From an uncultured Candidatus Saccharibacteria bacterium (GTDB lineage: Bacteria > Patescibacteriota > Minisyncoccia > Phycocordibacterales > EsbW-18), in the NCBI GenBank assembly GCA_964608145.1, contig CAZSMD010000001.1:1-57318 (forward strand): a stretch of 57,318 nucleotides of DNA. Direction: 5' to 3'. Below are positions 1 through 57,318 of the stretch, in pieces. The position numbers were made by a program, and so were the translations under genes. The notes beneath the pieces are model-generated. The model was not told where the DNA came from. It did no database searches and worked only from the letters and a program-made list of their open reading frames with translations. Numbering within the stretch: the stretch's first letter is position 1; each line of letters starts with the position of its first letter.

Positions 1-2348
1 CGCCTTCAACGCGGAGTGACGTGTCCTTCACGTCGCGCGCCTTATCTCCGAAGATGGAGCGGAGCAAACGCTCTTCCGGCGTCAGTTGTGACTCGCCTTT
101 CGGTGTGATTTTACCGACGAGAATGTCGCCCGGCTGCACCTCAGAACCGATGCGGATAATGCCGTCTTCGTCGAGGTTGCGGAGCTTCATTTCTCCGACG
201 TTCGGAATGTCGTTTGTGGTAACTTCCGGACCAAGTTTGGTGTCGCGGACGTTACACGAGAACTCTTCGATGCGGATTGAGGAGAGATAGTTGTCGCGGA
301 CAAGCCGTTCTGAAATGATGATGGCGTCTTCAAAGTTGTTTCCAGACCAGGACATGAACGCAACGAGCAGGTTCTGTCCGAGAGCAAGCTGACCGTCAAC
401 GGATGTCGATGTGTCTGCAAGCAGGTCGCCGCGCTTTACCGAGTCGCCGACTTTGACCGCCGGACGCTGGTGGAATACCGTGAAGCCGTTTGTTCGTGAG
501 AATGTCACCAAATCATAGCGGTCGTCCTTCCCTTTCGCGTTCTTCACGACGATGTGCTTTGCATCAACTGTTTTGACCGTTCCCGCTTCCTTCGCGTACA
601 CAAGGCGTCCCGAGTCGCGTGCGGCAAATTCTTCAATACCGGTCGCCACAAGCGGTGCCTGCGGGCGTACACACGGAACCGCCTGCTTCTGCATGTTTGA
701 ACCCATGAGCGCGCGGTTTGCGTCGTCGTGGTTCAAGAACGGAATTAATGCGGTGGCGATTGAGTATGCCTGGTTTGTCGCAACGTCCATGTAATGCACG
801 TCTTTAGCGGACACAACTTTCGGTCGTCCCTTAAAACGAACCTCCACGCGCTCGTTCGTGATCTTTCCGTTTTCGTCGCGTCCTGTTGCAGCGTGTGCGA
901 TGTTGTAATTTTCTTCGTCGCGGGCGTTGAGGTATGCGATTTCCTTTGTCACCTTGCCGTCAACAACCTTTGCGTACGGTGTTTCAATGATGCCGAAGTC
1001 GTTCAGGCGGGCGTATGTCGCCAAGTGAAGAATAAGACCGATGTTCGGACCTTCAGGTGTGTGAATCGGGCAGAGGCGTCCGTAGTGTGATACGTGCACG
1101 TCACGGACTTCGAATCCTGCGCGTTCGCGCGAAAGACCGCCCGGACCGAGTGCGGACAGAATGCGGAGGTGTTCAATCTCAGAGAGAATGTTCTCCTGGC
1201 TCATGAACTGTGAAAGCTGGTTCGTTGTAAAGAACTCCTTAATCTGCGCCTGCAGCGGCTTCGGGTTCAATACATGAATCGGCAGCGTCGTCTCAACATC
1301 GATAATGGACATGCGGTCCTGGATATTGCGCTTCATGCGCGCCAAACCGACACGCATTTTTGCCTGGAGCATTTCACCGACGTAACGAACGCGTCGTGAT
1401 GCGAGATCATCAACGTCGTCTGCTTCAGAGCCCGGCGTCGTGTTCAGCATCGCAATGTGGTTCACGATGGTCGCAATATCATCAAGCGAGAGCGTACGTT
1501 CGCCGAGTGCTTTCTTTTCAAGTGATTTGCCGAAGCGCTGGTTGAAACGAAAACGGCCGACTTCAGAAAAGTCGTAGCGTTCCGCATCGAAAATACTTTT
1601 GACGAATTCACGCGCGTTATCAACCGTTGCGAGCTCGCCGTCGCGGAGCTTCTTGTGAATCTCAATAAACGACTCATCTGCGGTCTGTGCGGTATCGTGC
1701 GCAAGCGTTTTCTCGATGAATTCAAGCGTTGCCGGATTGCCCGCAAAGAGCTTCTTTATCGCATCGTTTGATTCCGCACCCAGCACGCGCAGAAGGTGCG
1801 TCACCGGGAATTTGCGCTTTCGGTCAATGCGAACCTGGATGGTCTTGTTGGGTTCTGTCTCAATTTCAACCCATGCACCGCGCGACGGAATGATTTTTGC
1901 ACCGAAGTATTCCTTGCCGCGGAATTCCTGTGATGAAAACAGCACGCCGAATGAACGGATGAGCTGCGCGACAATCACGCGCTCAACACCGTTGATGATG
2001 AACGTGCCGTGGTCAGTCTGTACCGGGACGTCTGCAATGAAGATTTCCTGCTCTTTTTCCGTGCCGAGCGATTTGTTAACGAGCTTCACCTGTGCTTTGA
2101 GCTGCACATCATAATTGAGCTTATTCTCTTTGGCGTAATGCTCGTTGAACTTCGGCTCGCCGATAGTGAGTCCGAGAAAATGCAGTTCAAACTTTTTCCC
2201 TGAATAGTCGGAGATGGGAGAAAACTCCTTGAAGAGCTCCTTGATACCCTTCTCAAGAAACCACTTAAATGAAGTGATTTGAGCCTCAGAAAGGTTCGGG
2301 AGATCCATCAGGGGCGCGGTGAACTTCGCGAAGTGCTTTTGTTTCATG
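1..2348 (-). CDS. rpoB: DNA-directed RNA polymerase beta subunit, N-terminal ~780 codons; 3' end runs off the left edge and is absent from the ORF track
   Basis: Own minus-strand translation from ATG 2346-2348: MKQKHFAKFTAPLMDLPNLSEAQITSFKWFLEKGIKELF. Later canonical RpoB blocks: GTFIINGVERVIVAQLIRS, ALGPGGLSRERAGFEVRDVH, GRLCPIHTPEGPNIGLI, NHDDANRALMGSNMQKQAVP, GDILVGKITPKGE. Confidence 0.95.
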
Positions 2349-2542
2349 GGGATACACGTGCGGCGCCGATTAAGGGCCGAAAGCTAGCGCGCGAACATAC
2401 GAACACCTCCCCCGCAGGAATGATCAGTTCCCGCGTTTGTGACGGAAAAGGTGCTAGTGTGTTCTAGCAAATTGACTGTATAAGTCGGTATTAAAAGACG
2501 AGAAGTCCAGGGACAACTCATTCCACCCCTCGTAGATTTCAG

Positions 2543-2571
2543 AGTATATAGGATGACACTGGAAACGTCAA
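2543..2571 (-). promoter_or_regulatory. candidate sigma70-type promoter for rpoB (TTGACG-17-TATACT), implying a ~190-nt 5' UTR
   Basis: Minus strand: TTGACG (2566-2571), 17-nt spacer, TATACT (2543-2548). Motif match only. Confidence 0.4.
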
Positions 2572-2602
2572 TAGGTCGCCCTTCTGTGGATAACTTTCTT
2601 GA

Positions 2603-3268
2603 CTATCTCCTCTTCTTTTTTCTCCAATCCTCAATTTTTTTATGATTGCCGGAGAGCAGGACCTTCGGCACCGCATACGATTTCTTTTTCCAGACAAATG
2701 TTTCGGGGCGTGTAAATGTTTCCTCAGGCGCTTCGCGTTTTTCCTCAAGCGATTCCGTTTTTCCGAGAACTCCCGGGATATGCCGCGCAATCGCATCAAC
2801 AACAAGGAGTGCGGGGATCTCCCCGCCGGTCACCACAAACGGACCGACTGAAATGTCCGTCGCGCGAAGTGCTTTTTTAACGCGCGCATCGATACCTTCA
2901 TAGTGTCCGGCGATAAGTATCACCGTGTCATATTTTTTTGCGAACGACGCCGCGTCACGTGCGGTGAATTGTTTTCCGCGCGGCGACATGATGAAAACGC
3001 GAGCTTGTGGCTTGTGGCTTGTAGATTTCTTGGATTTTTTCAGAGCAGCGTCGACAGCTTTGAGAATCGGCTCCGCTTTCATAACCATACCGGGGCCTCC
3101 GCCGTACGGGCGGTCATCCGCGGTGTGATGCTTGTCCGTCGTAAAATCGCGCGGATTTATCGCTGACACCGAAATAAGCTTGTTTTTCTGGGCCCGTTTG
3201 AGCATTGAGGCGTCCGTAAACGCGGCGACCGCCTCCGGAAACAATGTAATGATGGAAAACCGTTTCAT
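2603..3268 (-). CDS. trmD: tRNA (guanine37-N1)-methyltransferase
   Basis: MKRFSIITLFPE...DDRPYGGGPGMVMKAEPI...ILIAGHYEGIDARV is typical TrmD. Sits in an rpsP-KH-trmD context. Confidence 0.93.
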   Translation of the reverse strand: MKRFSIITLFPEAVAAFTDASMLKRAQKNKLISVSAINPRDFTTDKHHTADDRPYGGGPGMVMKAEPILKAVDAALKKSKKSTSHKPQARVFIMSPRGKQFTARDAASFAKKYDTVILIAGHYEGIDARVKKALRATDISVGPFVVTGGEIPALLVVDAIARHIPGVLGKTESLEEKREAPEETFTRPETFVWKKKSYAVPKVLLSGNHKKIEDWRKKKRR

Positions 3269-3291
3269 ACGATGTGCTCGTATCCTAACAC

Positions 3292-3322
3292 AAAATCCGC
3301 GCCGCCGCGGATTTTGTTTTTT
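3292..3322. terminator. bidirectional hairpin terminator between the KH gene and trmD
   Basis: AAAATCCGCG (3292-3301) pairs with CGCGGATTTT (3306-3315). A-tract on one side, T-tract on the other. Confidence 0.55.
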
Positions 3323-3340
3323 GATTCAATACCTGCTGTT

Positions 3341-3655
3341 CTATTCTTCTTTGAGTGCTGCCATTGCGTCATCAACGTTTGCCGCCGCCATGCGTGTTGA
3401 ACCTTCCGGTTCAAGAATCTTCAGATTCACGCGTGCGTTGTTTCTCATGCCGACAACACGAAGCAATGTGCGGATTGCTTTCGCGGTGTTACCTGAGCGG
3501 CCGACAACCGTACCCATGTCTTTCTGATTGACCTTGAGGGTGATGAGAACGCCCATCTCGTCAACAGTGCGAACCACTTTGACGTCATCGGGATTCTCAA
3601 CTAATGCCTTCACAACGTGCTCAAGAAACGCTGCATCTTGGAACTCCTGTGCCAT
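3341..3655 (-). CDS. KH-domain RNA-binding protein (YlqC/UPF0109-like)
   Basis: VVGRSGNTAKAIRTLLRVVG contains the GxxG KH signature. Conserved position between rpsP and trmD. Confidence 0.8.
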   Translation of the reverse strand: MAQEFQDAAFLEHVVKALVENPDDVKVVRTVDEMGVLITLKVNQKDMGTVVGRSGNTAKAIRTLLRVVGMRNNARVNLKILEPEGSTRMAAANVDDAMAALKEE

Positions 3656-3756
3656 AAGCTTTTGTTACACTAAGTGTGCGTAAAGCTTTGTAATCGTGCT
3701 CTTCGAAAAGAGCCACCGCCTCATTGGAAAGACCCAGACGGTTGCATGGAGTATAG

Positions 3757-3790
3757 AAAAAAAGGGACGCCCTGTCTAGCGTTCCTTTTT
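3757..3790. terminator. hairpin terminator downstream of rpsP
   Basis: AAAAAGGGACGC / GCGTTCCTTTTT gives a 12-bp stem with one G-T, an 8-nt loop and flanking A/T tracts. Confidence 0.55.
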
Positions 3791-3811
3791 CCTGAAAATT
3801 GTCGTCGTGCG

Positions 3812-4273
3812 CTACGCAGCCGGTTCTTCTGCGGGAGCCGGTGCCTCAGCCGGAGCTTCTGGTGCTTCCTCTGCGGGTGCCGGAGACGCCTCCGGTTGAG
3901 CCGGAGCCGCTTCCTCTGCAGGCGCTTCCTCTTTCGGTGTTTCTGCCGGAGCTTCTGCCGCTACAGGGGCCGGAGCAGCCTCGGTCTCTTCTTTTTTGAT
4001 GGGTGTCTTTTTCGGAAGGGCGTTTCGTTTCTTGCCTTCAATGATGCCCTCCGTTATGAGCATGTTGTAAACCGTATCGGACGGCTGGGCGCCTTTCTGA
4101 ATCCATGCCTTGGCCTTTTCGCCGTCGAGACGCTTGTCCTTGGTAACTGCATTATAAAAACCAACCTGATCGATATGGTTACCGGTTCGCGGTCCTTCTG
4201 TTCCTTCAACGACAATAATACGGAACGAGGGGTCGTTCTTTCGTCCTACACGCTGTAATCTCATTTTGAGCAT
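3812..4273 (-). CDS. rpsP: 30S ribosomal protein S16 with ~70-aa Ala/Pro/Glu-rich C-terminal extension
   Basis: MLKMRLQRVGRKNDPSFRIIVVE...KAKAWIQKGAQPSDTV is the S16 core. The tail is ...EETEAAPAPVAAEAPAETPKEEAPAEEAAPAQPEASPAPAEEAPEAPAEAPAPAEEPAA. Start trimmed to M13 of the track ORF. Confidence 0.9.
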   Translation of the reverse strand: MLKMRLQRVGRKNDPSFRIIVVEGTEGPRTGNHIDQVGFYNAVTKDKRLDGEKAKAWIQKGAQPSDTVYNMLITEGIIEGKKRNALPKKTPIKKEETEAAPAPVAAEAPAETPKEEAPAEEAAPAQPEASPAPAEEAPEAPAEAPAPAEEPAA

Positions 4274-4323
4274 GGGCACCATAGTAACAAAACTTCGAAG
4301 AAAAGACAAGGACCCCTCTATGC

Positions 4324-4358
4324 AAAAACCCGCCCTCCTTTCGGAGAAGCGGGTTTTT
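4324..4358. terminator. hairpin terminator between the RRM gene and rpsP
   Basis: AAAAACCCGC...GCGGGTTTTT stem with an inner CUCC/GGAG. A second 12-bp hairpin lies at 4428-4458, right after the RRM stop. Confidence 0.55.
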
Positions 4359-4458
4359 GAATAGGTTTTACTGGCGACGTAGGGCGAGGCAGCGAAAATG
4401 TATTTTCATTGCCGAGCCCGAGGAGCCAGAAAGACTTTTGGGCTTTTGCCTAAAAGTC

Positions 4459-4755
4459 TTACCAGCGGTCGTTTCGATCACCACCAAAGCTCTTTCGAGG
4501 ACGATCCTCTTTCGGACGAGCTTCGTTAACAGTGAGCGTGCGGCCTTCGAAGTCCTTACCATCGAACATTTCGATGGCCTTCTGTGCGCCTGCTTCATCT
4601 GCCATCTCAACGAAACCGAAACCACGTGAGCGACCTGTCATCTTGTCCATGATGATGTTCGCTGACGCTACTGCTCCAGCTTGTGAGAAGTGATTCAAGA
4701 GACCGTCTTCGGTTGAGCTGTAAGGCAAACCTCCGACGTACAACTTTGTTGACAT
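4459..4755 (-). CDS. RRM-type RNA-binding protein
   Basis: MSTKLYVGGLPYSSTEDGLLNHF...RGFGFVEMADEAGAQKAI contains the RNP2 and RNP1 motifs. Start trimmed to M7. Confidence 0.88.
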   Translation of the reverse strand: MSTKLYVGGLPYSSTEDGLLNHFSQAGAVASANIIMDKMTGRSRGFGFVEMADEAGAQKAIEMFDGKDFEGRTLTVNEARPKEDRPRKSFGGDRNDRW

Positions 4756-4918
4756 TGTGTTTTGTGAGCACAACTAATGAATACTTGCGAGACGACCTTC
4801 TTTCGAACGTACGCACAGATGTTGTGCACACAATGAAAAGATAAATACTCGCACGAGAACACTATAGCACAGAGGTGCTCAAAAGTAAATCAAATCAGGG
4901 ATATGCCAAACAGTGGCT

Positions 4919-5371
4919 CTATTTAACACCCAAAAGCTTGACTTCAAAGATAAGAGTTGCCCCGGGAGGAATAACGCCGCCCGCGCCGCTGTCTCCGTAT
5001 GCGAGGTCCGGGGGAATGGTGAGCCGCCGCTTTTCACCTATTTTCATGCCGGCAACCCCCTGATCCCATCCCGCAATAACCTCTCCGACGCCGAGTGTGA
5101 AAGAAAACGGCTGTCCGCGTTCAATGCTTGAGTCGAATGTTGTGCCGTCAGTAAGCGTTCCCACGTAATCAACGGTAACCGTCTTTCCATTGACGGCTTC
5201 TGCACCATTCCCCTCTTCAAGCACTTCGATGATGAGTTCGTTTGTGTTCATGGTTTGTTCAATATCAGAAGTTTCTTCCTCTACTTCTTTTATGTTGGTA
5301 AGTGAAAGCAGTAAAAATCCGACGAGTACCGCGACCGCAAGAATGCCGAGTGACACAAGTGTGTTTTTCAT
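4919..5371 (-). CDS. FKBP-type peptidyl-prolyl cis-trans isomerase with N-terminal membrane anchor
   Basis: VTVDYVGTLTDGTTFDSS...FTLGVGEVIAGWDQGVAGMKIGEKRRLTIPPDLAYG...IPPGATLIFEVKLLGV. Start trimmed to MKNTLVSLGILAV. Confidence 0.9.
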   Translation of the reverse strand: MKNTLVSLGILAVAVLVGFLLLSLTNIKEVEEETSDIEQTMNTNELIIEVLEEGNGAEAVNGKTVTVDYVGTLTDGTTFDSSIERGQPFSFTLGVGEVIAGWDQGVAGMKIGEKRRLTIPPDLAYGDSGAGGVIPPGATLIFEVKLLGVK

Positions 5372-5381
5372 AACGTAAAGA

Positions 5382-6101
5382 TTAGATTGTTGTGTTTTCG
5401 ACAAGCACATGCAGACGGTACGCATCGTCCGGCGTTTCGACACCGGCTGTCGGAACCGGTTCGACGTTCTCAATGCTCACGAGAAAAGCATCAAAACCGT
5501 GCGGCTTTTCCCCCGCAGTGATGTCCACCGTCTCCGAGTCAGTGTCGGATAGGAGGGTCACACGTGCGGTAACGCTGCCTGCCTGCACACACATTGCATT
5601 CAGGGGACACCGGCTGTCAGCAACAATGCTGTCAAACGTTACCTTGACGCCGTTTACCAGTTTTGTTTCGCCCATTTTGAGCACTCCCCGCGTTGCGTCG
5701 CCCGCTTCGCCCTCCTTGGCCTCGAGCCGGTCAACAACAAGTGTGTTCCCTTCTGAAAAAGTACCAAACACAACAACGCGCGTACCAATGATATCCGCAA
5801 GTGCATTGCTGACTTTAAGCTCGAGCGGCATGACGTAGGTTGCTCCCGTCGTTACATCAGGTGTCTCCATGATGAGACGGAATCCGTTCTCCGTCTGTTC
5901 AAGAACGCCTTCAAACGAAGTCTGGTCGGGACATGCGAGAAATGCACACGACGGCCCGGTACGTCCGACGTACGAACCATCAGGACACATGAGCGCATCT
6001 TCGGTGCAGACCACCCCATTCGAGCCGCCTTTTTGAAGCGCAAAGAAAATAAGAATACCGGCAAGCACGAGCACAGAGAGAGAAATAAGGCTTTGTTTCA
6101 T
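5382..6101 (-). CDS. hypothetical secreted or membrane-anchored protein
   Basis: MKQSLISLSVLVLAGILIFFAL signal/anchor, Cys-rich N-terminal segment, no recognisable family. Confidence 0.6.
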   Translation of the reverse strand: MKQSLISLSVLVLAGILIFFALQKGGSNGVVCTEDALMCPDGSYVGRTGPSCAFLACPDQTSFEGVLEQTENGFRLIMETPDVTTGATYVMPLELKVSNALADIIGTRVVVFGTFSEGNTLVVDRLEAKEGEAGDATRGVLKMGETKLVNGVKVTFDSIVADSRCPLNAMCVQAGSVTARVTLLSDTDSETVDITAGEKPHGFDAFLVSIENVEPVPTAGVETPDDAYRLHVLVENTTI

Positions 6102-6135
6102 ATGCGGAAAGTATACCATCCCCGCCCGCTCAAAC

Positions 6136-6166
6136 AAAAAACCTCCGAGAATCTCGGAGGTTTTTT
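6136..6166. terminator. bidirectional hairpin terminator
   Basis: AAAAAACCTCCGAGAATCTCGGAGGTTTTTT. Confidence 0.65.
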
Positions 6167-6167
6167 G

Positions 6168-6368
6168 TTATTTGAGTGAATCTGCAAGTTCCTTGGAGAG
6201 GAACTTGAACATCCCCGTTCCGCACGTTGCGCACTTGCCTTTGGCGGAATACTTTATCGCTCCGCCCTTGCCCTCTTTCTCCTCAATCTTTACGTCGGTC
6301 ATTACCTGCATCTGGTGCTCTTTGCCTTTTTGTCGGCATTTCATGCACAGTGCCATTAGTTCTGCCAT
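6168..6368 (-). CDS. small zinc-ribbon protein (DUF5679-like)
   Basis: 66 aa with CMKC...CATCG spaced as a ribbon. Family assignment is from memory of CPR small proteins. Confidence 0.6.
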   Translation of the reverse strand: MAELMALCMKCRQKGKEHQMQVMTDVKIEEKEGKGGAIKYSAKGKCATCGTGMFKFLSKELADSLK

Positions 6369-6446
6369 AAAAGAGTTGTTAGCTGATTAATGGATAATCT
6401 ACATCCACAATGACATATTCGGGTGATCTTGTGAAGAGGGCTCTGT

Positions 6447-7169
6447 TTACAGACCGGCAAGCGTCACCACCGTGTACATAACGCCCATACCAAGAACCGT
6501 GGCGACTGTCGTCCAGAGAACAGGGTGTGCGTGATGACTTTCCGGAAGCAAATCGCTCGCGCCTATGTACAAAAAGAAACCGGAGAAGAGAGCCAGCAAG
6601 GGAGCGAGAGCTGTATCGGGAAGAGAAAAGAAAAAAGTTGCGGATACACCGAGGACAGGAGCAAGGGCATCTGCAAAAAGCCACTTTACCGCGCGCTTTT
6701 TGTCTCCCCCGTTCCGTAAAATCAATCCAACTGTGTTGATACCGTCCGAAAAATCGTGCGTGAGCACCGCGGCGGCAACGACAGCGCCGAGCGCGGGAGA
6801 AACCTGAAACGCCAGACCAATGCCGATACCGTCGAGAAAACTGTGCAGGGAGAGGCTTCCTGCGCCAAGCGTGCCCTTTCCCTCGTGTTCACAGTGTTCG
6901 CAGTGCTCATCGTGTCCGTGCATGAGGAGTGTCCTGTCGAGAAGCAAATACGCGACAAAGCCAAGCCCCACAATCGCCATGATGTGCGCCGGCTCATAGA
7001 CGCCAAGACCAAGTTCAATTGCCTCGGGTATGAGGTCAAAAAAAGCAACGCCGACAATTGCCCCCGCGCTAAAACCCAAAATCAGGTGCAGACGGTCTTT
7101 GAGACGAAGCGCAAAAACACCTCCGAGGAGCGTCATGCAGAAAGCCGCGACAGTTATCGCAATCAGCAT
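6447..7169 (-). CDS. ZIP-family divalent metal (zinc) transporter
   Basis: Multi-pass membrane protein with a His/Cys-rich loop HGHDEHCEHCEHEGKG and HDFSDGINTV motifs. Confidence 0.85.
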   Translation of the reverse strand: MLIAITVAAFCMTLLGGVFALRLKDRLHLILGFSAGAIVGVAFFDLIPEAIELGLGVYEPAHIMAIVGLGFVAYLLLDRTLLMHGHDEHCEHCEHEGKGTLGAGSLSLHSFLDGIGIGLAFQVSPALGAVVAAAVLTHDFSDGINTVGLILRNGGDKKRAVKWLFADALAPVLGVSATFFFSLPDTALAPLLALFSGFFLYIGASDLLPESHHAHPVLWTTVATVLGMGVMYTVVTLAGL

Positions 7170-7245
7170 ATGTGCTTTAGCATAGCAGAAAGCTCACGCA
7201 TGCGCGCGCCGTATTCGTCAAAAGCACAATTGTGTGCTATGCTCC

Positions 7246-9228
7246 ATGCACATCATGCAGAAACACAGGGATACGCATCAACAGCACGCTCACGGAAAGG
7301 CACACACTCCTCGAACCATAGAAGCCGTCGTCAGCACAACGGCAAAGGGACTCGGATTTGTGACACACCCCGACCTTGAAGAAGACGTCCGCATCGAAGC
7401 GGGCTTTTTGAACACAGCGCTCAACCGCGATCTCGTCGAGGTGCTTCTCCACCCCATGAAAAAAGACGAGCAGCCGACAGGAGAAGTGGTGCGCGTTGTA
7501 AAACGGGCACGGACAAAATTTGTCGGCACCGTTGCCGAAGAAAACGGCGCATGGTTTGTCATTCCCGATGACCGGCGCATGTACACAAATATCCTGCTTA
7601 CCGAAGCGCCGAAAGACGCCGGGGCCGGCGACAAAGTGTTCACGGAACTTAAACCGTGGACCGACCCGAAACAGCAGCCCGTCGGCACACTTCTCGAGAT
7701 TATCGGAAAGAAAGGAAATCACGAAGCGGAAATCCGCTCCATCATCCTTGAAAACGGCATCGACGATTCTTTCCCGGCGGCGGTTGAAACAGAAGCAGAG
7801 GAAATCTGGAAAGCACACGGTGTACACACACCGGAAGATTTGGCAGGACGCGAAGACATCCGTTCAACTCCTACCTGCACGATTGACCCCGTTGATGCAA
7901 AAGATTTTGACGACGCGCTTTCGCTGAAACAGCTGCCCGACGGCAACATCGAAGTCGGCGTTCACATCGCCGACGTAACGCACTACGTGACCCCGGGAAG
8001 CGCCCTTGACCAGGAAGCGCTCCTCCGTGCATTTTCGGTCTATCTCGTCGACCGCACCATCCCCATGCTTCCCGAGGTGCTCTCAAACGACCTTTGCAGT
8101 CTGAAGCCCGACGTTGACCGGCTCGCCTTCTCCTGCTTCGCGACGATCAACACAAATGCTGACGTCGTTTCATACCGGTTTGCAAAAACCATCATCCGTT
8201 CACAAAAACGATTTACCTACGAAGAAGCGCAAAGCGTGCTCAATGAGGGAGAGGGTCCGTTCTTTAAAGAACTGGAGATCCTCAACAGATACGCAACGAC
8301 TATGCGTGAACGCCGCATGCGCGCAGGTTCGATTGATTTTGAACAGCATGAGGTGCGCTTTGAACTCGCCGACGACGGCGTGCCGCTCTCGGCGTACACC
8401 AAGGAACGGCTCGACACACACAAACTCATTGAAGAGTTCATGTTGCTCGCAAACTACACTGTTGCCACGCATATCCGCGACCATTTCGGCGGCAAGGGCA
8501 AGCAGCACGTATTCATCTACCGCACACACGACCACCCGGACCGCGAAAAACTCAAAACGCTTGCTGAGTTTGTAAAGGTGACCGGCCATACGCTTGAGCT
8601 CTCCCGCAACGGTGACGTCACCGGACAAGCGCTTAATCGCCTGTTCACGTCTGTCGAAGGCACGCCCGAGGAAGACCTCATTAAAACCGCCGGCCTGCGT
8701 TCTATGGCAAAAGCCGCATACACCGTAGGAAACATCGGCCACTTCGGACTCGCACTCCCCGCGTATACGCACTTCACATCGCCGATTCGGCGCTACGCCG
8801 ACATGCTCGTGCACCGGCTCTTGTATGAGTCAATGATAAAAGGCTCACTGCCGAATCAGGAATGGGCGACATACGACCGTATTGCCCGCGACATTTCCGC
8901 GCGCGAAATCGACGTCATCGGAGCCGAACGCGACTCCGTGAAATACAAGCAGGTTGAGTACATGAGCTCGCGCATCGGCGAAACATTTGACGCAATTATT
9001 TCGGGCGTATCCGAATGGGGATTGTTTGTTTCTGAAATAACCACCAAAGCAGAAGGACTTGTGTCCATACGCTCGCTTGGCGACGACTTTTACGTTCTTG
9101 AACCCAAAAAGTACCGCCTCATCGGGCGGAAGAAAAAGAAAATATATGCGCTCGGAGACCGCGTACGCGTCAAACTCGAGGCGACCAATGTCGATCGAAA
9201 AACAATTGATTTCTCGTTTGTGCAATAG
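7246..9228 (+). CDS. rnr: ribonuclease R (RNB family 3'-5' exoribonuclease with C-terminal S1 domain)
   Basis: GFGFV-like N-terminal cold-shock region, then IDPVDAKDFDDALS...VGVHIADVTHYV...FSVYLVDRTIPMLP...HFGLALPAYTHFTSPIRRYADMLVHR and a C-terminal S1. Start is uncertain: GTG 7234, ATG 7246 or ATG 7255. Confidence 0.92.
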   Translation: MHIMQKHRDTHQQHAHGKAHTPRTIEAVVSTTAKGLGFVTHPDLEEDVRIEAGFLNTALNRDLVEVLLHPMKKDEQPTGEVVRVVKRARTKFVGTVAEENGAWFVIPDDRRMYTNILLTEAPKDAGAGDKVFTELKPWTDPKQQPVGTLLEIIGKKGNHEAEIRSIILENGIDDSFPAAVETEAEEIWKAHGVHTPEDLAGREDIRSTPTCTIDPVDAKDFDDALSLKQLPDGNIEVGVHIADVTHYVTPGSALDQEALLRAFSVYLVDRTIPMLPEVLSNDLCSLKPDVDRLAFSCFATINTNADVVSYRFAKTIIRSQKRFTYEEAQSVLNEGEGPFFKELEILNRYATTMRERRMRAGSIDFEQHEVRFELADDGVPLSAYTKERLDTHKLIEEFMLLANYTVATHIRDHFGGKGKQHVFIYRTHDHPDREKLKTLAEFVKVTGHTLELSRNGDVTGQALNRLFTSVEGTPEEDLIKTAGLRSMAKAAYTVGNIGHFGLALPAYTHFTSPIRRYADMLVHRLLYESMIKGSLPNQEWATYDRIARDISAREIDVIGAERDSVKYKQVEYMSSRIGETFDAIISGVSEWGLFVSEITTKAEGLVSIRSLGDDFYVLEPKKYRLIGRKKKKIYALGDRVRVKLEATNVDRKTIDFSFVQ

Positions 9229-9232
9229 AAAA

Positions 9233-9255
9233 GCCGCCGGCACGAAACCGGCGGC
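9233..9255. terminator. hairpin terminator (U-tract on the minus strand)
   Basis: GCCGCCGG / CCGGCGGC stem between rnr and the convergent small ORF. Confidence 0.55.
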
Positions 9256-9272
9256 ATAAAGCCGAGCCCCTG

Positions 9273-9560
9273 CTACCCTCCGTGAACCTGGGCGAGTTGC
9301 TCCGGGGAGGCCTTCCGAAGACCGACATACTCCACGAGCACGGTTTCGTTGCGTACGGCAAGCACCCGAAAGCGAAGCCGTATGCCGGAAGTAACCCATC
9401 GCTCGCTTCGCCTGTCGAGGACGTGTCTGACGCCGTTGACAAACGCGCGGAACTGCCACCCGTGCTTCTTGTCGAAACACCACGTGAAGGCCATTTCCAA
9501 CGTCCCGTCATCCAACCGAATAATCTCGGTCGTGTCCTGCCTGCCCGTCAAAGGAATCAT
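9273..9560 (-). CDS. hypothetical protein (95 aa)
   Basis: ORF with AAAGGGG 4-5 nt upstream of the internal ATG (MIPLTGRQDTTEII...). No family recognised. Confidence 0.45.
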   Translation of the reverse strand: MIPLTGRQDTTEIIRLDDGTLEMAFTWCFDKKHGWQFRAFVNGVRHVLDRRSERWVTSGIRLRFRVLAVRNETVLVEYVGLRKASPEQLAQVHGG

Positions 9561-9679
9561 ACAACCCCTTTCAGAGACGCCTCGTGCGTATAGAAAACCC
9601 AAAGAATTCTGAAAATATTATATCTTGGTAATTAAATAGAGTCAACCTGCACCGCGGCAATACAAAAAGTGGTACACTG

Positions 9680-9889
9680 ATGCACATGGAAACAGCGCTT
9701 CCGGCAAATGTGCTCTGGATTGTGTGGGCACTCATCCTCCTCATCACGGTGTTCATGACGTCGATACTCGCCTATCACTGGCGGCCACACCGCGCGTACG
9801 ACCCGCACGTGACGCTCATGGCCAAAGTGTATTACACCATTACGGGACTTCTGCTCCTCGGCTCCGCCGGAATTCTTATTGCACTCTAA
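9680..9889 (+). CDS. small two-TM membrane protein
   Basis: Two hydrophobic helices: VLWIVWALILLITVFMTSILAY and YYTITGLLLLGSAGILIAL. Confidence 0.5.
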   Translation: MHMETALPANVLWIVWALILLITVFMTSILAYHWRPHRAYDPHVTLMAKVYYTITGLLLLGSAGILIAL

Positions 9890-9897
9890 ACCTGCCT

Positions 9898-10455
9898 ATG
9901 TACGGCCCGCACTCACTGGTACAACTTGAAAACGGCGAGAACGTCATCCTGCAGATTCGACGGCATCTGTTCGTGTTTTATATGCGCATCGCGTTCGTCG
10001 TTGTCTTGGTTTTCCTTCCCCTGCTCCTCATCCCTGTTGCTGACGCCGCACTTGAAAAAATTTTTGACGCAAACGGCATTCTCGTCTTTTGGGCGCTCTA
10101 CCTTATGTGGCTTCTGGTACTCTCGACTATTTTGTTCGTGCAGTGGACCGACTACTACCTCGATGTGTGGATTGTGACGAATAAGCGCGTCATCGACATC
10201 GAGCAGAAGGGTGTTTTCAATTTTGAAGTATCGACATTCCGCCTGGAACAGATACAGGACATCTCCATTGAGATTAACGGCATCATCGCCAGCTTTTTGA
10301 AATTCGGCACGATTCATATTCACACCGCCGGCGAGAGTCCAAACCTCACCATCAGAGACGCCGCGCGACCCATCGAAGTCAAAGAAGCGCTCATGCGTGC
10401 ACATGGCGCGGTTATGGACGCACGAAACGGCGCGCTTTCGCGCGCCGCCGTCTAG
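9898..10455 (+). CDS. membrane protein with bacterial PH (bPH_2, YdbS/YdbT-like) domain
   Basis: Start trimmed to MYGPHSLVQLENGENVILQIRRH. Two TM helices, then YYLDVWIVTNKRVIDIEQKGVFNFEVSTFRLEQIQDISIE. Confidence 0.65.
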   Translation: MYGPHSLVQLENGENVILQIRRHLFVFYMRIAFVVVLVFLPLLLIPVADAALEKIFDANGILVFWALYLMWLLVLSTILFVQWTDYYLDVWIVTNKRVIDIEQKGVFNFEVSTFRLEQIQDISIEINGIIASFLKFGTIHIHTAGESPNLTIRDAARPIEVKEALMRAHGAVMDARNGALSRAAV

Positions 10456-10458
10456 TTT

Positions 10459-12759
10459 TTATTTTGCAACCCGCTCCGCTTCGTCAAACGAGACGGAGAG
10501 CACTTGTGACGCCGCGTCGGCGCTCATAGTGACGCCGTAAAGCACGCCCGCGCGGGACATCGTCTCACGGTTGTGGGTGATAAGTATCAGCTGTGTTTGC
10601 TGCGCCAGGCTTTCAATCATGTCGCCGTAGCGTTTTGAGTTTGCCTCGTCGAGCGCCGCATCAGTTTCGTCGAGAATAACGAACGGCGGCGGATTAACCT
10701 GCGACATCGCAAAGATAAGCGCGATTGATGTGAGCGCGCGCTCGCCGCCGGAGAGCATCTCCAGACTGCGCACTTTCTTGCGGGGCAATGACACATGAAT
10801 CTCAACGCCGAACTGCTCCTCCTTTTCCTCATCTTCCTCCGGTTCCGGTTCGGTCATTGCATCATCTTCGAGCGTCCGCAGAGCTTCCCTGGTACGCGGT
10901 TTCTCCTTAACGATAGCAAGCGCCGCGTCGCCGCCGCCGAACATGAGCGAGAAGAAGCTGGTAAATGCCGTGTTGATTTTTGAAACACCGCGCTCGAACT
11001 CATCCGCAAGTTTTTGATTCAGTTCCTGGATAAGAGCAGTGAGCGCATCGGCAGACGCGCGCAAATCGGCGATTTCACGTTCCAGGAATGCGTCACGCTC
11101 GCTGACCTCTTTGTGCTCCTTGAGAAGCTCCTCGGAACCCGACAAGCCGCTGTCTTCAAGGCGGATTTTCATGCGCTCAATGACGCGCTTACGCTCGTGT
11201 TGCACGTGCCGGTCTTCCTCGGCAGCCTCCGCGGCAAGCCCCGGCATAAGATCTTTGAACCCGACTGCAGAAAGTCCTGCGAGAGCTCCGGCTTCAGCAA
11301 GTTCGCGCTTGAGTTCTTCGGTTTCAAGCGTGAGTGCGTCTTCCTCGCCGGAAATCGTCTGCAGGGCAAGGCGCACTTCCTGCTGTTCGTTTGAAAGAGC
11401 AAACATGTTGCGCTCAAGTTCGCGTCCCGACACGCGGTCTCCTTCAATTTTCTGCTGCAGGGCGCGATACGTATCCGCGAGCGTCTTTTCCCGCTCTTCC
11501 ATGTGTGTACGTTTTTTCAGAAGCTCGTCTTTTTGCTTTTCGAGCACCGCAAGCTCTTTCATAAGCTCATCGCTCGCGTCGTGCGAAACACCGTCTTCAC
11601 GGAAGCGCGCGATAAATGCCCCGACCCGCTGACGCAGTGCGCGGACAAACTCCTTCAGACGTCCGACGTCATTTTCAGCTTCGAGCTGTGCGAGATCATC
11701 CGAAACCGTTGCAACAAATTCTGAAACCGTCTTGAGCGGAACTGTAGTTGCCTGTCCTTCCGCTTCGCGTTCCCGCTCGCGCTCCAGCTGTTTCTTGGTC
11801 GCTGCAATTTCACCCTCGACACGGCCGACCGATTCGGTCACGCCGTCTTTTTCCTTCCGCAGCTCGCGGAGATTTGCCTCGCTTAGAAGCAGATCCGTTG
11901 TGTCGGTGTCTTTTTTCTCAAGCTTCTCAAGTTCCTTGCGCGCATCAGCAAGCGACGCATCAAGCGTCCGCATGCGCTCAAGAAGCGGATGCTTCCTGGC
12001 GTTCAGTTCTTCCGTCATGCGTGCGACATAGAGATGTTCGCGCGCAAAGTAGTCCCGATATTTATCCACGAGCTCACCGGCAAGCTCCTGCGCCTTCTCG
12101 ACTTTAGCGACCTGCTTTGCCAAAAACACGAGATGCGGCTTGATTTCCCGGCGGATGCTCTCGGCTTTTTCGAGGTTTTCGTTCGTCTTTTCAAGCTTGC
12201 GCAGGCTTTCCTCTTTTTTGTACTGGTAGATTTTGAGCCCGAGCGCGTCCTCAATCATCGCGCGGCGTTCGCGCGGATTGACCGAGAGGATGCGGTCCGC
12301 TTCACCCTGCGAAATAATATGGTGCCCTGATGCGCCGATATGCGCACCGGCGAGCAGTTCAATGATGTCTTTGAGACGCACCGGCGAGCCATTCAACTGG
12401 TATTCACTCGATGCGTCGCGGTGAATAATGCGTTCAATCGTGACCTCGTCGAAATCTATGTCAAAAAGACGCTTTGTCCCTTCTCCGGTCGCATGCGGCG
12501 TATTGTCGAACACAAGTTTTGCGCTTGCGCGGTTTGATTTGGGCACCGTGCGCGAACCGTTCCAGATAAGGTCTTCCGTGCGCTTACCGCGCATGGACTT
12601 CATTGACTGTTCACCCAACACAAAACGAAACGCTTCGGCGACGTTTGACTTTCCGGAACCGTTGGGACCCACAATGCCCGTAATCGACGTTTTAAAAACG
12701 AGGGTTACTTTTTTCGCAAACGATTTAAATCCTGAAACTTCAAGCGATTTGAGATACAT
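10459..12759 (-). CDS. smc: SMC-like chromosome segregation ATPase, 766 aa, no recognisable hinge domain
   Basis: MYLKSLEVSGFKSFAKKVTLVFKTSITGIVGPNGSGKSNV (Walker A); C-terminal LSGGERALTSIALIFAM...PFVILDETDAALD (signature and Walker B). Only heptad-rich sequence lies between them. Start trimmed to M63. Confidence 0.88.
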   Translation of the reverse strand: MYLKSLEVSGFKSFAKKVTLVFKTSITGIVGPNGSGKSNVAEAFRFVLGEQSMKSMRGKRTEDLIWNGSRTVPKSNRASAKLVFDNTPHATGEGTKRLFDIDFDEVTIERIIHRDASSEYQLNGSPVRLKDIIELLAGAHIGASGHHIISQGEADRILSVNPRERRAMIEDALGLKIYQYKKEESLRKLEKTNENLEKAESIRREIKPHLVFLAKQVAKVEKAQELAGELVDKYRDYFAREHLYVARMTEELNARKHPLLERMRTLDASLADARKELEKLEKKDTDTTDLLLSEANLRELRKEKDGVTESVGRVEGEIAATKKQLEREREREAEGQATTVPLKTVSEFVATVSDDLAQLEAENDVGRLKEFVRALRQRVGAFIARFREDGVSHDASDELMKELAVLEKQKDELLKKRTHMEEREKTLADTYRALQQKIEGDRVSGRELERNMFALSNEQQEVRLALQTISGEEDALTLETEELKRELAEAGALAGLSAVGFKDLMPGLAAEAAEEDRHVQHERKRVIERMKIRLEDSGLSGSEELLKEHKEVSERDAFLEREIADLRASADALTALIQELNQKLADEFERGVSKINTAFTSFFSLMFGGGDAALAIVKEKPRTREALRTLEDDAMTEPEPEEDEEKEEQFGVEIHVSLPRKKVRSLEMLSGGERALTSIALIFAMSQVNPPPFVILDETDAALDEANSKRYGDMIESLAQQTQLILITHNRETMSRAGVLYGVTMSADAASQVLSVSFDEAERVAK

Positions 12760-12862
12760 ACAAAAATATCGTGCCCCGCGACACCTCATTATCGCAGAAA
12801 AAGAGCCTCCTGTCATGCAAAAACCGCGCCCTTTCGGAACGCGGCGGCACATCAGTATCGAC

Positions 12863-13273
12863 TCACCCGAGAAGGGCGTCGACTTTGTGCGCATCAAAAC
12901 TTTCCCCATCAAGTGTTTCGTAGGCCGAGCTGGTAACAACCTCAAAGAGCATGTTTACTGCGGCCAGCATCTTCCCGGAAACGGCGCCTTCGACAGCATG
13001 CGTCTGTTTTTGCTCATCGAAGATGGACAGGTAGTGAAAACCGTGGGTGCGGCACCTGCGATGGTACCCAAATCGGGCCCCGCTAATGTTTTGCCCGATT
13101 TCCTCCTTCGACGGTTTACGCCCGGGAAATTTTCTTGAGGTCCCCATGTACGCGGAGAAAAAGAAAAACTCCTGAGAGTGCACCCACCTGAGCCTTCCTG
13201 AAATCGTAAGCCGTATGAGTTGAACAACGTCTGCCACGCTTACTTCACCTGAACTCAAAAAAGTGTACGCCAC
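12863..13273 (-). CDS. hypothetical protein (136 aa) in the rnc-smc gap
   Basis: GTG start preceded by AAGGGGG. It fills an otherwise 580-nt gap in a compact genome. No family recognised. Confidence 0.4.
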   Translation of the reverse strand: MAYTFLSSGEVSVADVVQLIRLTISGRLRWVHSQEFFFFSAYMGTSRKFPGRKPSKEEIGQNISGARFGYHRRCRTHGFHYLSIFDEQKQTHAVEGAVSGKMLAAVNMLFEVVTSSAYETLDGESFDAHKVDALLG

Positions 13274-13340
13274 AGAGCCCCCTTTCGTACGGGTTGTCTT
13301 TTCCGTTCAGTACTGTATAGGAAACCGCGAAGCGACACAA

Positions 13341-14033
13341 CTAATGCCACCCTTTTGCCGTAAGTGCGTTCTGCGCGGCCTGCTGTTCGGCTTCCTGCTT
13401 GCTCTTCCCTTCCCCTTCGGCGATTTTTTCTTCGTCGACGAAAACACCGATTGTAAAATGTTTGTCGTGGTCCGGTCCCTCCTCGCGGAGTGATTTATAG
13501 AGCGGCGTGTGTCCTTCTTTTTCCTGCGCAACCTCCTGGAAACGGCTTTTTGCGTCACGCCAGAGGTGTTTTTCAACAATGTCATCGGTCAGCGGCAGCA
13601 CGTTGTCCTCAATAAAATCTTTTGCGGCGTCGTATCCCTGATCAAGATACAGTGCGCCGACAAGCGCTTCAAACGCGTTCGCGAGAATGAACTGACGCGC
13701 CCGGCCGGTATCACGCGCTTCACCCTTTGAAAGCAACAGATAGTCATTCATGCCGAGTCCCATTGCAACCGTTGCAAGTGTTGATGCGTTCACCAGTCCT
13801 GCGCGGTAGGAGGTCAAATCCCCTTCCGTGCGATCAGGATATTTTCCAAACAAAAAATCCGTCGTGATGAGTTCAAGAACCGCATCACCTAAAAACTCCA
13901 GCCGCTCGTTGTGCTGCCGTTTGCCGCTCCGGTGCTCATTCACAAATGAGCGGTGCGTAAAAGCGACTTCAAGCAGACGCTTGTCCTTGAAGGTGATTCC
14001 TATGCGTTCTTCAAATTCTTTAAAATCTTTCAT
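13341..14033 (-). CDS. rnc: ribonuclease III
   Basis: FTHRSFVNEH...NERLEFLGDAVLE catalytic signature plus a C-terminal dsRBD. Confidence 0.95.
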   Translation of the reverse strand: MKDFKEFEERIGITFKDKRLLEVAFTHRSFVNEHRSGKRQHNERLEFLGDAVLELITTDFLFGKYPDRTEGDLTSYRAGLVNASTLATVAMGLGMNDYLLLSKGEARDTGRARQFILANAFEALVGALYLDQGYDAAKDFIEDNVLPLTDDIVEKHLWRDAKSRFQEVAQEKEGHTPLYKSLREEGPDHDKHFTIGVFVDEEKIAEGEGKSKQEAEQQAAQNALTAKGWH

Positions 14034-14061
14034 ATGCTTACCGCGCTCTTGGCGCTGTTTC

Positions 14062-14955
14062 TTACTTTTTCGCCACCAAAATGTTGATTGCCTTCGTAAT
14101 GATGGGAAGGATGTCGTCGTAGATGTTGAGGTTCACGATTTCAGCAAGCTTGAACCAGCGTGCGTCATCGAGTCCGCCCGATGAGCCGAGTGTAATCTCG
14201 TGGAACGGCGCTTCGGCAAGGAAATAGTGTACCTGCTTTCGTGTCTTGCCTTTCTCCGGGTGCGACGCAACGTACTCGTTTGAGCCCAAATCGTCGTGAA
14301 GTGTTACATCAAGCCCGAGCTCTTCTTTGAGTTTCAAAACCGTGCCTTCGCGCACGTCATCCACCTCGATTTTTCCTTTGGAAAGCGTCCAGTGTCCGAA
14401 AACGTCGTGCACAAGCGCAACATAGACGTCACCGTCGTGCCGCGCGTAGACAACCGCACCGCCGAGATTCTCAATCGGCATTTTTTCAAACGGTACATCG
14501 GGAATCTTTTTCTTTGAAACCTCATTTTTGCCCGGCTCGCCGATTTCTTTGTATACGGAACCGAGCACGCCGTTTACAAACCGTCCGGAGGAATCCCCGC
14601 CGAAGCTCTTTGCAAGCTCAATCGCCTCGTTGATGGCCACTTTTGCGGGTACATCTTTGCGGTCGCTGAACAGCAATTCAAAAAGACCGAGTCGCAAAAC
14701 GTTACGGTCAATAGGGGAAATCTTATCAATGGGCCAGTCAGGCGCAGCCTTCGTGATAATGGTGTCTAAATCTTTTTGTTTTTCGCGTACGCCCTTCACC
14801 AGCCGTTCCATGAAGTCGTTCTCATTGATGCCGGGGCCGTACTCATCCCGCGTGCGATAGAGTGCAGCAAGAAGTTTCTTCGGATCTTGCTCGGCAAAAT
14901 CCGTTTCAAAGAGCGTCTGGAGCACTATTGATCGTGCGAGGTGTCTGTTACTCAT
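14062..14955 (-). CDS. nusB: NusB antitermination factor fused to a C-terminal Nudix domain
   Basis: N-terminal NusB: RHLARSIVLQTLFE...AINEAIELAKSFGGDSSGRFVNGVLG. From about aa 160: GAVVYARHDGDVYVALVH...GKIEVDDVREGTVLKLKEELGL, a Nudix box one residue short and lacking the RE glutamate. Confidence 0.85.
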   Translation of the reverse strand: MSNRHLARSIVLQTLFETDFAEQDPKKLLAALYRTRDEYGPGINENDFMERLVKGVREKQKDLDTIITKAAPDWPIDKISPIDRNVLRLGLFELLFSDRKDVPAKVAINEAIELAKSFGGDSSGRFVNGVLGSVYKEIGEPGKNEVSKKKIPDVPFEKMPIENLGGAVVYARHDGDVYVALVHDVFGHWTLSKGKIEVDDVREGTVLKLKEELGLDVTLHDDLGSNEYVASHPEKGKTRKQVHYFLAEAPFHEITLGSSGGLDDARWFKLAEIVNLNIYDDILPIITKAINILVAKK

Positions 14956-15008
14956 GATACTTCCTCCTCTCATCTGCCACTTGGCAAAGAACGATCACGC
15001 TTGCATTG

Positions 15009-15278
15009 TTATTCCTTTCCTTCTGTGTCTTTTGCCGCTTGTGACGCCGACTGTCCGAGCGCTTTGAGTTTCTCCTGCTTTCGCTTGAGAGCCCGCTCGT
15101 TCGCCGACTTGACGTCAACAACAGCGCGGCCGCGGTACATACCGCACTTCGGGCACATTTCGTGCCGAACGTGTTCCGCGCCGCAGGACGGGCACTTTGA
15201 AAAGCGCGCTTCCGTGAGAGCGTGGTGTCCACGACGGTTTCCCGTGTGGCCTTTGGTATGTCGCATTCGAACTGTCAT
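15009..15278 (-). CDS. rpmF: 50S ribosomal protein L32
   Basis: MTVRMRHTKGHTGNRRGHHAL...CPSCGAEHVRHEMCPKCGMYRGR. Start trimmed to M14. Confidence 0.9.
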   Translation of the reverse strand: MTVRMRHTKGHTGNRRGHHALTEARFSKCPSCGAEHVRHEMCPKCGMYRGRAVVDVKSANERALKRKQEKLKALGQSASQAAKDTEGKE

Positions 15279-15365
15279 AACGAAAAACACTATAGCAAAA
15301 CAAGGCCTCTCTGACAAGGTGTGGAAAAGAAAAAGCCCGCAGCGGCAGCTAACCGCCCGCGGGCA

Positions 15366-15899
15366 TCACAGGACCGGGTCAAGAATGCGTTGGTTTCGAC
15401 TGCCGAAGTAGTAGAAAGCCTCTGACTTCTGCATCGCCCACCGGCAGGCCTGCTTGAGACCTTCGTGGTGAGTGAGAATGACGCACTTTTTCGTAAAGAG
15501 CGCGGGCTCGATGGTCATCCATACGGGCGGTTCGAACCCGCCCTTCGCATGCGCGAGCGGTGTCCCGCTGAAAGAAAACGTAGCGTAGAACGAAGCATTC
15601 CGCGCCGGCTGTGTTTCATCGAAATCGAAGAGTCCCCGATTCTCCGATGAAATGAGCCGGCTGTTGAAACCCGACACAAAGAGCACGGGGGTGAGCCCGA
15701 TCGGCGTAACGCCGATTCTTTGCGCAATGACGACTGCGGTCTTTTCGCAGATCGTCCGGTTCCGCCAGACAAGTCCGCCGGGAAGCTGGTACAACGTATC
15801 GTCAAACCGCCTCACGAAGAGTACTTGCGGCTTTCTTTCATGCTCCCGGAATATTGCTATTCCTACGAATTCCTCAGGCGTGGAGTTTTTGAAGAGCAC
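15366..15899 (-). CDS. Nudix-fold-like protein with degenerate Nudix box
   Basis: LPGGLVWRNRTICEKTAVVIAQRIGV keeps the G/U scaffold of GX5EX7REUXEEXGU but lacks the catalytic R/E residues. Confidence 0.5.
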   Translation of the reverse strand: MLFKNSTPEEFVGIAIFREHERKPQVLFVRRFDDTLYQLPGGLVWRNRTICEKTAVVIAQRIGVTPIGLTPVLFVSGFNSRLISSENRGLFDFDETQPARNASFYATFSFSGTPLAHAKGGFEPPVWMTIEPALFTKKCVILTHHEGLKQACRWAMQKSEAFYYFGSRNQRILDPVL

Positions 15900-15979
15900 A
15901 CCTGCCTCCGAAATCGAAAACGACCCTTTCGGTCGCTATGGTCTGAATGCAATATATCAGAAATACAGACGTGTGTCAA

Positions 15980-16585
15980 TCATTCCCGAATAAGGGCTTC
16001 GCAGAAAGATTTTCGGTGTATTTTTGAGAGTCCATGCTTCCCTATCGCGTCCCGGTGCGCCTTGGTTCCGTAACCTTTATGTATTTCGAGGCCATATACA
16101 GAGTAGACCTTGGCGTACATTTTCATTCTCCTGTCACGGAGCACTTTCGCGGCAACTGATGCGAGGGCGATTTCGATGTGTGTCGCATCTCCGCGGACAA
16201 TGCTTTTTTGTCGCGTGTAGACGGAAGGCGCTTTGAGTCCGCCGTCAAGAAGCACCATCGTTTGCTTGGGATGTATGCCGAGCTTCTGCAGAGAGCGCGC
16301 GGTCGCGAGCGCGACCGCGCGCGTAATTCCTTTTGCATCAATTATTTTCGCCGACGAGAACGACACCGCCCATGAAAGATGCCCCGCCTTCGCAAGTCTT
16401 TTGATTTCAGCAAACCACGCCTCTCGTGCTTTTTCGGAGAGCTGTTTCGAATCTTTCACCTGGGGGAATGCTTTCTTGAGGGCCTGCCGGGAGCGGATAT
16501 TCTGGGCTACCGCGACAACACCGACGGCAACCGGACCCGCCAAGGGTCCTCTCCCCGCTTCATCAATACCGACAACGGTTTTCAT
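15980..16585 (-). CDS. rnhB: ribonuclease HII
   Basis: MKTVVGIDEAGRGPLAGPVAVGVVAV...HKGYGTKAHRDAI. Start trimmed to M52. Confidence 0.92.
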   Translation of the reverse strand: MKTVVGIDEAGRGPLAGPVAVGVVAVAQNIRSRQALKKAFPQVKDSKQLSEKAREAWFAEIKRLAKAGHLSWAVSFSSAKIIDAKGITRAVALATARSLQKLGIHPKQTMVLLDGGLKAPSVYTRQKSIVRGDATHIEIALASVAAKVLRDRRMKMYAKVYSVYGLEIHKGYGTKAHRDAIGKHGLSKIHRKSFCEALIRE

Positions 16586-16796
16586 GCTGAAATTGTAACA
16601 CTTTTCTGACTGCTGAATTCTAAAAAACCTTTGACATTTACGATTTGGATTTTGGAATGCGCAAAAAAGCAGAATCCACAGGGCTCCGGCGATACGGTGC
16701 GTGTACAATGTGTGGCGATGACAACGCCGTTCGTCCATCCCGCACGAAAGCTCGCTCCGCTCGCTTCATACGGGACAGGCCTCCATACGCCACACC

Positions 16797-19700
16797 ATGT
16801 CTAAATTCATCCACTTACATACCCACTCGCATTACTCTCTACTCTCCGCGCTCCCGCGCATTCCCAATCTCGTCAAACGGGCAAAGGAGCTGGGAATGCC
16901 GGCGCTTGCGCTCACCGACAGCGGCAACCTCTACGCCGCCATCGAATTTTATAAGGCATGCCAAAAAGCCGAGATCAAACCGATACTCGGCGTTGACTTC
17001 TATCTCGCCGCGCGCACGCGCTTCGACAAGGAAGCCGGCATCGACAGCCGCCGCAAACGCCTCGTCGTCATCGCCAAAAACGAGACCGGATACCAAAACC
17101 TCATCAAACTGGTTACCTATTCCCACCTTGAAGGGTTTTACTACAAGCCACGCATCGACCGTGAGCTTTTGGAGCGCTACCACGAAGGTCTTATCGTCGT
17201 CATTCCGACATTTAACGGCGAACTCGCGGGACTGCTTTCCCAAACAAACGACGCCGAGGCGCGTGCGGTTGTTGATTTCTATACAACCACTTTCGGCGCC
17301 GACCATGTCTTTCTTGAAATCACGCACCATCCCGAAGCGGAGGGACACGAAGCACTCACCAACGCAACGATTGCATTCGGCAAGAAATACAACGTGCCGC
17401 TCGTCGCGACCAATGACGTGTACTACCTCAACCCCGAAGACCGCGAGGCGCGCCGGACGCTGCTGTCCATCCAATCGGGTTCCGACGCGCGCGGAAAGGG
17501 ATTTGTGAACGCCGAGCTTGATTTTTCATTCCTTTCCGCCGAAGAAATGGCGGACCGTTTCTCTTATATTCCCGAGGCAATCGCAAACACAGCGAAAATT
17601 GCGGACATGTGTTCGCTTGAAATCAAGCTTGGCTCGTGGATGTTCCCTAACTTTGAAATTCCCGAGGGCTCGACATACGCATCGGAACTTCGCGCCCGCG
17701 TGCTCGAAGGACAAGAGCGCCGCGGTCTGCCCGACACAAAAGAAATACAAGATCGCATTGCATTTGAACTTGATACCATCATTTCAAAAGGATACGCGCC
17801 CTATTTCCTGGTCGTCGGTGATCTCCTCCGCCACGCGCGCGAAAACGGCATTCTCACCAACACCCGTGGTTCCGTTGCCGGTTCGCTTGTTTCCTATGTG
17901 CTCGGCATTACCACGGTTGACCCGATTGAGTATCAGCTGCCGTTTGAACGATTTCTCAACCCGCTGCGTCCGTCGCCGCCCGATATCGACCTCGATATCG
18001 CCGACAACCGTCGCGACGCCATGATTGCATATGCGCGGCAAAAATACGGCGCGGATAAAGTCGCGCAAATCGGCACATTCGGAACGATGATGGCGCGCGG
18101 GAGCGTCCGCGATACCGCGCGCGCTCTCGGATTTGAATTGTCATTCGCCGACCGCATCGCAAAAATTATTCCGTTCGGCGTGCAAGGATTTCCGATGTCA
18201 ATCGACCGCGCGCTTGAGGAGGAGCCGGAACTCAAAAAAATGTACGACACTGACCCGGACACCAAGCGCCTTCTGCTGATGGCGAAAAAAATCGAAGGGT
18301 GTGCGCGCCACATTTCAGTGCACGCCGCGGGGGTCGTCATCTCGCCGATTCCGCTTGAAGACATCGTGCCGGTGCAGTGGGACCCGAAGGGTGAGGGCAA
18401 GCTCATCACGCAATATGACATGCATGCAGTTGAGGACGTCGGCCTCCTCAAGTTTGACTTCCTGGGGCTTAAGAACCTTGCCGTGCTTGCCGACTCAATC
18501 CGCCGCGTTAAAAAAATCTACGGCACCGAGATTGATATTGAGAATGTGCCACTCGATGACAAGAAAACATTCGCCATGCTCGCGCGCGGAGAAACCATGT
18601 CGGTCTTCCAGCTCTCCGGCCAGGCAATGACGCAATTCCTGAAAGAGCTGCGCCCGACAAACATCCACGACATCAACGCCATGGTCGCCCTGTATCGTCC
18701 GGGTCCGATGAAAAACATCCCCGAATACATCGCACGCAAACACGGTCAGAAACAAACTGTGTATGCGCACCCGAAGATGAAAGAATTCCTGGAACGTTCA
18801 TACGGCATTCTTGTGTACCAAGACGATCTTCTTGCAACAGCGCTCAATCTTGCGGGATACACGTGGGAAACCGTGGATAAATTCCGTAAGGCCGTCGGAA
18901 AAAAGATTCCGGAAGAAATGGCGAAGCAGCATGTTATTTTCGTTCAGGGATGCATCGAGCACTCCGGTATGACCGAGGGACAGGCAGAGAATCTGTGGGC
19001 GCTTTTTGAACCGTTCCAGGGCTACGGCTTTAACAAGGCGCACGCAGCAAGTTACGGACGCCTCGCATATCAGACAGCCTACATGAAAGCCAATTTTCCT
19101 ACCGCATACATGGCGGCAGTTCTGACCGGTGACGCCGGAGATGTGGAGAAAATTGCCGAAATCATCAGTGAATGCAAACGTATGGGCATTGACGTGCTTC
19201 CGCCTGACGTAAACCAGAGTCTCGGCGACTTTTCCGTGGTAACGCGGGAGATGTCCGAGGATGATAACGAACACATTCGTTTTGGTCTCCACTCAATCAA
19301 GAACTTCGGTGAGGGTGTCGCTGACGCAATTATCGAAGAACGCAAGGCAAACGGGCCGTACACATCGCTCGAAGAATTTCTCTCGCGCGTCAAAGACCGT
19401 AATCTCAACAAGAAATCGCTCGAGGCGCTGATACAGTCGGGAGCGCTCGACGCCTTCGGTGAACGCGGGGCAATGCTTGCAAACATTGAAACTCTGCTCG
19501 CGCACCGCAAGCACGCGCTCACTGAACACAAAGGGCAGGATTCTCTTTTTGGCGGCGCCGACCTCGCACTTCCCGCACTCCGCCTTGAAAAAGCGGAGCC
19601 GGCGTCACAGATGCAGAAACTCGCGTGGGAAAAAGAGCTTCTCGGACTTTACATTTCGGGACATCCGCTGGACGCTCACAAAAATTTCCTCGAAAAAACA

Positions 19701-19982
19701 AATACAACTATACAGAAAGCGAAGGGACTTCCCCCGGGCGCTACGACCGTTGTATACGGTCTCATCGAAGACGTGCGTCCGATTCTGACAAAAAACGGCG
19801 ACAAGATGGCTTTTGTGCATATTTCCGACTACACCGGTCCGATTGAAGTTGTTTTCTTCCCGAAAACATTCAATGAAGTGAAGGACACACTCATTCCCGG
19901 TGCATGTGTCGGCGTCAAAGGAAAACTCTCCGTCCGGAACGGTGAAGTTTCGATTCTTAGCGACAAGATAAAAAAGATATAG
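16797..19982 (+). CDS. dnaE: DNA polymerase III alpha subunit
   Basis: PHP domain (FIHLHTHSHYSLL, ALTDSGNLYAAIEF), palm/fingers blocks (FDFLGLKNL, YRPGP, GYGFNKAHAASY), C-terminal OB fold. Confidence 0.95.
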   Translation: MSKFIHLHTHSHYSLLSALPRIPNLVKRAKELGMPALALTDSGNLYAAIEFYKACQKAEIKPILGVDFYLAARTRFDKEAGIDSRRKRLVVIAKNETGYQNLIKLVTYSHLEGFYYKPRIDRELLERYHEGLIVVIPTFNGELAGLLSQTNDAEARAVVDFYTTTFGADHVFLEITHHPEAEGHEALTNATIAFGKKYNVPLVATNDVYYLNPEDREARRTLLSIQSGSDARGKGFVNAELDFSFLSAEEMADRFSYIPEAIANTAKIADMCSLEIKLGSWMFPNFEIPEGSTYASELRARVLEGQERRGLPDTKEIQDRIAFELDTIISKGYAPYFLVVGDLLRHARENGILTNTRGSVAGSLVSYVLGITTVDPIEYQLPFERFLNPLRPSPPDIDLDIADNRRDAMIAYARQKYGADKVAQIGTFGTMMARGSVRDTARALGFELSFADRIAKIIPFGVQGFPMSIDRALEEEPELKKMYDTDPDTKRLLLMAKKIEGCARHISVHAAGVVISPIPLEDIVPVQWDPKGEGKLITQYDMHAVEDVGLLKFDFLGLKNLAVLADSIRRVKKIYGTEIDIENVPLDDKKTFAMLARGETMSVFQLSGQAMTQFLKELRPTNIHDINAMVALYRPGPMKNIPEYIARKHGQKQTVYAHPKMKEFLERSYGILVYQDDLLATALNLAGYTWETVDKFRKAVGKKIPEEMAKQHVIFVQGCIEHSGMTEGQAENLWALFEPFQGYGFNKAHAASYGRLAYQTAYMKANFPTAYMAAVLTGDAGDVEKIAEIISECKRMGIDVLPPDVNQSLGDFSVVTREMSEDDNEHIRFGLHSIKNFGEGVADAIIEERKANGPYTSLEEFLSRVKDRNLNKKSLEALIQSGALDAFGERGAMLANIETLLAHRKHALTEHKGQDSLFGGADLALPALRLEKAEPASQMQKLAWEKELLGLYISGHPLDAHKNFLEKTNTTIQKAKGLPPGATTVVYGLIEDVRPILTKNGDKMAFVHISDYTGPIEVVFFPKTFNEVKDTLIPGACVGVKGKLSVRNGEVSILSDKIKKI

Positions 19983-19984
19983 AA

Positions 19985-20009
19985 AGACCTCAGCCGGCGG
20001 CTGAGGTCT
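19985..20009. terminator. 11-bp hairpin shared by convergent dnaE and the 176-aa ORF
   Basis: AGACCTCAGCC GGC GGCTGAGGTCT. U-rich tail on the minus strand. Overlaps the last codons of ORF 19990-20520. Confidence 0.55.
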
Positions 20010-20520
20010 CGGAGGAATGCCTGGCAAGGAGGTGCCATGCATTGAGGTATGGAAACCAGAAATTTTCTCGGAGTACAACGTGAGGAATGTAGAAGCGGTG
20101 GGTCGCTTCGCCCTTACGAAATACATTCAAGAGTACTCCGGAAGGAACGATGAAGAGATTCGGCGGCAAAGACACCGCTTCCTGATACACGACAACGAAA
20201 TCTGATTCTTCGAGGGGGGTTCGACGAATCCCCGGCCGTGCATGCGGAGTACTGGCTCCTCTGGTGAACTTCGTGCTGGCCGGCTGAAGCAGGCGGCACC
20301 GGTAACCGTTGATGTCGACGGTTGTTTTGCGGTCTCCCCATTTACGATTGCCGACTAGATGGGGAACATTCCGGAGAAAAAACCCTTTGGAATGCGCCAT
20401 CTGCCGCAGAAGCGCAATGAGTTCTTCCTTGGAGAGCTTCTTTCGCGGCAGCGGCTGACTGCTTCTGCTCGGAGGCCTGACCGATCTTCGAGCTCCTTGA
20501 TTCCTTCGTGGATGAATCAT
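19990..20520 (-). CDS. hypothetical basic protein, possibly nuclease or homing-endonuclease related
   Basis: Arg-rich N-terminus; LSKEELIALLRQMAHSKGF resembles a homing-endonuclease-associated repeat; ESDFVVVYQEA...LFIVPSGVL looks like a beta-strand nuclease core. Weak, from memory. Confidence 0.4.
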   Translation of the reverse strand: MIHPRRNQGARRSVRPPSRSSQPLPRKKLSKEELIALLRQMAHSKGFFLRNVPHLVGNRKWGDRKTTVDINGYRCRLLQPASTKFTRGASTPHARPGIRRTPLEESDFVVVYQEAVSLPPNLFIVPSGVLLNVFRKGEATHRFYIPHVVLRENFWFPYLNAWHLLARHSSETSAAG

Positions 20521-20613
20521 GGATTCGTCCCTTCCCGAGTATGTGGTTTCCTGGTTGTTACGTTCCGGAAAAACTATATACTACAGAGATACAAGGGGCA
20601 ATAATTTTCGTAT

Positions 20614-22368
20614 ATGAGCAAGCAATCACCGGAACAGTTGGAGCACATGCGGCATACTCTGTCCCACCTCATGGCGGCGGCAGTTCTAGAAGTTCGTCCG
20701 GATGCGCTTCCGACGCTCGGTCCGGCGGTTGAAAACGGCTTCTACTATGACTTTGACTTCCCCACCCCCATCACAGATGAGAACCTGAAGGACATAGAGA
20801 AGCGGATGAAAAAACTGCTTCCGTCGTGGAAAGAATTTACGCATGAGGAAGTATCGCAGGAGGAAGCACTCAAGCGTTTCGCCGGAAACCCATACAAGGA
20901 AGAACTGATTCGTGAGATTGTCTCACGCGGCGAGAAAATCACGCTCTACACATGCGGTGAATTTACTGATTTGTGCCGCGGCGGACACACCGACCATCCC
21001 TCAAAAGACATCGGCCCCGACGCGTTCAAGCTTTCACATCTTGCAGGCGCGTACTGGCGCGGCGACGAAAAGAACAAGATGCTCACGCGCATCTACGGTT
21101 TTGCGTTTGCGACAAAGGAAGACCTCGACGCGTATGAAACACAAATCGAAGAAGCAAAGAAGCGCGACCACCGAAAGCTTGGCAAAGAACTCGACCTGTT
21201 CACCTTTTCCGACTACATCGGTTCAGGTCTCCCGCTCTACACGCCGCGCGGAGCACTCATCCGCCGCCTCTTGAACGAATACATCGAATCACTCCAAACC
21301 AAAGAGGGTTACGAGCAGGTATGGACCCCGCAAATGGCAAAAGCGTCGCTCTTTAAGCAATCGGGGCACTATGACAAATACAAGGATGACATGTTCCGCG
21401 TCATTTCGAACTACTCTGACGAAGAGTTCTTCCTGAAGCCGATGAACTGCCCGCAGCACACCCAAATTTACGCAAGCCGCAAGCGAAGCTACCGTGATTT
21501 GCCGCTCCGGTATACGGACTTCGCAATGTTGTACCGCGATGAACAGCCGGGACAGTTAAACGGTCTTGCACGCGTCCGCTCGTTCTCGCAGGATGACTGC
21601 CATATCTTCTGCCGCGAAGACCAGGTAGACGAAGAGATTGACCGCGCGCTTGCAATGACAAAAAAAGTCATGGCAACCTTTGGCCTCAAGTATAAATACC
21701 GTCTCTCCACCCGCGACCCGGAACACCCCGAAAAATATCTCGGCAATCCTGATACGTGGAATAAGGTAGAGAAGTGGGCCGAGAAAATCATGCAACGGAA
21801 TGAAATCGAGTCATTCCCCGGACCCGGCGAGGCGGCGTTTTATGCACCTAAGATGGATCTCATCGCAACTGATGCACTGGGCCGGGAATGGCAGCTCTCG
21901 ACTGTGCAGATTGACTACGTCATGCCCGAGCGTTTTGACCTCACCTACACCGACCAGGACGGCAAAGAAAAACACCCTGTCATGCTGCACCGCGCAATCA
22001 TCGGCTCGCCCGAGCGCTTCATTATGATTTTGCTTGAACATTTTGCAGGCGCACTCCCGACATGGCTCTCGCCGGTGCAAGTGAATGTGCTCCCCATTAG
22101 CGAGAAACATATGGAGTATGCGAATGAAGTAACGAACACGCTCAAAGAGGCGGGCATACGTGTTGAACTGAATGATTCAAACGAAACGCTTGGCAAAAAA
22201 ATCCGTGCGTGGAAAATGTCAAAAACTCCGTACGCAATCGTACTCGGCGACAACGAGGCAAAAGACAAAACACTTACGGTTGAACACCGAAACGGTACGA
22301 AAGAGGTTTTTGCGGTTTCCGCATTTGTAGAAAAGATTTCAAAAGAAATCGCTGATCGCGCGCTGTAA
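20614..22368 (+). CDS. thrS: threonyl-tRNA synthetase lacking the N-terminal TGS domain
   Basis: Starts at the editing domain (HMRHTLSHLMAAAV...CRGGH). Class II core follows (FLKPMNCPQH, RVRSFSQDDCHIF), then the anticodon-binding domain. Confidence 0.93.
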   Translation: MSKQSPEQLEHMRHTLSHLMAAAVLEVRPDALPTLGPAVENGFYYDFDFPTPITDENLKDIEKRMKKLLPSWKEFTHEEVSQEEALKRFAGNPYKEELIREIVSRGEKITLYTCGEFTDLCRGGHTDHPSKDIGPDAFKLSHLAGAYWRGDEKNKMLTRIYGFAFATKEDLDAYETQIEEAKKRDHRKLGKELDLFTFSDYIGSGLPLYTPRGALIRRLLNEYIESLQTKEGYEQVWTPQMAKASLFKQSGHYDKYKDDMFRVISNYSDEEFFLKPMNCPQHTQIYASRKRSYRDLPLRYTDFAMLYRDEQPGQLNGLARVRSFSQDDCHIFCREDQVDEEIDRALAMTKKVMATFGLKYKYRLSTRDPEHPEKYLGNPDTWNKVEKWAEKIMQRNEIESFPGPGEAAFYAPKMDLIATDALGREWQLSTVQIDYVMPERFDLTYTDQDGKEKHPVMLHRAIIGSPERFIMILLEHFAGALPTWLSPVQVNVLPISEKHMEYANEVTNTLKEAGIRVELNDSNETLGKKIRAWKMSKTPYAIVLGDNEAKDKTLTVEHRNGTKEVFAVSAFVEKISKEIADRAL

Positions 22369-22389
22369 AAATGTGATATACAAAGAAAA

Positions 22390-22434
22390 AATCCCCGCGG
22401 GGTTACGAGCGTGAGCCCGAACCCCGCGGGGATT
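22390..22434. terminator. 15-bp hairpin between convergent thrS and the secreted-protein gene
   Basis: AATCCCCGCGGGGTT / AACCCCGCGGGGATT with a 15-nt loop. A-tract upstream gives a U-tract on the minus strand. Confidence 0.6.
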
Positions 22435-22449
22435 GTCGTTCCGAATCTT

Positions 22450-23304
22450 CTACTGAGTCGGCCAGACGGGCATCATGCCCTTCCGTTCCGGAATCACGCG
22501 TCCGGGTGTGAAGAGCGACTCCGTCGTCACCTCATCAGTCCACCGCGACGTGTCCTCGGTCTCGAAGTCGTCCGAGAAGATGTTCGGACTCCAGAGGAGA
22601 ACCGTCGCCGTCCCGCTGTTCTCGTATCCGCCGACCGAGTACCCGCCCGAGATGATGATGTTCTCATCCCAGATGTAATCCGCGGTCTCGTCGAGTGCGG
22701 CTTGGTCGGGAGTTGTTCCTCCGGGCCAGTACGCATTCCCGACACCGACATAGAAGAGTGCATCGAGTGCCGTCGTATCGGGCTCACCAGAATCGTAGAT
22801 GGTGTCATCCCCGCCACCGAGTACCCGATCATCGCCGTAATCGACGCCAACCCGAGACGTACCGTTGAGGGAGGTCCCGGAGAGATCGCCGATGTAGTTA
22901 AGTTCGCCATCCGAACTCAGGATAGAAAACTGCACGTCAGCGAGCGTGAAGCGCTCGACTCCATCGCCAAGGGCGACGAGAGCGAAATGCAGGCGGTTGC
23001 CGTACTCGCCGGCAAACGGCGCCAGCGGTTCTGCAATGCCGCGCCACGAGCTGAAACTCGTGACCATGACATCACCGGGCGTGAAGCGCACAATCTTCTC
23101 GTACGCAGTCGGATCCGTGGTGCGATCGCCGACCGACAGAAGACCGTTCTGGAGCGCTTGCATGACGTTCGCCATGTAGGCACCCCAGCTTGGCGACCCA
23201 AAACCGTTGGGGGCGGAGTGCGCATGGACAGCCACGGTGATTTCGGCAGAGCCGGACGCCGGGAGAGCCAGCAGGATCAAGAAAAACACCAAGAGACTCT
23301 TCAT
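22450..23304 (-). CDS. hypothetical secreted protein (284 aa)
   Basis: AGGAGA RBS, signal peptide MKSLLVFFLILLALPASGSA, acidic Gly/Asp-rich body, C-terminal FSDDFETEDTSRW motif. Confidence 0.7.
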   Translation of the reverse strand: MKSLLVFFLILLALPASGSAEITVAVHAHSAPNGFGSPSWGAYMANVMQALQNGLLSVGDRTTDPTAYEKIVRFTPGDVMVTSFSSWRGIAEPLAPFAGEYGNRLHFALVALGDGVERFTLADVQFSILSSDGELNYIGDLSGTSLNGTSRVGVDYGDDRVLGGGDDTIYDSGEPDTTALDALFYVGVGNAYWPGGTTPDQAALDETADYIWDENIIISGGYSVGGYENSGTATVLLWSPNIFSDDFETEDTSRWTDEVTTESLFTPGRVIPERKGMMPVWPTQ

Positions 23305-23386
23305 ACCTGATTCTCCTATGGGTACTGCAGTGAACAAAAAAGAGGCACAGCGCCTCATTCAACTGAAACTACTCTACACTGTTATT

Positions 23387-23818
23387 CTAGTTTTGTCGAG
23401 CCCCCCCTTGGTTTCGTTCTCCCGAGCCGAATTCCTCGTTTTCCCGCTTCCCCACCGCCTCCTCGTCGAGGCCAAAGTGGTGGCCGATTTCGTGCCACAG
23501 CGTCTCGTATATGACGTCAGGAAGGGCTTTCCCGGTCTCCTGCGCGTGTTCTTCAATAGGAAGCTTGTACAGCGTAACGGTGTCCGGAAACGTAAAACCC
23601 GCATCATTATTGCGCTCCGTCAGCGGAACACCGGTGTAGAGCCCCAGAAGGTCTTTGTCTGAAGTGAGCCCAAGCTCCCGGCAAGTCTTCTTACTCACGA
23701 CATCTTCAACAAGAATCGCGACATTCTTTACGAGCACACGAAACTTCTCCGGCAGCCGCCCGAACGCTTCGTCCGCCATCGCTTCAAATTTTTCTCGGGA
23801 AACTTTTTCTGGATTCAT
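23387..23818 (-). CDS. zincin-like metallopeptidase family protein
   Basis: C-terminal YETLWHEIGHHFGLDEE contains the HExxH motif. Small (143 aa). Confidence 0.75.
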   Translation of the reverse strand: MNPEKVSREKFEAMADEAFGRLPEKFRVLVKNVAILVEDVVSKKTCRELGLTSDKDLLGLYTGVPLTERNNDAGFTFPDTVTLYKLPIEEHAQETGKALPDVIYETLWHEIGHHFGLDEEAVGKRENEEFGSGERNQGGARQN

Positions 23819-23947
23819 ACAGCGCCAAGTATAGCACCGATAAAAAATTGACTTTTACAATAAATTTTGTAAAATCTTTGATAGTTGCTGTTCTCTTGGA
23901 ACCATTTCGGTTCCGTGTTCCCTCCGAAAAGGAGAAAGGAGTTATCT

Positions 23948-24271
23948 GTGAGAAGTCTTCTGCTGGGGTGCGTCGTGACGATAGCGCTCATCCTCGTGCT
24001 CAATGCGATGGGTGTCTGGAGCGGTCCGACGCCGATCTCCGATCAGGAACGCATCACTCAGGCGATTTCTGAGGTGGATGAACTGCTGTCTGAGTGGCAG
24101 CGGCTCGAGAGCGACGTCGCGCTTCTCGCAGCTGACGGCGGGAACAGCGGCGCCATCGGTGCCAAACAGGCCCGCCAGGACAAGATTGTCGGTAAGATGC
24201 GTTCGATTGCAGTCACCCTGCCGCCCGCACAGGTGCCGGAAAAGATTCAAGAGTTCCTCCGCGCGCACTGA
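23948..24271 (+). CDS. hypothetical membrane-anchored protein (107 aa)
   Basis: GGAGAAAGGAG RBS, GTG start, TM helix LLLGCVVTIALILVLNAMGVW, helical C-terminal part. Confidence 0.5.
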   Translation: MRSLLLGCVVTIALILVLNAMGVWSGPTPISDQERITQAISEVDELLSEWQRLESDVALLAADGGNSGAIGAKQARQDKIVGKMRSIAVTLPPAQVPEKIQEFLRAH

Positions 24272-24325
24272 CTCCGCGCCCGCAGGACCACACAAAGACC
24301 TCGCATCCGTTGCGAGGCCTTCTTT

Positions 24326-24892
24326 TTATTTTTTGCGCCGAAAACAATCGACCGTGTGGTCGTTTACCATGCCAACCGCCTGCATATGGGCATAGAGAAC
24401 CGTGGGACCGAGAAACTTGAATCCCCTCTTTTTCATATCTTTTGCCATCGCTTCCGCTTCGGGTACGACAACGGGATACTCGGATATTTTTTTAAGTGTG
24501 TGCACAATCGGTTTTCCTTTCACAAAGGACCACTGGTAGCGCGCGAATGTGCCAAATTCCTTCTGTACGGCAAGAAATTGTTTTGCGTTTTCAATCGCCG
24601 CGTTAATTTTCTGCCGGTTGCGGATGATGCCCGCATCTTTGAGCAGCTTTCCAACTTCACGGTTTTTGAATCGCGCAACGCGTACGGGGTTAAAGTTCGC
24701 AAATGCTTTTCTGAAATTGTCCCGCTTGTGGAGCACGGTCCGCCACGAAAGCCCCGCCTGAAACGCCTCAAGAATGAGGAACTCAAAAAGAATACGGTCA
24801 TTGTGCACGGGCACGCCCCATTCCGTGTCATGGTACGCAACGTAGAGCGGGTCTTCCTCGGGCACCCACGGGCAACGTTTTTTATTTTTCAT
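24326..24892 (-). CDS. tag: DNA-3-methyladenine glycosylase I
   Basis: CPWVPEEDPLYVAYHDTEWGVPVHNDRILFEFLILEAFQAGLSWRTVL. Confidence 0.92.
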   Translation of the reverse strand: MKNKKRCPWVPEEDPLYVAYHDTEWGVPVHNDRILFEFLILEAFQAGLSWRTVLHKRDNFRKAFANFNPVRVARFKNREVGKLLKDAGIIRNRQKINAAIENAKQFLAVQKEFGTFARYQWSFVKGKPIVHTLKKISEYPVVVPEAEAMAKDMKKRGFKFLGPTVLYAHMQAVGMVNDHTVDCFRRKK

Positions 24893-24914
24893 ACCACAGT
24901 ATAGCGTACGAAAA

Positions 24915-24941
24915 GCGCGCCCCGCATGAAGCGGGGCGCGC
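24915..24941. terminator. 11-bp GC hairpin downstream of typA
   Basis: GCGCGCCCCGC ATGAA GCGGGGCGCGC with a flanking A-tract and T-rich tail. Confidence 0.6.
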
Positions 24942-24949
24942 GTATCTCT

Positions 24950-26740
24950 TTATTCTGCTGTCCGGCGCACCTTTGCGCGTTCAAGTTCAGTCAAATACTG
25001 CTTCCGCAAACGGACTGACTTCGGAGTAATTTCAAGATATTCGTCGTCGGCCATAATTTCCAAACCGCGCTCGATTGAAAGCGTAAACGGAGGCACAAGC
25101 ATGATCGCTTCGTCAGAGCCCGATGCCCGCATGTTCGTGAGCTGTTTCCCCTTGGTCGGATTAACCGGCATTTCTTCACCCTTTGATGTGTTGCCGATGA
25201 CCATGCCTTCGTACACTTCCGTAGCCGGACCAACATACAGCACGCCGCGGTCCTGAAGATTCCAGAGCGAGTACCCAAGTGTCTTTCCCGAAACCATGGA
25301 GATCATAGAGCCTGTCGGCCGTTTGACAATCTCTCCCGCAAAATGACGGAAGCCGACAACGCGTGACGACAAAATCCCTTCTCCTTTTGTATCAATGATG
25401 AATTGGTTGCGGTATCCGAGAAGCCCGCGGGTCGGACCCTCAAAAATAAGGCGGACAACGTCGCCGTGTGTGCGCATATCATGAAGCACAAATCCTCGCA
25501 TGCCGAGGCGTTCAATGATAGACCCCTGGTATGTAACCGGCGTATCGACGACCACTTCTTCAAACGGCTCTACTTTGACGCCGTTCTCTTCGCGCGTAAT
25601 AACGTGCGGCTGTGACACCTGCAGTTCGTACCCCTCACGGCTCATGTTTTCGAGCAAAATCGCAATATGCAGTTCTCCGCGTCCTGACACGACAAAACTG
25701 TCTGACGCATTAAAATCCACACGAAGACCGACGTTTACTTCAAGTTCGCGTTCCAATCGTTCCCGGATTTGCCGCGTCGTGACAAACTTCCCCTCGCGCC
25801 CCGTAAACGGCGAGTTGTTGACCAAAAAATTAAGCGTAATCGTCGGTTCGTCAACAGCAATTGCCGGCAACGGTGCAATATCCGCATCCGTCGTTACGGT
25901 TTCGCCGATATCAATGTCAGGAAGACCTGCAATCATGACGATATCGCCCGCCTGCGCTTCTGCAGAGTCGACTCGTTCAAGCCCGTTGAATGTAAAGAGT
26001 TTTGTAATTTTGCCTTGACGTGTTTCGCCGGTCGCTTTTTTTACAAACACGTTTTGGTTGGCAAGCACTTTGCCTTCATACACACGCGCAACCGCGAGGC
26101 GTCCGAGAAAGTTATCGTATGCCAGGTTGAACGGCTGGAGACGAAGCGTCTTCTCTTCCTCGCCTTTTCCCGCAGACGGAACATGCTCAAGGATTGTATC
26201 GAGAAGCGGCGTCAAGTCGTCCGACTCGTCGGTCAGCTTCTTTTTTGCCGTACCTGTGCGGCCGATGGCATACACAATCGGGAAACTTGCCTGCTCATCG
26301 TTGGCACCAAGCTCCAAGAAAAGTTCAAGCACCTGCTCCTCGGCATGCGCCGGATTTGCAGCCGGTTTATCAATTTTATTGATGACAACAATCGGGTGCA
26401 GTCCGAGTTCAAGTGATTTTTTGAGCACAAAGCGTGTCTGCGGCATCGGACCTTCCTGGGCATCAACAACCAAAAGCACCGAATCAACCGAGCGGAGCAC
26501 GCGCTCCACTTCCGAACCGAAGTCGGCATGTCCGGGCGTATCAACGATGTTGATCTTCGTATCCCGGTACATAACCGAGGCGTTTTTCGCATAAATCGTA
26601 ATACCGCGCTCTTTTTCAAGCGTGTTCGAGTCCATGGAGACGCCCTCAGCGACGGCACCGCACTGGCGGAGCATCGCATCGGTCAAAGTCGTCTTGCCGT
26701 GGTCGACGTGGGCAATAATGGCGATATTTCTGATTTCCAT
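24950..26740 (-). CDS. typA: translational GTPase TypA/BipA
   Basis: MEIRNIAIIAHVDHGKTTLTDAML...DTPGHADFG...NKIDKP. Start trimmed to M20. Confidence 0.95.
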   Translation of the reverse strand: MEIRNIAIIAHVDHGKTTLTDAMLRQCGAVAEGVSMDSNTLEKERGITIYAKNASVMYRDTKINIVDTPGHADFGSEVERVLRSVDSVLLVVDAQEGPMPQTRFVLKKSLELGLHPIVVINKIDKPAANPAHAEEQVLELFLELGANDEQASFPIVYAIGRTGTAKKKLTDESDDLTPLLDTILEHVPSAGKGEEEKTLRLQPFNLAYDNFLGRLAVARVYEGKVLANQNVFVKKATGETRQGKITKLFTFNGLERVDSAEAQAGDIVMIAGLPDIDIGETVTTDADIAPLPAIAVDEPTITLNFLVNNSPFTGREGKFVTTRQIRERLERELEVNVGLRVDFNASDSFVVSGRGELHIAILLENMSREGYELQVSQPHVITREENGVKVEPFEEVVVDTPVTYQGSIIERLGMRGFVLHDMRTHGDVVRLIFEGPTRGLLGYRNQFIIDTKGEGILSSRVVGFRHFAGEIVKRPTGSMISMVSGKTLGYSLWNLQDRGVLYVGPATEVYEGMVIGNTSKGEEMPVNPTKGKQLTNMRASGSDEAIMLVPPFTLSIERGLEIMADDEYLEITPKSVRLRKQYLTELERAKVRRTAE

Positions 26741-26797
26741 AAAAAATTCGCCTCGGAGGCGTGTATCCATAATACAACAAAAATGCTTCGCGGGCAA

Positions 26798-27127
26798 TCA
26801 AAACTCAAAAAGCACATCGGGAAAGTTCTTGATTCGGCCGCGGTCATCAACTTCAATCCCCTCTTCTTTGTAGAGTTTCATGCGCTTTGCGCGGTATGCT
26901 TCGGTAACCCAAATGCGTCCGTCGGCATACACAATCCGGTGAAACGGTATCGGAGCACCCTCATCAGCAGCTCGGGACAAAATTGATGTAATACTTTGTG
27001 CCGCCATGCCGCCGCCGCCCGCCGCGCGAGCGATTCTCCCGTACGTTGTTACACGGCCGCGCGGAATCTTTCGTGCTGCCCGCACCACGCGCTCGCTGAA
27101 TGTCGGTCCGACGGATTTCTTTTTCAT
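26798..27127 (-). CDS. alkyltransferase-like (ATL) protein: MGMT DNA-binding fold without the acceptor Cys
   Basis: RIPRGRVTTYGRIA...PIPFHRIV. The canonical PCHRV has Phe in place of Cys. Confidence 0.75.
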   Translation of the reverse strand: MKKKSVGPTFSERVVRAARKIPRGRVTTYGRIARAAGGGGMAAQSITSILSRAADEGAPIPFHRIVYADGRIWVTEAYRAKRMKLYKEEGIEVDDRGRIKNFPDVLFEF

Positions 27128-27174
27128 ATTTTTTCCATTCTACCATTTACACGGTATCCCGATATACTTGAAGT

Positions 27175-27801
27175 ATGAAACGATTTCCGGCATACGATGT
27201 ACCTGAGTTTGATGTGTTCAAAAAACTCGACACTCCCGCAAAGGTGCAGGATTTCCTTGAAACCTTCCCCATAAATTTTGAAGCGCACGGAAGCACCTGC
27301 CACTCGCCGCTCTATGTCCTCCGTCATAAAAAAGCGCAGTGTCTTGAGGGTGCACTGCTTGCCGCCGCAATTTTCTGGTACCACGGCGAGCGCCCGCTTT
27401 TGCTTGACCTTGAGACAACCGACGATGACGATGACCACGTCGTCGCCCTGTTTAAGCAGGACGGCTGTTGGGGCGCCGTAAGCAAAACAAACCATGCTGT
27501 TTTGCGTTATCGAGACCCTGTATTTAAAACCATTCGGGAACTCGTGCTGTCATATTTCAGTGAATATTTTCTTGACGACGGCAGAAAGACGCTCCGCCGG
27601 TATTCAGAACCATTTGACATGCTTCAGTTTGAAGATGCCTGGCTGACATCGCGCCGGCACATGTGGAACATTGAGGACGAAATCATCAAATCTCCGCACA
27701 AAAAAATCCTCACGCCGCGGCAGATTCGCAGACTGCGTCCCGCCGATCCGATTGAGAGCGCCGCAGGAAAACTTGTCGCGTGGAAGAAGAAAGAAAAATA
27801 G
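27175..27801 (+). CDS. transglutaminase-like cysteine-protease-fold protein
   Basis: Candidate Cys-His-Asp triad context: KAQCLEGALLAAA, DDHVVALF, WGAVSKTNH. Confidence 0.6.
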   Translation: MKRFPAYDVPEFDVFKKLDTPAKVQDFLETFPINFEAHGSTCHSPLYVLRHKKAQCLEGALLAAAIFWYHGERPLLLDLETTDDDDDHVVALFKQDGCWGAVSKTNHAVLRYRDPVFKTIRELVLSYFSEYFLDDGRKTLRRYSEPFDMLQFEDAWLTSRRHMWNIEDEIIKSPHKKILTPRQIRRLRPADPIESAAGKLVAWKKKEK

Positions 27802-27806
27802 TGCTG

Positions 27807-27881
27807 TGACCTCATCGGGATTTGAACCCGAGTTTGCGCCGTGAGAGGGCGCCGTCCTGGACCAGGCTAGACGATGAGGCC
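27807..27881 (-). tRNA. tRNA-Glu (anticodon CUC), no encoded CCA
   Basis: Minus strand GGCCUCAUCGUCUAGCCUGGUCCAGGACGGCGCCCUCUCACGGCGCAAACUCGGGUUCAAAUCCCGAUGAGGUCA. 7-bp acceptor, anticodon stem GCGCC/GGCGC, loop CUCUCAC, T arm UCGGG-UUCAAAU-CCCGA. Confidence 0.93.
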
Positions 27882-27889
27882 AATTTTTT

Positions 27890-27997
27890 ACAGAACACCT
27901 AATCATTCTGCCTTGGTGCACTCTCACGGCACCGTGAGAGGGGTGAGACAGTGCGGGGCACTGTCGAACCACGGACCTTGGCGAACAATGAGGCCGT
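27890..27997 (-). ncRNA. tRNA-Glu-derived structured RNA (degenerate tandem tRNA copy or novel small RNA; outer arms also resemble 4.5S RNA), cotranscribed with tRNA-Glu
   Basis: ORF-free. Starts GGCCUCAU, the same as tRNA positions 1-8, 114 nt upstream of the tRNA. Shares the 11-mer CCCUCUCACGG with the tRNA anticodon arm. Perfect hairpins at 27947-27965 and 27921-27940. Own promoter. Confidence 0.55.
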
Positions 27998-28003
27998 GCG
28001 GTG

Positions 28004-28032
28004 ATAATACCAAAAAACTCCCATGTTTCCAA
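28004..28032 (-). promoter_or_regulatory. sigma70-type promoter TTGGAA-17-TATTAT driving the structured RNA plus tRNA-Glu
   Basis: Minus strand: TTGGAA (28027-28032), 17-nt spacer, TATTAT (28004-28009). The predicted start falls 0-2 nt before GGCCUCAU. Confidence 0.6.
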
Positions 28033-28125
28033 GGTTTTATGTATGTGTTAAAAAATATTTTGCACTTTTCCGTTTTTGGTGTACTTTATCGAACAGACAA
28101 CCAGCCCCCACAAGGAGGTGGCGCA

Positions 28126-28332
28126 ATGGGAGGACCCGAAAGAGTCGTGGCGCGCATCCAACAGTTGTGCGAAGCACTCTCGAACGACGTGGGGAAGACC
28201 AGCATGGAGTACGCTGTGCTCAGGGTCTGGGCCGTGTTCGACCCGCGTTTTACGTTCGCGGGAGTGAACTGCAAGGAGGTCATCCGGGACTATTTCCACC
28301 CCGACCAGGAGTCCCTTCCCGGGCTCTCTTGA
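28126..28332 (+). CDS. hypothetical small protein P1 (68 aa)
   Basis: AAGGAGG 7 nt upstream of ATG: MGGPERVVARIQQLCEALSNDVGKTSMEYAVLRVWAVFDPRF... Followed by its own terminator. This is an internal start within track ORF 27874-28332. Confidence 0.6.
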   Translation: MGGPERVVARIQQLCEALSNDVGKTSMEYAVLRVWAVFDPRFTFAGVNCKEVIRDYFHPDQESLPGLS

Positions 28333-28352
28333 GCAAGCACTCGTTGTACAGA

Positions 28353-28378
28353 GGCGGCCGCACGGCCGCCTTTTCTCT
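28353..28378 (+). terminator. intrinsic terminator after P1
   Basis: GGCGGCCG CA CGGCCGCC followed by TTTTCTCTT. Confidence 0.7.
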
Positions 28379-28432
28379 TATTGACTTTATACCGCAAAAG
28401 AACAGAATCAAGAGCAGAGAAAGGGGGTCTTT

Positions 28433-28648
28433 ATGGAAATGAAGTTTCCACCGGGAACCTGGGTCGGAGACACCATCGGATACCTCGGCGTCAACGGCGG
28501 TATCGTCGTCTCTGCCCGCACATCAAGCTGGCCTGGGTTTGACGGCGGCAGACCGTATTACCTCTACACCGTCCGTCTTAAGGACGGCAGCACCCGCGAC
28601 GAGGCCGAGTGTTATCTCTTTTCCTTTGAGAAAGAGAAGTCTGCGTGA
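28433..28648 (+). CDS. hypothetical small soluble protein P2 (71 aa)
   Basis: AAAGGGGG RBS. MEMKFPPGTWVGDTIGYLGVNGGIVVSARTSSWPGFDGGRPYYLYTVRLKDGSTRDEAECYLFSFEKEKSA is beta-rich (SH3-like guess). Confidence 0.6.
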   Translation: MEMKFPPGTWVGDTIGYLGVNGGIVVSARTSSWPGFDGGRPYYLYTVRLKDGSTRDEAECYLFSFEKEKSA

Positions 28649-28767
28649 GCGTCCATACGTTGTTCAAGGCGGGCATCGCGACACTTCTCGTCGGAGGACT
28701 CATCGTTCTGTGTTCCGTGAGCGTTGCGTATACGCTCATCCGTGGAAAACCTGTGCGCTTTACATGA
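28645..28767 (+). CDS. 40-aa hydrophobic peptide P3, translationally coupled to P2 (GTGA overlap); below the ORF-track size cutoff
   Basis: Own translation: (M)SVHTLFKAGIATLLVGGLIVLCSVSVAYTLIRGKPVRFT. One TM helix and a basic C-terminus. Its GTG overlaps the P2 TGA stop. Confidence 0.5.
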   Translation: MSVHTLFKAGIATLLVGGLIVLCSVSVAYTLIRGKPVRFT

Positions 28768-28768
28768 A

Positions 28769-28801
28769 GCGGCGGTCGAGTTGCTCGACCGCCGCGTTTT
28801 T
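28769..28801 (+). terminator. strong intrinsic terminator after P3
   Basis: GCGGCGGTCGAG TTG CTCGACCGCCGC followed by GTTTTT. Confidence 0.8.
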
Positions 28802-28848
28802 GCGCCTTGTGTTTTTACCTCTCACTTCACGATTTACTCTCCTCATTT

Positions 28849-30135
28849 TTACCTCTCCTTCCACGCTTTTCCCTGCCGAACCAGGAGTTTTTCCTTCTTT
28901 TCGGGTTCCGCCATGACATGTTCAACGACATGCTCGAGACGAACACCTTGCGAACCCTTTACAAGCACCACATCACCTTCCGCGACAACATTTGCGAGAT
29001 ATGCCCCCGCTTGGTGCGCATTGCTATAGAGCGATACATTTGAGAGCCCGTGCTGCTGTGCACTTTTCGCTGTCTCTTGAACAGAGGAACCGACACAGAC
29101 AAGCATACTCACTGTTTTTGCGGCCTGCTCACCCAAAAATGCATGCGCCTCTGACGAATGTTTGCCGAGTTCCCGCATATCTCCGAGAACGGCGATTTTC
29201 CTTCCCTGTGTCGAAATCTCACTCAGCGTTTCAAGAGCGTGTTCCGCGGCAATTGGGGACGCATTATACGAATCATCAATAATCACGCTGCCCTTTTTCC
29301 CGGGAACAAGGTGCATACGCCCGGGCGGTGTTTTAAACGTACTTAGCGCCTCGGTCATCTCCACGACACTAATCCCCTGTGAAAGCCCTACGGAAAGCGC
29401 GGCAAGCACGGGGTACATGATGTGCCGTCCGAGTACATCGTGAAGACGTATCGGCACAACATTTCCTTCAAACATCACTTTGAAACTTACTCCCTCAGGG
29501 CGTCCTGCCTCGTCATATTCAATCGCATAGTAGTCGGCATACAGGTCCGCATCCTGGTTATAACCAAACGTATAGACGCGATTTTTTATGCTGCCCGACA
29601 GTTCGCGCACTTTTTCATCGTCATAGCCGAGAAGAGCGACGCCGTTTGGTTTGAGCGCCTTGAGAATCATGCTTTTTTCAACAAAAACCGCATGCGGGGA
29701 AGAAAAAAATTCAACGTGCACCGGTGTCTCGGCGACAAGCGTAATCACCGCGGCGTCAAGCCGTACCCACCGTACAAGCCGTTCCATGTCACCCGGATGA
29801 TCAACGCCCATTTCAAGCACGACCCAGTCGGGATAACTGTGGAAACCGAAAGCAACCCAAAAACCTCGCAGGATATTCATCAGCCATCCACCCGGGCTAT
29901 CCCACGCGGTGTCGAGTCCTAAGATGGTCAGCGGAACGCCCAAATCCGAATTAAAACTTTTATCGCTCTTCGCAACAGTAAACAGAGAACCGAAGATGGT
30001 CGCAATGGCGTCCTTCGTTGTCGTTTTTCCAACGCTTCCGGTGACTCCGATGACACGCGGTTTAAAACGCCACAACACTACCCGCGCCTCAAACGTGAGC
30101 ATTGCAACAACAATTTTTTTAAGAAACGATTTCAT
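28849..30135 (-). CDS. murF: UDP-N-acetylmuramoyl-tripeptide--D-alanyl-D-alanine ligase
   Basis: VIGVTGSVGKTTTKD P-loop with Mur ligase middle and C-terminal domains. Sits in the dcw cluster. Confidence 0.92.
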   Translation of the reverse strand: MKSFLKKIVVAMLTFEARVVLWRFKPRVIGVTGSVGKTTTKDAIATIFGSLFTVAKSDKSFNSDLGVPLTILGLDTAWDSPGGWLMNILRGFWVAFGFHSYPDWVVLEMGVDHPGDMERLVRWVRLDAAVITLVAETPVHVEFFSSPHAVFVEKSMILKALKPNGVALLGYDDEKVRELSGSIKNRVYTFGYNQDADLYADYYAIEYDEAGRPEGVSFKVMFEGNVVPIRLHDVLGRHIMYPVLAALSVGLSQGISVVEMTEALSTFKTPPGRMHLVPGKKGSVIIDDSYNASPIAAEHALETLSEISTQGRKIAVLGDMRELGKHSSEAHAFLGEQAAKTVSMLVCVGSSVQETAKSAQQHGLSNVSLYSNAHQAGAYLANVVAEGDVVLVKGSQGVRLEHVVEHVMAEPEKKEKLLVRQGKAWKER

Positions 30136-30170
30136 TCTGTTTTTCTTCTCTCCTCTTCTGTATTTTCCAC

Positions 30171-30204
30171 TTTACAACTTTATAACTTTACAAACTTTAT
30201 AACT
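30171..30204. repeat. left arm of a 34-nt inverted repeat pair bracketing ftsL-ftsI
   Basis: TTTACAACTTTATAACTTTACAAACTTTATAACT. Its reverse complement matches 32252-32285 at 33 of 34 positions (28 consecutive identities). Confidence 0.9.
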
Positions 30205-30205
30205 G

Positions 30206-31918
30206 TCATCGGTCCGGCGGAATTTCGTAATAGTTAATGAGAAACTCGGTAAGCTCCATAAAAGGATGCGTCAGTGTCTGCGACGCAAATTCTACGTTCT
30301 TCGGCTCCTCGTTATACAGGAAAATAATGAACTTCGGATCGTATGCGGGAAAATAGCCGAAGAACGAGTGGAGATACCTGTCATCATAATACCCTTTTCC
30401 TGCCTTATTGGATATCTGAGCGGTACCGGTTTTTGCGGCAACGCTATAGCGTTCAAGCTTCACTGTTCCGCCAAGAAGGAATTCGTCTACGACTTTGACG
30501 AGCATTTTGGTAATTGTTTCGCTCGCTTCTTCGGAGAGTACGCGTTCGTTTGACGCAAAGGTTTTTGTTTTCGTAATACCGAGATCGTATTCAATCTCTT
30601 TCACCAGATGCGGGTCAACAAGCATGCCGCCGTTTGCAAGCACGGCGAGCGCGCGAATCATCTCAATCGGCGTCACGGCAATTCCCTGTCCGTACGATGC
30701 AGTCGCATATTCAATGTCACGGGGGCTGTCCAAAGGATCCAGGAGACCGGCAATTTCACCCGGCAAGTCAATGCCGGTTTCGCGGCCAAGCCCGAATGCC
30801 CGCAGGTAGTCGGCAAAACGCTTGTTGCCGAGCTCGCCGACAACAAACGCAACGCCCGTGTTGAGCGACTCGCCAAGCACGTTGTACATAGGCACAACGC
30901 CGCGCCCGCGCCCGTCATAGTTCGAAATGGTGCGCCCGTCAAGCGTGAGAGAGCCGGTATCGTTATAGGTCGTTTCGGGTGTGACCACACGGGCATCGAG
31001 TCCCGCGGCCATCGTCAGCGGCTTCATGATAGAACCCATCTCATACACGTTTTCAACAAGGGGGTTTTTGAACACACCGAGATTCTCCACAGAAGCGAAG
31101 TTGTTCGGATCAAACGTCGGGTACGCAGCCATCGCAATAATTTCTCCCGTCGCCGGATTCATGATGATGCCGCCGACTGATTTGGACGACCATTCTTCAG
31201 CAATCTGTGCGAGCGTCTGTTCGAGTACGCCCTCGACGGTCGGCTCAATTGTCGTCACGATGTCTCCCGCTCCTTCTCCCTCTTCAATCTCTGCAACTTC
31301 ATTAAGACTTCCGAATATCTCGGCGAAGAAATTCACATGCATGTTCTGCGCATTTCGTGAAAGCGTTCGTTCGTAGTACCGTTCGAGACCGTATTGTCCG
31401 ACAAGTTCATTGCCGTTAAAACCGACAAAGCCGAGCGCGTGCGCCGCGCGCTCCCCGCCCGGATAAAAACGCCATCGCTCCTTTTCAAGTTCAACGCCCG
31501 GTATGCCGAGCGCGGAAATCGCGTCTGCAGTTTCAGTTGAAAGTTTTTGCGCCAGCTCTTCATGCGGGTCGTCGCTTTTTTCCGCTTTTTTGAAAAAATC
31601 TTCCCGGTCAAGTTCGACGAGCGGTGAAAGCGCCTCGTACGCGGCTTCCGCGTCAATCAGCTTCTTCGGGTTAAGTACGAGTGTAAAACCCGGTTCAAGA
31701 GTTGCGGCAGAAATGCGCCGTCCCGCTTTGTCCTCAAAAAAAATAGCCCCGCGGTCGAACAACGCCCCTTGAGGCGTGACGTACTGCCGGTCTGCTTTTA
31801 CTGCGTACTCTTCATTTCTGACAATCTGCTCAAGGTACAGTTTGCCCACAAGTATGAGGGCAAAAATAAAAAGCACCCCGAACAAAATCCTGATTCGGTT
31901 GGTGCTTGGATCACTCAT
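30206..31918 (-). CDS. ftsI: penicillin-binding protein (FtsI/PBP3-type transpeptidase)
   Basis: N-terminal TM, PBP dimerisation domain, transpeptidase motifs (GSIMKP, SNT-like, KTGTA). Start trimmed to MSDPSTNRIRILFG, overlapping the ftsL stop. Confidence 0.9.
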   Translation of the reverse strand: MSDPSTNRIRILFGVLFIFALILVGKLYLEQIVRNEEYAVKADRQYVTPQGALFDRGAIFFEDKAGRRISAATLEPGFTLVLNPKKLIDAEAAYEALSPLVELDREDFFKKAEKSDDPHEELAQKLSTETADAISALGIPGVELEKERWRFYPGGERAAHALGFVGFNGNELVGQYGLERYYERTLSRNAQNMHVNFFAEIFGSLNEVAEIEEGEGAGDIVTTIEPTVEGVLEQTLAQIAEEWSSKSVGGIIMNPATGEIIAMAAYPTFDPNNFASVENLGVFKNPLVENVYEMGSIMKPLTMAAGLDARVVTPETTYNDTGSLTLDGRTISNYDGRGRGVVPMYNVLGESLNTGVAFVVGELGNKRFADYLRAFGLGRETGIDLPGEIAGLLDPLDSPRDIEYATASYGQGIAVTPIEMIRALAVLANGGMLVDPHLVKEIEYDLGITKTKTFASNERVLSEEASETITKMLVKVVDEFLLGGTVKLERYSVAAKTGTAQISNKAGKGYYDDRYLHSFFGYFPAYDPKFIIFLYNEEPKNVEFASQTLTHPFMELTEFLINYYEIPPDR

Positions 31919-32228
31919 TGCCGTAGCGGACAGAAAGCGGATGCGTATCGCGGGAAACAAATACCTTCGGTTTTTTCTCGATGAAACCAAGCTCAAGCGC
32001 GCGTCCGAGCGTTACCGCCTGAAGAGCCTCCATGTATGCGAGTTCGAGGACACTGACGTGCGCCGCCAAATCAACCGTTTCTGCCTCGATAGTCTCGCGC
32101 AACACCACATTAGCGACTGTTTTTCGCACCAAGGCACCGTAGGACACAACACACACGAGCAAAAGCGCCGAGAGCACGAGCAGTGCGCGTTTTTCAAAAC
32201 TGTTGAGTTGCAGGAGATCGCGGACCAT
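31911..32228 (-). CDS. ftsL: FtsL-like cell division protein
   Basis: Small bitopic protein: TM LLVLSALLLVCVVSYGAL then a coiled segment. Located between rsmH and ftsI. Confidence 0.7.
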   Translation of the reverse strand: MVRDLLQLNSFEKRALLVLSALLLVCVVSYGALVRKTVANVVLRETIEAETVDLAAHVSVLELAYMEALQAVTLGRALELGFIEKKPKVFVSRDTHPLSVRYGNE

Positions 32229-32251
32229 AGGGCAGTTATTAAAAGTTAGAA

Positions 32252-32285
32252 AGTTATAAAGTTTGTAAAGTTATAAAGTCGTAAA
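32252..32285. repeat. right arm of the 34-nt inverted repeat pair
   Basis: AGTTATAAAGTTTGTAAAGTTATAAAGTCGTAAA, lying between the rsmH stop and the ftsL start. Confidence 0.9.
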
Positions 32286-32288
32286 ATG

Positions 32289-33182
32289 TTATGAAGTCTT
32301 TTCGAGGATACGAAGCTTTGCAGAGCGCGCCCGTGGATTTACACGTTCTTCCTCATCGGTCGGAACAATCGGTTTTTTTGTGAGCACAACAGCCCCGTCT
32401 TCGTCCGACCGCGCTTTGAAGTACTGCTTCACGATGCGGTCTTCAAGACTGTGGAATGACACCACAACAAGCCGGCCTCCGGGAGCGAGCGCCGCATATG
32501 CTTTTGCAAGACCTTCCGTGAGTGCGTTCAGCTCATCGTTGACCGCAATGCGGAGCGCCTGGAATGTTCGCGTCGCCGGATGAATCGCACCGTGGTTGTA
32601 ACGCACCGGCACTGCTTTCCTAATACAGTCGACGAGCGCCATGGTCGAGAGAATCGGCGACTTCGTACGCGTCGCGACGATTTCCTTTGCAATCCGCCGC
32701 GCATATCGCTCCTCGCCGTATCCGAAAATCACGTTCGCGATGTCTTCCTCCTTCCACGTGTTCACAATGTCTGCCGCAGTGAACGCCGCGCTTTCCGCAA
32801 CGCTGGCAAATGTCATGTGCAGAGGTTCATCGCGCAGGAAACTGAATCCGCGGCCGGACGACTCAAGCTGCAGCGAGCTCATGCCGAGGTCAAACGTCGC
32901 TCCGTCAATTGCCGCGACACCCAAAGATTCGAGCACCGTATCAAGATTTCGAAAATCTTCCTCCACCAGATGCAGTGTTGCCGGCACGTGCGAGAGACGT
33001 TCGCGCACGTCGTTTAACGTTCCCGCGTCCCGGTCAAGACCGATAACGGTTCCGCTTTTCCCGACGCGCTCACAGAGCGCTTTCGTGTACCCACCTCCGC
33101 CGACCGTCGCATCAAGGATGGTCATGCCGGGAACGGCGCGTACTCCTTCTATGACTTCATGTAAAAGAACAGGAATGTGCAT
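32289..33182 (-). CDS. rsmH: 16S rRNA (cytosine1402-N4)-methyltransferase
   Basis: MHIPVLLHEVIEG...ILDATVGGGGYT...SFHSLEDRIVK. Confidence 0.95.
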   Translation of the reverse strand: MHIPVLLHEVIEGVRAVPGMTILDATVGGGGYTKALCERVGKSGTVIGLDRDAGTLNDVRERLSHVPATLHLVEEDFRNLDTVLESLGVAAIDGATFDLGMSSLQLESSGRGFSFLRDEPLHMTFASVAESAAFTAADIVNTWKEEDIANVIFGYGEERYARRIAKEIVATRTKSPILSTMALVDCIRKAVPVRYNHGAIHPATRTFQALRIAVNDELNALTEGLAKAYAALAPGGRLVVVSFHSLEDRIVKQYFKARSDEDGAVVLTKKPIVPTDEEERVNPRARSAKLRILEKTS

Positions 33183-33186
33183 AACG

Positions 33187-33270
33187 AGCTTGTAGCTTGG
33201 GGCTTGTGGTGAGTAGGCGAGATCGAGATATAGTACACAAACCTACACGCTACCTTCCTACAAGCTAGAG
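33187..33270. repeat. long imperfect palindrome built from short word repeats (mraZ-rsmH spacer)
   Basis: AGCTTGTAG...CTACAAGCT closing arms. Inner TTGTG/CACAA, GTAGG/CCTAC and GTAGGCG/CGCTAC pairings. Tandem AGACTGCAC x2 at the 3' end. Confidence 0.6.
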
Positions 33271-33276
33271 ACTGCA

Positions 33277-33711
33277 CTAGACTGCACCAATCTCGCCCAA
33301 ACGCTCCGCAAGCATATCGGCCTCTTTTTCGATGCGTCGCGTGTACGCGTCCCACGCCTTGTCGTTCCATACTTCCACTCGTGTCTGCACTCCCGCGAAG
33401 ATCACTTTATTTTTGAGCCCCGCGAAATTCTTAAGGAAGTCCGGAATGAGAATGCGCCCAGACGCGTCCACCTCTACCTCTGCCGCGCCTGCGAGCATGA
33501 AGCGCGTAAAGCCGCGCATGCTTGCCTGACCCATGCCAAGTTCGCCCAAACGTTTTGAAATTGCGTTCCACTCTTTCTGCGAGTACACAAAAAGACACCC
33601 TTCGAGTCCGCGCGTGACAACGAGCTTTTTACCGAGCTCGGAACGGAAACGAACCGGAAGCGAGAGCCGCTTCTTTTCGTCCAATGTATGTGTGTACTCG
33701 CCGATTAACAT
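33277..33711 (-). CDS. mraZ: division/cell wall cluster transcriptional regulator MraZ
   Basis: MLIGEYTHTLDEKKRLSLPVRFR...GRILIP with duplicated SpoVT-AbrB motifs. Confidence 0.95.
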   Translation of the reverse strand: MLIGEYTHTLDEKKRLSLPVRFRSELGKKLVVTRGLEGCLFVYSQKEWNAISKRLGELGMGQASMRGFTRFMLAGAAEVEVDASGRILIPDFLKNFAGLKNKVIFAGVQTRVEVWNDKAWDAYTRRIEKEADMLAERLGEIGAV

Positions 33712-33813
33712 GTTTTACGTAAGTACCACTTTATCCCACTTGGATATTATTCTATACCACCCTGCCCCACATACAAACATAGTTATCCACTTTCTGAACC
33801 TCCAGTACACAAC

Positions 33814-33843
33814 AAAAAACTGCCCCGTAAAGGGCAGTTTTTG
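33814..33843. terminator. bidirectional hairpin terminator downstream of lysS
   Basis: AAAAAACTGCCC CGTAAA GGGCAGTTTTT. Confidence 0.65.
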
Positions 33844-33859
33844 AATCGTGGGTTTTGGT

Positions 33860-35323
33860 TTAATTCTTATCCCGCGGACGCATTAAGGGGAAAATTTGTC
33901 CTTCGCGGACGCTGATGTTCATGAGAAAACTGAAGAGCCGTTCTGACGTACCGAAGCCGAAGGTCGGCGGCATGCCGTACTCAAGCGCTTCAACATATTC
34001 ATCGTCTGCGCGCTGTGCTTCCGCATCCCCTTTCTCGCGAAGCGCCTGCTGTTCCGCAAACCGTCCCGCCTGGTCCAAGGGATCGTTCAACTCAGAGAAG
34101 CCTTTGCCGACTTCTGAACCCGCAATGATAATTTGAAACCGTTCAACAACATTCGGGTTCTCAGGTGAACGTTTTGCAAGCGGTTCCAAAAATACCGGAA
34201 CACCAATCAAGAATGCCGGACCACCGATTGTCTTCCTGATTTTTTTCCACAGGCCGTCAATCGCCCGTTCGCGCGATTCAGGTTTCGGCTGTCCGCGATA
34301 TACATCTGCATACGCGGCAAACGCTTCTTCTTCGGAAACAGTGATAGGGTTAAAACCGTACTCTTTTTCAATTTCCTTGCAAAAATCTATCGTCGGCCAC
34401 TCACCGCGAAAATCAACTTCGAAATCACCGATGGTAAACGTTGTTGTGCCAAACACCTTTTCGGCGAGTGTGATGTAGAGTTCGCGCACAAGATCCATGC
34501 CGTAGCGGTAATCCGCATAGGCTTCATAAAACTCAAGCTGGGTATAATCCTGCAGATGTTCGTGCGACATGCCCTCATTTCTGAAAATACGGCCGATTTC
34601 AAATGTTTTTGGCACGCCCGCAACCATAAGTTTTTTCTGCCACAATTCTCCCGCTGAAATACGGAGATATACGTCAATGTCGAGCGCGTTGTGGTGTGTA
34701 ACAAACGGCTGTGCATCTGCGCCCCCCGGAATCGTTTCGAGAACAGGTGTTTCAACTTCTATAAAACCGCGCTCCAGAAGAAACTGACGCGCCGTGTTCC
34801 AAAAGAGCGAACGCTTCTCGACAATTGTCCGCGCTTCGGGACTCATGAGAATATCAAGGTAGCGGCGACGCAACCGCTCCTCGGGGTCTTGAATGCCCAC
34901 CCATTTTTCAGGAAGCGAGCGAAGTCCCTTCGCGAGCATGCGCCACGACGAAACGAGAATACTTGCCTCGCCGCGTTTTGTCCGAACAGGAACGCCGGAA
35001 ACATCCACAAAATCACCGATATCAACGGTCGCAGTAAAAAGCGCAAAAGATTCCGCCGGCATCTGGTCTTCCTTCAAATATCCTTGGATTTTCCCCGAAC
35101 CGTCGAATACATCAATGAACACCGAACCGCCGTGTTCGCGAATTGCCATAACGCGGCCCGAAATTGTTTCAGTTTTTTCCGCCGCAACCCGTTCGTCAAA
35201 GTTCGCGAGCATGTCACCCATGGAGAGCGTGCGCCCCGCGGTGACGGGATACGGGTCAATACCCTGCGCCCTGAGCGCGTTCAGTTTCTTCAAACGATCA
35301 TTGCGGATATCTTCAAGGGACAT
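33860..35323 (-). CDS. lysS: lysyl-tRNA synthetase, class II
   Basis: OB-fold N-domain plus class II core: FIEVETPVL, FEIGRIFRNEG, GMPPTFGFGTSERL. Confidence 0.95.
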   Translation of the reverse strand: MSLEDIRNDRLKKLNALRAQGIDPYPVTAGRTLSMGDMLANFDERVAAEKTETISGRVMAIREHGGSVFIDVFDGSGKIQGYLKEDQMPAESFALFTATVDIGDFVDVSGVPVRTKRGEASILVSSWRMLAKGLRSLPEKWVGIQDPEERLRRRYLDILMSPEARTIVEKRSLFWNTARQFLLERGFIEVETPVLETIPGGADAQPFVTHHNALDIDVYLRISAGELWQKKLMVAGVPKTFEIGRIFRNEGMSHEHLQDYTQLEFYEAYADYRYGMDLVRELYITLAEKVFGTTTFTIGDFEVDFRGEWPTIDFCKEIEKEYGFNPITVSEEEAFAAYADVYRGQPKPESRERAIDGLWKKIRKTIGGPAFLIGVPVFLEPLAKRSPENPNVVERFQIIIAGSEVGKGFSELNDPLDQAGRFAEQQALREKGDAEAQRADDEYVEALEYGMPPTFGFGTSERLFSFLMNISVREGQIFPLMRPRDKN

Positions 35324-35428
35324 GGGGGTGTAAGACGTAATAGTGAAGTAAGACGTAAAAAGGACGAGGGTAGTTGTTATGCTCTCCTCCTTACCTACTC
35401 TACATCTTACCCTTTACCATGATTTTTT
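35324..35428. repeat. imperfect palindromic low-complexity spacer (greA-lysS)
   Basis: 5' arm GTAAGACGTAATAGTGAAGTAAGACGTAAAAAGG (GTAAGACGTAA repeated twice) faces the 3' arm CCTCCTTACCTACTCTACATCTTACCC. Confidence 0.55.
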
Positions 35429-35899
35429 CTAGTCTATCTTGAGAATCTTGTACTCAATCTTCTTGCCGGTCGGGGCGGTAAACACGAAAGAGTCCCCTTT
35501 CTTTTTGCCCATCATACCCTGGCCTAACGGCGAATTAAGCGAGATGCGGCGTTCTGCGGTATTTGCTTCTTCTGAGCCGACGATATTGTAGGTATACTTC
35601 TCTCCGTCATCTTTTCGTTCAAGTGTGACGGCTGAACCGACGGCGACAGTGTCCCCCTTGTGATGTGTCACAATTTCTGCGTTCTTGAGCACTCCGGAAA
35701 GATACCGGATACGCGACTCAATCTCGCCCTGCATCTGGCGCGCTTCGTGGTATTCGGCGTTTTCAGACAAATCCCCGAGTGAGCGTGCGTATTCCAGCTG
35801 CTCCGCAATTTCGCGGCGTTTTTCAGATGTTAAAAAATCAAGCTCCTTTTTGAGCTCGTCGTACTTTTCCTGTGAAAGATAGTTTTTTTGTTCGTGCAT
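35429..35899 (-). CDS. greA: transcription elongation factor GreA
   Basis: LSQEKYDELKKELDFL...EARSLGDLSENAEYHEAR...SPLGQGMMGKKKGD. Start trimmed to M14. Confidence 0.93.
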   Translation of the reverse strand: MHEQKNYLSQEKYDELKKELDFLTSEKRREIAEQLEYARSLGDLSENAEYHEARQMQGEIESRIRYLSGVLKNAEIVTHHKGDTVAVGSAVTLERKDDGEKYTYNIVGSEEANTAERRISLNSPLGQGMMGKKKGDSFVFTAPTGKKIEYKILKID

Positions 35900-35958
35900 A
35901 TGCGGTATGGTGTGCCAGTCTACCGTTTTATCCCTCAAAAGTCAATCTCGCGGCAATG

Positions 35959-37695
35959 TTACTCCGTAAAATATTCCGGCGTATTGAGGTGCATCCAGTC
36001 AAACAGTTTGCGCATAACAGACGCTGAACCGATGAGGTTGGTCGCCGGACCGCTTTCCATGACGGTGACGAACGCGTACCGCGGATGTTCATAGGGCCAA
36101 AAACCGATAATCCACGAGTTTACGTTTGCCTTTGTCGCGCCGAGTTCGGCGGTTCCCGTTTTCCCGGCCATTTCTGTATACGCAACATTTATTGCTTTTG
36201 CCGTTCCTTCAAGCGCACCGAGTCGCATACCCTCGCGGACAATCCGGAGTGTTTCCTCAGAAACGGCAACGCGTTTCTGCGGCATACCTTCGGTTGTCAT
36301 GTGGAGATGCGGCGTCACCAGAATTCCGCCGTTTGCAATCGCCGCGACCGCCCGCACCATCTGAAGCGGCGTAACCTGGAACCCGTACTGCCCGATAGAT
36401 GTGTTGTAGGTGTCACCGAGACGCCATGGGTCGTCAGGAAAGAGTTCTTTTTTCCAGGCCTCGTTTGGAATAGTTCCTTCAACCTCTCCGGGCAAATCAA
36501 TTCCGGTCATTTCTCCGATTTCAAAAAGCCGAGTATACTTTTCAATACCCTTGATGCCGATACCCGGCTGGTCACCGAATCCCCCTCCGATGGTCATGAA
36601 ATACACGTTTGAGGAAACCGCGATGGCATGACGCATATCAACCCAGCCGTGCGCCTTCCAGTCCTTAAAAACGGTCGGTTGGTCGGGGTTGTACGGATTC
36701 GGCACGCGAAGTGCGCCGTCGCTGTATATTTGTTTTTCAGGAGAGATGATGTGTTCTTCGAGAGCACCAATTGCGGTGAACGGTTTGATAACGGAGCCCG
36801 GTGTGTAGAGTCCACCGACCGCCCGGTTCAAAAAAGGCGTCGCCTCGTCCGTCTGATACGCGACAATCGCGGCTCGATCCTCGCCCTCCGTCATAACATT
36901 TGCATCAAATTCCGGCATGCTCACAAGCGAAATGATTTCCCCGCTTCCAACGTCAAGAATAACCGAGGCGCCGCCGTCAAAACCGACGGAATCGGCAAGT
37001 TCGGTCATTAGTTCATACACCTTTCCCTGAATCCGGCTGTCAATCGCAATATAGAGTGGTTCCCCCGGTTCAGGACTGTCGATGACCGATTCGGACACGA
37101 TTGCACCGAGTGCGTTTTCCTCGACAATCTTCTTCCCGGGGCTCCCGGCAATGCTTGCGTCGTATAGTTTTTCAACACCGTCACGTCCGATGCTGGTGTC
37201 TTGAAAATAAATCCCCGATGCATCCTTCTGCGGATACGTCACAAAGCCGAGGACATGCGCAAAACCGGGAGTTTCAATGTATTTGCGGAGCGGAACGCCT
37301 GTGTGCCCGGCGGCAACAACTGTCGTGGATGCATCAGAGGTTGTCGCCTCATCAAACGGCGCTTCATTCCAGGCAAGCGGAACACCGTTCCTGTCGTAGA
37401 TAACACCGCGCTCTGCAAACAGTAATTCATGATCAAGGCGGTTGTTTTCTGACTGAGCATAATATGCCTCCCCGTCAGTAATCTGCAGCACAAAAACGCG
37501 AGCAAGAAGCAGGAGTGCAATACAAGCGATTGCGGCGCCAAAGATACGGATGGTCATCCGCCCGATGGGACGTTCAATGCGACCCTCAAACTGTGAACGG
37601 TCGAACTGCGGACTGTTGTGCGAGTCCATAAAAATCTCATCCGGCGCAATATCAGCCGTCCGCTCAATAAACCCTTTACGCTTGAAAAACATCAT
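35959..37695 (-). CDS. mrdA: penicillin-binding protein 2 (elongasome transpeptidase)
   Basis: TM anchor, PBP dimerisation and transpeptidase domains (GSVIKP, SSN, KTGTA). Follows mreBCD. Start trimmed to MMFFKRKG. Confidence 0.88.
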   Translation of the reverse strand: MMFFKRKGFIERTADIAPDEIFMDSHNSPQFDRSQFEGRIERPIGRMTIRIFGAAIACIALLLLARVFVLQITDGEAYYAQSENNRLDHELLFAERGVIYDRNGVPLAWNEAPFDEATTSDASTTVVAAGHTGVPLRKYIETPGFAHVLGFVTYPQKDASGIYFQDTSIGRDGVEKLYDASIAGSPGKKIVEENALGAIVSESVIDSPEPGEPLYIAIDSRIQGKVYELMTELADSVGFDGGASVILDVGSGEIISLVSMPEFDANVMTEGEDRAAIVAYQTDEATPFLNRAVGGLYTPGSVIKPFTAIGALEEHIISPEKQIYSDGALRVPNPYNPDQPTVFKDWKAHGWVDMRHAIAVSSNVYFMTIGGGFGDQPGIGIKGIEKYTRLFEIGEMTGIDLPGEVEGTIPNEAWKKELFPDDPWRLGDTYNTSIGQYGFQVTPLQMVRAVAAIANGGILVTPHLHMTTEGMPQKRVAVSEETLRIVREGMRLGALEGTAKAINVAYTEMAGKTGTAELGATKANVNSWIIGFWPYEHPRYAFVTVMESGPATNLIGSASVMRKLFDWMHLNTPEYFTE

Positions 37696-37945
37696 GGCGA
37701 AGACGAGAGGCAACAATCTCACGGACAATAAAGAGAGCACACACGGCGGCCGTAACAGTGCCGAAAAAACCGAAAAGCGGCGCCCCGGCGTACGCAAGGT
37801 CAAACAGAAGGGCGAGTGCACACCCTTCGACATAATGCGGAAAGAGAATGATACCGAGGAGCATCAGCAGCACGGAAAGCCACCACGGAAGCAGAAAAAC
37901 ACCCACGAGTGACGTGCCGATAAGCAGGAGTCGGGGAAAGAGCAT
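37676..37945 (-). CDS. mreD: MreD-like small membrane protein
   Basis: 89 aa, three hydrophobic helices (MLFPRLLLIGTSLVGVFLLPWWLSVLLMLLGIILF...). Positioned between mreC and mrdA. Internal start of track ORF 37676-38263. Confidence 0.55.
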   Translation of the reverse strand: MLFPRLLLIGTSLVGVFLLPWWLSVLLMLLGIILFPHYVEGCALALLFDLAYAGAPLFGFFGTVTAAVCALFIVREIVASRLRHDVFQA

Positions 37946-37946
37946 A

Positions 37947-38741
37947 TTAGTCTTCACGCGGGGTTGCAACAAAGACATACATGAGTTCATAGATGTTGAC
38001 CGGAATTCCTGCGCGCACGGTCTGAAATGCGTCGGTGTCATGCGTGACCGATTCAACAACCTGCGCAAGAATGTCGTGATCCCCAACGCGCCGCACCACA
38101 TCACCCGGCGCAACGACGATATCTTTCGGCACACGAAGCACGAATGACCCGCCTCCTTCTCCGTATGCAGTCGTCGAAAGCGAAACAGACGGCACGATGA
38201 CACTCTCTTCTGAAAGCGGAGAAGAAAACAACACCACGCGGGAAGTGTGCGTCCCGACAGCATCGACGCGGCCCAATGCGATGTCCCCTTCTGTTGTTAC
38301 AACATCACCGACTGCAACACCCTCCGAGGCGCCGATATCAATCAAAAAAATATCATAGGGAGAAACCCCTGGAGACGCCAGGACGCGCGCAATACGAGTC
38401 TCGGCAAGAGTGATGCCGCTTGCGAGCGCATAGAGTTCATCATATGCATCTTCAGCTTCATCAAACAGTTCCGCCTTCGCGCGCAGCATTGTATTTTCTT
38501 CGCGAAGCCGCTCATTTTCAACAATCAGCGTTCCTTTCGACGCAAAAAGACCCGCGACAAAACGCGCGCCTTCATTTGCGGCTGCCCGCACATGCAGAAA
38601 GGGTGTCCCAAAGGACAGCACTTCCTCCGAACTGCGCTTGGGAGTCGCCAAAACAACAATCCCGACAAAAAGCAGCACGACGGCCGTTCCGGTCAAAAGC
38701 TTTATGTGTGAACGAGATTTACGTTGTTGGGGGAAGAACAT
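37947..38741 (-). CDS. mreC: rod shape-determining protein MreC
   Basis: TM, a coiled coil (ENERLREENTMLRAKAELF) and beta-barrel domains. Start trimmed to MFFPQQRKSR. Confidence 0.85.
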   Translation of the reverse strand: MFFPQQRKSRSHIKLLTGTAVVLLFVGIVVLATPKRSSEEVLSFGTPFLHVRAAANEGARFVAGLFASKGTLIVENERLREENTMLRAKAELFDEAEDAYDELYALASGITLAETRIARVLASPGVSPYDIFLIDIGASEGVAVGDVVTTEGDIALGRVDAVGTHTSRVVLFSSPLSEESVIVPSVSLSTTAYGEGGGSFVLRVPKDIVVAPGDVVRRVGDHDILAQVVESVTHDTDAFQTVRAGIPVNIYELMYVFVATPRED

Positions 38742-39783
38742 TTTCCTCGATAATGATGACGTCCTGATAACGCTTTGTGTCTTCAACGACGACGCCCGTG
38801 CCTCGTGCAACCGAAGTCAGCGGGTCGTCAGCAACATAAACGGGAAGTTTGAGCCATTCGGTAAGAAAAACATCAAAACCGCGGATAAGTGCGCCGCCGC
38901 CCACAAGATAGATACCGCGCCGCATGACGTCGGACACAATTTCAGGCGGAGTCGTTTCAAGCACTTCTTTGATGGACTCAACAAGTGTGTCGATAGATGT
39001 GCCGATTGCCTCGCGCACATCCGCATCAGTTACTACAACTTCGCGCGGAAGTCCTGTCACCAAATCACGCCCGCGTACCGTCACTTCAATCGGCTGCGGC
39101 CCCGGAATAATGGAACCCACCTGTATTTTAAGGTCTTCCGCCGTACGCTCTCCGATTAAAATCTTAAATTCATCACGAATATAGCTCACGATGTCGTTAT
39201 TGAGACGGTCGCCGGCAATCTTGATATTCTTGCCGTTCACCACGCCGCCCAGTGAAATAACGGTGATGTCAGTCGTTCCGCCGCCAATATCGACGACCAT
39301 GCTCCCCGACGCGTCCTCAACCGGAAGCCGAACTCCGAGCGCCGCCGCCATAGGCTGCTCAACGACGTGCACTTCGCGCGCGCCCGCATTTTTTGCGGCG
39401 TCGCGCACCGCGCGGCGCTCGACGTTTGTCGTTCCAAACGGTACACCGATGACCACCTTGGGTCCGAGCAATTTTTTTCCTTCGCCTTGTGCGCGCCGGA
39501 TAAGATGCGCGAGAAATTCTTCCGTTACTTCGAAGTCAGAAATGACGCCGTCAACGAGCGGACGAACCGCGCTGATGTGTTCGGGCGTTCGACCGAGCAT
39601 GCGTTTTGCTTCATGACCGATTGCAACCACTTGTCCTGTTTTCTGGTTCAACGCGACAACCGTCGGTTCATTGATGATGATTCCTTTTCCACGAACATAC
39701 ACCAGCGTATTCGCCGTTCCCAAGTCAATTCCAATATCATCCGAGATAAAACTCCGGACTTTTTGTTTTAGTTTCTCCCACAT
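38719..39783 (-). CDS. mreB: rod shape-determining protein MreB
   Basis: IGIDLGTANTLVYV...VVDIGGGTTDITVISLGG actin-fold motifs. Confidence 0.96.
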   Translation of the reverse strand: MWEKLKQKVRSFISDDIGIDLGTANTLVYVRGKGIIINEPTVVALNQKTGQVVAIGHEAKRMLGRTPEHISAVRPLVDGVISDFEVTEEFLAHLIRRAQGEGKKLLGPKVVIGVPFGTTNVERRAVRDAAKNAGAREVHVVEQPMAAALGVRLPVEDASGSMVVDIGGGTTDITVISLGGVVNGKNIKIAGDRLNNDIVSYIRDEFKILIGERTAEDLKIQVGSIIPGPQPIEVTVRGRDLVTGLPREVVVTDADVREAIGTSIDTLVESIKEVLETTPPEIVSDVMRRGIYLVGGGALIRGFDVFLTEWLKLPVYVADDPLTSVARGTGVVVEDTKRYQDVIIIEENVLPPTT

Positions 39784-39878
39784 GTACCCCTGTGTGCACC
39801 CATTGTAGCCCGATTATACGCACGCGCAAACGCGCCGCCACACACTTCCGATTGTGGCAAACGACATCCGAGATATGA

Positions 39879-41135
39879 CTACCCGCGGCAAAGCGCCGCG
39901 ACGTCTTTCGGTTGAACAAAACGCGGTTCGCTTTCAGTCCGTCCTTTTACCTCAACGGTTCCCTGGGCAATTGTCTTTGCACTGATAACAACGCGAAGAG
40001 GAATGCCGATTAAATCAGCATCGGCGAATTTTTCTCCCGTGCGAACATCACGGTCGTCATACAGCACTGAAATTCCCTCCTGTTCAAGTTCTGCAACAAA
40101 TGTTTCCGCATAGGCGGCAACCGCCTCATCTTTTGCGGGATCAAGCGCGAGCACGTGCACCGCAAACGGCGCCACCTCTTTCGGCCAGACCATGCCCTTT
40201 TCATCAGCAAGCACCTCGACAATCGTCCCCATAAGACGCGTCGGGCCGATACCGTAACTGCCCATCACAACCGGCTTTGAAACCCCGCTTTCATCTTTGT
40301 AGGTAAGGCCGAGTGCATCAGAAAAGCGCGTACCGAGTGAAAAAATGTTTCCCACCTCAATTGCCTTCTTCTCAACCAGTTCATCGCGCGCAACACCGAG
40401 GTCTGCGAGTACTTCATCAAGCATGACTTCTTTGTTGACCGCAATGTTCTTTGCTTCATGCACAAACACCGTATCTTCTCCGCTCTCACACAGCGTCTGA
40501 AATTCATGCGAGTACTTCGCAAAAACACCGCCTGACGCGAAGGTCAGATACGTTCGGTCGCCAAGCCCGGCGCGGCGGAATACATTGCGGTATGCCTCTT
40601 TTGCTTTTTCGTAAAATGCTTCATGTTCTTCGGTCGTGCTCGAGAATGAATACAAATCTTTCATGAGAAACTCGCGGCCGCGCAGCACGCCGCTCTTTGC
40701 ACGCGCTTCATTGCGGAATTTCGTCTGAATCTGATATGCGCTTTTCGGCAAATCTTTGTATGACGAAATATGGTCGCGCATAATGTTCGTCAGCGCTTCT
40801 TCGTGCGTAAATCCCAAACCTAGCTCGCCTCCTGATTTGAGCGCGGTCTTAAACCAAATCTCATCGGCATCCCCTGTCCACCGGTCGGTCTGCTTCCAGA
40901 TTTCCGGATTCTGAAACGCGGAGAGAAACACCTCTTCTCCGCCGATTGCATTCATTTCCTCACGGATGATGGTGTTGATGTTGTTGACAACACGCAGTCC
41001 CAGCGGCAACAGCGAATACACGCCGGCCATTTCTTTGTGCACAAACCCGGCGCGGATAAGCAGCTGAGCATTTTTTGACACCTCGTCGGATGGCGCTTCA
41101 CGCCGTGTTTTCGTAAAAAGATGTGACTGCTTCAT
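39879..41135 (-). CDS. proS: prolyl-tRNA synthetase, bacterial-type core without the INS editing domain (418 aa)
   Basis: FRNEARAKSGVLRGREFLMKDLYSF (motif 2), GSYGIGPTRL (motif 3). Only about 65 aa lie between them where INS normally sits. Confidence 0.9.
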   Translation of the reverse strand: MKQSHLFTKTRREAPSDEVSKNAQLLIRAGFVHKEMAGVYSLLPLGLRVVNNINTIIREEMNAIGGEEVFLSAFQNPEIWKQTDRWTGDADEIWFKTALKSGGELGLGFTHEEALTNIMRDHISSYKDLPKSAYQIQTKFRNEARAKSGVLRGREFLMKDLYSFSSTTEEHEAFYEKAKEAYRNVFRRAGLGDRTYLTFASGGVFAKYSHEFQTLCESGEDTVFVHEAKNIAVNKEVMLDEVLADLGVARDELVEKKAIEVGNIFSLGTRFSDALGLTYKDESGVSKPVVMGSYGIGPTRLMGTIVEVLADEKGMVWPKEVAPFAVHVLALDPAKDEAVAAYAETFVAELEQEGISVLYDDRDVRTGEKFADADLIGIPLRVVISAKTIAQGTVEVKGRTESEPRFVQPKDVAALCRG

Positions 41136-41144
41136 ATACGTAGG

Positions 41145-42239
41145 TTAGAACAACTTCACTATATCATGCACCGTTACGACGACCATAAGCACAATCAGGA
41201 TGCCGAAACCGATAAGATTGACTGTCTGTGCGACCTTGGTAGGAATCGGCGAACCTTTTATTTTTTCGATAATGACAAAGAGAATGCGTCCGCCGTCGAG
41301 CGCCGGAAAAGGCAGGAGGTTGAGGACAGCGAGATTGAGCGAAATAAACGCAGCAAACGAAATGAGCGCAATAAATCCTTCCTTCGCGGCTGTACCGATA
41401 AGACCGGCAATTCCGACCGGGCCGGCGACCTGAGAAACATCCGCGTCTCCGCGCACCGCGTCTGCAAGAAAAGCAAAAAGTCCTTCTGCTGTTCCCACAA
41501 AAACGTTCGCCGTTGTTCGTACGCCCTCAAAGAGAGCGCTGTACCAGGGCAGCTTTACCGTGCCGATGTAATCAAGCGCGACACCGATTGCCCCGCGCCC
41601 CCCGTCACCGGTATCCGTCGGCATAATTTCGACTTCAGTTTCGACTCCATCGCGTACATAGCCGAGTACAAACGGCTCTCCCGCCCGCTGTCCGATGAAT
41701 GTCTGCACTTCGTCAACCGTCGGATTCATCATGCGATCCGTGCTCTGGGGAAGTTCAAAGTAGATGATTTCGTCACCCGCCGTGAGCCCGGCTGCTTCTG
41801 CCGGCGTGTCAGGAAACACCTGCAGGACGGTGACCACGGGAGTCCCGATGACGCCTTCGGTTTGAGGTGTGACCGACATGGGAAGCCCGCTCATAAACCC
41901 GATGGAAATAAGCACCCAGGCGAGAACCACGTTAAAAAAGACACCCGCAGCAAGCGTCCAAATCTGTGCCCACGCGGGTTTGCGCGCCAGGCTGCGCTCC
42001 GAGACATCGGCGTTTTCATCTCCGTCTTCGCCAAGAATCTTCACAAACCCGCCGAACGGAATCCAGTTCAGCGAATACATCGTCTCACTGCCCTTTGGCC
42101 GCCAGCCCCAGACGCGGGGAGGGAAACCAAGCCCGAATTCATCAACACGTGCGCCGACTGATTTTGCGGCGATAAAATGCCCGAGCTCATGCGCGAGGAT
42201 AAGCACGGCGAGCACAATGATGAAAATAAGAGCGGTCAT
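41145..42239 (-). CDS. rseP: RIP metalloprotease RseP (site-2 protease)
   Basis: ILAHELGHFIAAK HExxH motif, PDZ domain, C-terminal NLLPFPALDGG. Confidence 0.93.
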   Translation of the reverse strand: MTALIFIIVLAVLILAHELGHFIAAKSVGARVDEFGLGFPPRVWGWRPKGSETMYSLNWIPFGGFVKILGEDGDENADVSERSLARKPAWAQIWTLAAGVFFNVVLAWVLISIGFMSGLPMSVTPQTEGVIGTPVVTVLQVFPDTPAEAAGLTAGDEIIYFELPQSTDRMMNPTVDEVQTFIGQRAGEPFVLGYVRDGVETEVEIMPTDTGDGGRGAIGVALDYIGTVKLPWYSALFEGVRTTANVFVGTAEGLFAFLADAVRGDADVSQVAGPVGIAGLIGTAAKEGFIALISFAAFISLNLAVLNLLPFPALDGGRILFVIIEKIKGSPIPTKVAQTVNLIGFGILIVLMVVVTVHDIVKLF

Positions 42240-42241
42240 GA

Positions 42242-42793
42242 CTAGCTCAGAATTTCTTCTTCCTTGCGTTTTGCAATCGCATCAAGCGCTTCGTTTGCCT
42301 CTTTGATGACTTTTTCCATTTCGTCCTTTCCGCGGAATTTTTCGTCTTCAGAAAGTTCTCCGTCTTTTTCTTTTTTTTGAATATCACTCCAGACTTCTTC
42401 GCGGGCGCTGCGCACTGAAATACGCGCTTCTTCGAGTTTCTTGCCGACCATCTTGATGTACTTGTCCCGGCTTTCTCCGGTCATTTCAGGAAAGATAACG
42501 CGGATACCTTTATCATCGCCGACAATCGAAACTCCGAGGTCGGCATCACGAAGCGCCTTGTCAATTGCTGCTGTATTTCCGTGATCCCACGGCGCAATGC
42601 GAATCGTCCGCGCATCTTCAACAGTGACCCCGGCGACCTGATTGAGGGGCATTTTTGAGCCGTATACGTCCGCGCGAACACCGTCCAAAAGCGCAACTGA
42701 CGCGCGGCCGGTGCGAATTGCAGAGCATTCCTTCTTAAACCACTCCTGAATCTCTGCGCTCTTTGTCTTTAATTGTGCGAGGTTGTAAGCCAT
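42242..42793 (-). CDS. frr: ribosome recycling factor
   Basis: IRTGRASVALLDGVRADVYG...RIAPWD...SRDKYIKMVGKKLEEARISVR. Confidence 0.95.
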   Translation of the reverse strand: MAYNLAQLKTKSAEIQEWFKKECSAIRTGRASVALLDGVRADVYGSKMPLNQVAGVTVEDARTIRIAPWDHGNTAAIDKALRDADLGVSIVGDDKGIRVIFPEMTGESRDKYIKMVGKKLEEARISVRSAREEVWSDIQKKEKDGELSEDEKFRGKDEMEKVIKEANEALDAIAKRKEEEILS

Positions 42794-42808
42794 ATATAAC
42801 CGAGTATA

Positions 42809-43105
42809 TCACAGAGCGCCTTCCTTTTTGAGCATCGCACGCTTTTTTGCACTGCCGCCGAACGCATACCCGCCCATGCCGCCGTCCGCACGAATAACGC
42901 GGTGGCAGGGGACGCGCTTGTCGCGGTTTTTGCCCATGATGGTACCCACAGCGCGGGCCGCCCGAAGGCGGCCCGCGCGTTTCGCAACCTCACCGTACGC
43001 CATCGTCTTCCCTCTCGGAATTTTTGCGACGACCGTATACACTTTTTGCGCAAACACGGTGTTGCTACCCGAAAAGAGTTTCGTTTTTTGCTTTTTCCTT
43101 TCCAT
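42809..43105 (-). CDS. ogt: methylated-DNA--protein-cysteine methyltransferase (C-terminal domain only, active-site Cys present)
   Basis: FAQKVYTVVAKIPRGKTMAYGEVA...RVPCHRVIRADGGMGGY. Start trimmed to MERKKQ. Overlaps the upstream nuclease gene by 41 nt. Confidence 0.85.
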   Translation of the reverse strand: MERKKQKTKLFSGSNTVFAQKVYTVVAKIPRGKTMAYGEVAKRAGRLRAARAVGTIMGKNRDKRVPCHRVIRADGGMGGYAFGGSAKKRAMLKKEGAL

Positions 43106-43856
43106 TTTTGACAAGCGCCTGGAGCGACTTCCCCGCCGATTCACGGTATGGGCAGTACTCGCATCGCTCTCCTGTCGGAGGCAGTGCCTCCGCCATAAGT
43201 GTTTTCTTTGCCTCAATGAGCACCGGCTGAATCCATGAATCATTGCCGACATACGGAATGAGAAGCACGTCAAACTCCAGCTTTGCATCAAATGCAGCGC
43301 GGTCTTTTTTCCCGTTCACATACACAAAATATCCCGTATTCGAAACCGTAAACCCGTTTTTGCGGAGCAGCCATTGGTACACTTCCATCTGCCGCTTGTA
43401 TCCCTGCTGCCAAATGCCGTCCAGGTTTGGGTCCTCTTCTTTCGACGTCGCCTTGTAATCCACAACATGCAGCTCGCCTGAAGGAGAAACCCACACATCG
43501 TCAACAGCGCCGGTGATCAAAAAATTCGTCTCCGGCTCTACATACTGCACGCCCTTAAAGTTTTCCCGCCACACGTCCATGTCCGGGTGGTCAAACGGAA
43601 CCGCGTCGACACCGTATTGCTCCATCAAAGGATGCGCGGTGCCTTTTGCGCGATGCATATCGAATTCCTTTTTGAGAAGATGGTCGACCGCGACGTTCAG
43701 CGTAAAACCGGGCATTGAAGGACGCGAAACACCGAGGCGGCGGTCAAGATAAAAACAGCGCGGGCACTCATGAAAGAGGTCGATTTTCGAACGTGAAAGT
43801 TTAAAGGGTTCGCTTGACTGCGGATCAAACAATTTTTGTCTGCGCGTGAAAGCCAT
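43065..43856 (-). CDS. PD-(D/E)XK nuclease, Cas4/RecB-like, with 2+2 Cys metal or Fe-S ligands
   Basis: HECPRCFYLD near the N-terminus, DDVWVSPSGELHVVDYKAT core, YQWLL, C-terminal GERCEYCPY. ATG 43856 lies 8 nt after a TACAAT box. Confidence 0.7.
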   Translation of the reverse strand: MAFTRRQKLFDPQSSEPFKLSRSKIDLFHECPRCFYLDRRLGVSRPSMPGFTLNVAVDHLLKKEFDMHRAKGTAHPLMEQYGVDAVPFDHPDMDVWRENFKGVQYVEPETNFLITGAVDDVWVSPSGELHVVDYKATSKEEDPNLDGIWQQGYKRQMEVYQWLLRKNGFTVSNTGYFVYVNGKKDRAAFDAKLEFDVLLIPYVGNDSWIQPVLIEAKKTLMAEALPPTGERCEYCPYRESAGKSLQALVKNGKEKAKNETLFG

Positions 43857-43916
43857 ATGCCGCGATTGTAGCACGAAAAAGAAAAACGCCGCGTCCCCAG
43901 GGAATTGGGACGGGCG

Positions 43917-44147
43917 TTATGAGGCCTCGGAAAGGTCTCGAAGAACTGCGAGAGCAGCTGCGGACCCCGGGACGTAGCACTTGCCCCGGATTTCGATAAT
44001 CTTCTGCTCCCGAATAAGTTTCGGGAGGAGGGTCATCGCCTCGAACCGAAACTTCGAGGGCAGCCGCTTGACCGTCTCGTCACGCTCGAGCGGTCCGAAG
44101 CGCTTGAGCGCACTGTACAGCGCGCTCTCGATTGCGGACTGTCTCAT
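43917..44147 (-). CDS. hypothetical small protein (76 aa), possibly winged-helix
   Basis: AAAGGAGA RBS: MRQSAIESALYSALKRFGPLERDETVKRL...REQKIIEIRGKCYVPG. Confidence 0.5.
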   Translation of the reverse strand: MRQSAIESALYSALKRFGPLERDETVKRLPSKFRFEAMTLLPKLIREQKIIEIRGKCYVPGSAAALAVLRDLSEAS

Positions 44148-44258
44148 CGAATCTCCTTTCTGGCTGCCTAAGCAGCCCAGATGTTCTTTCTATTGTTTAT
44201 TATAACAGATGTATTCTAAAAGTCAATATCCGTTATCCACACCCTCTCTCCCCTGCTC

Positions 44259-44717
44259 CTAAAGGCCGCTTTTTGTGCCTTCGGTTATGTGGGCAACTCT
44301 CTGCTCAATAAACCAAAAAACGGTGAATGCAATGAGTGTAAGAATAGTTGCGGCGAATGCGATTGCATATAGTTCCATACCGACGGTCGCGCCGATACCC
44401 GCAGCCACCCAGAGTCCGGCCGCTGTTGTAAGGCCGACTGCGCTTTCTTCACGCAAGATAATCACACCGCCGCCGAGAAATCCGATACCGGTCACAATGC
44501 CGGCGATGATGCGTGTAATATCTGATCCCGAAATGCCGAGCGTCTCCGCCGATGCGAGTCCCATCACCACAAAGAGGCATGAACCGAGCGCAACAATGCC
44601 GTATGTGCGAAGCCCTGCAGCTTTACGCGCGAGCGTGCGTTCCGCGCCAATAGCCATGCCGAGAAGCATTGCGACAGTAAGCTGGACAACAAACGGGGTT
44701 ACGGAAGAAAAATCCAT
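44259..44717 (-). CDS. MgtC/SapB family membrane protein
   Basis: LLGMAIGAERTLARKAAGLRTYGIVALGSCLF...GIGFLGGGVIL. Confidence 0.88.
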   Translation of the reverse strand: MDFSSVTPFVVQLTVAMLLGMAIGAERTLARKAAGLRTYGIVALGSCLFVVMGLASAETLGISGSDITRIIAGIVTGIGFLGGGVIILREESAVGLTTAAGLWVAAGIGATVGMELYAIAFAATILTLIAFTVFWFIEQRVAHITEGTKSGL

Positions 44718-44768
44718 AGACGATGCTTGATAAATGTATAAATGTATCTGTGTGACGTCGTGTGTTGC

Positions 44769-45311
44769 CTAATACGTTTCAAACGGCATGCCGACTGGCG
44801 TATCACCTTCTTCAACAACCAGTGTGTCTTTTTTGAAATCAAACAGTCCGTCGCCGTCATCCCTATACATGAGTGCGATATAGACGCGCCCTTTCTCGGT
44901 CGCGCGCAGTAACAACACATCACCCTGCCACACGCCCGCGTCGAAACGCGCCGCGCCGAGGATATTACCGTACGAGGAACCGGCAAATTCACGCACCGCG
45001 ACCCAGCCCGGAGAAAGCAGCGATACTTTGCTCAGAAATACTTTTTTCCCGGCTTCCTGGTCCTTCACAAACACCTCGTTGCCTTCGGCCAAATTTGTCG
45101 CGTTTAAATCTTCCGCAACAACAGGTGCCCGGTACGGGTATCCTGCTTCAAGATACGGTTTGGGAGACTCATCAGCAGCCGAGTCCTCGGGCAAGGGCGC
45201 TTCAGCTGTGTTTCTTGTGCGATGCCAGATAATGAACCCCACGAGTACGGCGAGTGCGATAAAAATCGCGGTCCATGCTTTTCGAGCGTCTTTAACAAAT
45301 GCGGATGCCAT
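44769..45311 (-). CDS. hypothetical membrane-anchored protein with beta-rich ectodomain
   Basis: TM AWTAIFIALAVLVGFIIW, then FLSKVSLLSPGWVAVREF...VYIALMYRDDGDGLFDF. Confidence 0.55.
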   Translation of the reverse strand: MASAFVKDARKAWTAIFIALAVLVGFIIWHRTRNTAEAPLPEDSAADESPKPYLEAGYPYRAPVVAEDLNATNLAEGNEVFVKDQEAGKKVFLSKVSLLSPGWVAVREFAGSSYGNILGAARFDAGVWQGDVLLLRATEKGRVYIALMYRDDGDGLFDFKKDTLVVEEGDTPVGMPFETY

Positions 45312-45320
45312 ACGTGTACA

Positions 45321-46172
45321 TTATAGGTTCTCCAGCGGGAGCGCGCACAAGCGGTTCGCCTCGGCAAGCACCGTGTCTACTTTCTTGCCTGATATGCCTG
45401 CAACTTCAAGAATATTCGGGTTTTCGGTAACCGTTTTACACAGAACAACCCCGCGCTCGTAGAGAATCGCCTTTTCCTTGCCGGTCAAAGACGTGAGACA
45501 TGAGAGCGGGTGCAGGCCGGACTCTTCGATGAGATCCTGCATGTTTCCTTTCGACGGATACCCCCATCCGATCATGCGAATATCAACGCACTTGCCGTAA
45601 CGGATGGCGTTCTCGGTAAATTTCGTATTTGTGACAAGCCATGACTGGCATGTGCCGCCTTTGGGGCAAAGCCCCGAAAAATCACGCGCCTGCAGATCGA
45701 GAAAACGCGCATGGATATACAGCGCAACTTTTACGTCAGTCTTGAATCCCTGGGCATTGTGAAATTTTGCTTCAACAAGAATGAGCTCTTTGTCGTTCTT
45801 CGCGACCACGTCCACTTCGTGTGTAACGCAGTGACCCTTGAGCGTTTCCCCGACTTTCACCTGGTATCCTTTTTGCTTAAAAATTTCTCCGAGTAATTTC
45901 TCAAAGGGAAATCCGGACGGACCTAAATCAAGCACTGCGCGGCGGAGCGAATACCGCGCGGCAACCGGCGCGTCAGAATGTTTTTTGAGCAGTCGGCGCG
46001 CGTGCTGATAAATCTCCGATGTTGTCATGCCGTCACGCAGCTGTTTTTCAATCTGCGAAACAATTGTCTCTGCAGTATCAGAGGCTGCACCCGAACGCAC
46101 TAAAGAGCTCACCAGTTTTTGGGGAGCAAAGGGTTCGAATGTTCCGTCTATTTTTCGAATCAGCGGTTCCAT
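45321..46172 (-). CDS. ATP-cone domain fused to an Mrr-like restriction-endonuclease (PD-(D/E)XK) domain
   Basis: N-terminal IRKIDGTFEPFAPQKLVSSLVRSG (ATP-cone). FEKLLGEIFKQKGY...HEVDVVAKNDKELILVEAKF gives the D...E-x-K core. Confidence 0.75.
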   Translation of the reverse strand: MEPLIRKIDGTFEPFAPQKLVSSLVRSGAASDTAETIVSQIEKQLRDGMTTSEIYQHARRLLKKHSDAPVAARYSLRRAVLDLGPSGFPFEKLLGEIFKQKGYQVKVGETLKGHCVTHEVDVVAKNDKELILVEAKFHNAQGFKTDVKVALYIHARFLDLQARDFSGLCPKGGTCQSWLVTNTKFTENAIRYGKCVDIRMIGWGYPSKGNMQDLIEESGLHPLSCLTSLTGKEKAILYERGVVLCKTVTENPNILEVAGISGKKVDTVLAEANRLCALPLENL

Positions 46173-46189
46173 CCCGTTGAGTATACCAC

Positions 46190-47290
46190 TTATTCGGCTT
46201 GTGTAGACTGGATAATTCCCCCGCCGACGACTTCTTCGCCCGAATAGATGACCACAGACTGCCCCGGCGCAACTGCGGTCTGAGGAGTGTCAAAACGAAT
46301 GGAAGTGCCTGATGCTGTCTCCTCGATACGGCACCCGAAGAGCAGCTGCCGGTAACGGAACCTGCACGTATACGGGATGTGCGTGTCGGGAGTCTCCCCT
46401 GAAACCCATGCAACGGATTGAAGAGCGACGTGGGAAACCGCGTGACTGTTATCCGTGCCGCCGCGTTCATGGGAAACGGTGAGTGTATTTTTTTTGATAT
46501 CTTTCGCAATAACGTACCACGGTCCGTCATTCGGACCCTTCTTTGTTACCGTAAATCCGTGCCTCTCGCCGAGCGTGTAGAGAAGCGCACCGTCATGCGT
46601 GCCAATCGCCTCGCCTGCTTCGTTCACGACTTCGCCGGGTTTTGCCTCAATGTAGTGAGTCAAAAACTCTTTCATTTCCACGTGTCCGAGAAAACACACA
46701 CCCTGGCTGTCCTTTTTTGTCGCAACCGGAAGACCGAAGTCTTTTGCGAGAGCCCGCACCTCCGGTTTTGTGAGATTGCCTACAGGAAACATGACGTGTG
46801 CCAACACATCCTGGGGCAGCGTCCAGAGAAAATAACTTTGATCTTTATTTGCATCAACACCTGCCAGCAGTTTTGCCTCCGGCATGTGGTGCTTGGCGCT
46901 TGGCGCTTTCTGCTGAGTACGGGCGTAATGACCTGTCGCAATCATGTCCGCTCCTTTTTCCCGCGCATAGTCGAAAAACGCACCGAATTTGATATACCGG
47001 TTGCACATAACATCGGGGTTCGGCGTCCGTCCGGCTTTGTACTCTGCAATCATGTAATCGGCAACATCACGCTTGTACTCCGCTTCAAGATCGAGCGTTT
47101 CAAACGGAATACCGAGATGCGCGCACACGCGCATTGCGTCGTGCCGTTCAGAACGCCAGTCGCACGCCAAAAAATCCGGGTGCCACGTTTTGATGAAAAC
47201 ACCCGTCACTGTGTGCCCTGCCTCTTTGAGGAGCGCGGCGGAAACCGAACTATCCACACCCCCGCTCATGCCGACATATACATTGCTCAT
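46190..47290 (-). CDS. mnmA: tRNA 2-thiouridine(34) synthase
   Basis: MSNVYVGMSGGVDSSVSAALL PP-loop, then GHYAR...KDQSYFL. Start trimmed to M26. Confidence 0.94.
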   Translation of the reverse strand: MSNVYVGMSGGVDSSVSAALLKEAGHTVTGVFIKTWHPDFLACDWRSERHDAMRVCAHLGIPFETLDLEAEYKRDVADYMIAEYKAGRTPNPDVMCNRYIKFGAFFDYAREKGADMIATGHYARTQQKAPSAKHHMPEAKLLAGVDANKDQSYFLWTLPQDVLAHVMFPVGNLTKPEVRALAKDFGLPVATKKDSQGVCFLGHVEMKEFLTHYIEAKPGEVVNEAGEAIGTHDGALLYTLGERHGFTVTKKGPNDGPWYVIAKDIKKNTLTVSHERGGTDNSHAVSHVALQSVAWVSGETPDTHIPYTCRFRYRQLLFGCRIEETASGTSIRFDTPQTAVAPGQSVVIYSGEEVVGGGIIQSTQAE

Positions 47291-47344
47291 AGGCGGGAGC
47301 AGTATAGCAGACGTATTGACTTTTTTCAGTATGCGTAGCAGGAT

Positions 47345-47436
47345 GGTATCCAGACAGCGGGACATATCCGAGCCCTGGTTCCCGCACGCGGCCTTCTGCT
47401 TTCTTCAGCCGCGCATCTCACCGGAGCTCGATAATA
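47345..47436 (+). ncRNA. candidate structured leader or small RNA ending at an orphan terminator upstream of def
   Basis: ORF-free. Closing helix GGUAUC/GAUAAUACC. Hairpins 47357-47385 (GCGGGA/UCCCGC) and 47387-47413 (CGCGGC/GCCGCG, pyrimidine-rich loop). Possible loop-to-3' pairing CGAGC/GCUCG. Confidence 0.4.
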
Positions 47437-47479
47437 CCCCTCAGTGGTACTCCCTCCACTGCTGGGGGGTCTTTTTTTA
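47437..47479 (+). terminator. intrinsic terminator with no upstream plus-strand gene
   Basis: CCCCUCAGUGG UACUCCCU CCACUGCUGGGG followed by GGUCUUUUUUU. Confidence 0.7.
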
Positions 47480-47515
47480 GGAACACAAAAGACAATTGTT
47501 TTGTATACTGGAACC

Positions 47516-48025
47516 ATGGTTGCTATCGTCCAAAAAGAAAATCCCGTACTCCGCCAGACCGCAGGCACCGTCTCGGAAAAAGATTTTGGAACCAAAAAAC
47601 TCCTTGAAATCATCGGGCGAATGAAACAGGCGCTCGCGTCACAGGAAGACGGTGTTGCGATTGCCGCTCCGCAAATCGGCCTGCCGCTGCGCATTTTTGT
47701 TGTGTCAGGAAAAATGTTTCAAAAGGACGAGACGCCGGCCCCCGACCGCGTCTTCATCAACCCGGAGATTACAAAAACGTCAAAAGATAAAGCGTGGATG
47801 GAAGAAGGGTGTCTCTCGGTACGGTGGCAGTACGGCGAAGTCTACCGCTACAAAAAAGCCACTGTCCGGGCGTATGACGAGCACGGCAACCTTTTCACGT
47901 TGGGCGGCAGCGGCATCCTCGCACAGATTTTTCAGCACGAGACAGACCACTTGAACGGCATCTTGTTTACTGATACTGCACGAAATGTCCATGACATTCC
48001 TCCAGAAGAACCCCATGACAACTAA
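47516..48025 (+). CDS. def: peptide deformylase
   Basis: GVAIAAPQIG, EGCLS, QHETDHLNG motifs. ATG lies 6 nt after TATACT (47504-47509), so the mRNA is probably leaderless. Confidence 0.94.
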   Translation: MVAIVQKENPVLRQTAGTVSEKDFGTKKLLEIIGRMKQALASQEDGVAIAAPQIGLPLRIFVVSGKMFQKDETPAPDRVFINPEITKTSKDKAWMEEGCLSVRWQYGEVYRYKKATVRAYDEHGNLFTLGGSGILAQIFQHETDHLNGILFTDTARNVHDIPPEEPHDN

Positions 48026-48881
48026 GCCTTCCTTCGTTTTTTTCGGCACACCGGACATCGCAGTTGCCGCGCTTGACGCGCTCCTTGAAGCGGGGCTCAT
48101 ACCCGAACTCGTTGTTACCGCACCCGATGCACCGCAAGGACGGGGTCTCACGCTTACTCCGCCGCCGGTCAAACTATGGGCAGAAGCACATTCGATTCCC
48201 GTGATTCAGCCGCTGAAGCTTTCTGACAAAACATTCCTCGCAAAGCTTCGCGGGAAACCGTACGATGCGTTCGTGCTTGTCGCCTACGGAAAAATAATTC
48301 CCGAATCTGTTCTTGCTGTCCCCCGCATGGGTACTCTCAACATGCACCCGTCGCTTCTTCCGAACTATCGCGGCCCGTCCCCTATCGAATCACAGATTCT
48401 CGGAGAGAAGGACGCTGACGGTGTCGGCGTATCCGTCATGCTGCTTGACGCGGAGATGGATCACGGCCCTCTCCTCGCACAGCAAACGGCGGCGCTTCCG
48501 TCCTGGCCCATCGGCGCACGCGCGCTTCGCGAAACGCTCGCGCGCTTGGGCGGCACACTTCTTGCGAAGACCCTCCCCGAATACCTCGCCGGCAACATAA
48601 AACCGCACGAGCAAAATCACGCTCTGGCGACATACTGCAAAAAAATTCAAAAAAATGATGCGCACATTGACCTCTCCGGCGATGTAGAAAAAAATTACCG
48701 CATGATACTCGCCTATGAGGTGTGGCCGCGCGCGTACTTCACAAAAAACCGCAACGGAAAAGAAATACGCGTCATCATCACGAAAGCGACGCGCACAAAT
48801 GACGCGCTCGTCATCGAGCGCGTCATCCCTGAAGGGAAAAAAGAAATGACGTACGAAGAATTTTTGGCAGGACTACACTAA
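48015..48881 (+). CDS. fmt: methionyl-tRNA formyltransferase
   Basis: FVFFGTPDIAV...LNMHPSLLPNYRGPSPI. Start trimmed to MTTKPS, overlapping the def end. Confidence 0.93.
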   Translation: MTTKPSFVFFGTPDIAVAALDALLEAGLIPELVVTAPDAPQGRGLTLTPPPVKLWAEAHSIPVIQPLKLSDKTFLAKLRGKPYDAFVLVAYGKIIPESVLAVPRMGTLNMHPSLLPNYRGPSPIESQILGEKDADGVGVSVMLLDAEMDHGPLLAQQTAALPSWPIGARALRETLARLGGTLLAKTLPEYLAGNIKPHEQNHALATYCKKIQKNDAHIDLSGDVEKNYRMILAYEVWPRAYFTKNRNGKEIRVIITKATRTNDALVIERVIPEGKKEMTYEEFLAGLH

Positions 48882-48884
48882 TTC

Positions 48885-49259
48885 CTACTCCTCATTCTCG
48901 GCCCGTCCGAGCATGCGCTTGAACAAACGCTGCCCGCGGCGCACCAGGCTTACTTTCTTATCCTTTCGGTCACGAATTTCATCCATAAGCTCGTCCTTCG
49001 CACGGTCGATAGACGCGTACAAATCAGCTTCTTCAATTTCAATACGGAATGAACCTTGTTTTGATACCAGATTTATCTCCGTGCGAAATACGTTTCCGGA
49101 CTGGTGGTGTTTTGTCGTTTGCCCCACTTCGACATCCGCGTGTGCGGTTGTGTCACTCGCGGGAATAAGCTTATCAACGTGTGCTACTTTTTCCTCCACG
49201 TACGCACGAATCGCCGGGGTTAATTCAATCCCGGTTGCTTTTATAGTTATGTGTATCAT
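48885..49259 (-). CDS. hpf: ribosome hibernation promoting factor (short HPF/RaiA type)
   Basis: MIHITIKATGIELTPAIRAYVEEKVAHVDKL...DLYASIDRAKDELMDEI. Confidence 0.88.
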   Translation of the reverse strand: MIHITIKATGIELTPAIRAYVEEKVAHVDKLIPASDTTAHADVEVGQTTKHHQSGNVFRTEINLVSKQGSFRIEIEEADLYASIDRAKDELMDEIRDRKDKKVSLVRRGQRLFKRMLGRAENEE

Positions 49260-49316
49260 GCCCCAAGTATACCAAAGAAACATCGGCCGCTTCAACGCAC
49301 AACCGCTTGATACCTG

Positions 49317-49814
49317 TTACCGGGCTGACGGGGTGTTAATTTCCTTTTCTGCTTCAGTCGCAAGCTCAAGGAGTACGGCTATATCTGCAGGTCCCATGCT
49401 TCTTGGTTTTGTGTCCTTAATACAAAACACACCGACGGGAAGCCCGCTTTTCTTGTCGTAGAGAGAAACTCCGGCGTAAAAACGGATATGGGGAGCGCCG
49501 ATAACCTGCGGATTATCCCTGAAACGTTCGTCTTTAAGCGTATCCTCAACAATAAATACCGTATCGGCAAGCATTGCATGCCCGCAGAATGAACTCGTGC
49601 GGGGCGCTTCTTTGATATCTAGTCCCTGGCAGGACTTGAACCACTCGCGATCCTTGTCGACAAGCGTAATTGTTGATATCGGTGCACCAAGTTTTTCTAT
49701 CGCCGCTTTGGTGATGCGGTCAAATCGTTCTTCCGGTTCGGTGTCGAGCAGTGCGAGACCGTGGACGGCTTCGAGGCGTGCATCTTCCTGTGGGTGAAGG
49801 GGTGCTGGTTGCAT
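49317..49814 (-). CDS. stand-alone GAF domain protein
   Basis: EDARLEAVHGLALLDTEPEERFDRITKAAIEKLGAPISTITLVD...FCGHA...FYAGVSL. Confidence 0.8.
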   Translation of the reverse strand: MQPAPLHPQEDARLEAVHGLALLDTEPEERFDRITKAAIEKLGAPISTITLVDKDREWFKSCQGLDIKEAPRTSSFCGHAMLADTVFIVEDTLKDERFRDNPQVIGAPHIRFYAGVSLYDKKSGLPVGVFCIKDTKPRSMGPADIAVLLELATEAEKEINTPSAR

Positions 49815-49823
49815 GAGTTCGAG

Positions 49824-50321
49824 TTATTTTGTATGCGCACTTTTTTGTTTGCTGTTCCCGTTTATTTTTTGGGTCATTGCAAAGAAATATTTGATTGTGC
49901 CGTCCCGGTCAAGAATCGGCGAAATGCGCAGAATCGCATCGTACAGTTCTCCGTCTTTCCGTTTGTTTGTAACGCGCACGACAACCGCTTTTTTCAAATC
50001 TTTTATCTCATGCCAGAGACGCACATAAAATTCTTTTGGCATCTGCGTGCCCCACAATGACGGCCGCTGCCCGATAATCTCGTCGAGGTCGAAGCCGGTG
50101 ATATCAGCCGTTTTTTGATTGGCATACAAAATAACGCCCTCCGCATCGGTGAGGACGACCTGGTCGCCAAATTCTTCAAAAAGAGAGTTTAGTTTTCCAC
50201 ACCGCGTGCACTTTATTTCAAGTGACGCACTAAAAATGTCTCCCCTCGCAAGTAGTTTTCCGCACTCGAGACAACGATATTCACTGAACACTGGGCGTCC
50301 TTCTGTCGAAGACATAATCAT
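49824..50321 (-). CDS. Com-like zinc ribbon fused to a PAS domain, no output domain
   Basis: CLECGKLL...CTRCGKLN, then VVLTDAEGVILYANQKTADITGFDLDEIIGQ...KDGELYDAILRISPILDRDG. Confidence 0.75.
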   Translation of the reverse strand: MIMSSTEGRPVFSEYRCLECGKLLARGDIFSASLEIKCTRCGKLNSLFEEFGDQVVLTDAEGVILYANQKTADITGFDLDEIIGQRPSLWGTQMPKEFYVRLWHEIKDLKKAVVVRVTNKRKDGELYDAILRISPILDRDGTIKYFFAMTQKINGNSKQKSAHTK

Positions 50322-50429
50322 CCCAGAGCCTCGAGGGCTTCTTTTTTGGGCTACGAATAATCATACCGATGGGTATAAAAAAATAAAGTCACTCTGTGAA
50401 CAACTCCGGAAAAAACGGCGCAGGGACAA

Positions 50430-51311
50430 CTAATCAAAAAAATCGAGGAGGTATTCGTCTATGACGCGCTGATCAACGTCGTAGAAATGCAGATCTTTTT
50501 TGTCTAGGTATCGTGCCAGATCACGGCTCACAAAGCGCCAATGCCACGGCTCAAACTGGTAGTATGCATTCCCTTCAGGATATGAGAGCACGAAGCCATA
50601 CCGATATGCGTTTTTAAGCAGCCATGTATACGCGGGAGTATTCTGAAATCCGTCGAGGCCGCCGTTTATGCCGGTTGTCGTAAAGTCAACCGTTGTGCCA
50701 AGCTGGTGTTCTGAGTAACCCTGGTCAGCCGAAAAGGCATTCGCGCCTGAACCGTAGGTCACACTGTACCCTGTTTTGAGTGATGCCTGTGTGCCGAACG
50801 AACGGTATGCAGAGCGGACATACAACGTGACGCCGTCGTCCGCCGCGTCTTCAATCATGTCTTCGAGATAATTTCGAATGTCGCGGTGAATCTGCTGCGG
50901 AGTATTCTCGTCATAGAGATAGGCTTCATCGATATCAACAAGCTTTGAGGGTTCGTAGTGTTCGTTCAGGAAAAACACTTTCGAATATTTCTGCAGCAGC
51001 TCCTTGTCTATCTCGGCAAGTTTCTCCAAATCGCCGACAGTGCCCGTCAGATCTTCCACCTGCTCACCAAGTGCGCGAAGCCGTTCTTGCTCCGCTTGCA
51101 ACGATTCAAGCAAATGCGCGCTCGTCAGTCGCTCGTTTTCAAGAGCACTTGTTGTCGATGCGAGTTCGCCTTCAGCCCACGTTACGTATGTGCGCAGTGT
51201 CGCATTCGCGTTATAGAGCCACCAGAAACCGAAGGCGCATACCGCAAGAAAAAAACCCGCAAACGTCGCTACTGTGTTTCGAGCCTTATTGTCCGTAAAA
51301 AACTGCTGCAT
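50430..51311 (-). CDS. M15-family D-alanyl-D-alanine carboxypeptidase (VanY-like) with TM and coiled-coil N-terminus
   Basis: SAYRSFGTQ...SEHQLGTTVDF...EPWHWRF. Start trimmed to MQQFFTDNK. TATACT lies 9 nt upstream of the ATG. Confidence 0.85.
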   Translation of the reverse strand: MQQFFTDNKARNTVATFAGFFLAVCAFGFWWLYNANATLRTYVTWAEGELASTTSALENERLTSAHLLESLQAEQERLRALGEQVEDLTGTVGDLEKLAEIDKELLQKYSKVFFLNEHYEPSKLVDIDEAYLYDENTPQQIHRDIRNYLEDMIEDAADDGVTLYVRSAYRSFGTQASLKTGYSVTYGSGANAFSADQGYSEHQLGTTVDFTTTGINGGLDGFQNTPAYTWLLKNAYRYGFVLSYPEGNAYYQFEPWHWRFVSRDLARYLDKKDLHFYDVDQRVIDEYLLDFFD

Positions 51312-51390
51312 GGATTCCGTAGTATAGCACGGCGGTTTTAGGAAGAAGCACCCGCCTTTCCACTTGTGTATCCCCCGCATACGGCACCAA

Positions 51391-51423
51391 AACAAAAAGA
51401 AAAACCCGCAACCACTTCGGGTT
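51391..51423 (-). terminator. intrinsic terminator after the 126-aa ORF
   Basis: Minus strand AACCCG AAGUGGUUG CGGGUU followed by UUUCUUUUUGUUUU. Confidence 0.7.
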
Positions 51424-51802
51424 ACGAGTCCTCAGAAACAGTTTCCTCAGTTGTTTCGGGCGGGGGCCAGGAAAGGAAGATCTTGATCTCGTCCGGCAAA
51501 CACCCATTCCGCACCGGCTCGAAGACCATGACCATAGCAAGCCCTTTGACCGGAATTCTCTCCAAGAATTCAAAGAATTTCCTGTGCACGAGGAGAAATT
51601 TGCTCTCAGTAATTTCTCCGCCATTCGGAGCGTAATCAAGCCCCTTGTAGAGAGTGACACCGAGATCAAGTTCCAGCATTCCATGTGCGCGGGCACGGGA
51701 GAGTGCATACAGCACATTCTTTGCCCGGTCAAACAGCCGGTCTTCCTGATCCCTTTCGTACAGCAGACGCTCCTGCCTGTTTCGAAAACCACGCGTAGGC
51801 AC
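51422..51802 (-). CDS. hypothetical protein (126 aa), own transcription unit
   Basis: GTG start 6 nt after GGAGGGAGG. Extended -10 promoter upstream and a terminator downstream. No family recognised. Confidence 0.55.
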   Translation of the reverse strand: MPTRGFRNRQERLLYERDQEDRLFDRAKNVLYALSRARAHGMLELDLGVTLYKGLDYAPNGGEITESKFLLVHRKFFEFLERIPVKGLAMVMVFEPVRNGCLPDEIKIFLSWPPPETTEETVSEDS

Positions 51803-51842
51803 AGAGAACCTCCCTCCACAGTATGAACCGTGTCTGGGAGCG

Positions 51843-51870
51843 ATTATACCACATTTTTTGGAAAAAACAA
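51843..51870 (-). promoter_or_regulatory. promoter TTGTTT-16-(TGG)TATAAT
   Basis: Minus strand TGGTATAAT (51843-51851) is a perfect extended -10. TTGTTT sits at 51865-51870. Confidence 0.55.
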
Positions 51871-51871
51871 A

Positions 51872-53581
51872 TTACAGAACTCGAAGTGAAAGCGGGAGTG
51901 CATAAACGCCAAACCCGCGATTTGCCGCATTGCCGATGACGAAGAACGTGGAAGGTACAACTGCACCGAGCTGTGTCGCTCCGCTGTCAGAGAACATGGG
52001 ATAGGTGAGGTTAAGCGTCCCCCACCCTCCTGTTTTTTGTTCAAGTACAACGGGTTCAGAATGTTTCCAGCTGCCGGGGTCATCGCTTATACGGAGCACC
52101 ACCCGCGCCACATTGGAGTCCGGAATGTATTGCTCCTCGAGAGAAAGGTAATACGGTGTGCCGTCAACACGGGCGACACTAAACCATGTTCCTGAATACG
52201 TCGCGTCAAACAGACATGCCGGCTCTGCAACCGTACTGTCATAAAAATCACGGATTGATGCAATCGAATACCCGTTCGGACGAGCCGCCTGAGAGAATGT
52301 TCCGTCTGCTGCAAGCGTCAAGAATTTTGACGGCAGACCGTTGCCTTTGATACTTGCACGAGCTGCGGTAATACATCCCCATCCCCATGACGGACTGATG
52401 CTCGCGTATAGGTAGAAATATGAGTCATCCTTGAAAAGCGTCGGGTGGTACGGGCCGCCGCCGTTTTCCGCATACGAACGATGGTTCCAGAGCACCGGGC
52501 CAATATCGTGCGGCGTTTCGCCGTTGAGAAAATCATTCTTCTCCCACCAGACAATATTTGCGAACGAAGCAAACTGCGTCCAACAGTTCTGCCAGACACC
52601 ATTTGCGTCATACCCGGCAACGCAATCCGAATCAACATCCTCTTTAACCGTGTTGAGATACGTCTCCGAGCCGCGGCGGATATTCTGGTTCTCACCGTGG
52701 ACAACGCCGACGACTTTGTCTTTTGAAGAAACCGCCGCAAGAATGCCTCCGTACGAACGCCGCCACGGCGCTTCATCATCGGCGTCATTTTCGTATTGTG
52801 CCTCACCTGTCGCTGAAACCCCTGTCATGAGATCTTCCATAAGCACGGTGTCGCAGTCAGAAAAATAGATGCTCTGGTTGAGGTAGTTCGCCGTCGAACG
52901 ACATACGTTTGAGAATGAGGTTGAGAGCAGGTACGAACGTTCATTGCCGTTCTTGAGGATAACGCGCGGAGGCAGTTCACTCGGATATCCGTATTGCCGG
53001 GCTTCGAGCATGTCGAGCGCCCCCTGCGAAACACATGCGACGACGACGCCGTCTTGAGTCAGCGCTGATTCTCCCGCGGAACAGCCGGCAGTGGTCGTTG
53101 TCGTTGTTGTCCCCGTCGACGGTGGTGTCGTCGTGCCTGCAGGCGGAGTTGTCGGGGGCGTTGTCGGAGGTGTTGTTGGAGGAGTCGTCGGGGGATCTTG
53201 ATCAGTTGGCGGATCCTGGTCGGTTGCCGGAGGTGTTGTCGGCGGCAAAGTTACACCTGGTTTTGTTGTCCCCCAAATATCAATTGTCGGGCGCGAGAAC
53301 GTCGTAACACTTTCCGTTGCAGGAACAACCATGACTGATGTTCTTGAAATCGTTGCCGTAGCCGAGGATGCATTTCGAAAACTGTTTTTGACAATCCGGA
53401 CACCACGCTCAAGCGTTGAAAGAAAATCCTGCACAAAAGCAACCACTGCCGAAGTTTCCGCATCAGCAACGGCAGCACTCACGCGGATTGTCGGTCCGGC
53501 AAAAGAAACCGCCGGAATGCTTGCCAAAAAAATAAAAGCAACCGCGTACTGCGTTGCTGCCCTCATGAATCCTTTTTTCAT
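51872..53581 (-). CDS. large secreted protein: signal peptide, ~130-aa N-domain, Pro/Thr-rich linker, ~400-aa C-terminal domain of unknown function
   Basis: MKKGFMRAATQYAVAFIFLASIPAVSFA signal peptide. Linker PPTTPPATDQDPPTDQDPPTTPPTTPPTTPPTTPPAGTTTPPSTGTTTTTTTAG. Start trimmed to M71. Confidence 0.7.
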   Translation of the reverse strand: MKKGFMRAATQYAVAFIFLASIPAVSFAGPTIRVSAAVADAETSAVVAFVQDFLSTLERGVRIVKNSFRNASSATATISRTSVMVVPATESVTTFSRPTIDIWGTTKPGVTLPPTTPPATDQDPPTDQDPPTTPPTTPPTTPPTTPPAGTTTPPSTGTTTTTTTAGCSAGESALTQDGVVVACVSQGALDMLEARQYGYPSELPPRVILKNGNERSYLLSTSFSNVCRSTANYLNQSIYFSDCDTVLMEDLMTGVSATGEAQYENDADDEAPWRRSYGGILAAVSSKDKVVGVVHGENQNIRRGSETYLNTVKEDVDSDCVAGYDANGVWQNCWTQFASFANIVWWEKNDFLNGETPHDIGPVLWNHRSYAENGGGPYHPTLFKDDSYFYLYASISPSWGWGCITAARASIKGNGLPSKFLTLAADGTFSQAARPNGYSIASIRDFYDSTVAEPACLFDATYSGTWFSVARVDGTPYYLSLEEQYIPDSNVARVVLRISDDPGSWKHSEPVVLEQKTGGWGTLNLTYPMFSDSGATQLGAVVPSTFFVIGNAANRGFGVYALPLSLRVL

Positions 53582-53652
53582 AAAATAGTTACTGCTAGAA
53601 GCACGATGTATATACCCAAGGGTACACCCAAAAAAGAATGCGGCAAAGATTT

Positions 53653-54396
53653 TTATCCGACGAAGTGGGGTTTTTCGCGCGCCGATCGAAGATAGGCCCG
53701 CGCAAAGAGATAGAGACCGACAAAAAATATTACCGCATTGCCCATCTGTACTGCAGAAATCTCCACTGAGGTAATTGACGAGTAGAGCCAAAAATCACGC
53801 TTGTACGAAGCAAGTTGAACAAAGATGTAGAGGAAAGAAACGATGGTCGTCAGAACTCCCGCCAAAGAGAGGAAGAAAACCCCGAGACGCGGAATAATGA
53901 ACCCCTCACACGGGTCATGCACCACTTGCCAGAGCGTATAGAGAAAAAGAATCTTGACAGGAATATAAAAGATAAGATGACTTGCCCAGACCGGCGTATA
54001 AGAAACATCGAAACCGGTGACAAAAAAACTGCATGCAAAGTAGGCCGCTGAGCATCCTAGCCACAGAAAAATAAACCGATAGTAACGTTTTTCCGGCTGC
54101 CGTTTTCTGAAGAAAAGCAAACCCTGCGTAAAAGCAAGAAACGCAATGAAATGAATGATGAGTGTTATAAAAAAGAAGGTGTATAAACCCTGCTGCTCCA
54201 AACCTTGCACGCCCCCATTCAAGAGAACATTTGGAAGTTTAAACCAGAAGAGGAGGCCAAGCCCATACGCCCAGTGCAATAAAAAAATGGGGCGCTCCGA
54301 GCTTCGTAGCCACTGCAATAAAAAAAATGCTCCGCCTGTGACGGACAAGGTTATTGCAAGGAGTGGAAAGAAAAAGTCGATGCTCGTCGCCAGCAT
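53653..54396 (-). CDS. polytopic membrane protein, about 7 predicted TM helices
   Basis: Seven hydrophobic stretches by eye. No Lys in the last helix, so not rhodopsin-like. Confidence 0.6.
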   Translation of the reverse strand: MLATSIDFFFPLLAITLSVTGGAFFLLQWLRSSERPIFLLHWAYGLGLLFWFKLPNVLLNGGVQGLEQQGLYTFFFITLIIHFIAFLAFTQGLLFFRKRQPEKRYYRFIFLWLGCSAAYFACSFFVTGFDVSYTPVWASHLIFYIPVKILFLYTLWQVVHDPCEGFIIPRLGVFFLSLAGVLTTIVSFLYIFVQLASYKRDFWLYSSITSVEISAVQMGNAVIFFVGLYLFARAYLRSAREKPHFVG

Positions 54397-54632
54397 AATT
54401 CAATCATGGGCGCTTCACGATAAAAGACAACCCCTGTTATCAACATAAAAAGATCAGGTACTTTGCCGGCTTCATGGGTCTTTCTGATTTTCAAAGCAAA
54501 ACGCCGCCCGGGTTTCCCCAGACGGCGTGCGTAGTTCTGCATGGTCGCGTGACCAGCCCCATGCTCATCCCAGGAACGATTTGCCGTGATGGTCCGGTTC
54601 AAATCGTTTTGTCCCGGGAAACCGAGATTCAC
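54351..54632 (-). CDS. hypothetical protein (93 aa)
   Basis: GTG start directly after the TAG of a 30-codon upstream mini-ORF. GGGAGGA lies 4 nt upstream. The 3' end overlaps the 7TM gene start by 46 nt. Confidence 0.4.
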   Translation of the reverse strand: MNLGFPGQNDLNRTITANRSWDEHGAGHATMQNYARRLGKPGRRFALKIRKTHEAGKVPDLFMLITGVVFYREAPMIELCWRRASTFSFHSLQ

Positions 54633-54754
54633 CTATCCTCCCGCAACACGTATCAGGTGCATTGGTCGGAATCGGATCGCCTTGTGGGCCTGCTCTCGGC
54701 TGTCGCAGGGAGTTTCCACCTCCATTTCTTTGCCGTAGGTTGTCGGATGCCCCC

Positions 54755-55012
54755 CTAGAAGGAGGAGCTGGCGAGGACGAAGGTCGCGGCCTGTCGCCGC
54801 GGGGTGATGAAGAGCTTCGCCAGGGCCGTCCTGATGCGGACGGGCTTGGCTCCCGTCGGCGCCCTCAGGCACCTGGAGCTGCGCCTTCCGCCCTTCTTCA
54901 GGTCGCAGGCCTCTGCGCAAAGCGCGTCGTAGTTCCGGTGACGCCGGCGTTCCTTCTCCCACCACCGTCGCTGCTTCTCCGCACGACGAGCCTTCTCCTG
55001 GAGCTTGTCCAT
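54755..55012 (-). CDS. hypothetical Arg-rich basic protein (85 aa) with extreme GC3
   Basis: AGGAGG 5 nt upstream of ATG: MDKLQEKARRAEKQRRWWEKERRRHRNYDALCAEACDLKKGGRR... About 74 of 85 third positions are G/C by my count. Consensus promoter upstream. Confidence 0.55.
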   Translation of the reverse strand: MDKLQEKARRAEKQRRWWEKERRRHRNYDALCAEACDLKKGGRRSSRCLRAPTGAKPVRIRTALAKLFITPRRQAATFVLASSSF

Positions 55013-55064
55013 CTCGTCCTCCTGGGCAATGAGGTCTTGAAACCTCGGTTCAGCTTCTGTTCCT

Positions 55065-55092
55065 ATTATAGCACCCCCAACCTATTTGTCAA
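55065..55092 (-). promoter_or_regulatory. consensus sigma70 promoter TTGACA-16-TATAAT
   Basis: Minus strand TTGACA (55087-55092) and TATAAT (55065-55070). Confidence 0.65.
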
Positions 55093-55109
55093 GTCCCCTC
55101 TCCAGAACA

Positions 55110-55137
55110 AGATAACTTGGTTTTTGCCAACTTATCT
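55110..55137. promoter_or_regulatory. palindromic operator candidate just upstream of the -35 box
   Basis: AGATAACTTGG-TTTTTG-CCAACTTATCT. 11-nt arms with one central mismatch. Confidence 0.45.
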
Positions 55138-55157
55138 CAAAATCTCTAGCAATGCTT

Positions 55158-55219
55158 CGCGGAGCAGTGCCAACAGAAAAACACCCCCTTGGGGTGCTTT
55201 TCGTGCTGACTGCTCCGCG
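55158..55219 (-). terminator. nested hairpins: inner intrinsic terminator (55176-55202) enclosed by an 11-bp outer stem
   Basis: The inner hairpin on the minus strand is GAAAAGCACCCC AAG GGGGUGUUUUUC followed by a U-rich tail. The outer stem pairs CGCGGAGCAGT (55158-55168) with ACTGCTCCGCG (55209-55219). Confidence 0.55.
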
Positions 55220-55223
55220 GGTA
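55212..55223 (-). repeat. 12-nt direct copy of the tRNA-Asn 3' end
   Basis: GCTCCGCGGGTA also occurs at 55292-55303, the tRNA acceptor 3' strand. An inverted partial copy lies at 55158-55168. Confidence 0.8.
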
Positions 55224-55256
55224 AATACGTTTTCCCGTGTTCACTTCGGTATAAAT

Positions 55257-55286
55257 AAAAAAGCCCACAAGGGCTCTTTTATTTTT
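55257..55286. terminator. hairpin terminator immediately downstream of tRNA-Asn
   Basis: AAAAAAGCCC ACAA GGGCTCTTTTATTTTT. Confidence 0.65.
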
Positions 55287-55292
55287 CCTCAG

Positions 55293-55364
55293 CTCCGCGG
55301 GTAGGATTCGAACCTACGACCAACTCCTTAACAGGGAGTCGCTCTACCACTGAGCTACCGCGGA
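55293..55364 (-). tRNA. tRNA-Asn (anticodon GUU), no encoded CCA
   Basis: Minus strand UCCGCGGUAGCUCAGUGGUAGAGCGACUCCCUGUUAAGGAGUUGGUCGUAGGUUCGAAUCCUACCCGCGGAG. Anticodon loop CUGUUAA. Confidence 0.93.
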
Positions 55365-55525
55365 ATATTGTGTCGTGGACACATACCACTATTTCGAGGT
55401 GCTCATATCTGAGCTACTACGACAAGCGAGGATGAACGCGAAAGCCGTGCTTTCATGTTCTTCGAGCGCCGTCGGAGAAAGGCCGGCTCTCGCCGGACTT
55501 ACCGCGGAATATTGTGGTGCATCCG
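55365..55525 (-). ncRNA. hairpin-rich ~150-nt leader of tRNA-Asn containing partial copies of the tRNA 5' end and D arm
   Basis: The 17-mer TACCGCGGAATATTGTG occurs at 55356-55372 and 55500-55516. CTGAGCTAC occurs at 55350-55358 and 55409-55417. Hairpins at 55483-55496, 55458-55479, 55434-55460, 55401-55414 and 55370-55382. No ORF. Confidence 0.5.
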
Positions 55526-55531
55526 AGCAAA

Positions 55532-55560
55532 ATTATACACGGGGAGGTTTATAAAACAAC
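55532..55560 (-). promoter_or_regulatory. promoter with extended -10 (TGTATAAT) for the leader plus tRNA-Asn
   Basis: Minus strand TATAAT (55532-55537) preceded by TG. TTGTTT-like -35 lies 16 nt upstream. Confidence 0.5.
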
Positions 55561-55589
55561 CCTTAAAGAGACGCAAGACCTGACTACTT

Positions 55590-55624
55590 CCTCCTCTCTG
55601 CTACACTGTCCGCCAGAGAGGAGG
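55590..55624 (+). promoter_or_regulatory. 11-bp hairpin sequestering the Shine-Dalgarno of the downstream nuclease gene
   Basis: CCTCCTCTCTG (55590-55600) pairs perfectly with CAGAGAGGAGG (55614-55624). GGAGG at 55620-55624 is the only SD for the TTG start at 55634. Confidence 0.6.
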
Positions 55625-55633
55625 TGAAACGAC

Positions 55634-56359
55634 TTGGAGACCGAGTCACAAGAAAACATCGTCGTCGGAGACAAAACCACATTCGTCGGTCAGTTCTTCG
55701 AAGCGGTTGGGCATCACATTCTCGGCGGCGATTTGTCGCGTAACGAGAACGGAGATATCTGCCTCTGGCGAACCGAAACCGCAGTTGAGGTCAAGTCATC
55801 GGGCGTACAATCCTCGTACGGATTTCGCCTGAGCGTCGAGCAGATTGAGCATTACGAGCGTGTCAGCGTGTTCCCCTTCAGCCGTGCGTGGTACATGTTC
55901 TTTGCATATCGCAACCACTCACGAAAAAATGGGGGCGGTAAGCGTGCGAGCGAGCTCTCTCTGCATACGACTCCCGCGGCAATCAGAGCATACCTCGCAG
56001 ACGCCATAGTGTGGTGTCTCCTTGTTGACCTCTCCATCATCACGCGCTGGAGAGAGACAAGGCCGCATTCCACAAAGAGCATTCTGGGACACCTCGGAGC
56101 CGAAACGGTGGACCTCAAGTGTCCGTACGTGCACGAATTTGTGAACGGCGGGCTCGCCGACGGACTCAAAGGGCTCAACCTTGATCCCGCGTCGTACGGC
56201 ACGCTTTTCGGTAACGTGAAAGCCACTTTCCAACCTGATCTTTTCACAGAACATCTCGTGCACTTTCCCATGACGGCAGTCCTGCCGTCTTCAGAAATCC
56301 GTTCGGTTCAACGCATGCTGAGCCGGCGCGGATTTCGCCTCCGACAAGGAGTGCCCTGA
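55634..56359 (+). CDS. orphan PD-(D/E)XK (restriction-endonuclease-like) protein, 241 aa, TTG start
   Basis: FFEAVGHHILGG...NGDICLWRTETAVEVKSS has D-x(n)-E-x-K geometry. No adjacent methyltransferase. Own terminator. Confidence 0.6.
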   Translation: METESQENIVVGDKTTFVGQFFEAVGHHILGGDLSRNENGDICLWRTETAVEVKSSGVQSSYGFRLSVEQIEHYERVSVFPFSRAWYMFFAYRNHSRKNGGGKRASELSLHTTPAAIRAYLADAIVWCLLVDLSIITRWRETRPHSTKSILGHLGAETVDLKCPYVHEFVNGGLADGLKGLNLDPASYGTLFGNVKATFQPDLFTEHLVHFPMTAVLPSSEIRSVQRMLSRRGFRLRQGVP

Positions 56360-56360
56360 C

Positions 56361-56398
56361 CCGCCGCCTGTCCAGAGGACAGGGGGCGGTTTGTTTTT
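56361..56398 (+). terminator. intrinsic terminator after the nuclease gene
   Basis: CCGCCGCCTGTCC AGA GGACAGGGGGCGG followed by TTTGTTTTT. Confidence 0.75.
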
Positions 56399-56404
56399 AA
56401 GCTT

Positions 56405-56482
56405 CCCGGCTCCCGGTTTTCACATCCCTCCCGCTATCCCCCGCGAATCCCCCCGCCTTCCCCAACTCCAAGTTTTGCCCCC
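56405..56482. repeat. C-run-rich tract (G-runs on the minus strand) upstream of dnaB
   Basis: At least 8 runs of 3-6 C within ~80 nt: CCC, CCC, CCC, CCC, CCCCC, CCCCCC, CCCC, CCCCC. Confidence 0.7.
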
Positions 56483-56500
56483 TTGTGGCGCTGGTATACC

Positions 56501-57318
56501 ATGTACCCGATGCCGGAGGAAAAACACAAACCATTGCGTACACCGCCGCAGGATATCGAGGCAGAAAAAGCGCTTCTCGGTTCTATTTTGCTTCGTCCCG
56601 ATACTATTTTTGAAGTAGTTGATGTCGTTTCTGCCGACGCTTTCTACTCGCACAAACACCGCACCATCTGGGGCGCGATGTTTGATCTCTTCAAAAAAAG
56701 CGAGCCCATCGATCTCGTCTCGCTCTCATCACGCCTCAAGGAACTGAAAGAGCTCGAGCACGCGGGCGGCATGAGCTATCTCGCGTCGCTCGTCGATACC
56801 GTGCCGTCGTCAATGAACGCGAAACACTACGCGGAAATCGTCGCGCGCAAGTACACGATGCGCATGTTGATTGAGGCCGCGCATCACATCACCGAACTCG
56901 GCTACAGCGAGGAGCAGGAGCTCGACGAGCTCTTGGATTCCGCGGAAAAGAAAATTTACGAAATCACAAGCGCACCGGGAAATCAGAAATTCACGGCGCT
57001 CTCATACGTCCTCGGGGACGCCTTCGAGCGCCTCGACAAATTGCACAAATCGGGCGATGAATTGCGCGGCGTGCCGACCGGCTTCCCCGAACTTGATAAC
57101 AAGATTGCGGGACTTCAAAAATCCGACCTTATCATTCTCGCCGCACGTCCCTCGATGGGTAAAACATCGCTCGCGCTTGATATCGCACGCAACACGTCAA
57201 TCCGCCACGGCAAACATGTCGGCATCTTCTCGCTTGAAATGAGCGCGCAGCAGCTGGTTGACCGCATGCTCGCATCCGAAGCGCAGGTGGACGCATGGCG
57301 CCTCCGCACCGGAAAATT
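56501..57318 (+). CDS. dnaB: replicative DNA helicase, N-terminal ~270 codons; runs off the right edge and is absent from the ORF track
   Basis: Own translation: MYPMPEEKHKPLRTPPQDIEAEKALLGSILLRPD...GVPTGFPELDNKIAGLQKSDLIILAARPSMGKTSLALDIA...IFSLEMSAQQLVDRML. The start could instead be ATG 56510. Confidence 0.93.
   Translation, partial: MYPMPEEKHKPLRTPPQDIEAEKALLGSILLRPDTIFEVVDVVSADAFYSHKHRTIWGAMFDLFKKSEPIDLVSLSSRLKELKELEHAGGMSYLASLVDTVPSSMNAKHYAEIVARKYTMRMLIEAAHHITELGYSEEQELDELLDSAEKKIYEITSAPGNQKFTALSYVLGDAFERLDKLHKSGDELRGVPTGFPELDNKIAGLQKSDLIILAARPSMGKTSLALDIARNTSIRHGKHVGIFSLEMSAQQLVDRMLASEAQVDAWRLRTGK

What the first reader, a model, noticed from the sequence alone, without database searches (positions are those of the whole stretch)
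55158..55560. tRNA-Asn is nested inside partial copies of its own 5' and 3' ends, with a five-hairpin leader
The architecture parallels the tRNA-Glu locus. An extended -10 promoter (TGTATAAT) drives a ~150-nt ORF-free leader and then the tRNA. A 17-mer covering 8 nt upstream plus tRNA positions 1-9 (TACCGCGGAATATTGTG on the plus strand) occurs at 55356-55372 and again 144 nt upstream at 55500-55516. A D-arm block, CTGAGCTAC (plus GCTC), recurs at 55409-55417. Between these two copies lie three back-to-back hairpins totalling ~85 nt: CCGGC-GAGA-GCCGG, an 8-bp stem, and a 12-bp stem. They look like an insertion into a decayed tRNA-Asn copy. Downstream, the tRNA 3' end GCTCCGCGGGTA (55292-55303) is repeated at 55212-55223. 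An inverted copy (55158-55168) pairs with that repeat region, enclosing a terminator hairpin. The outer 5' copy (UCCGCGG) and outer 3' copy (CCGCGGA) could themselves form an acceptor-like helix around the whole unit. End duplications at a tRNA usually mark integrase att sites, but here the repeats are only 80-144 nt apart and no integrase is present.
Basis: seen in the sequence. Interest (0 to 1): 0.7.

Follow-up and report, generated by a model that had tools for sequence, protein, structure and literature searches.

The report
tRNA-Asn gene flanked by self-copies
A normal asparagine tRNA gene in an ultrasmall (Patescibacteria/CPR) bacterium has had its original start and end pushed outwards by insertions that carry a small hairpin-forming repeat element; the layout is inherited across related species, so it is real and mildly unusual, but it is built from known kinds of events.

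Summary
The window is a chromosomal contig of a Patescibacteria (CPR) bacterium.

- **Relatives.** One has the plain gene: promoter, tRNA, terminator. Seven others share the window's leader element, and three of those also share its trailer.
- **Outer copies.** The outer 5' copy sits where the ancestral tRNA start lay, next to the conserved promoter. The outer 3' copy keeps the ancestral terminator.
- **Leader.** The "three hairpins" are one ~85-nt structured element (55417-55501, minus strand), inserted after GGTA into a decayed partial copy of the tRNA's first ~30 nt. 19 of its 29 base pairs show compensatory changes across nine copies.
- **Second copy.** Another copy lies at 4371-4446, at the stop codon of an RNA-binding-protein gene. 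Relatives show both filled and empty states of that site.
- **Trailer.** In relatives the trailer, including the first terminator hairpin, matches the same element in inverted orientation. The window's own match is weak.
- **Not found.** No integrase or transposase turned up in the roughly 60 open reading frames scanned, and no Rfam family matches the leader.

Best reading: partial duplications of the gene ends plus a new REP/MITE-like structured repeat, probably co-opted as leader and terminator. A helix joining the two outer copies is not supported. Moderate interest.

The parts
55532..55539 (-). Extended -10 promoter element TGTATAAT of the tRNA-Asn transcription unit.
   Evidence: Read from the sequence. 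TGTATAATTTTG is also upstream of the plain tRNA-Asn gene in L002, and TGTATACTTTTG in L005. The simple sigma-70 scan did not call it because it has no -35 hexamer. The transcription start is inferred, not mapped.
55500..55516 (-). Outer 5' copy: 8 nt of upstream sequence plus tRNA nt 1-9 (CACAATAT|TCCGCGGTA). Interpreted as the ancestral start of the tRNA gene.
   Evidence: Exact 17-nt repeat. It has the same spacing to the conserved promoter as the tRNA start in insertion-free relatives.
55417..55501 (-). Structured ~85-nt repeat element ('module'). P1 hairpin 55479-55500. Closing helix P2 55467-55477 with 55417-55428. Conserved internal loop GCG-CUC-G / CCU-CGC. P3 hairpin 55431-55463. It is inserted after GGTA, and the insert ends in ...GTAGTA.
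   Evidence: Covariance models R1 and R2 score it at 89.1 and 78.5 bits. R1 recovers four homologues that were not used to build it, with E from 1.6e-9 to 9e-3. 87.6% of cells are paired, and 19 of 29 pairs have changes on both sides, reached by 0 of 500 shuffles.
55401..55417 (-). Decayed copy of tRNA nt 7-25 (GTAGCTCAGATATGAGC). The D-arm has been remodelled into a 5-bp hairpin with a GAUA loop.
   Evidence: 9-nt exact repeat of the D-arm block. The same piece is conserved in L005, L024 and L045. In L031 and L036 the piece that follows the module is tRNA nt 18-32 instead.
55365..55400 (-). Spacer of the leader. It contains a small hairpin GTGTC-CAC-GACAC (55370-55382) and the inner 8 nt CACAATAT.
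   Evidence: Sequence and fold. It is poorly conserved against L005.
55292..55364 (-). Functional tRNA-Asn (anticodon GTT). There is no encoded CCA and no intron.
   Evidence: ARAGORN. Rfam RF00005, 75.7 bits, full length.
55224..55291 (-). Trailer insertion, read as an inverted, diverged copy of the module. Its long A/U-flanked hairpin (arms 55253-55266 and 55271-55284) serves as the first intrinsic terminator.
   Evidence: Inverted repeat I1 and a terminator-like site. Homologous trailers in L005 and L024 (two units) match model R2 on the opposite strand, with E from 5e-4 to 7e-3. The window copy scores only 10.7 bits, E 1.3.
55212..55223 (-). Outer 3' copy of tRNA nt 62-73 (TACCCGCGGAGC). 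Interpreted as the ancestral end of the gene.
   Evidence: Exact 12-nt repeat. The same 12-mer sits in the same place in L005, L031 and L024 (twice). Like the 3' end of plain genes such as L011, it is followed by A... and a terminator.
55158..55219 (-). Ancestral 3' flank. The second terminator hairpin (about 55182-55196) is enclosed by an 11-nt inverted repeat, 55209-55219 with 55158-55168.
   Evidence: L011, a relative with no trailer insertion, has the same arrangement directly after its tRNA: CCGCGGAGCAG - terminator - ACTGCTCCGCGG.
4371..4446 (-). Second copy of the module in the window. It begins at the stop codon (TGG TAA) of an RRM-type RNA-binding-protein gene (ORF 4459-4773, minus strand) and is followed by a terminator.
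   Evidence: R1 scores it at 20.1 bits, E 0.009, before it had been used in any model. R2 scores it at 58.2 bits, but this copy is in R2's seed. An orthologous copy in L057 has E 3e-9. The same site is empty in L054/L055, L056 and L058.

Best explanation
This is an ordinary, intact tRNA-Asn(GTT) gene in a Patescibacteria chromosome. Its original 5' and 3' ends have been displaced outwards by two old insertions, and each insertion carries a fresh copy of the displaced end, so the gene stays whole.

On the 5' side, the ancestral promoter and tRNA nt 1-9 are followed by a partial tandem duplicate of the tRNA's first ~30 nt. That dead copy was then hit, after the tetranucleotide GGTA, by an ~85-nt non-coding structured repeat element.

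On the 3' side, an inverted and more degenerate copy of the same element lies between the tRNA's 3' end and a 12-nt copy of that end. On the bottom strand the 3' end reads ...CCGCGGGTA|GG, the same kind of site. Behind the 12-nt copy sit the ancestral terminator and its inverted repeat.

How it works today (inferred, not shown): the extended -10 promoter drives a leader of about 160 nt made of stable hairpins. RNase P cuts at the 5' end of the inner tRNA. Transcription stops at the hairpin plus U-tract supplied by the inverted element. The outer 3' copy and second terminator are a relic that would be reached only by read-through.

The element behaves like a REP/REPIN- or MITE-like small repeat. 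It has no coding capacity and a preferred target. It occurs at more than one locus per genome, and the RRM site shows filled and empty states in relatives. Its helices co-vary and its internal loop is invariant. It has therefore probably been co-opted as an RNA stability, processing or protein-binding module in the tRNA leader and in the 3' UTR of the RRM-protein mRNA.
For: Shown:
- The repeats are real and not due to chance.
- The contig is chromosomal and belongs to Patescibacteria: DnaE, SMC, RNase R, BipA, PBPs and aaRS are present, and homologues are named Zambryskibacteria, Nomurabacteria and similar.
- L002 has an empty site: TGTATAAT, 33 nt, tRNA, then a single terminator.
- L005, found through the neighbouring protein and not through the repeat, has the same layout. 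Its outer copy ATATTCCGCGGTA is exact, the module core is 100% conserved, and P1 and P3 differ by compensatory changes.
- Six more metagenomic loci carry the same module. In L024, L045, L049 and L034 it follows tRNA position 9. In L031 and L036 it follows position 20, again after GGTA, and the tRNA-like sequence resumes in register.
- Model R1, built from 4 sequences, recovers the 4 others and a second window copy.
- Covariation: 87.6% of cells paired against 34-46% when partners are slid; 19 of 29 pairs changed on both sides; 0 of 500 shuffles reach these values.
- The copy at the RRM gene lies after CGCTGGTA. Relatives L054, L056 and L058 read CGCTGGTAA|AACC with no insert. L057 carries the insert, 93% identical in P2-P3, against 81% for the coding sequence and 59% for the downstream spacer.
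- The trailers of L005 and L024 match R2 on the opposite strand with E from 5e-4 to 7e-3, and they are the next-best hits after the leader modules in 29 kb.
- L024 has two tandem trailer units, and L034 has two tandem leader modules.
- L011 shows the native arrangement of 3' end, terminator and inverted repeat without any insertion.
- No integrase or transposase was found in the roughly 60 ORFs scanned.
Against: - The order of events (duplication first, then element insertion) is inferred, not observed.
- The window's own trailer matches the module only weakly (10.7 bits, E 1.3). Calling it an inverted module rests on homology with the L005 and L024 trailers.
- The element has no terminal inverted repeats, and no mobilising enzyme was identified, so 'mobile' rests on three insertion contexts and one filled/empty comparison.
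- Only 2-3 copies occur in 57 kb, far fewer than for classical REPs.
- The covariation counts come from an alignment fitted to the model's structure and from only 9 sequences.
- That L002 and L054, and likewise L005 and L057, each come from a single genome is inferred from the shared sample.
- No transcript data exist. Promoter use, the processing sites and termination at the first hairpin are all assumptions.
- Perfect conservation of the outer 13-17-nt copy in lineages whose other leader parts have diverged is not explained by a pure relic model.
Confidence: 0.6

Rival explanations
1. The direct repeats are attL/attR-type scars. Integrative elements (prophages or islands) recombined with the tRNA-Asn gene, regenerated the gene end from their attP, and were later almost completely deleted, leaving 68-nt and 127-nt remnants.
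For: Direct repeats of a tRNA 3' end are the classical footprint of tRNA-targeted integration (established knowledge). Other Patescibacteria tRNA-Asn loci show longer 3' partial copies at larger distances. Examples are L044/L052 (18 nt at about 170 nt), L029 and L038 (about 180-220 nt), and L030, which has a perfect 3' half 17 nt downstream. GGTTCGA(A/G)CC-like motifs recur downstream of the gene in L009, L015, L017 and L021. The inserted segment brings its own terminator, as attP flanks often do.
Against: No integrase was found in the roughly 60 ORFs scanned in the window. The same tiny remnant sizes are shared by divergent lineages. Known integrases replace the 3' part of a tRNA gene, so a duplicated 5' end with the element upstream of the gene is not the known pattern. 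The 5' insertion contains a decayed tRNA D-arm, which simple att recombination does not produce. The trailer matches the leader module in inverted orientation. The same module sits at a non-tRNA site with only a 3-4-nt repeat.
Confidence: 0.15
2. The tRNA-derived leader is a functional cis-regulator of tRNA-Asn maturation. The copy of the 5' acceptor strand competes with the true 5' strand for the 3' acceptor strand, or pairs with the outer 3' copy. This would gate folding or RNase P processing, or make the released leader a sponge for tRNA-Asn.
For: The outer 13-17-nt copy is exact in the window, in L005 and in L017. The last two were found independently of the repeat, and their other leader parts have diverged. 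Thirty-five metagenomic loci have a 5' copy 81-141 nt upstream of tRNA-Asn, some in tandem arrays. In two other leader families, 10-16 nt are exactly antisense to tRNA nt ~23-38. In one of these (L026, L037, L040, L044, L051) the segment follows species-specific changes of the tRNA. The window's tRNA-Glu leader has a 16-nt, 88% antisense match to its own anticodon arm.
Against: The window's tRNA-Asn leader has no antisense segment of 7 nt or more apart from the acceptor copy. The metagenome hits were selected for an exact outer copy, so their conservation is biased by the search. A conserved terminator separates the two outer copies, and L045 and L034 lack the outer 3' copy. Competition for the acceptor stem would be harmful unless it is regulated. 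There are no expression or processing data. Plain genes without any leader exist in close relatives (L002, and 9 of 10 loci).
Confidence: 0.15
3. The partial copies are repair scars of repeated double-strand breaks in the tRNA gene. The breaks could come from a homing endonuclease that targets the group I intron insertion site in the anticodon loop, and would be mended by misaligned, microhomology-primed synthesis that yields tandem partial duplications.
For: Relatives carry group I introns between nt 35 and 36 of tRNA-Asn: L005, L011, L012, L024, L028, L036 and L049. L030 has a perfect 3'-exon copy that starts exactly at that site. Many 5' pseudo-copies end in or just after the anticodon arm and are palindromised around GTTAAC. 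Several loci duplicate 50-60 nt of upstream spacer together with the 5' part (L023, L028, L035).
Against: The introns are 200-260 nt and encode no endonuclease. The window has no intron. The ends of the pseudo-copies vary (nt 9 to about 43) and do not coincide with one site. The 12-nt 3' copy in the window starts at nt 62, not at the anticodon loop.
Confidence: 0.08

Closest known systems
REP / REPIN / BIME elements of proteobacteria, and similar small structured repeats (ERIC, RUP, Correia, Rickettsia palindromic elements)
   Same: Short (about 80 nt) and non-coding. It folds into stable hairpins, sits outside coding sequence at gene ends, and occurs at more than one locus in the genome. Its helices evolve by compensatory change. 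It can supply or flank terminators and is plausibly co-opted for RNA stability. A GTA(G) motif lies at the junctions, which recalls the GTAG of REPs.
   Different: Copy number is very low (2-3 in 57 kb). There is no RAYT or other transposase in the contig. It has no terminal inverted repeats and no simple REP doublet. The host is Patescibacteria. It has a conserved asymmetric internal loop (GCG-CUC-G / CCU-CGC). Two of its sites lie inside copies of a tRNA gene.
tRNA-gene att-site duplications left by integrative elements (attL/attR direct repeats of the tRNA 3' end)
   Same: A direct repeat of the last 12 nt of the tRNA, with the functional gene end supplied by the inserted DNA and the original end displaced downstream.
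   Different: Only 68 nt lie between the repeats. There is no integrase. There is also a duplicated 5' end, which known tRNA-targeting integrases do not produce. The inserted DNA is related to a repeat element found at a non-tRNA site.
Palindrome-associated transposable elements (PATEs) derived from IS200/IS605
   Same: Insertion immediately 3' of a specific tetranucleotide (GGTA). The right end carries a related tetranucleotide (AGTA in 8 of 9 copies). There are subterminal hairpins, no terminal inverted repeats and no coding capacity.
   Different: No TnpA or TnpB was detected. A 3-4-nt repeat (GTA/GTAA) could equally be a target-site duplication, which IS200/IS605 elements do not make. The two 'ends' pair with each other (P2) rather than forming independent end hairpins.
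Functional tRNA spacer RNAs (for example the 3' external transcribed spacer of E. coli glyW-cysT-leuZ, which acts as an sRNA sponge) and pseudo-tRNA fragments from partial duplications in organelle genomes
   Same: Non-tRNA sequence that is co-transcribed with a tRNA and released by tRNA-processing enzymes may have a function of its own. Partial tRNA copies next to intact genes are known by-products of duplication.
   Different: Here the spacer is a 5' leader built from a dead copy of the same tRNA plus a repeat element. No trans target is known.

Membership tests
tRNA (Rfam RF00005): the inner gene | Full cloverleaf that scores above the family threshold, with a readable anticodon | tested here: met
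   75.7 bits against a gathering score of 29, model positions 1-71. ARAGORN calls tRNA-Asn with anticodon GTT.
tRNA (Rfam RF00005): the leader or the outer copies as a second tRNA | A second cloverleaf, or a tRNA-like match, in the leader or across the outer copies | tested here: not met
   No further tRNA or tRNA-like hit in 55000-55700 at E up to 10. ARAGORN finds only one gene there.
Known cis-regulatory leaders, riboswitches or ribozymes (any Rfam 15 family) | A match of the leader to a curated covariance model | tested here: not met
   Only sub-threshold hits that are plausibly chance, and none lies within the leader 55365-55530.
Integrase-mediated tRNA att-site duplication | Direct repeat of the tRNA 3' portion flanking the inserted DNA | tested here: met
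   12-nt exact repeat with 80-nt start-to-start spacing.
Integrase-mediated tRNA att-site duplication | A tyrosine or serine recombinase gene and element cargo between or next to the repeats | tested here: not met
   Only 68 nt lie between the repeats. There was no integrase or transposase Pfam hit in the roughly 60 ORFs scanned.
MITE (non-autonomous DNA transposon) | Terminal inverted repeats | tested here: not met
   The left end (AGTCCGG...) and the reverse complement of the right end (CTACGACAAG...) are unrelated. The pairing is internal (P2).
MITE (non-autonomous DNA transposon) | Short target-site duplication, with filled and empty sites in relatives | tested here: inconclusive
   At the RRM locus the empty site reads TGGTAA|AACC and the filled site reads TGGTA[A...CAGTA]AAACC. 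GTA or GTAA is repeated, but this could instead be the element's own end.
MITE / REP-like dispersed repeat | Several copies per genome in unrelated contexts | tested here: met
   The window has two significant copies (55417-55501 and 4371-4446) and a weak inverted one (55222-55300). Copies lie at three kinds of site in relatives. The genome-wide copy number is unknown.
REP/REPIN | An associated RAYT (TnpA_REP) gene in the genome | not testable with these tools
   Only one 57-kb contig of the genome is available, and no such gene was found in it.
IS200/IS605-derived PATE | Insertion 3' of a fixed tetranucleotide, and a related tetranucleotide at the right end | tested here: met
   All nine copies follow GGTA. 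Eight of nine end in AGTA and one in TGTA.
IS200/IS605-derived PATE | A cognate TnpA (Y1 HUH transposase), and independent hairpins at the left and right ends | not tested
   No TnpA was seen in the window. The hairpin layout (P1 plus the nested P2/P3) differs from the usual separate left-end and right-end hairpins.
Group I intron in a tRNA | A catalytic intron in the anticodon loop | tested here: not met
   The window's tRNA is uninterrupted. Introns occur only in relatives: RF00028 in L011 and L012, and by inspection in L005, L024, L028, L036 and L049.

The most novel reading that the evidence does not exclude
In many Patescibacteria, tRNA genes carry leaders built from a truncated copy of the tRNA itself, and these leaders are functional. 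The copy of the 5' acceptor strand could pair with the tRNA body in the precursor. So could the segments seen in other families and in the window's tRNA-Glu leader, which are exactly antisense to the anticodon arm and follow the tRNA's own sequence changes. Such pairing, or pairing with mature tRNA after release, would give a self-encoded check on tRNA folding, RNase P processing or availability. The ~85-nt structured module would be the protein-binding or stability part of this device, and it is shared with the mRNA of an RRM-type RNA-binding protein that may bind it.
Probability: 0.15. Interest if true: 0.8.

Novelty: new variant of a known kind. Interest (0 to 1): 0.5.

Why it matters
The finding yields a new structured RNA/DNA element of Patescibacteria with good covariation support and no Rfam counterpart. 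It also gives a concrete covariance model that can be run over all CPR genomes.

tRNA-Asn genes in this poorly known phylum are often preceded by dead copies of their own 5' part, sometimes in arrays. At least one such architecture has been inherited across lineages under structural constraint.

If the leader proves to be functional, this would be a case of a tRNA gene regulated or protected by a derivative of itself, in organisms with very reduced regulatory repertoires. If it does not, the locus is still a clean example of how an essential single-copy gene tolerates insertions through duplication of its ends. It is also a caution for annotating tRNA fragments as att sites.

Tried and rejected
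- **Phage origin.** A DNA search of the phage collection matched only the tRNA itself, and Pfam shows housekeeping chromosomal genes. Rejected.
- **Known RNA family.** An Rfam search of the leader at E up to 10 found nothing there.
- **Exact tRNA search.** The full 73-nt tRNA has no exact match in the GTDB species genomes. A degenerate 5'-half pattern then gave 10 loci.
- **MAFFT plus RNAalifold on the eight modules.** This gave a poor structural alignment (-5.9 kcal/mol). I replaced it with single-sequence folds, a hand-annotated 4-sequence seed and covariance-model realignment.
- **RNAduplex of whole leaders against trailers.** Uninformative, because the long sequences pair everywhere.
- **Frequency in other tRNAs.** The fetched loci contain only 5 non-Asn tRNAs, too few to estimate it.
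- **Antisense segments in the window's tRNA-Asn leader.** None of 7 nt or more apart from the acceptor copy.
- **Literature.** Searches on CPR tRNA introns and on partial tRNA duplications found nothing relevant.
- **Split, permuted or nested functional outer tRNA.** Considered and rejected. The outer D-arm, anticodon and T-arm parts are decayed, a terminator lies inside, and ARAGORN and Rfam see nothing.
- **Discontinuous group I intron.** Considered and rejected. Only about 40 and 68 nt are available, and there is no RF00028 signal in the window.
Full report
**1. What is in the sequence**

On the minus strand the region reads as follows:
- TGTATAAT (55539-55532), then about 23 nt.
- CACAATAT|TCCGCGGTA (55516-55500), the outer 5' copy.
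- An ~85-nt hairpin block (to 55417).
- GTAGCTCAGATATGAGC (55417-55401), a D-arm-like piece, then a ~36-nt spacer that ends again in CACAATAT.
- tRNA-Asn(GTT), 55364-55292.
- A hairpin with A- and U-tracts (arms 55284-55271 and 55266-55253).
- TACCCGCGGAGC (55223-55212), the outer 3' copy.
- A second terminator hairpin, enclosed by the 11-nt inverted repeat 55219-55209 / 55168-55158.

The 17-mer and the 12-mer each occur only at these two places in 57 kb, and none is expected in shuffled sequence. The region folds with z = -9.2 against shuffles. The only correction is that the hairpins are nested, not back-to-back.

**2. Where the window comes from**

Pfam finds DNA polymerase III alpha, SMC, RNase R, RNase III, BipA, two PBPs, MreB/MreC, a Mur ligase, several aminoacyl-tRNA synthetases, TrmD, S16, GreA and RRF. 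It finds no phage, integrase or transposase domain in the roughly 60 ORFs tested.

The phage collection matches only the tRNA. Homologues of neighbouring proteins come from metagenome-assembled genomes named Candidatus Zambryskibacteria, Nomurabacteria, Moranbacteria and Paceibacteria. The ten species genomes that share the tRNA's 5' half are all Patescibacteria. The window is therefore a chromosomal contig of a CPR bacterium. The whole contig is 57318 nt, as listed for P0001.

**3. Related loci: empty and occupied states**

I looked up homologues of the divergently transcribed 241-aa ORF (55634-56359).

L002 has a plain tRNA-Asn gene: TGTATAATTTTG, 33 nt, tRNA, then one terminator.

L005 has the full architecture of the window:
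- The same promoter motif (TGTATACTTTTG).
- An exact outer copy, ATATTCCGCGGTA.
- A homologous hairpin block and the same D-arm-like piece.
- The tRNA, here interrupted by a group I intron between nt 35 and 36.
- The A/U-flanked hairpin.
- The same 12-nt outer 3' copy, then a second terminator.

Because L005 was found through a protein and not through the repeats, it is an unbiased confirmation that the layout is inherited.

A pattern scan of species genomes with the tRNA 5' half gave 10 loci. Nine are plain and one (L017) has an unrelated leader that also starts with an exact 14-nt copy of the tRNA start. L011 is plain, but it shows the native 3' arrangement CCGCGGAGCAG - terminator - ACTGCTCCGCGG. 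This is what follows the outer 3' copy in the window.

A metagenome scan for TCCGCGGTA, 81-141 nt, TCCGCGGTAGCTCAG returned 35 loci. Six of them (L024, L045, L031, L036, L034, L049) carry the window's hairpin block. In L024, L045 and L031 the outer copy lies about 36 nt behind a conserved CAGCTAGAATGC promoter motif, the same spacing as the tRNA start in the plain genes L011 and L016.

From this I conclude that the outer 5' copy is the ancestral gene start and the outer 3' copy the ancestral gene end. Everything between each outer copy and the tRNA is inserted DNA.

**4. The hairpin block is a structured repeat element**

Single-sequence folds of the eight blocks give the same architecture:
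- A small hairpin, P1.
- A long closing helix, P2, ending in GCG/CGC.
- An asymmetric pyrimidine-rich internal loop (CUC opposite U or CU).
- A long hairpin, P3.

A covariance model built from four of them recovered the other four, with E of 1.6e-9 for L049 and 1e-3 to 9e-3 for L045, L031 and L024. It also found a further copy in the window at 4371-4446 on the minus strand.

On the nine-sequence model-based alignment:
- 87.6% of cells form standard pairs, against 34-46% when the 3' partners are slid by 1-3 columns.
- 19 of 29 pairs have changes on both sides.
- No shuffle out of 500 reaches the observed values.

The alignment is fitted to the structure, so these numbers lean towards it. Even so, the helices differ plainly in sequence. 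P2 is CGAC/GUCG in the window, AAACAC/GUGUUU in L049, CAAC/GUUG in L034 and UGCC/GGCA in L024.

A full-sensitivity scan of the window with the rebuilt model finds just the two strong copies, at 78.5 and 58.2 bits. Rfam has no match.

**5. Evidence that the element is an insertion with a preferred site**

In six loci the block follows tRNA position 9 (GCGGTA|) and the tRNA-like sequence resumes with GTAGCTCAG. In L031 and L036 it follows position 20 (GTGGTA|) and the sequence resumes with GTAGAGCGGCTCGC. So the same element lies at two different GGTA|G sites of a pre-existing partial tRNA copy spanning nt 1 to about 32.

The second window copy starts at the stop codon of an RRM-type RNA-binding-protein gene (..CGC TGG TAA), with a terminator behind it. 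Relatives show both states of this site:
- L054/L055, L056 and L058 read CGCTGGTAA|AACC.. or the equivalent, with no insert.
- L057 has the insert (E 3e-9).

All nine copies follow GGTA, and eight end in AGTA. This fits either a 3-4-nt target duplication (GTA or GTAA) or IS200/IS605-style end logic. There are no terminal inverted repeats.

The L057 and window copies at the RRM gene are 93% identical in P2-P3. The coding sequence is 81% identical and the downstream spacer 59%. L057 has lost P1. The two copies within the window are only distantly alike. This pattern argues for purifying selection on P2-P3, not for recent spread.

The sample that gave L002 (plain tRNA gene) also gave L054 (empty RRM site). 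The sample that gave L005 also gave L057 (filled). This suggests, but does not prove, that a genome either has the element at both loci or at neither.

**6. The trailer**

The trailers of the window, L005, L031 and L024 are homologous. Each has:
- An A-tract/hairpin/U-tract whose stem co-varies.
- A CGAGCGAGG-like motif.
- The 12-mer TACCCGCGGAGC.

L024 has two such units in tandem.

With model R2 the best hits after the seven leader modules, in 29 kb, are the opposite strands of the trailers:
- L005, E 5e-4.
- The two L024 units, E 1.3e-3 and 7e-3.
- A second tandem module in the L034 leader, E 1.2e-3. Its closing strand is the tRNA's own TCCGCGG.

The window's trailer scores only 10.7 bits. 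I read the trailer as an inverted, degenerate copy of the same element. Its P3 has become, or doubles as, the terminator.

This orientation makes sense. CCGCGG is a palindrome, so the bottom strand of the tRNA 3' end (GCTCCGCGGGTA|GG) presents the same kind of site as the top strand of the 5' end (TCCGCGGTA|GC).

**7. How the locus most likely arose and works**

Shown: the ancestral ends lie outside, inserted DNA lies inside, the element is structured and occurs at several sites, and the layout is inherited in at least eight lineages.

Inferred:
- A partial tandem duplication of the 5' part took place. Such duplications are common in these bacteria, sometimes including 50-60 nt of spacer or forming arrays, as in L023, L025, L028, L033, L035 and L046.
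- This provided a dead copy in which a GGTA site could be hit without killing the single tRNA-Asn gene.
- A corresponding event occurred at the 3' end.

Today the unit is probably transcribed from the extended -10 promoter as a ~160-nt hairpin-rich leader plus the tRNA. RNase P would cut it, and transcription would end at the first hairpin. The outer 3' copy and second terminator would be relics. None of this has transcript support.

The conserved helices and invariant loop suggest that the element has been co-opted. It might act as a stability or processing determinant, or as a protein-binding site. The RRM protein next to the second copy is an obvious candidate, but this is speculation.

**8. 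Rivals**

- Decayed att scars explain the 3' repeat. They do not explain the 5' one, the decayed D-arm, or the element's presence at a non-tRNA site.
- A regulatory "anti-acceptor" leader is not excluded. The outer copy is exact in independently found relatives. Other leader families carry 10-16-nt segments exactly antisense to tRNA nt ~23-38, and in one of those families the segment follows species differences. The window's tRNA-Glu leader has a 16-nt antisense match to its anticodon arm. Against this, the window's tRNA-Asn leader has no such segment, and plain genes are common.
- Break-repair scars linked to the group I intron site fit some loci, such as the perfect 3'-exon copy in L030. They do not fit the breakpoints in the window.

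**9. Comparison with known systems and verdict**

The element works like, and most resembles, REP/REPIN/BIME-type or PATE-like small structured repeats. It fails the MITE criterion of terminal inverted repeats, and no mobilising enzyme is known. It should therefore be called a new REP/MITE-like family, not a member of any named one.

The nested look of the tRNA gene is a variant of well-known partial tRNA duplications. The novelty is moderate: a new structured element in CPR bacteria and a recurrent, inherited, tRNA-derived leader architecture. Interest is 0.5. It would rise if the leader is shown to act on the tRNA.

Noticed in passing
window 4371-4446 (minus strand), with ORF 4459-4773 and a terminator at about 4325-4355: A second copy of the structured element lies in the 3' UTR of an RRM-type RNA-binding-protein gene, starting at its stop codon. 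It is conserved in L057 (93% in P2-P3) and absent from the same site in L054, L056 and L058. It may be an autoregulatory or stabilising 3' UTR element.
   Followed up: yes
window 27806-28010 (minus strand): The tRNA-Glu(CTC) leader contains a copy of tRNA nt 1-11 (27985-27995, 10 of 11) and a copy of the anticodon arm (27929-27942, 13 of 14). It also has a 16-nt segment (27915-27930) that is 88% complementary to the tRNA's own anticodon arm. So a second tRNA in the window has a leader derived from itself, here with an antisense piece.
   Followed up: partly
L026, L037, L040, L044, L051 and L025, L027, L029 (leaders of tRNA-Asn; coordinates): Two other leader families carry 10-16 nt exactly antisense to tRNA nt ~23-38. 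In the first family the segment follows species differences of the tRNA: CAGCCGGTTGC, CAGCCAGTTGC and CAGCGGGTTGC. It matches the tRNA better than it matches the leader's own sense arm. An inserted hairpin in that family also co-varies. This hints at selected leader-tRNA pairing.
   Followed up: partly
L005 about 556-781, L011 4491-4730, L012 3986-4287; also L024, L028, L036, L049: Group I introns interrupt tRNA-Asn(GTT) between anticodon nt 35 and 36 in several Patescibacteria. Rfam RF00028 matches L011 and L012; the others were judged by inspection. Intron presence varies independently of the leader. I do not know of tRNA-Asn as a reported host of bacterial group I introns (from memory, not checked).
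   Followed up: partly
L025 6518-6815, L033 14667-14790, L046 503-748, L024 about 11000-11200: There are tandem arrays of leader units ([tRNA 5' part + spacer], two to three copies) and, in L024, of trailer units (two copies). Some are nearly identical, which shows that partial duplication at tRNA-Asn is ongoing in these lineages.
   Followed up: no
window 55634-56359 (plus strand): This 241-aa ORF, divergent from the tRNA, is a conserved Patescibacteria hypothetical protein (49 homologues, no Pfam domain). It usually lies next to dnaB. In L002 and L005 a thioredoxin-DsbD-AhpC gene set separates it from tRNA-Asn, and that set is missing in the window, so there has been a deletion or rearrangement next to the leader. 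It contains a D...E-V-K motif reminiscent of PD-(D/E)XK nucleases (seen by eye only).
   Followed up: no
L009, L015, L017, L021 (downstream of tRNA-Asn): GGTTCGA(A/G)CC T-loop-like motifs recur in the first few hundred nt downstream of tRNA-Asn in several genomes. They may be remnants of repeated integration at this tRNA.
   Followed up: no

What the first reader, a model, noticed from the sequence alone, without database searches (positions are those of the whole stretch)
55561..56398. Orphan PD-(D/E)XK nuclease with TTG start and fully occluded Shine-Dalgarno, divergent from the tRNA-Asn leader
The 241-aa ORF has a restriction-endonuclease-like core (GDICLW...AVEVKSS, a D...E-x-K arrangement). 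There is no methyltransferase, specificity subunit or ATPase nearby. Its only SD (GGAGG, 55620-55624) lies inside a perfect 11-bp GC-rich stem (55590-55600 with 55614-55624). The start codon is TTG. The gene has its own strong terminator. Together these features give a very low basal translation rate, the pattern seen for toxic effectors (type I toxins, restriction enzymes, abortive-infection nucleases). The divergent promoter region overlaps the promoter of the structured tRNA-Asn leader, so the two units could be co-regulated. This is a candidate single-gene defence or toxin module, or the effector of an RNA-controlled system.
Basis: partly seen in the sequence, partly recalled or inferred. 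Interest (0 to 1): 0.7.

Follow-up and report, generated by a model that had tools for sequence, protein, structure and literature searches.

The report
Stand-alone nuclease gene with read-through lock
This is a real gene for a stand-alone DNA-cutting enzyme of a small, undescribed family found only in Parcubacteria (tiny uncultured bacteria), and the hairpin said to block its translation probably acts only on stray transcripts from upstream, because the gene's own promoter appears to sit inside the hairpin loop.

Summary
The sequence features are all present: a 241-aa ORF (55634-56359) with TTG as its only possible start, a perfect 11-bp inverted repeat covering the GGAGG, a strong terminator, and a divergent tRNA-Asn. 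The protein is a genuine PD-(D/E)XK enzyme. It has a confident AlphaFold model with the canonical core, and D41, E52, K54 and Q70 are conserved. It matches no Pfam, NCBIfam, PADLOC or PDB sequence. Foldseek gives only weak hits to EcoRV and HincII. The family is small and known only from Parcubacteria. No homologue was found in the phage, plasmid or viral collections. No DNA methyltransferase lies next to it in any locus examined.

The claim of a fully occluded SD is doubtful. All 10 distinct homologue loci have a -10 promoter element just upstream of the SD. In the window this element (TGcTACACT, 55599-55607) lies in the hairpin loop, so the gene's own mRNA should lack the anti-SD arm. The arm exists only in the four dnaB-linked loci. 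In three of them the gene follows a co-directional operon with no terminator found where scanned. This resembles IS10-type protection against read-through.

The family-wide sign of low expression is the weak start codon: 7 of 10 loci are non-ATG, against 8 of 110 neighbouring genes. No link to the tRNA leader was found. Whether the enzyme serves defence or repair is unresolved.

The parts
55580..55585 (+). -35-like hexamer CTGACT, 4 of 6 matches to TTGACA, 16 nt upstream of the -10 hexamer
   Evidence: Read from the sequence. It is weak and falls below the threshold of the consensus scan.
55590..55600 (+). 5' arm of the inverted repeat (CCTCCTCTCTG), the anti-SD. It lies in the promoter spacer, upstream of the predicted transcription start.
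   Evidence: Pyrimidine tracts occupy the same position in L010, L011 and L016 only.
55599..55607 (+). Extended -10 promoter element TGcTACACT, inside the hairpin loop. The predicted transcription start is at about 55613-55616.
   Evidence: A -10-like hexamer starts 22-35 nt before the start codon in all 10 distinct homologue loci. The chance rate is 5.7% per locus. TGsTACACT is the best-conserved intergenic block among the four close relatives.
55614..55624 (+). 3' arm of the inverted repeat (CAGAGAGGAGG), containing the Shine-Dalgarno AGGAGG at 55619-55624, 9 nt before the TTG
55631..55647 (+). 7-bp local hairpin (GACUUGG / CCGAGUC) that buries the TTG start codon. It is specific to the window lineage.
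   Evidence: Opening the start codon costs about 6 kcal/mol whatever the transcription start. Nine other loci give 0.0-1.8 kcal/mol, and 4.4 in L005.
55634..56359 (+). Coding sequence of a 241-aa stand-alone PD-(D/E)XK nuclease-fold protein with a TTG start. Catalytic candidates are E23 (55700-55702), D41 (55754-55756), E52 (55787-55789), K54 (55793-55795) and Q70 (55841-55843). Residues about 126-241 form a C-terminal domain with no structural relative found.
56361..56398 (+). Intrinsic terminator: a 12-pair stem with one internal mismatch (56361-56389), then UUUGUUUUU
   Evidence: -25.6 kcal/mol, z = -4.7. A comparable terminator follows the homologue in L010.

Best explanation
The ORF encodes a stand-alone, metal-dependent PD-(D/E)XK nuclease. 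The fold and the conserved motif are shown. The activity and the substrate are inferred. It belongs to a small, unannotated family known only from Parcubacteria (candidate phyla radiation). It has an N-terminal catalytic core (E23, D41, E52-x-K54, Q70) and a C-terminal domain of about 115 aa with no known relative. It is a resident chromosomal gene, not part of a restriction-modification pair, a known defence system or a mobile element.

Its expression is kept low and self-contained. It has its own extended -10 promoter a few bases upstream of a strong SD, a weak start codon (TTG here, non-ATG in 7 of 10 distinct loci) and its own terminator.

The 11-bp inverted repeat is most likely not a lock on the gene's own mRNA. 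The -10 element sits in the loop, so the native transcript should begin at about 55613-55616 and lack the 5' arm. Only transcripts entering from upstream would carry both arms and have the SD sequestered. This is the logic of IS10 'fold-back inhibition' against outside transcription. It fits a nuclease whose dose must be limited.

The biological role is unresolved. It could be a self-sparing restriction-type enzyme, for example one dependent on DNA modification, or a repair or recombination nuclease. I lean slightly towards the restriction-type reading because the gene is rare and patchy.
For: Fold and motif:
- The AlphaFold2 model has pLDDT 90.7 and pTM 0.88, with helix 11-30 followed by strands 33-37, 40-44 and 49-57, helix 68-77 and strand 84-92. 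This is the canonical PD-(D/E)XK core.
- D41, K54 and Q70 are invariant and E52 and E23 nearly so in 48 close homologues.
- E52, K54, Q70 and Y92 are invariant and D41 is at least 90% conserved in 51 sequences reaching down to about 17% identity.
- The best PDB fold hits are EcoRV (E = 4e-3, probability 0.95), HincII, Hjc and DpnI. Viral hits include an annotated endonuclease.

New, small family:
- No Pfam, PADLOC, NCBIfam or PDB sequence hit and no significant PHROGs hit.
- 49 clusters at 90% identity and 67 representatives among 1.84 billion.
- The only source names are Zambryskibacteria and Parcubacteria.

Resident gene:
- A loosely shared neighbourhood in the lineage: HPF-fmt-def in L001 and L013, VanY in L001, L011 and L012, tRNA-Asn in L010, L011, L013 and L016, and dnaB in L010, L011 and L016.
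- No homologue in the phage, plasmid or IMG/VR collections.

Promoter inside the hairpin:
- A -10 element lies at -35 to -22 from the start codon in 10 of 10 distinct loci, against 5.7% expected per locus.
- Extended -10 promoters with very short leaders or none are common in this window.
- Opening the SD costs 14.6 kcal/mol in long transcripts and 1.6-3.1 from the predicted start. In relatives the figures are 6.7-8.5 and 0.6-1.0.
- In L010, L011 and L016 the gene lies about 72 nt (45-72 nt by locus) after a co-directional Trx-DsbD-Redoxin operon. No terminator was detected in that gap in the two loci scanned, L010 and L011.

Weak start codons:
- 2 TTG, 5 GTG and 3 ATG in the family, against 102 ATG of 110 neighbouring genes (P about 1e-6).

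Precedent:
- IS10 sequesters its translation signals in a secondary structure (Davis, Simons and Kleckner 1985, cited in PMC13181058). The mechanistic detail is from my own knowledge.
Against: - No transcription start has been measured. The loop -10 (TACACT) matches the consensus at only 4 of 6 positions, the -35 is weak, and sigma-factor specificity in these bacteria is unknown.
- A TATAAA at 55550-55555 could start a transcript that contains the whole hairpin.
- The window has the strongest hairpin of the four loci although it has no upstream co-directional gene, and a bidirectional terminator at 55253-55284 blocks read-through. This is odd for a pure read-through insulator, unless the hairpin is a relic or an upstream promoter exists.
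- The hairpin shows no convincing covariation, and its 3' arm is constrained anyway because it is the SD.
- Fold similarity to known nucleases is weak (TM 0.33).
- Profile comparison with EcoRV is negative.
- Nuclease activity, substrate and role are untested.
Confidence: 0.55

Rival explanations
1. The gene's own mRNA starts upstream of 55590 and carries the full hairpin, so the SD is constitutively locked. The product is a toxic effector (single-gene defence, abortive infection or toxin) made only when something opens the hairpin.
For: The hairpin is perfect, strong and non-random. With a transcription start at about 55562, the probability that the SD is unpaired is about 4e-11. A possible upstream -10 (TATAAA) lies at 55550-55555. 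The window adds a TTG start and a start-codon hairpin. Weak start codons across the family fit a dose-sensitive product. The gene is rare and patchy, like accessory or defence genes. The window keeps the strongest hairpin even though read-through from upstream is blocked.
Against: The conserved -10 lies in the loop. Six of 10 distinct homologue loci have no anti-SD arm at all. No covariation supports the stem. There is no PADLOC hit, no defence-island neighbours and no mobile-element copy in the collections searched. The neighbourhood is largely shared within the lineage. The TATAAA lacks the conserved final T and has no TG or -35 element.
Confidence: 0.22
2. The protein is a housekeeping-type repair or recombination nuclease specific to this lineage, for example a Holliday-junction resolvase or a mismatch- or structure-specific enzyme like Hjc, RecU, MutH or Vsr. 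The hairpin is incidental or only an insulator.
For: The gene is solitary with no methyltransferase, sits in a largely shared chromosomal neighbourhood next to dnaB in close relatives and has moderately high sequence conservation across its whole length (mean column identity 49%). Hjc resolvases are among the fold hits. The Q-x-x-x-[Y/H/F] motif after ExK recalls RecB, Cas4 and lambda-Exo type nucleases. That resemblance is from memory and is a lead, not a test.
Against: Only 67 representatives at 50% identity in 1.84 billion proteins, and one hit among 185,579 species genomes with a pattern scan of limited sensitivity. A core repair gene of Parcubacteria would be far commoner. The best fold hits are restriction enzymes, not resolvases. 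The context changes outside the close clade.
Confidence: 0.25
3. The inverted repeat works at the DNA level, as an operator for a dimeric repressor that brackets the -10 element. The complementarity to the SD is a by-product.
For: The two arms flank the -10 hexamer symmetrically at 55590-55600 and 55614-55624, around 55602-55607.
Against: In L010, L011 and L016 the DNA-level symmetry falls to about 6 bp, while RNA-level pairing persists partly through G-U pairs. No regulator gene is adjacent. The 3' arm is explained by the SD itself.
Confidence: 0.08
4. The enzyme is the endonuclease of a classical type II restriction-modification system whose methyltransferase is encoded elsewhere in the genome.
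For: The best structural hits are EcoRV and HincII at similar length. GATC and GGCC are under-represented in the window, at 89 against 210 and 123 against 193 expected.
Against: No adjacent methyltransferase in 10 distinct loci and none by motif in 57 kb. Profile comparison with EcoRV is negative and TM is only 0.33. GATC depletion does not track the gene: it is absent in L013 and weak in L014 and L001. No palindrome is specifically missing beyond the CTAG-containing ones, which are rare in most genomes.
Confidence: 0.05

Closest known systems
PD-(D/E)XK (restriction-endonuclease-like) nuclease superfamily
   Same: Canonical alpha-beta-beta-beta-alpha-beta core in a confident model. An acidic residue sits at the start of strand 2 (D41), E52-x-K54 lies in strand 3, and a glutamate sits on the first helix (E23). 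All are conserved across the family.
   Different: No sequence model of any known family detects it. The C-terminal domain of about 115 residues has no structural relative in the PDB.
EcoRV / HincII type IIP restriction endonucleases
   Same: Best Foldseek hits (E = 4e-3, probability 0.95, about 200 aligned columns), similar length of about 245 aa, and the same order of catalytic elements.
   Different: TM-score is only 0.33. Profile comparison (hhalign) of the family against EcoRV gives 0.15% probability. There is no cognate methyltransferase in any locus.
Solitary methyl-directed or repair PD-(D/E)XK enzymes (DpnI, MutH, Vsr, Hjc, RecU)
   Same: A single gene with no methyltransferase partner. 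An N-terminal catalytic domain plus an extra C-terminal domain, as in DpnI. DpnI and Hjc appear among the weak fold hits.
   Different: The hits are marginal (E = 0.4-0.7). The C-terminal domain did not match the DpnI winged helix or anything else. There is no sequence similarity.
IS10 / IS50 'fold-back inhibition' (protection of a transposase gene from outside transcription)
   Same: A sequence upstream of the gene's own transcription start is complementary to its ribosome-binding site, so only read-through transcripts sequester the SD. This is computed here. Three relatives have a co-directional upstream operon, and no terminator was detected in the two scanned. The precedent is Davis et al. 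1985, cited in PMC13181058, plus my own knowledge.
   Different: The gene is a chromosomal nuclease gene, not a transposase in an insertion sequence. The transcription start is predicted, not mapped. In the window itself no upstream co-directional gene remains.
IS200 tnpA 5'UTR stem-loop that sequesters the SD within the gene's own mRNA
   Different: In IS200 the whole stem-loop lies in the native 5'UTR. Here the conserved -10 lies between the arms.

Membership tests
PD-(D/E)XK nuclease superfamily | Alpha-beta-beta-beta-alpha-beta core fold | tested here: met
   AlphaFold2 model with pLDDT 90.7 and pTM 0.88. Helix 11-30, strands 33-37, 40-44 and 49-57, helix 68-77, strand 84-92. Foldseek hits are restriction enzymes, Hjc and DpnI.
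PD-(D/E)XK nuclease superfamily | Conserved D ... (D/E)-x-K catalytic motif on strands 2 and 3 | tested here: met
   D41, E52 and K54 are invariant or nearly so in 48 close and 51 broad homologues.
PD-(D/E)XK nuclease superfamily | Metal-dependent phosphodiester cleavage | not testable with these tools
   Needs purified protein and D41A, E52A and K54A mutants.
EcoRV-like type IIP restriction endonuclease | Detectable sequence or profile homology to EcoRV | tested here: not met
   hhalign of alignment A3 against EcoRV gives probability 0.15%. The EcoRV sequence was verified against 1eo3_A.
EcoRV-like type IIP restriction endonuclease | Global structural superposition (TM at least about 0.5) | tested here: not met
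   Best TM-score 0.33, rmsd 8.6 angstroms.
Type II restriction-modification system | Adjacent cognate DNA methyltransferase | tested here: not met
   None next to the gene in 10 distinct loci. No amino- or C5-methyltransferase motif in a real gene in the 57-kb window.
Known anti-phage defence systems (PADLOC-DB 2.0) | Match to a defence-protein model | tested here: not met
   0 families at E up to 10.
Known anti-phage defence systems (PADLOC-DB 2.0) | Defence-island or mobile-element context | tested here: not met
   Neighbours are housekeeping or stress genes. No copy in the phage, plasmid or IMG/VR collections. The neighbourhood is largely shared within the lineage.
Type I toxin-antitoxin | Small (under about 60 aa) hydrophobic toxin with an overlapping antisense RNA | tested here: not met
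   The product is a 241-aa soluble enzyme fold. No antisense RNA gene was identified, and Rfam gives nothing.
RecB / Cas4 / lambda-Exo branch of PD-(D/E)XK | Q-x-x-x-Y motif after ExK, and a match to PDDEXK_1, Cas4 or YqaJ models | tested here: inconclusive
   Q70 is invariant and position 74 is Y, H or F in most members, but there is no Pfam match. The motif definition is from memory.
IS10-type fold-back inhibition (mechanism, not a family) | A segment complementary to the ribosome-binding site lies upstream of the native transcription start | tested here: inconclusive
   Complementarity and energetics are shown. The transcription start is inferred only from a conserved -10 in the loop and has not been measured.
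IS10-type fold-back inhibition (mechanism, not a family) | A source of read-through transcription from upstream | tested here: inconclusive
   Present in L010, L011 and L016: a co-directional operon about 72 nt upstream (45-72 nt by locus), with no terminator detected in L010 and L011. Absent in the window: the upstream gene is a divergent tRNA and a terminator lies at 55253-55284.

The most novel reading that the evidence does not exclude
The family is a new single-gene, methyltransferase-independent restriction-type defence nuclease specific to candidate-phyla-radiation bacteria, for example one that cuts modified or otherwise foreign DNA. Its dose is held down by weak start codons across the family. 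In one clade there is also a hairpin with the promoter embedded in it, which silences every transcript except the one from the gene's own promoter.
Probability: 0.2. Interest if true: 0.6.

Novelty: new member of a known kind. Interest (0 to 1): 0.35.

Why it matters
Parcubacteria have tiny genomes, and much of their gene content is unannotated. This work puts a fold and a probable catalytic site on one such family of hypothetical proteins.

It also shows how a plausible-looking 'locked ribosome-binding site' can be misread when the promoter lies inside the hairpin.

If the enzyme proves to be a solitary restriction-type nuclease, it would add a compact defence or restriction activity from a poorly sampled lineage. 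If the hairpin proves to be a read-through insulator, it would extend a mechanism known from insertion sequences to an ordinary chromosomal gene.

Neither outcome would overturn current understanding.

Tried and rejected
- Sequence-model searches with the single protein, 48 homologues and 10 distant homologues against Pfam, NCBIfam, PADLOC and PHROGs found nothing significant.
- PDB sequence searches with the single protein and with two profiles found nothing meaningful.
- hhalign of the family profile against EcoRV was negative.
- A separate model of the C-terminal half (pLDDT 90.6) was searched against the PDB and gave only noise.
- tblastn against the phage and plasmid collections and a pattern scan of IMG/VR found no homologue.
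- Pattern scans of species genomes and metagenome contigs gave only 1 and 3 loci. A first attempt with the broad alignment failed for lack of a conserved stretch.
- The second profile search of the 5.8-billion-protein set added no new annotated members.
- Palindrome avoidance as a proxy for restriction specificity was inconclusive. GATC and GGCC are depleted, but not consistently across loci that carry the gene.
- RNAalifold on the four anti-SD loci gave a weak consensus (-4 kcal/mol) and no real covariation.
- Strain-level copies are identical in the hairpin and so say nothing about covariation.
- Rfam found nothing in the region except the tRNA.
- Literature searches found nothing on this family.
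- I considered a homing-endonuclease link to the tRNA-Asn intron seen in L011 and rejected it. The nuclease gene lies about 3 kb away there, and most loci lack the tRNA.
- I considered an independent association with tRNA-Asn, because L013 has the tRNA 285 nt downstream. It is better explained by gene order shared within the lineage.
Full report
OBSERVATION

- The ORF at 55634-56359 (+) encodes 241 aa. TTG is its only possible start, because an in-frame TGA lies at 55625-55627 and no other start codon precedes the conserved N-terminus.
- The inverted repeat CCTCCTCTCTG (55590-55600) / CAGAGAGGAGG (55614-55624) is perfect, has a 13-nt loop and contains the GGAGG.
- As RNA it folds at -19.5 kcal/mol with z = -4.2, and none of 200 shuffles does as well.
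- Perfect hairpins of 11 bp or more occur at about 13 places in the window, against 0.43 hits expected. Most of the others look like terminators.
- A strong terminator (56361-56389, -25.6 kcal/mol, then UUUGUUUUU) follows the gene.
- tRNA-Asn(GTT) lies at 55292-55364 on the other strand.
- Four further assemblies from other samples carry the same junction at 99% identity, so it is not a mis-assembly.

THE PROTEIN

No Pfam, NCBIfam, PADLOC or PDB sequence model matches it. This holds for the single sequence, for 48 homologues scanned one by one, and for profiles. PHROGs gave only one insignificant hit at E = 0.24.

It has 49 relatives at 42-70% identity among 5.8 billion clusters. It has 67 representatives at E below 1e-3 among 1.84 billion proteins scored exhaustively. 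The only names attached are 'hypothetical protein' from Candidatus Zambryskibacteria and the Parcubacteria group.

The alignment of close relatives has D41, K54, R65, Q70, Y87, Y92, N94, S149 and G155 invariant, and E23 and E52 nearly so. In a broad alignment reaching about 17% identity, E52, K54, Q70 and Y92 stay invariant and D41 and D132 are at least 90% conserved.

The AlphaFold2 model is confident (pLDDT 90.7, pTM 0.88). It shows the canonical core: helix 11-30 carrying E23, strands 33-37, 40-44 (D41 at its start) and 49-57 (E52-x-K54), helix 68-77 (Q70) and strand 84-92.

Foldseek against the PDB returns EcoRV first (E = 4e-3, probability 0.95), then HincII, Hjc resolvases and DpnI. TM-scores are only about 0.3. 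Viral models give weak endonuclease hits.

A profile comparison with EcoRV is negative at 0.15%. I verified my copy of the EcoRV sequence against 1eo3_A first. The C-terminal half, modelled alone at pLDDT 90.6, has no structural relative.

The nuclease-fold reading is therefore supported and the catalytic motif is complete. The protein is not a member of any described family.

CONTEXT

No methyltransferase, specificity subunit or partner ATPase lies next to the gene in the window or in the nine other distinct homologue loci. No DNA-methyltransferase motif occurs in a real gene in the 57-kb window.

The closest relatives (L010, L011, L016) share the downstream dnaB. More distant ones share parts of the same neighbourhood: HPF-fmt-def in L001 and L013, VanY in L001, L011 and L012. 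Others (L004, L005, L014) sit elsewhere.

There is no copy in the phage, plasmid or IMG/VR collections. The gene is thus rare and patchy overall. Where it occurs in this lineage it is a resident chromosomal gene, not a cargo of mobile elements.

THE tRNA-Asn ADJACENCY IS LINEAGE-SPECIFIC

In L010, L011 and L016 a Trx-DsbD-Redoxin operon of about 2.5 kb lies between tRNA-Asn and the nuclease gene. That operon is absent from the window.

The conserved 'leader' upstream of tRNA-Asn is present in L011 and L016, about 2.5-3 kb from the nuclease gene. It is absent from L010, which still has the nuclease. Five other loci have no tRNA within 6 kb, or within the shorter flanks available for L014.

The minus-strand -10 for the tRNA (55532-55537, conserved in L010 and L011) and the plus-strand -10 (55602-55607) are 65 bp apart. 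I find no support for a functional link between the nuclease and the tRNA leader.

THE HAIRPIN

When the upstream regions of all distinct homologue loci are lined up at the start codon, each has a -10 element whose hexamer starts 22-35 nt before the start codon, just upstream of the SD:
- TGgTACACT or TGcTACACT in the four close loci
- TATAAT in L014 and L012
- TGgTAGAAT in L001
- TGcTAGAAT in L013
- TGtTATACT and TGgTATACT in L004 and L005

The chance rate for such a hit is 5.7% per locus. Extended -10 promoters with very short leaders or none are common elsewhere in the window.

In the window this element (55599-55607) lies in the loop of the hairpin, with a weak -35 (CTGACT) 16 nt upstream. 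The predicted transcription start, about 55613-55616, falls at the beginning of the 3' arm. The gene's own mRNA should therefore lack the anti-SD arm.

The computed cost of opening the SD is 14.6 kcal/mol for transcripts that start upstream. It is only 1.6-3.1 kcal/mol for transcripts that start at 55612-55616.

The anti-SD pyrimidine tract exists only in the four dnaB-linked loci. Hairpin energies there are -19.5, -18.9, -13.1 and -11.4 kcal/mol. The other six loci lack it. RNAalifold finds only a weak 7-pair consensus and no real covariation.

In three of the four loci the gene lies about 72 nt (45-72 nt by locus) after the co-directional Redoxin gene. No terminator was detected in that gap in the two loci scanned, L010 and L011. 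Read-through transcripts would carry both arms, with opening costs of 6.7-8.5 kcal/mol against 0.6-1.0 for short transcripts.

This is the architecture of IS10 and IS50 'fold-back inhibition'. There, only transcripts that enter from outside sequester the transposase ribosome-binding site (Davis et al. 1985, cited in PMC13181058; the mechanistic detail is from my own knowledge). It contrasts with IS200, where the stem-loop lies in the native 5'UTR (PMC4513863).

The weak point is the window itself. It has the best hairpin but no upstream co-directional gene, and a bidirectional terminator at 55253-55284. Either the hairpin is a relic, or a second upstream promoter exists, perhaps the TATAAA at 55550-55555. 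Only 5'-end mapping can settle this.

LOW EXPRESSION

In 10 distinct loci the family starts with TTG twice, GTG five times and ATG three times. These assignments are essentially unambiguous. Of 110 neighbouring called genes, 102 start with ATG. That gives P of about 1e-6, or roughly 1e-4 by my own estimate if the dnaB clade is collapsed to one observation.

The window adds a 7-bp hairpin over the TTG itself (55631-55647), which costs about 6 kcal/mol to open. This hairpin is not conserved.

ROLE

The role remains open.
- A classical restriction enzyme is unlikely. There is no methyltransferase, and no palindrome is specifically absent. GATC depletion (89 against 210 expected) does not track the gene.
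- A core repair enzyme is unlikely given its rarity.
- A solitary, self-sparing restriction-type nuclease and a lineage-specific repair or recombination nuclease both fit. I lean slightly to the former.

VERDICT

This is a new family within a very large and well-known superfamily, with a neat but unproven regulatory twist. Interest is moderate to low (0.35). Novelty: new member of a known kind.

Noticed in passing
window 55365-55530 (minus strand); L011 2801-2968; L016 272-438: The region upstream of tRNA-Asn is a conserved, structured segment of about 144 nt bracketed by a perfect 17-nt direct repeat, TACCGCGGAATATTGTG (55356-55372 and 55500-55516). The repeat includes the first bases of the tRNA. 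The segment is 77-79% identical in L011 and L016 and absent in L010. The consensus fold is -52.8 kcal/mol with 6 pairs showing compensatory changes, and it contains a D-arm-like GTAGCTCAGATATGAGCAC. There is no Rfam match.
   Followed up: partly
L011 2575-2775 and 3041-3382: In this relative the tRNA-Asn gene is split by about 200 nt inserted at the anticodon loop, and ARAGORN no longer finds the tRNA. This is probably a group I intron in tRNA-Asn. A 113-aa ORF that looks like an HNH endonuclease by its cysteine and histidine motifs lies about 270 nt away. No Pfam match is on record for it.
   Followed up: no
window 54560-55092 (minus strand): A perfect sigma-70 consensus promoter (TTGACA-16-TATAAT with TG, 55092..55065) precedes an unusually GC-rich stretch (64% against about 52% for the window). 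The stretch holds an 85-aa highly basic ORF (55012-54755) with no Pfam hit and no Rfam hit. The RNA fold z-score is -2.5. It is unclear whether this is a small protein gene or a structured RNA.
   Followed up: partly
whole window: GATC (89 observed, 210 expected, z = -8.3) and GGCC (123 against 193, z = -5.0) are strongly under-represented. GATC is also depleted in L010, L011, L016 and L005, but not in L013 and only weakly in L014 and L001.
   Followed up: partly
window, e.g. upstream of 24892, 27127, 42793 (minus-strand genes) and 56492-56512: Many genes have an extended -10 element (TGnTAnAnT) only 5-10 nt before the start codon and no SD, which suggests widespread leaderless or very short-leader mRNAs. 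For dnaB, TGgTATACC (56492-56500) abuts the first ATG (56501) and lies 9 nt before a second ATG (56510).
   Followed up: no
window 55212-55223 and 55292-55303; 55253-55284: The last 12 nt of the tRNA-Asn gene (GCTCCGCGGGTA on the plus strand) are repeated 80 nt beyond the tRNA 3' end, on the far side of a bidirectional terminator. The arrangement is conserved in L011, so it is not a recent integration scar.
   Followed up: no
window 55540-55633 versus L010 3314-6000, L011 2977-5973: Relatives carry a Trx-DsbD-Redoxin operon (plus the HNH-like ORF in L011) between tRNA-Asn and the nuclease gene. The window lacks it, and its 55540-55589 segment has no counterpart in the relatives. Whether this is a deletion or an insertion is undetermined.
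   Followed up: partly
P0060 (375 aa): One family member carries an extra N-terminal region of about 157 aa with no Pfam match. It may be a fusion or a miscalled start.
   Followed up: no
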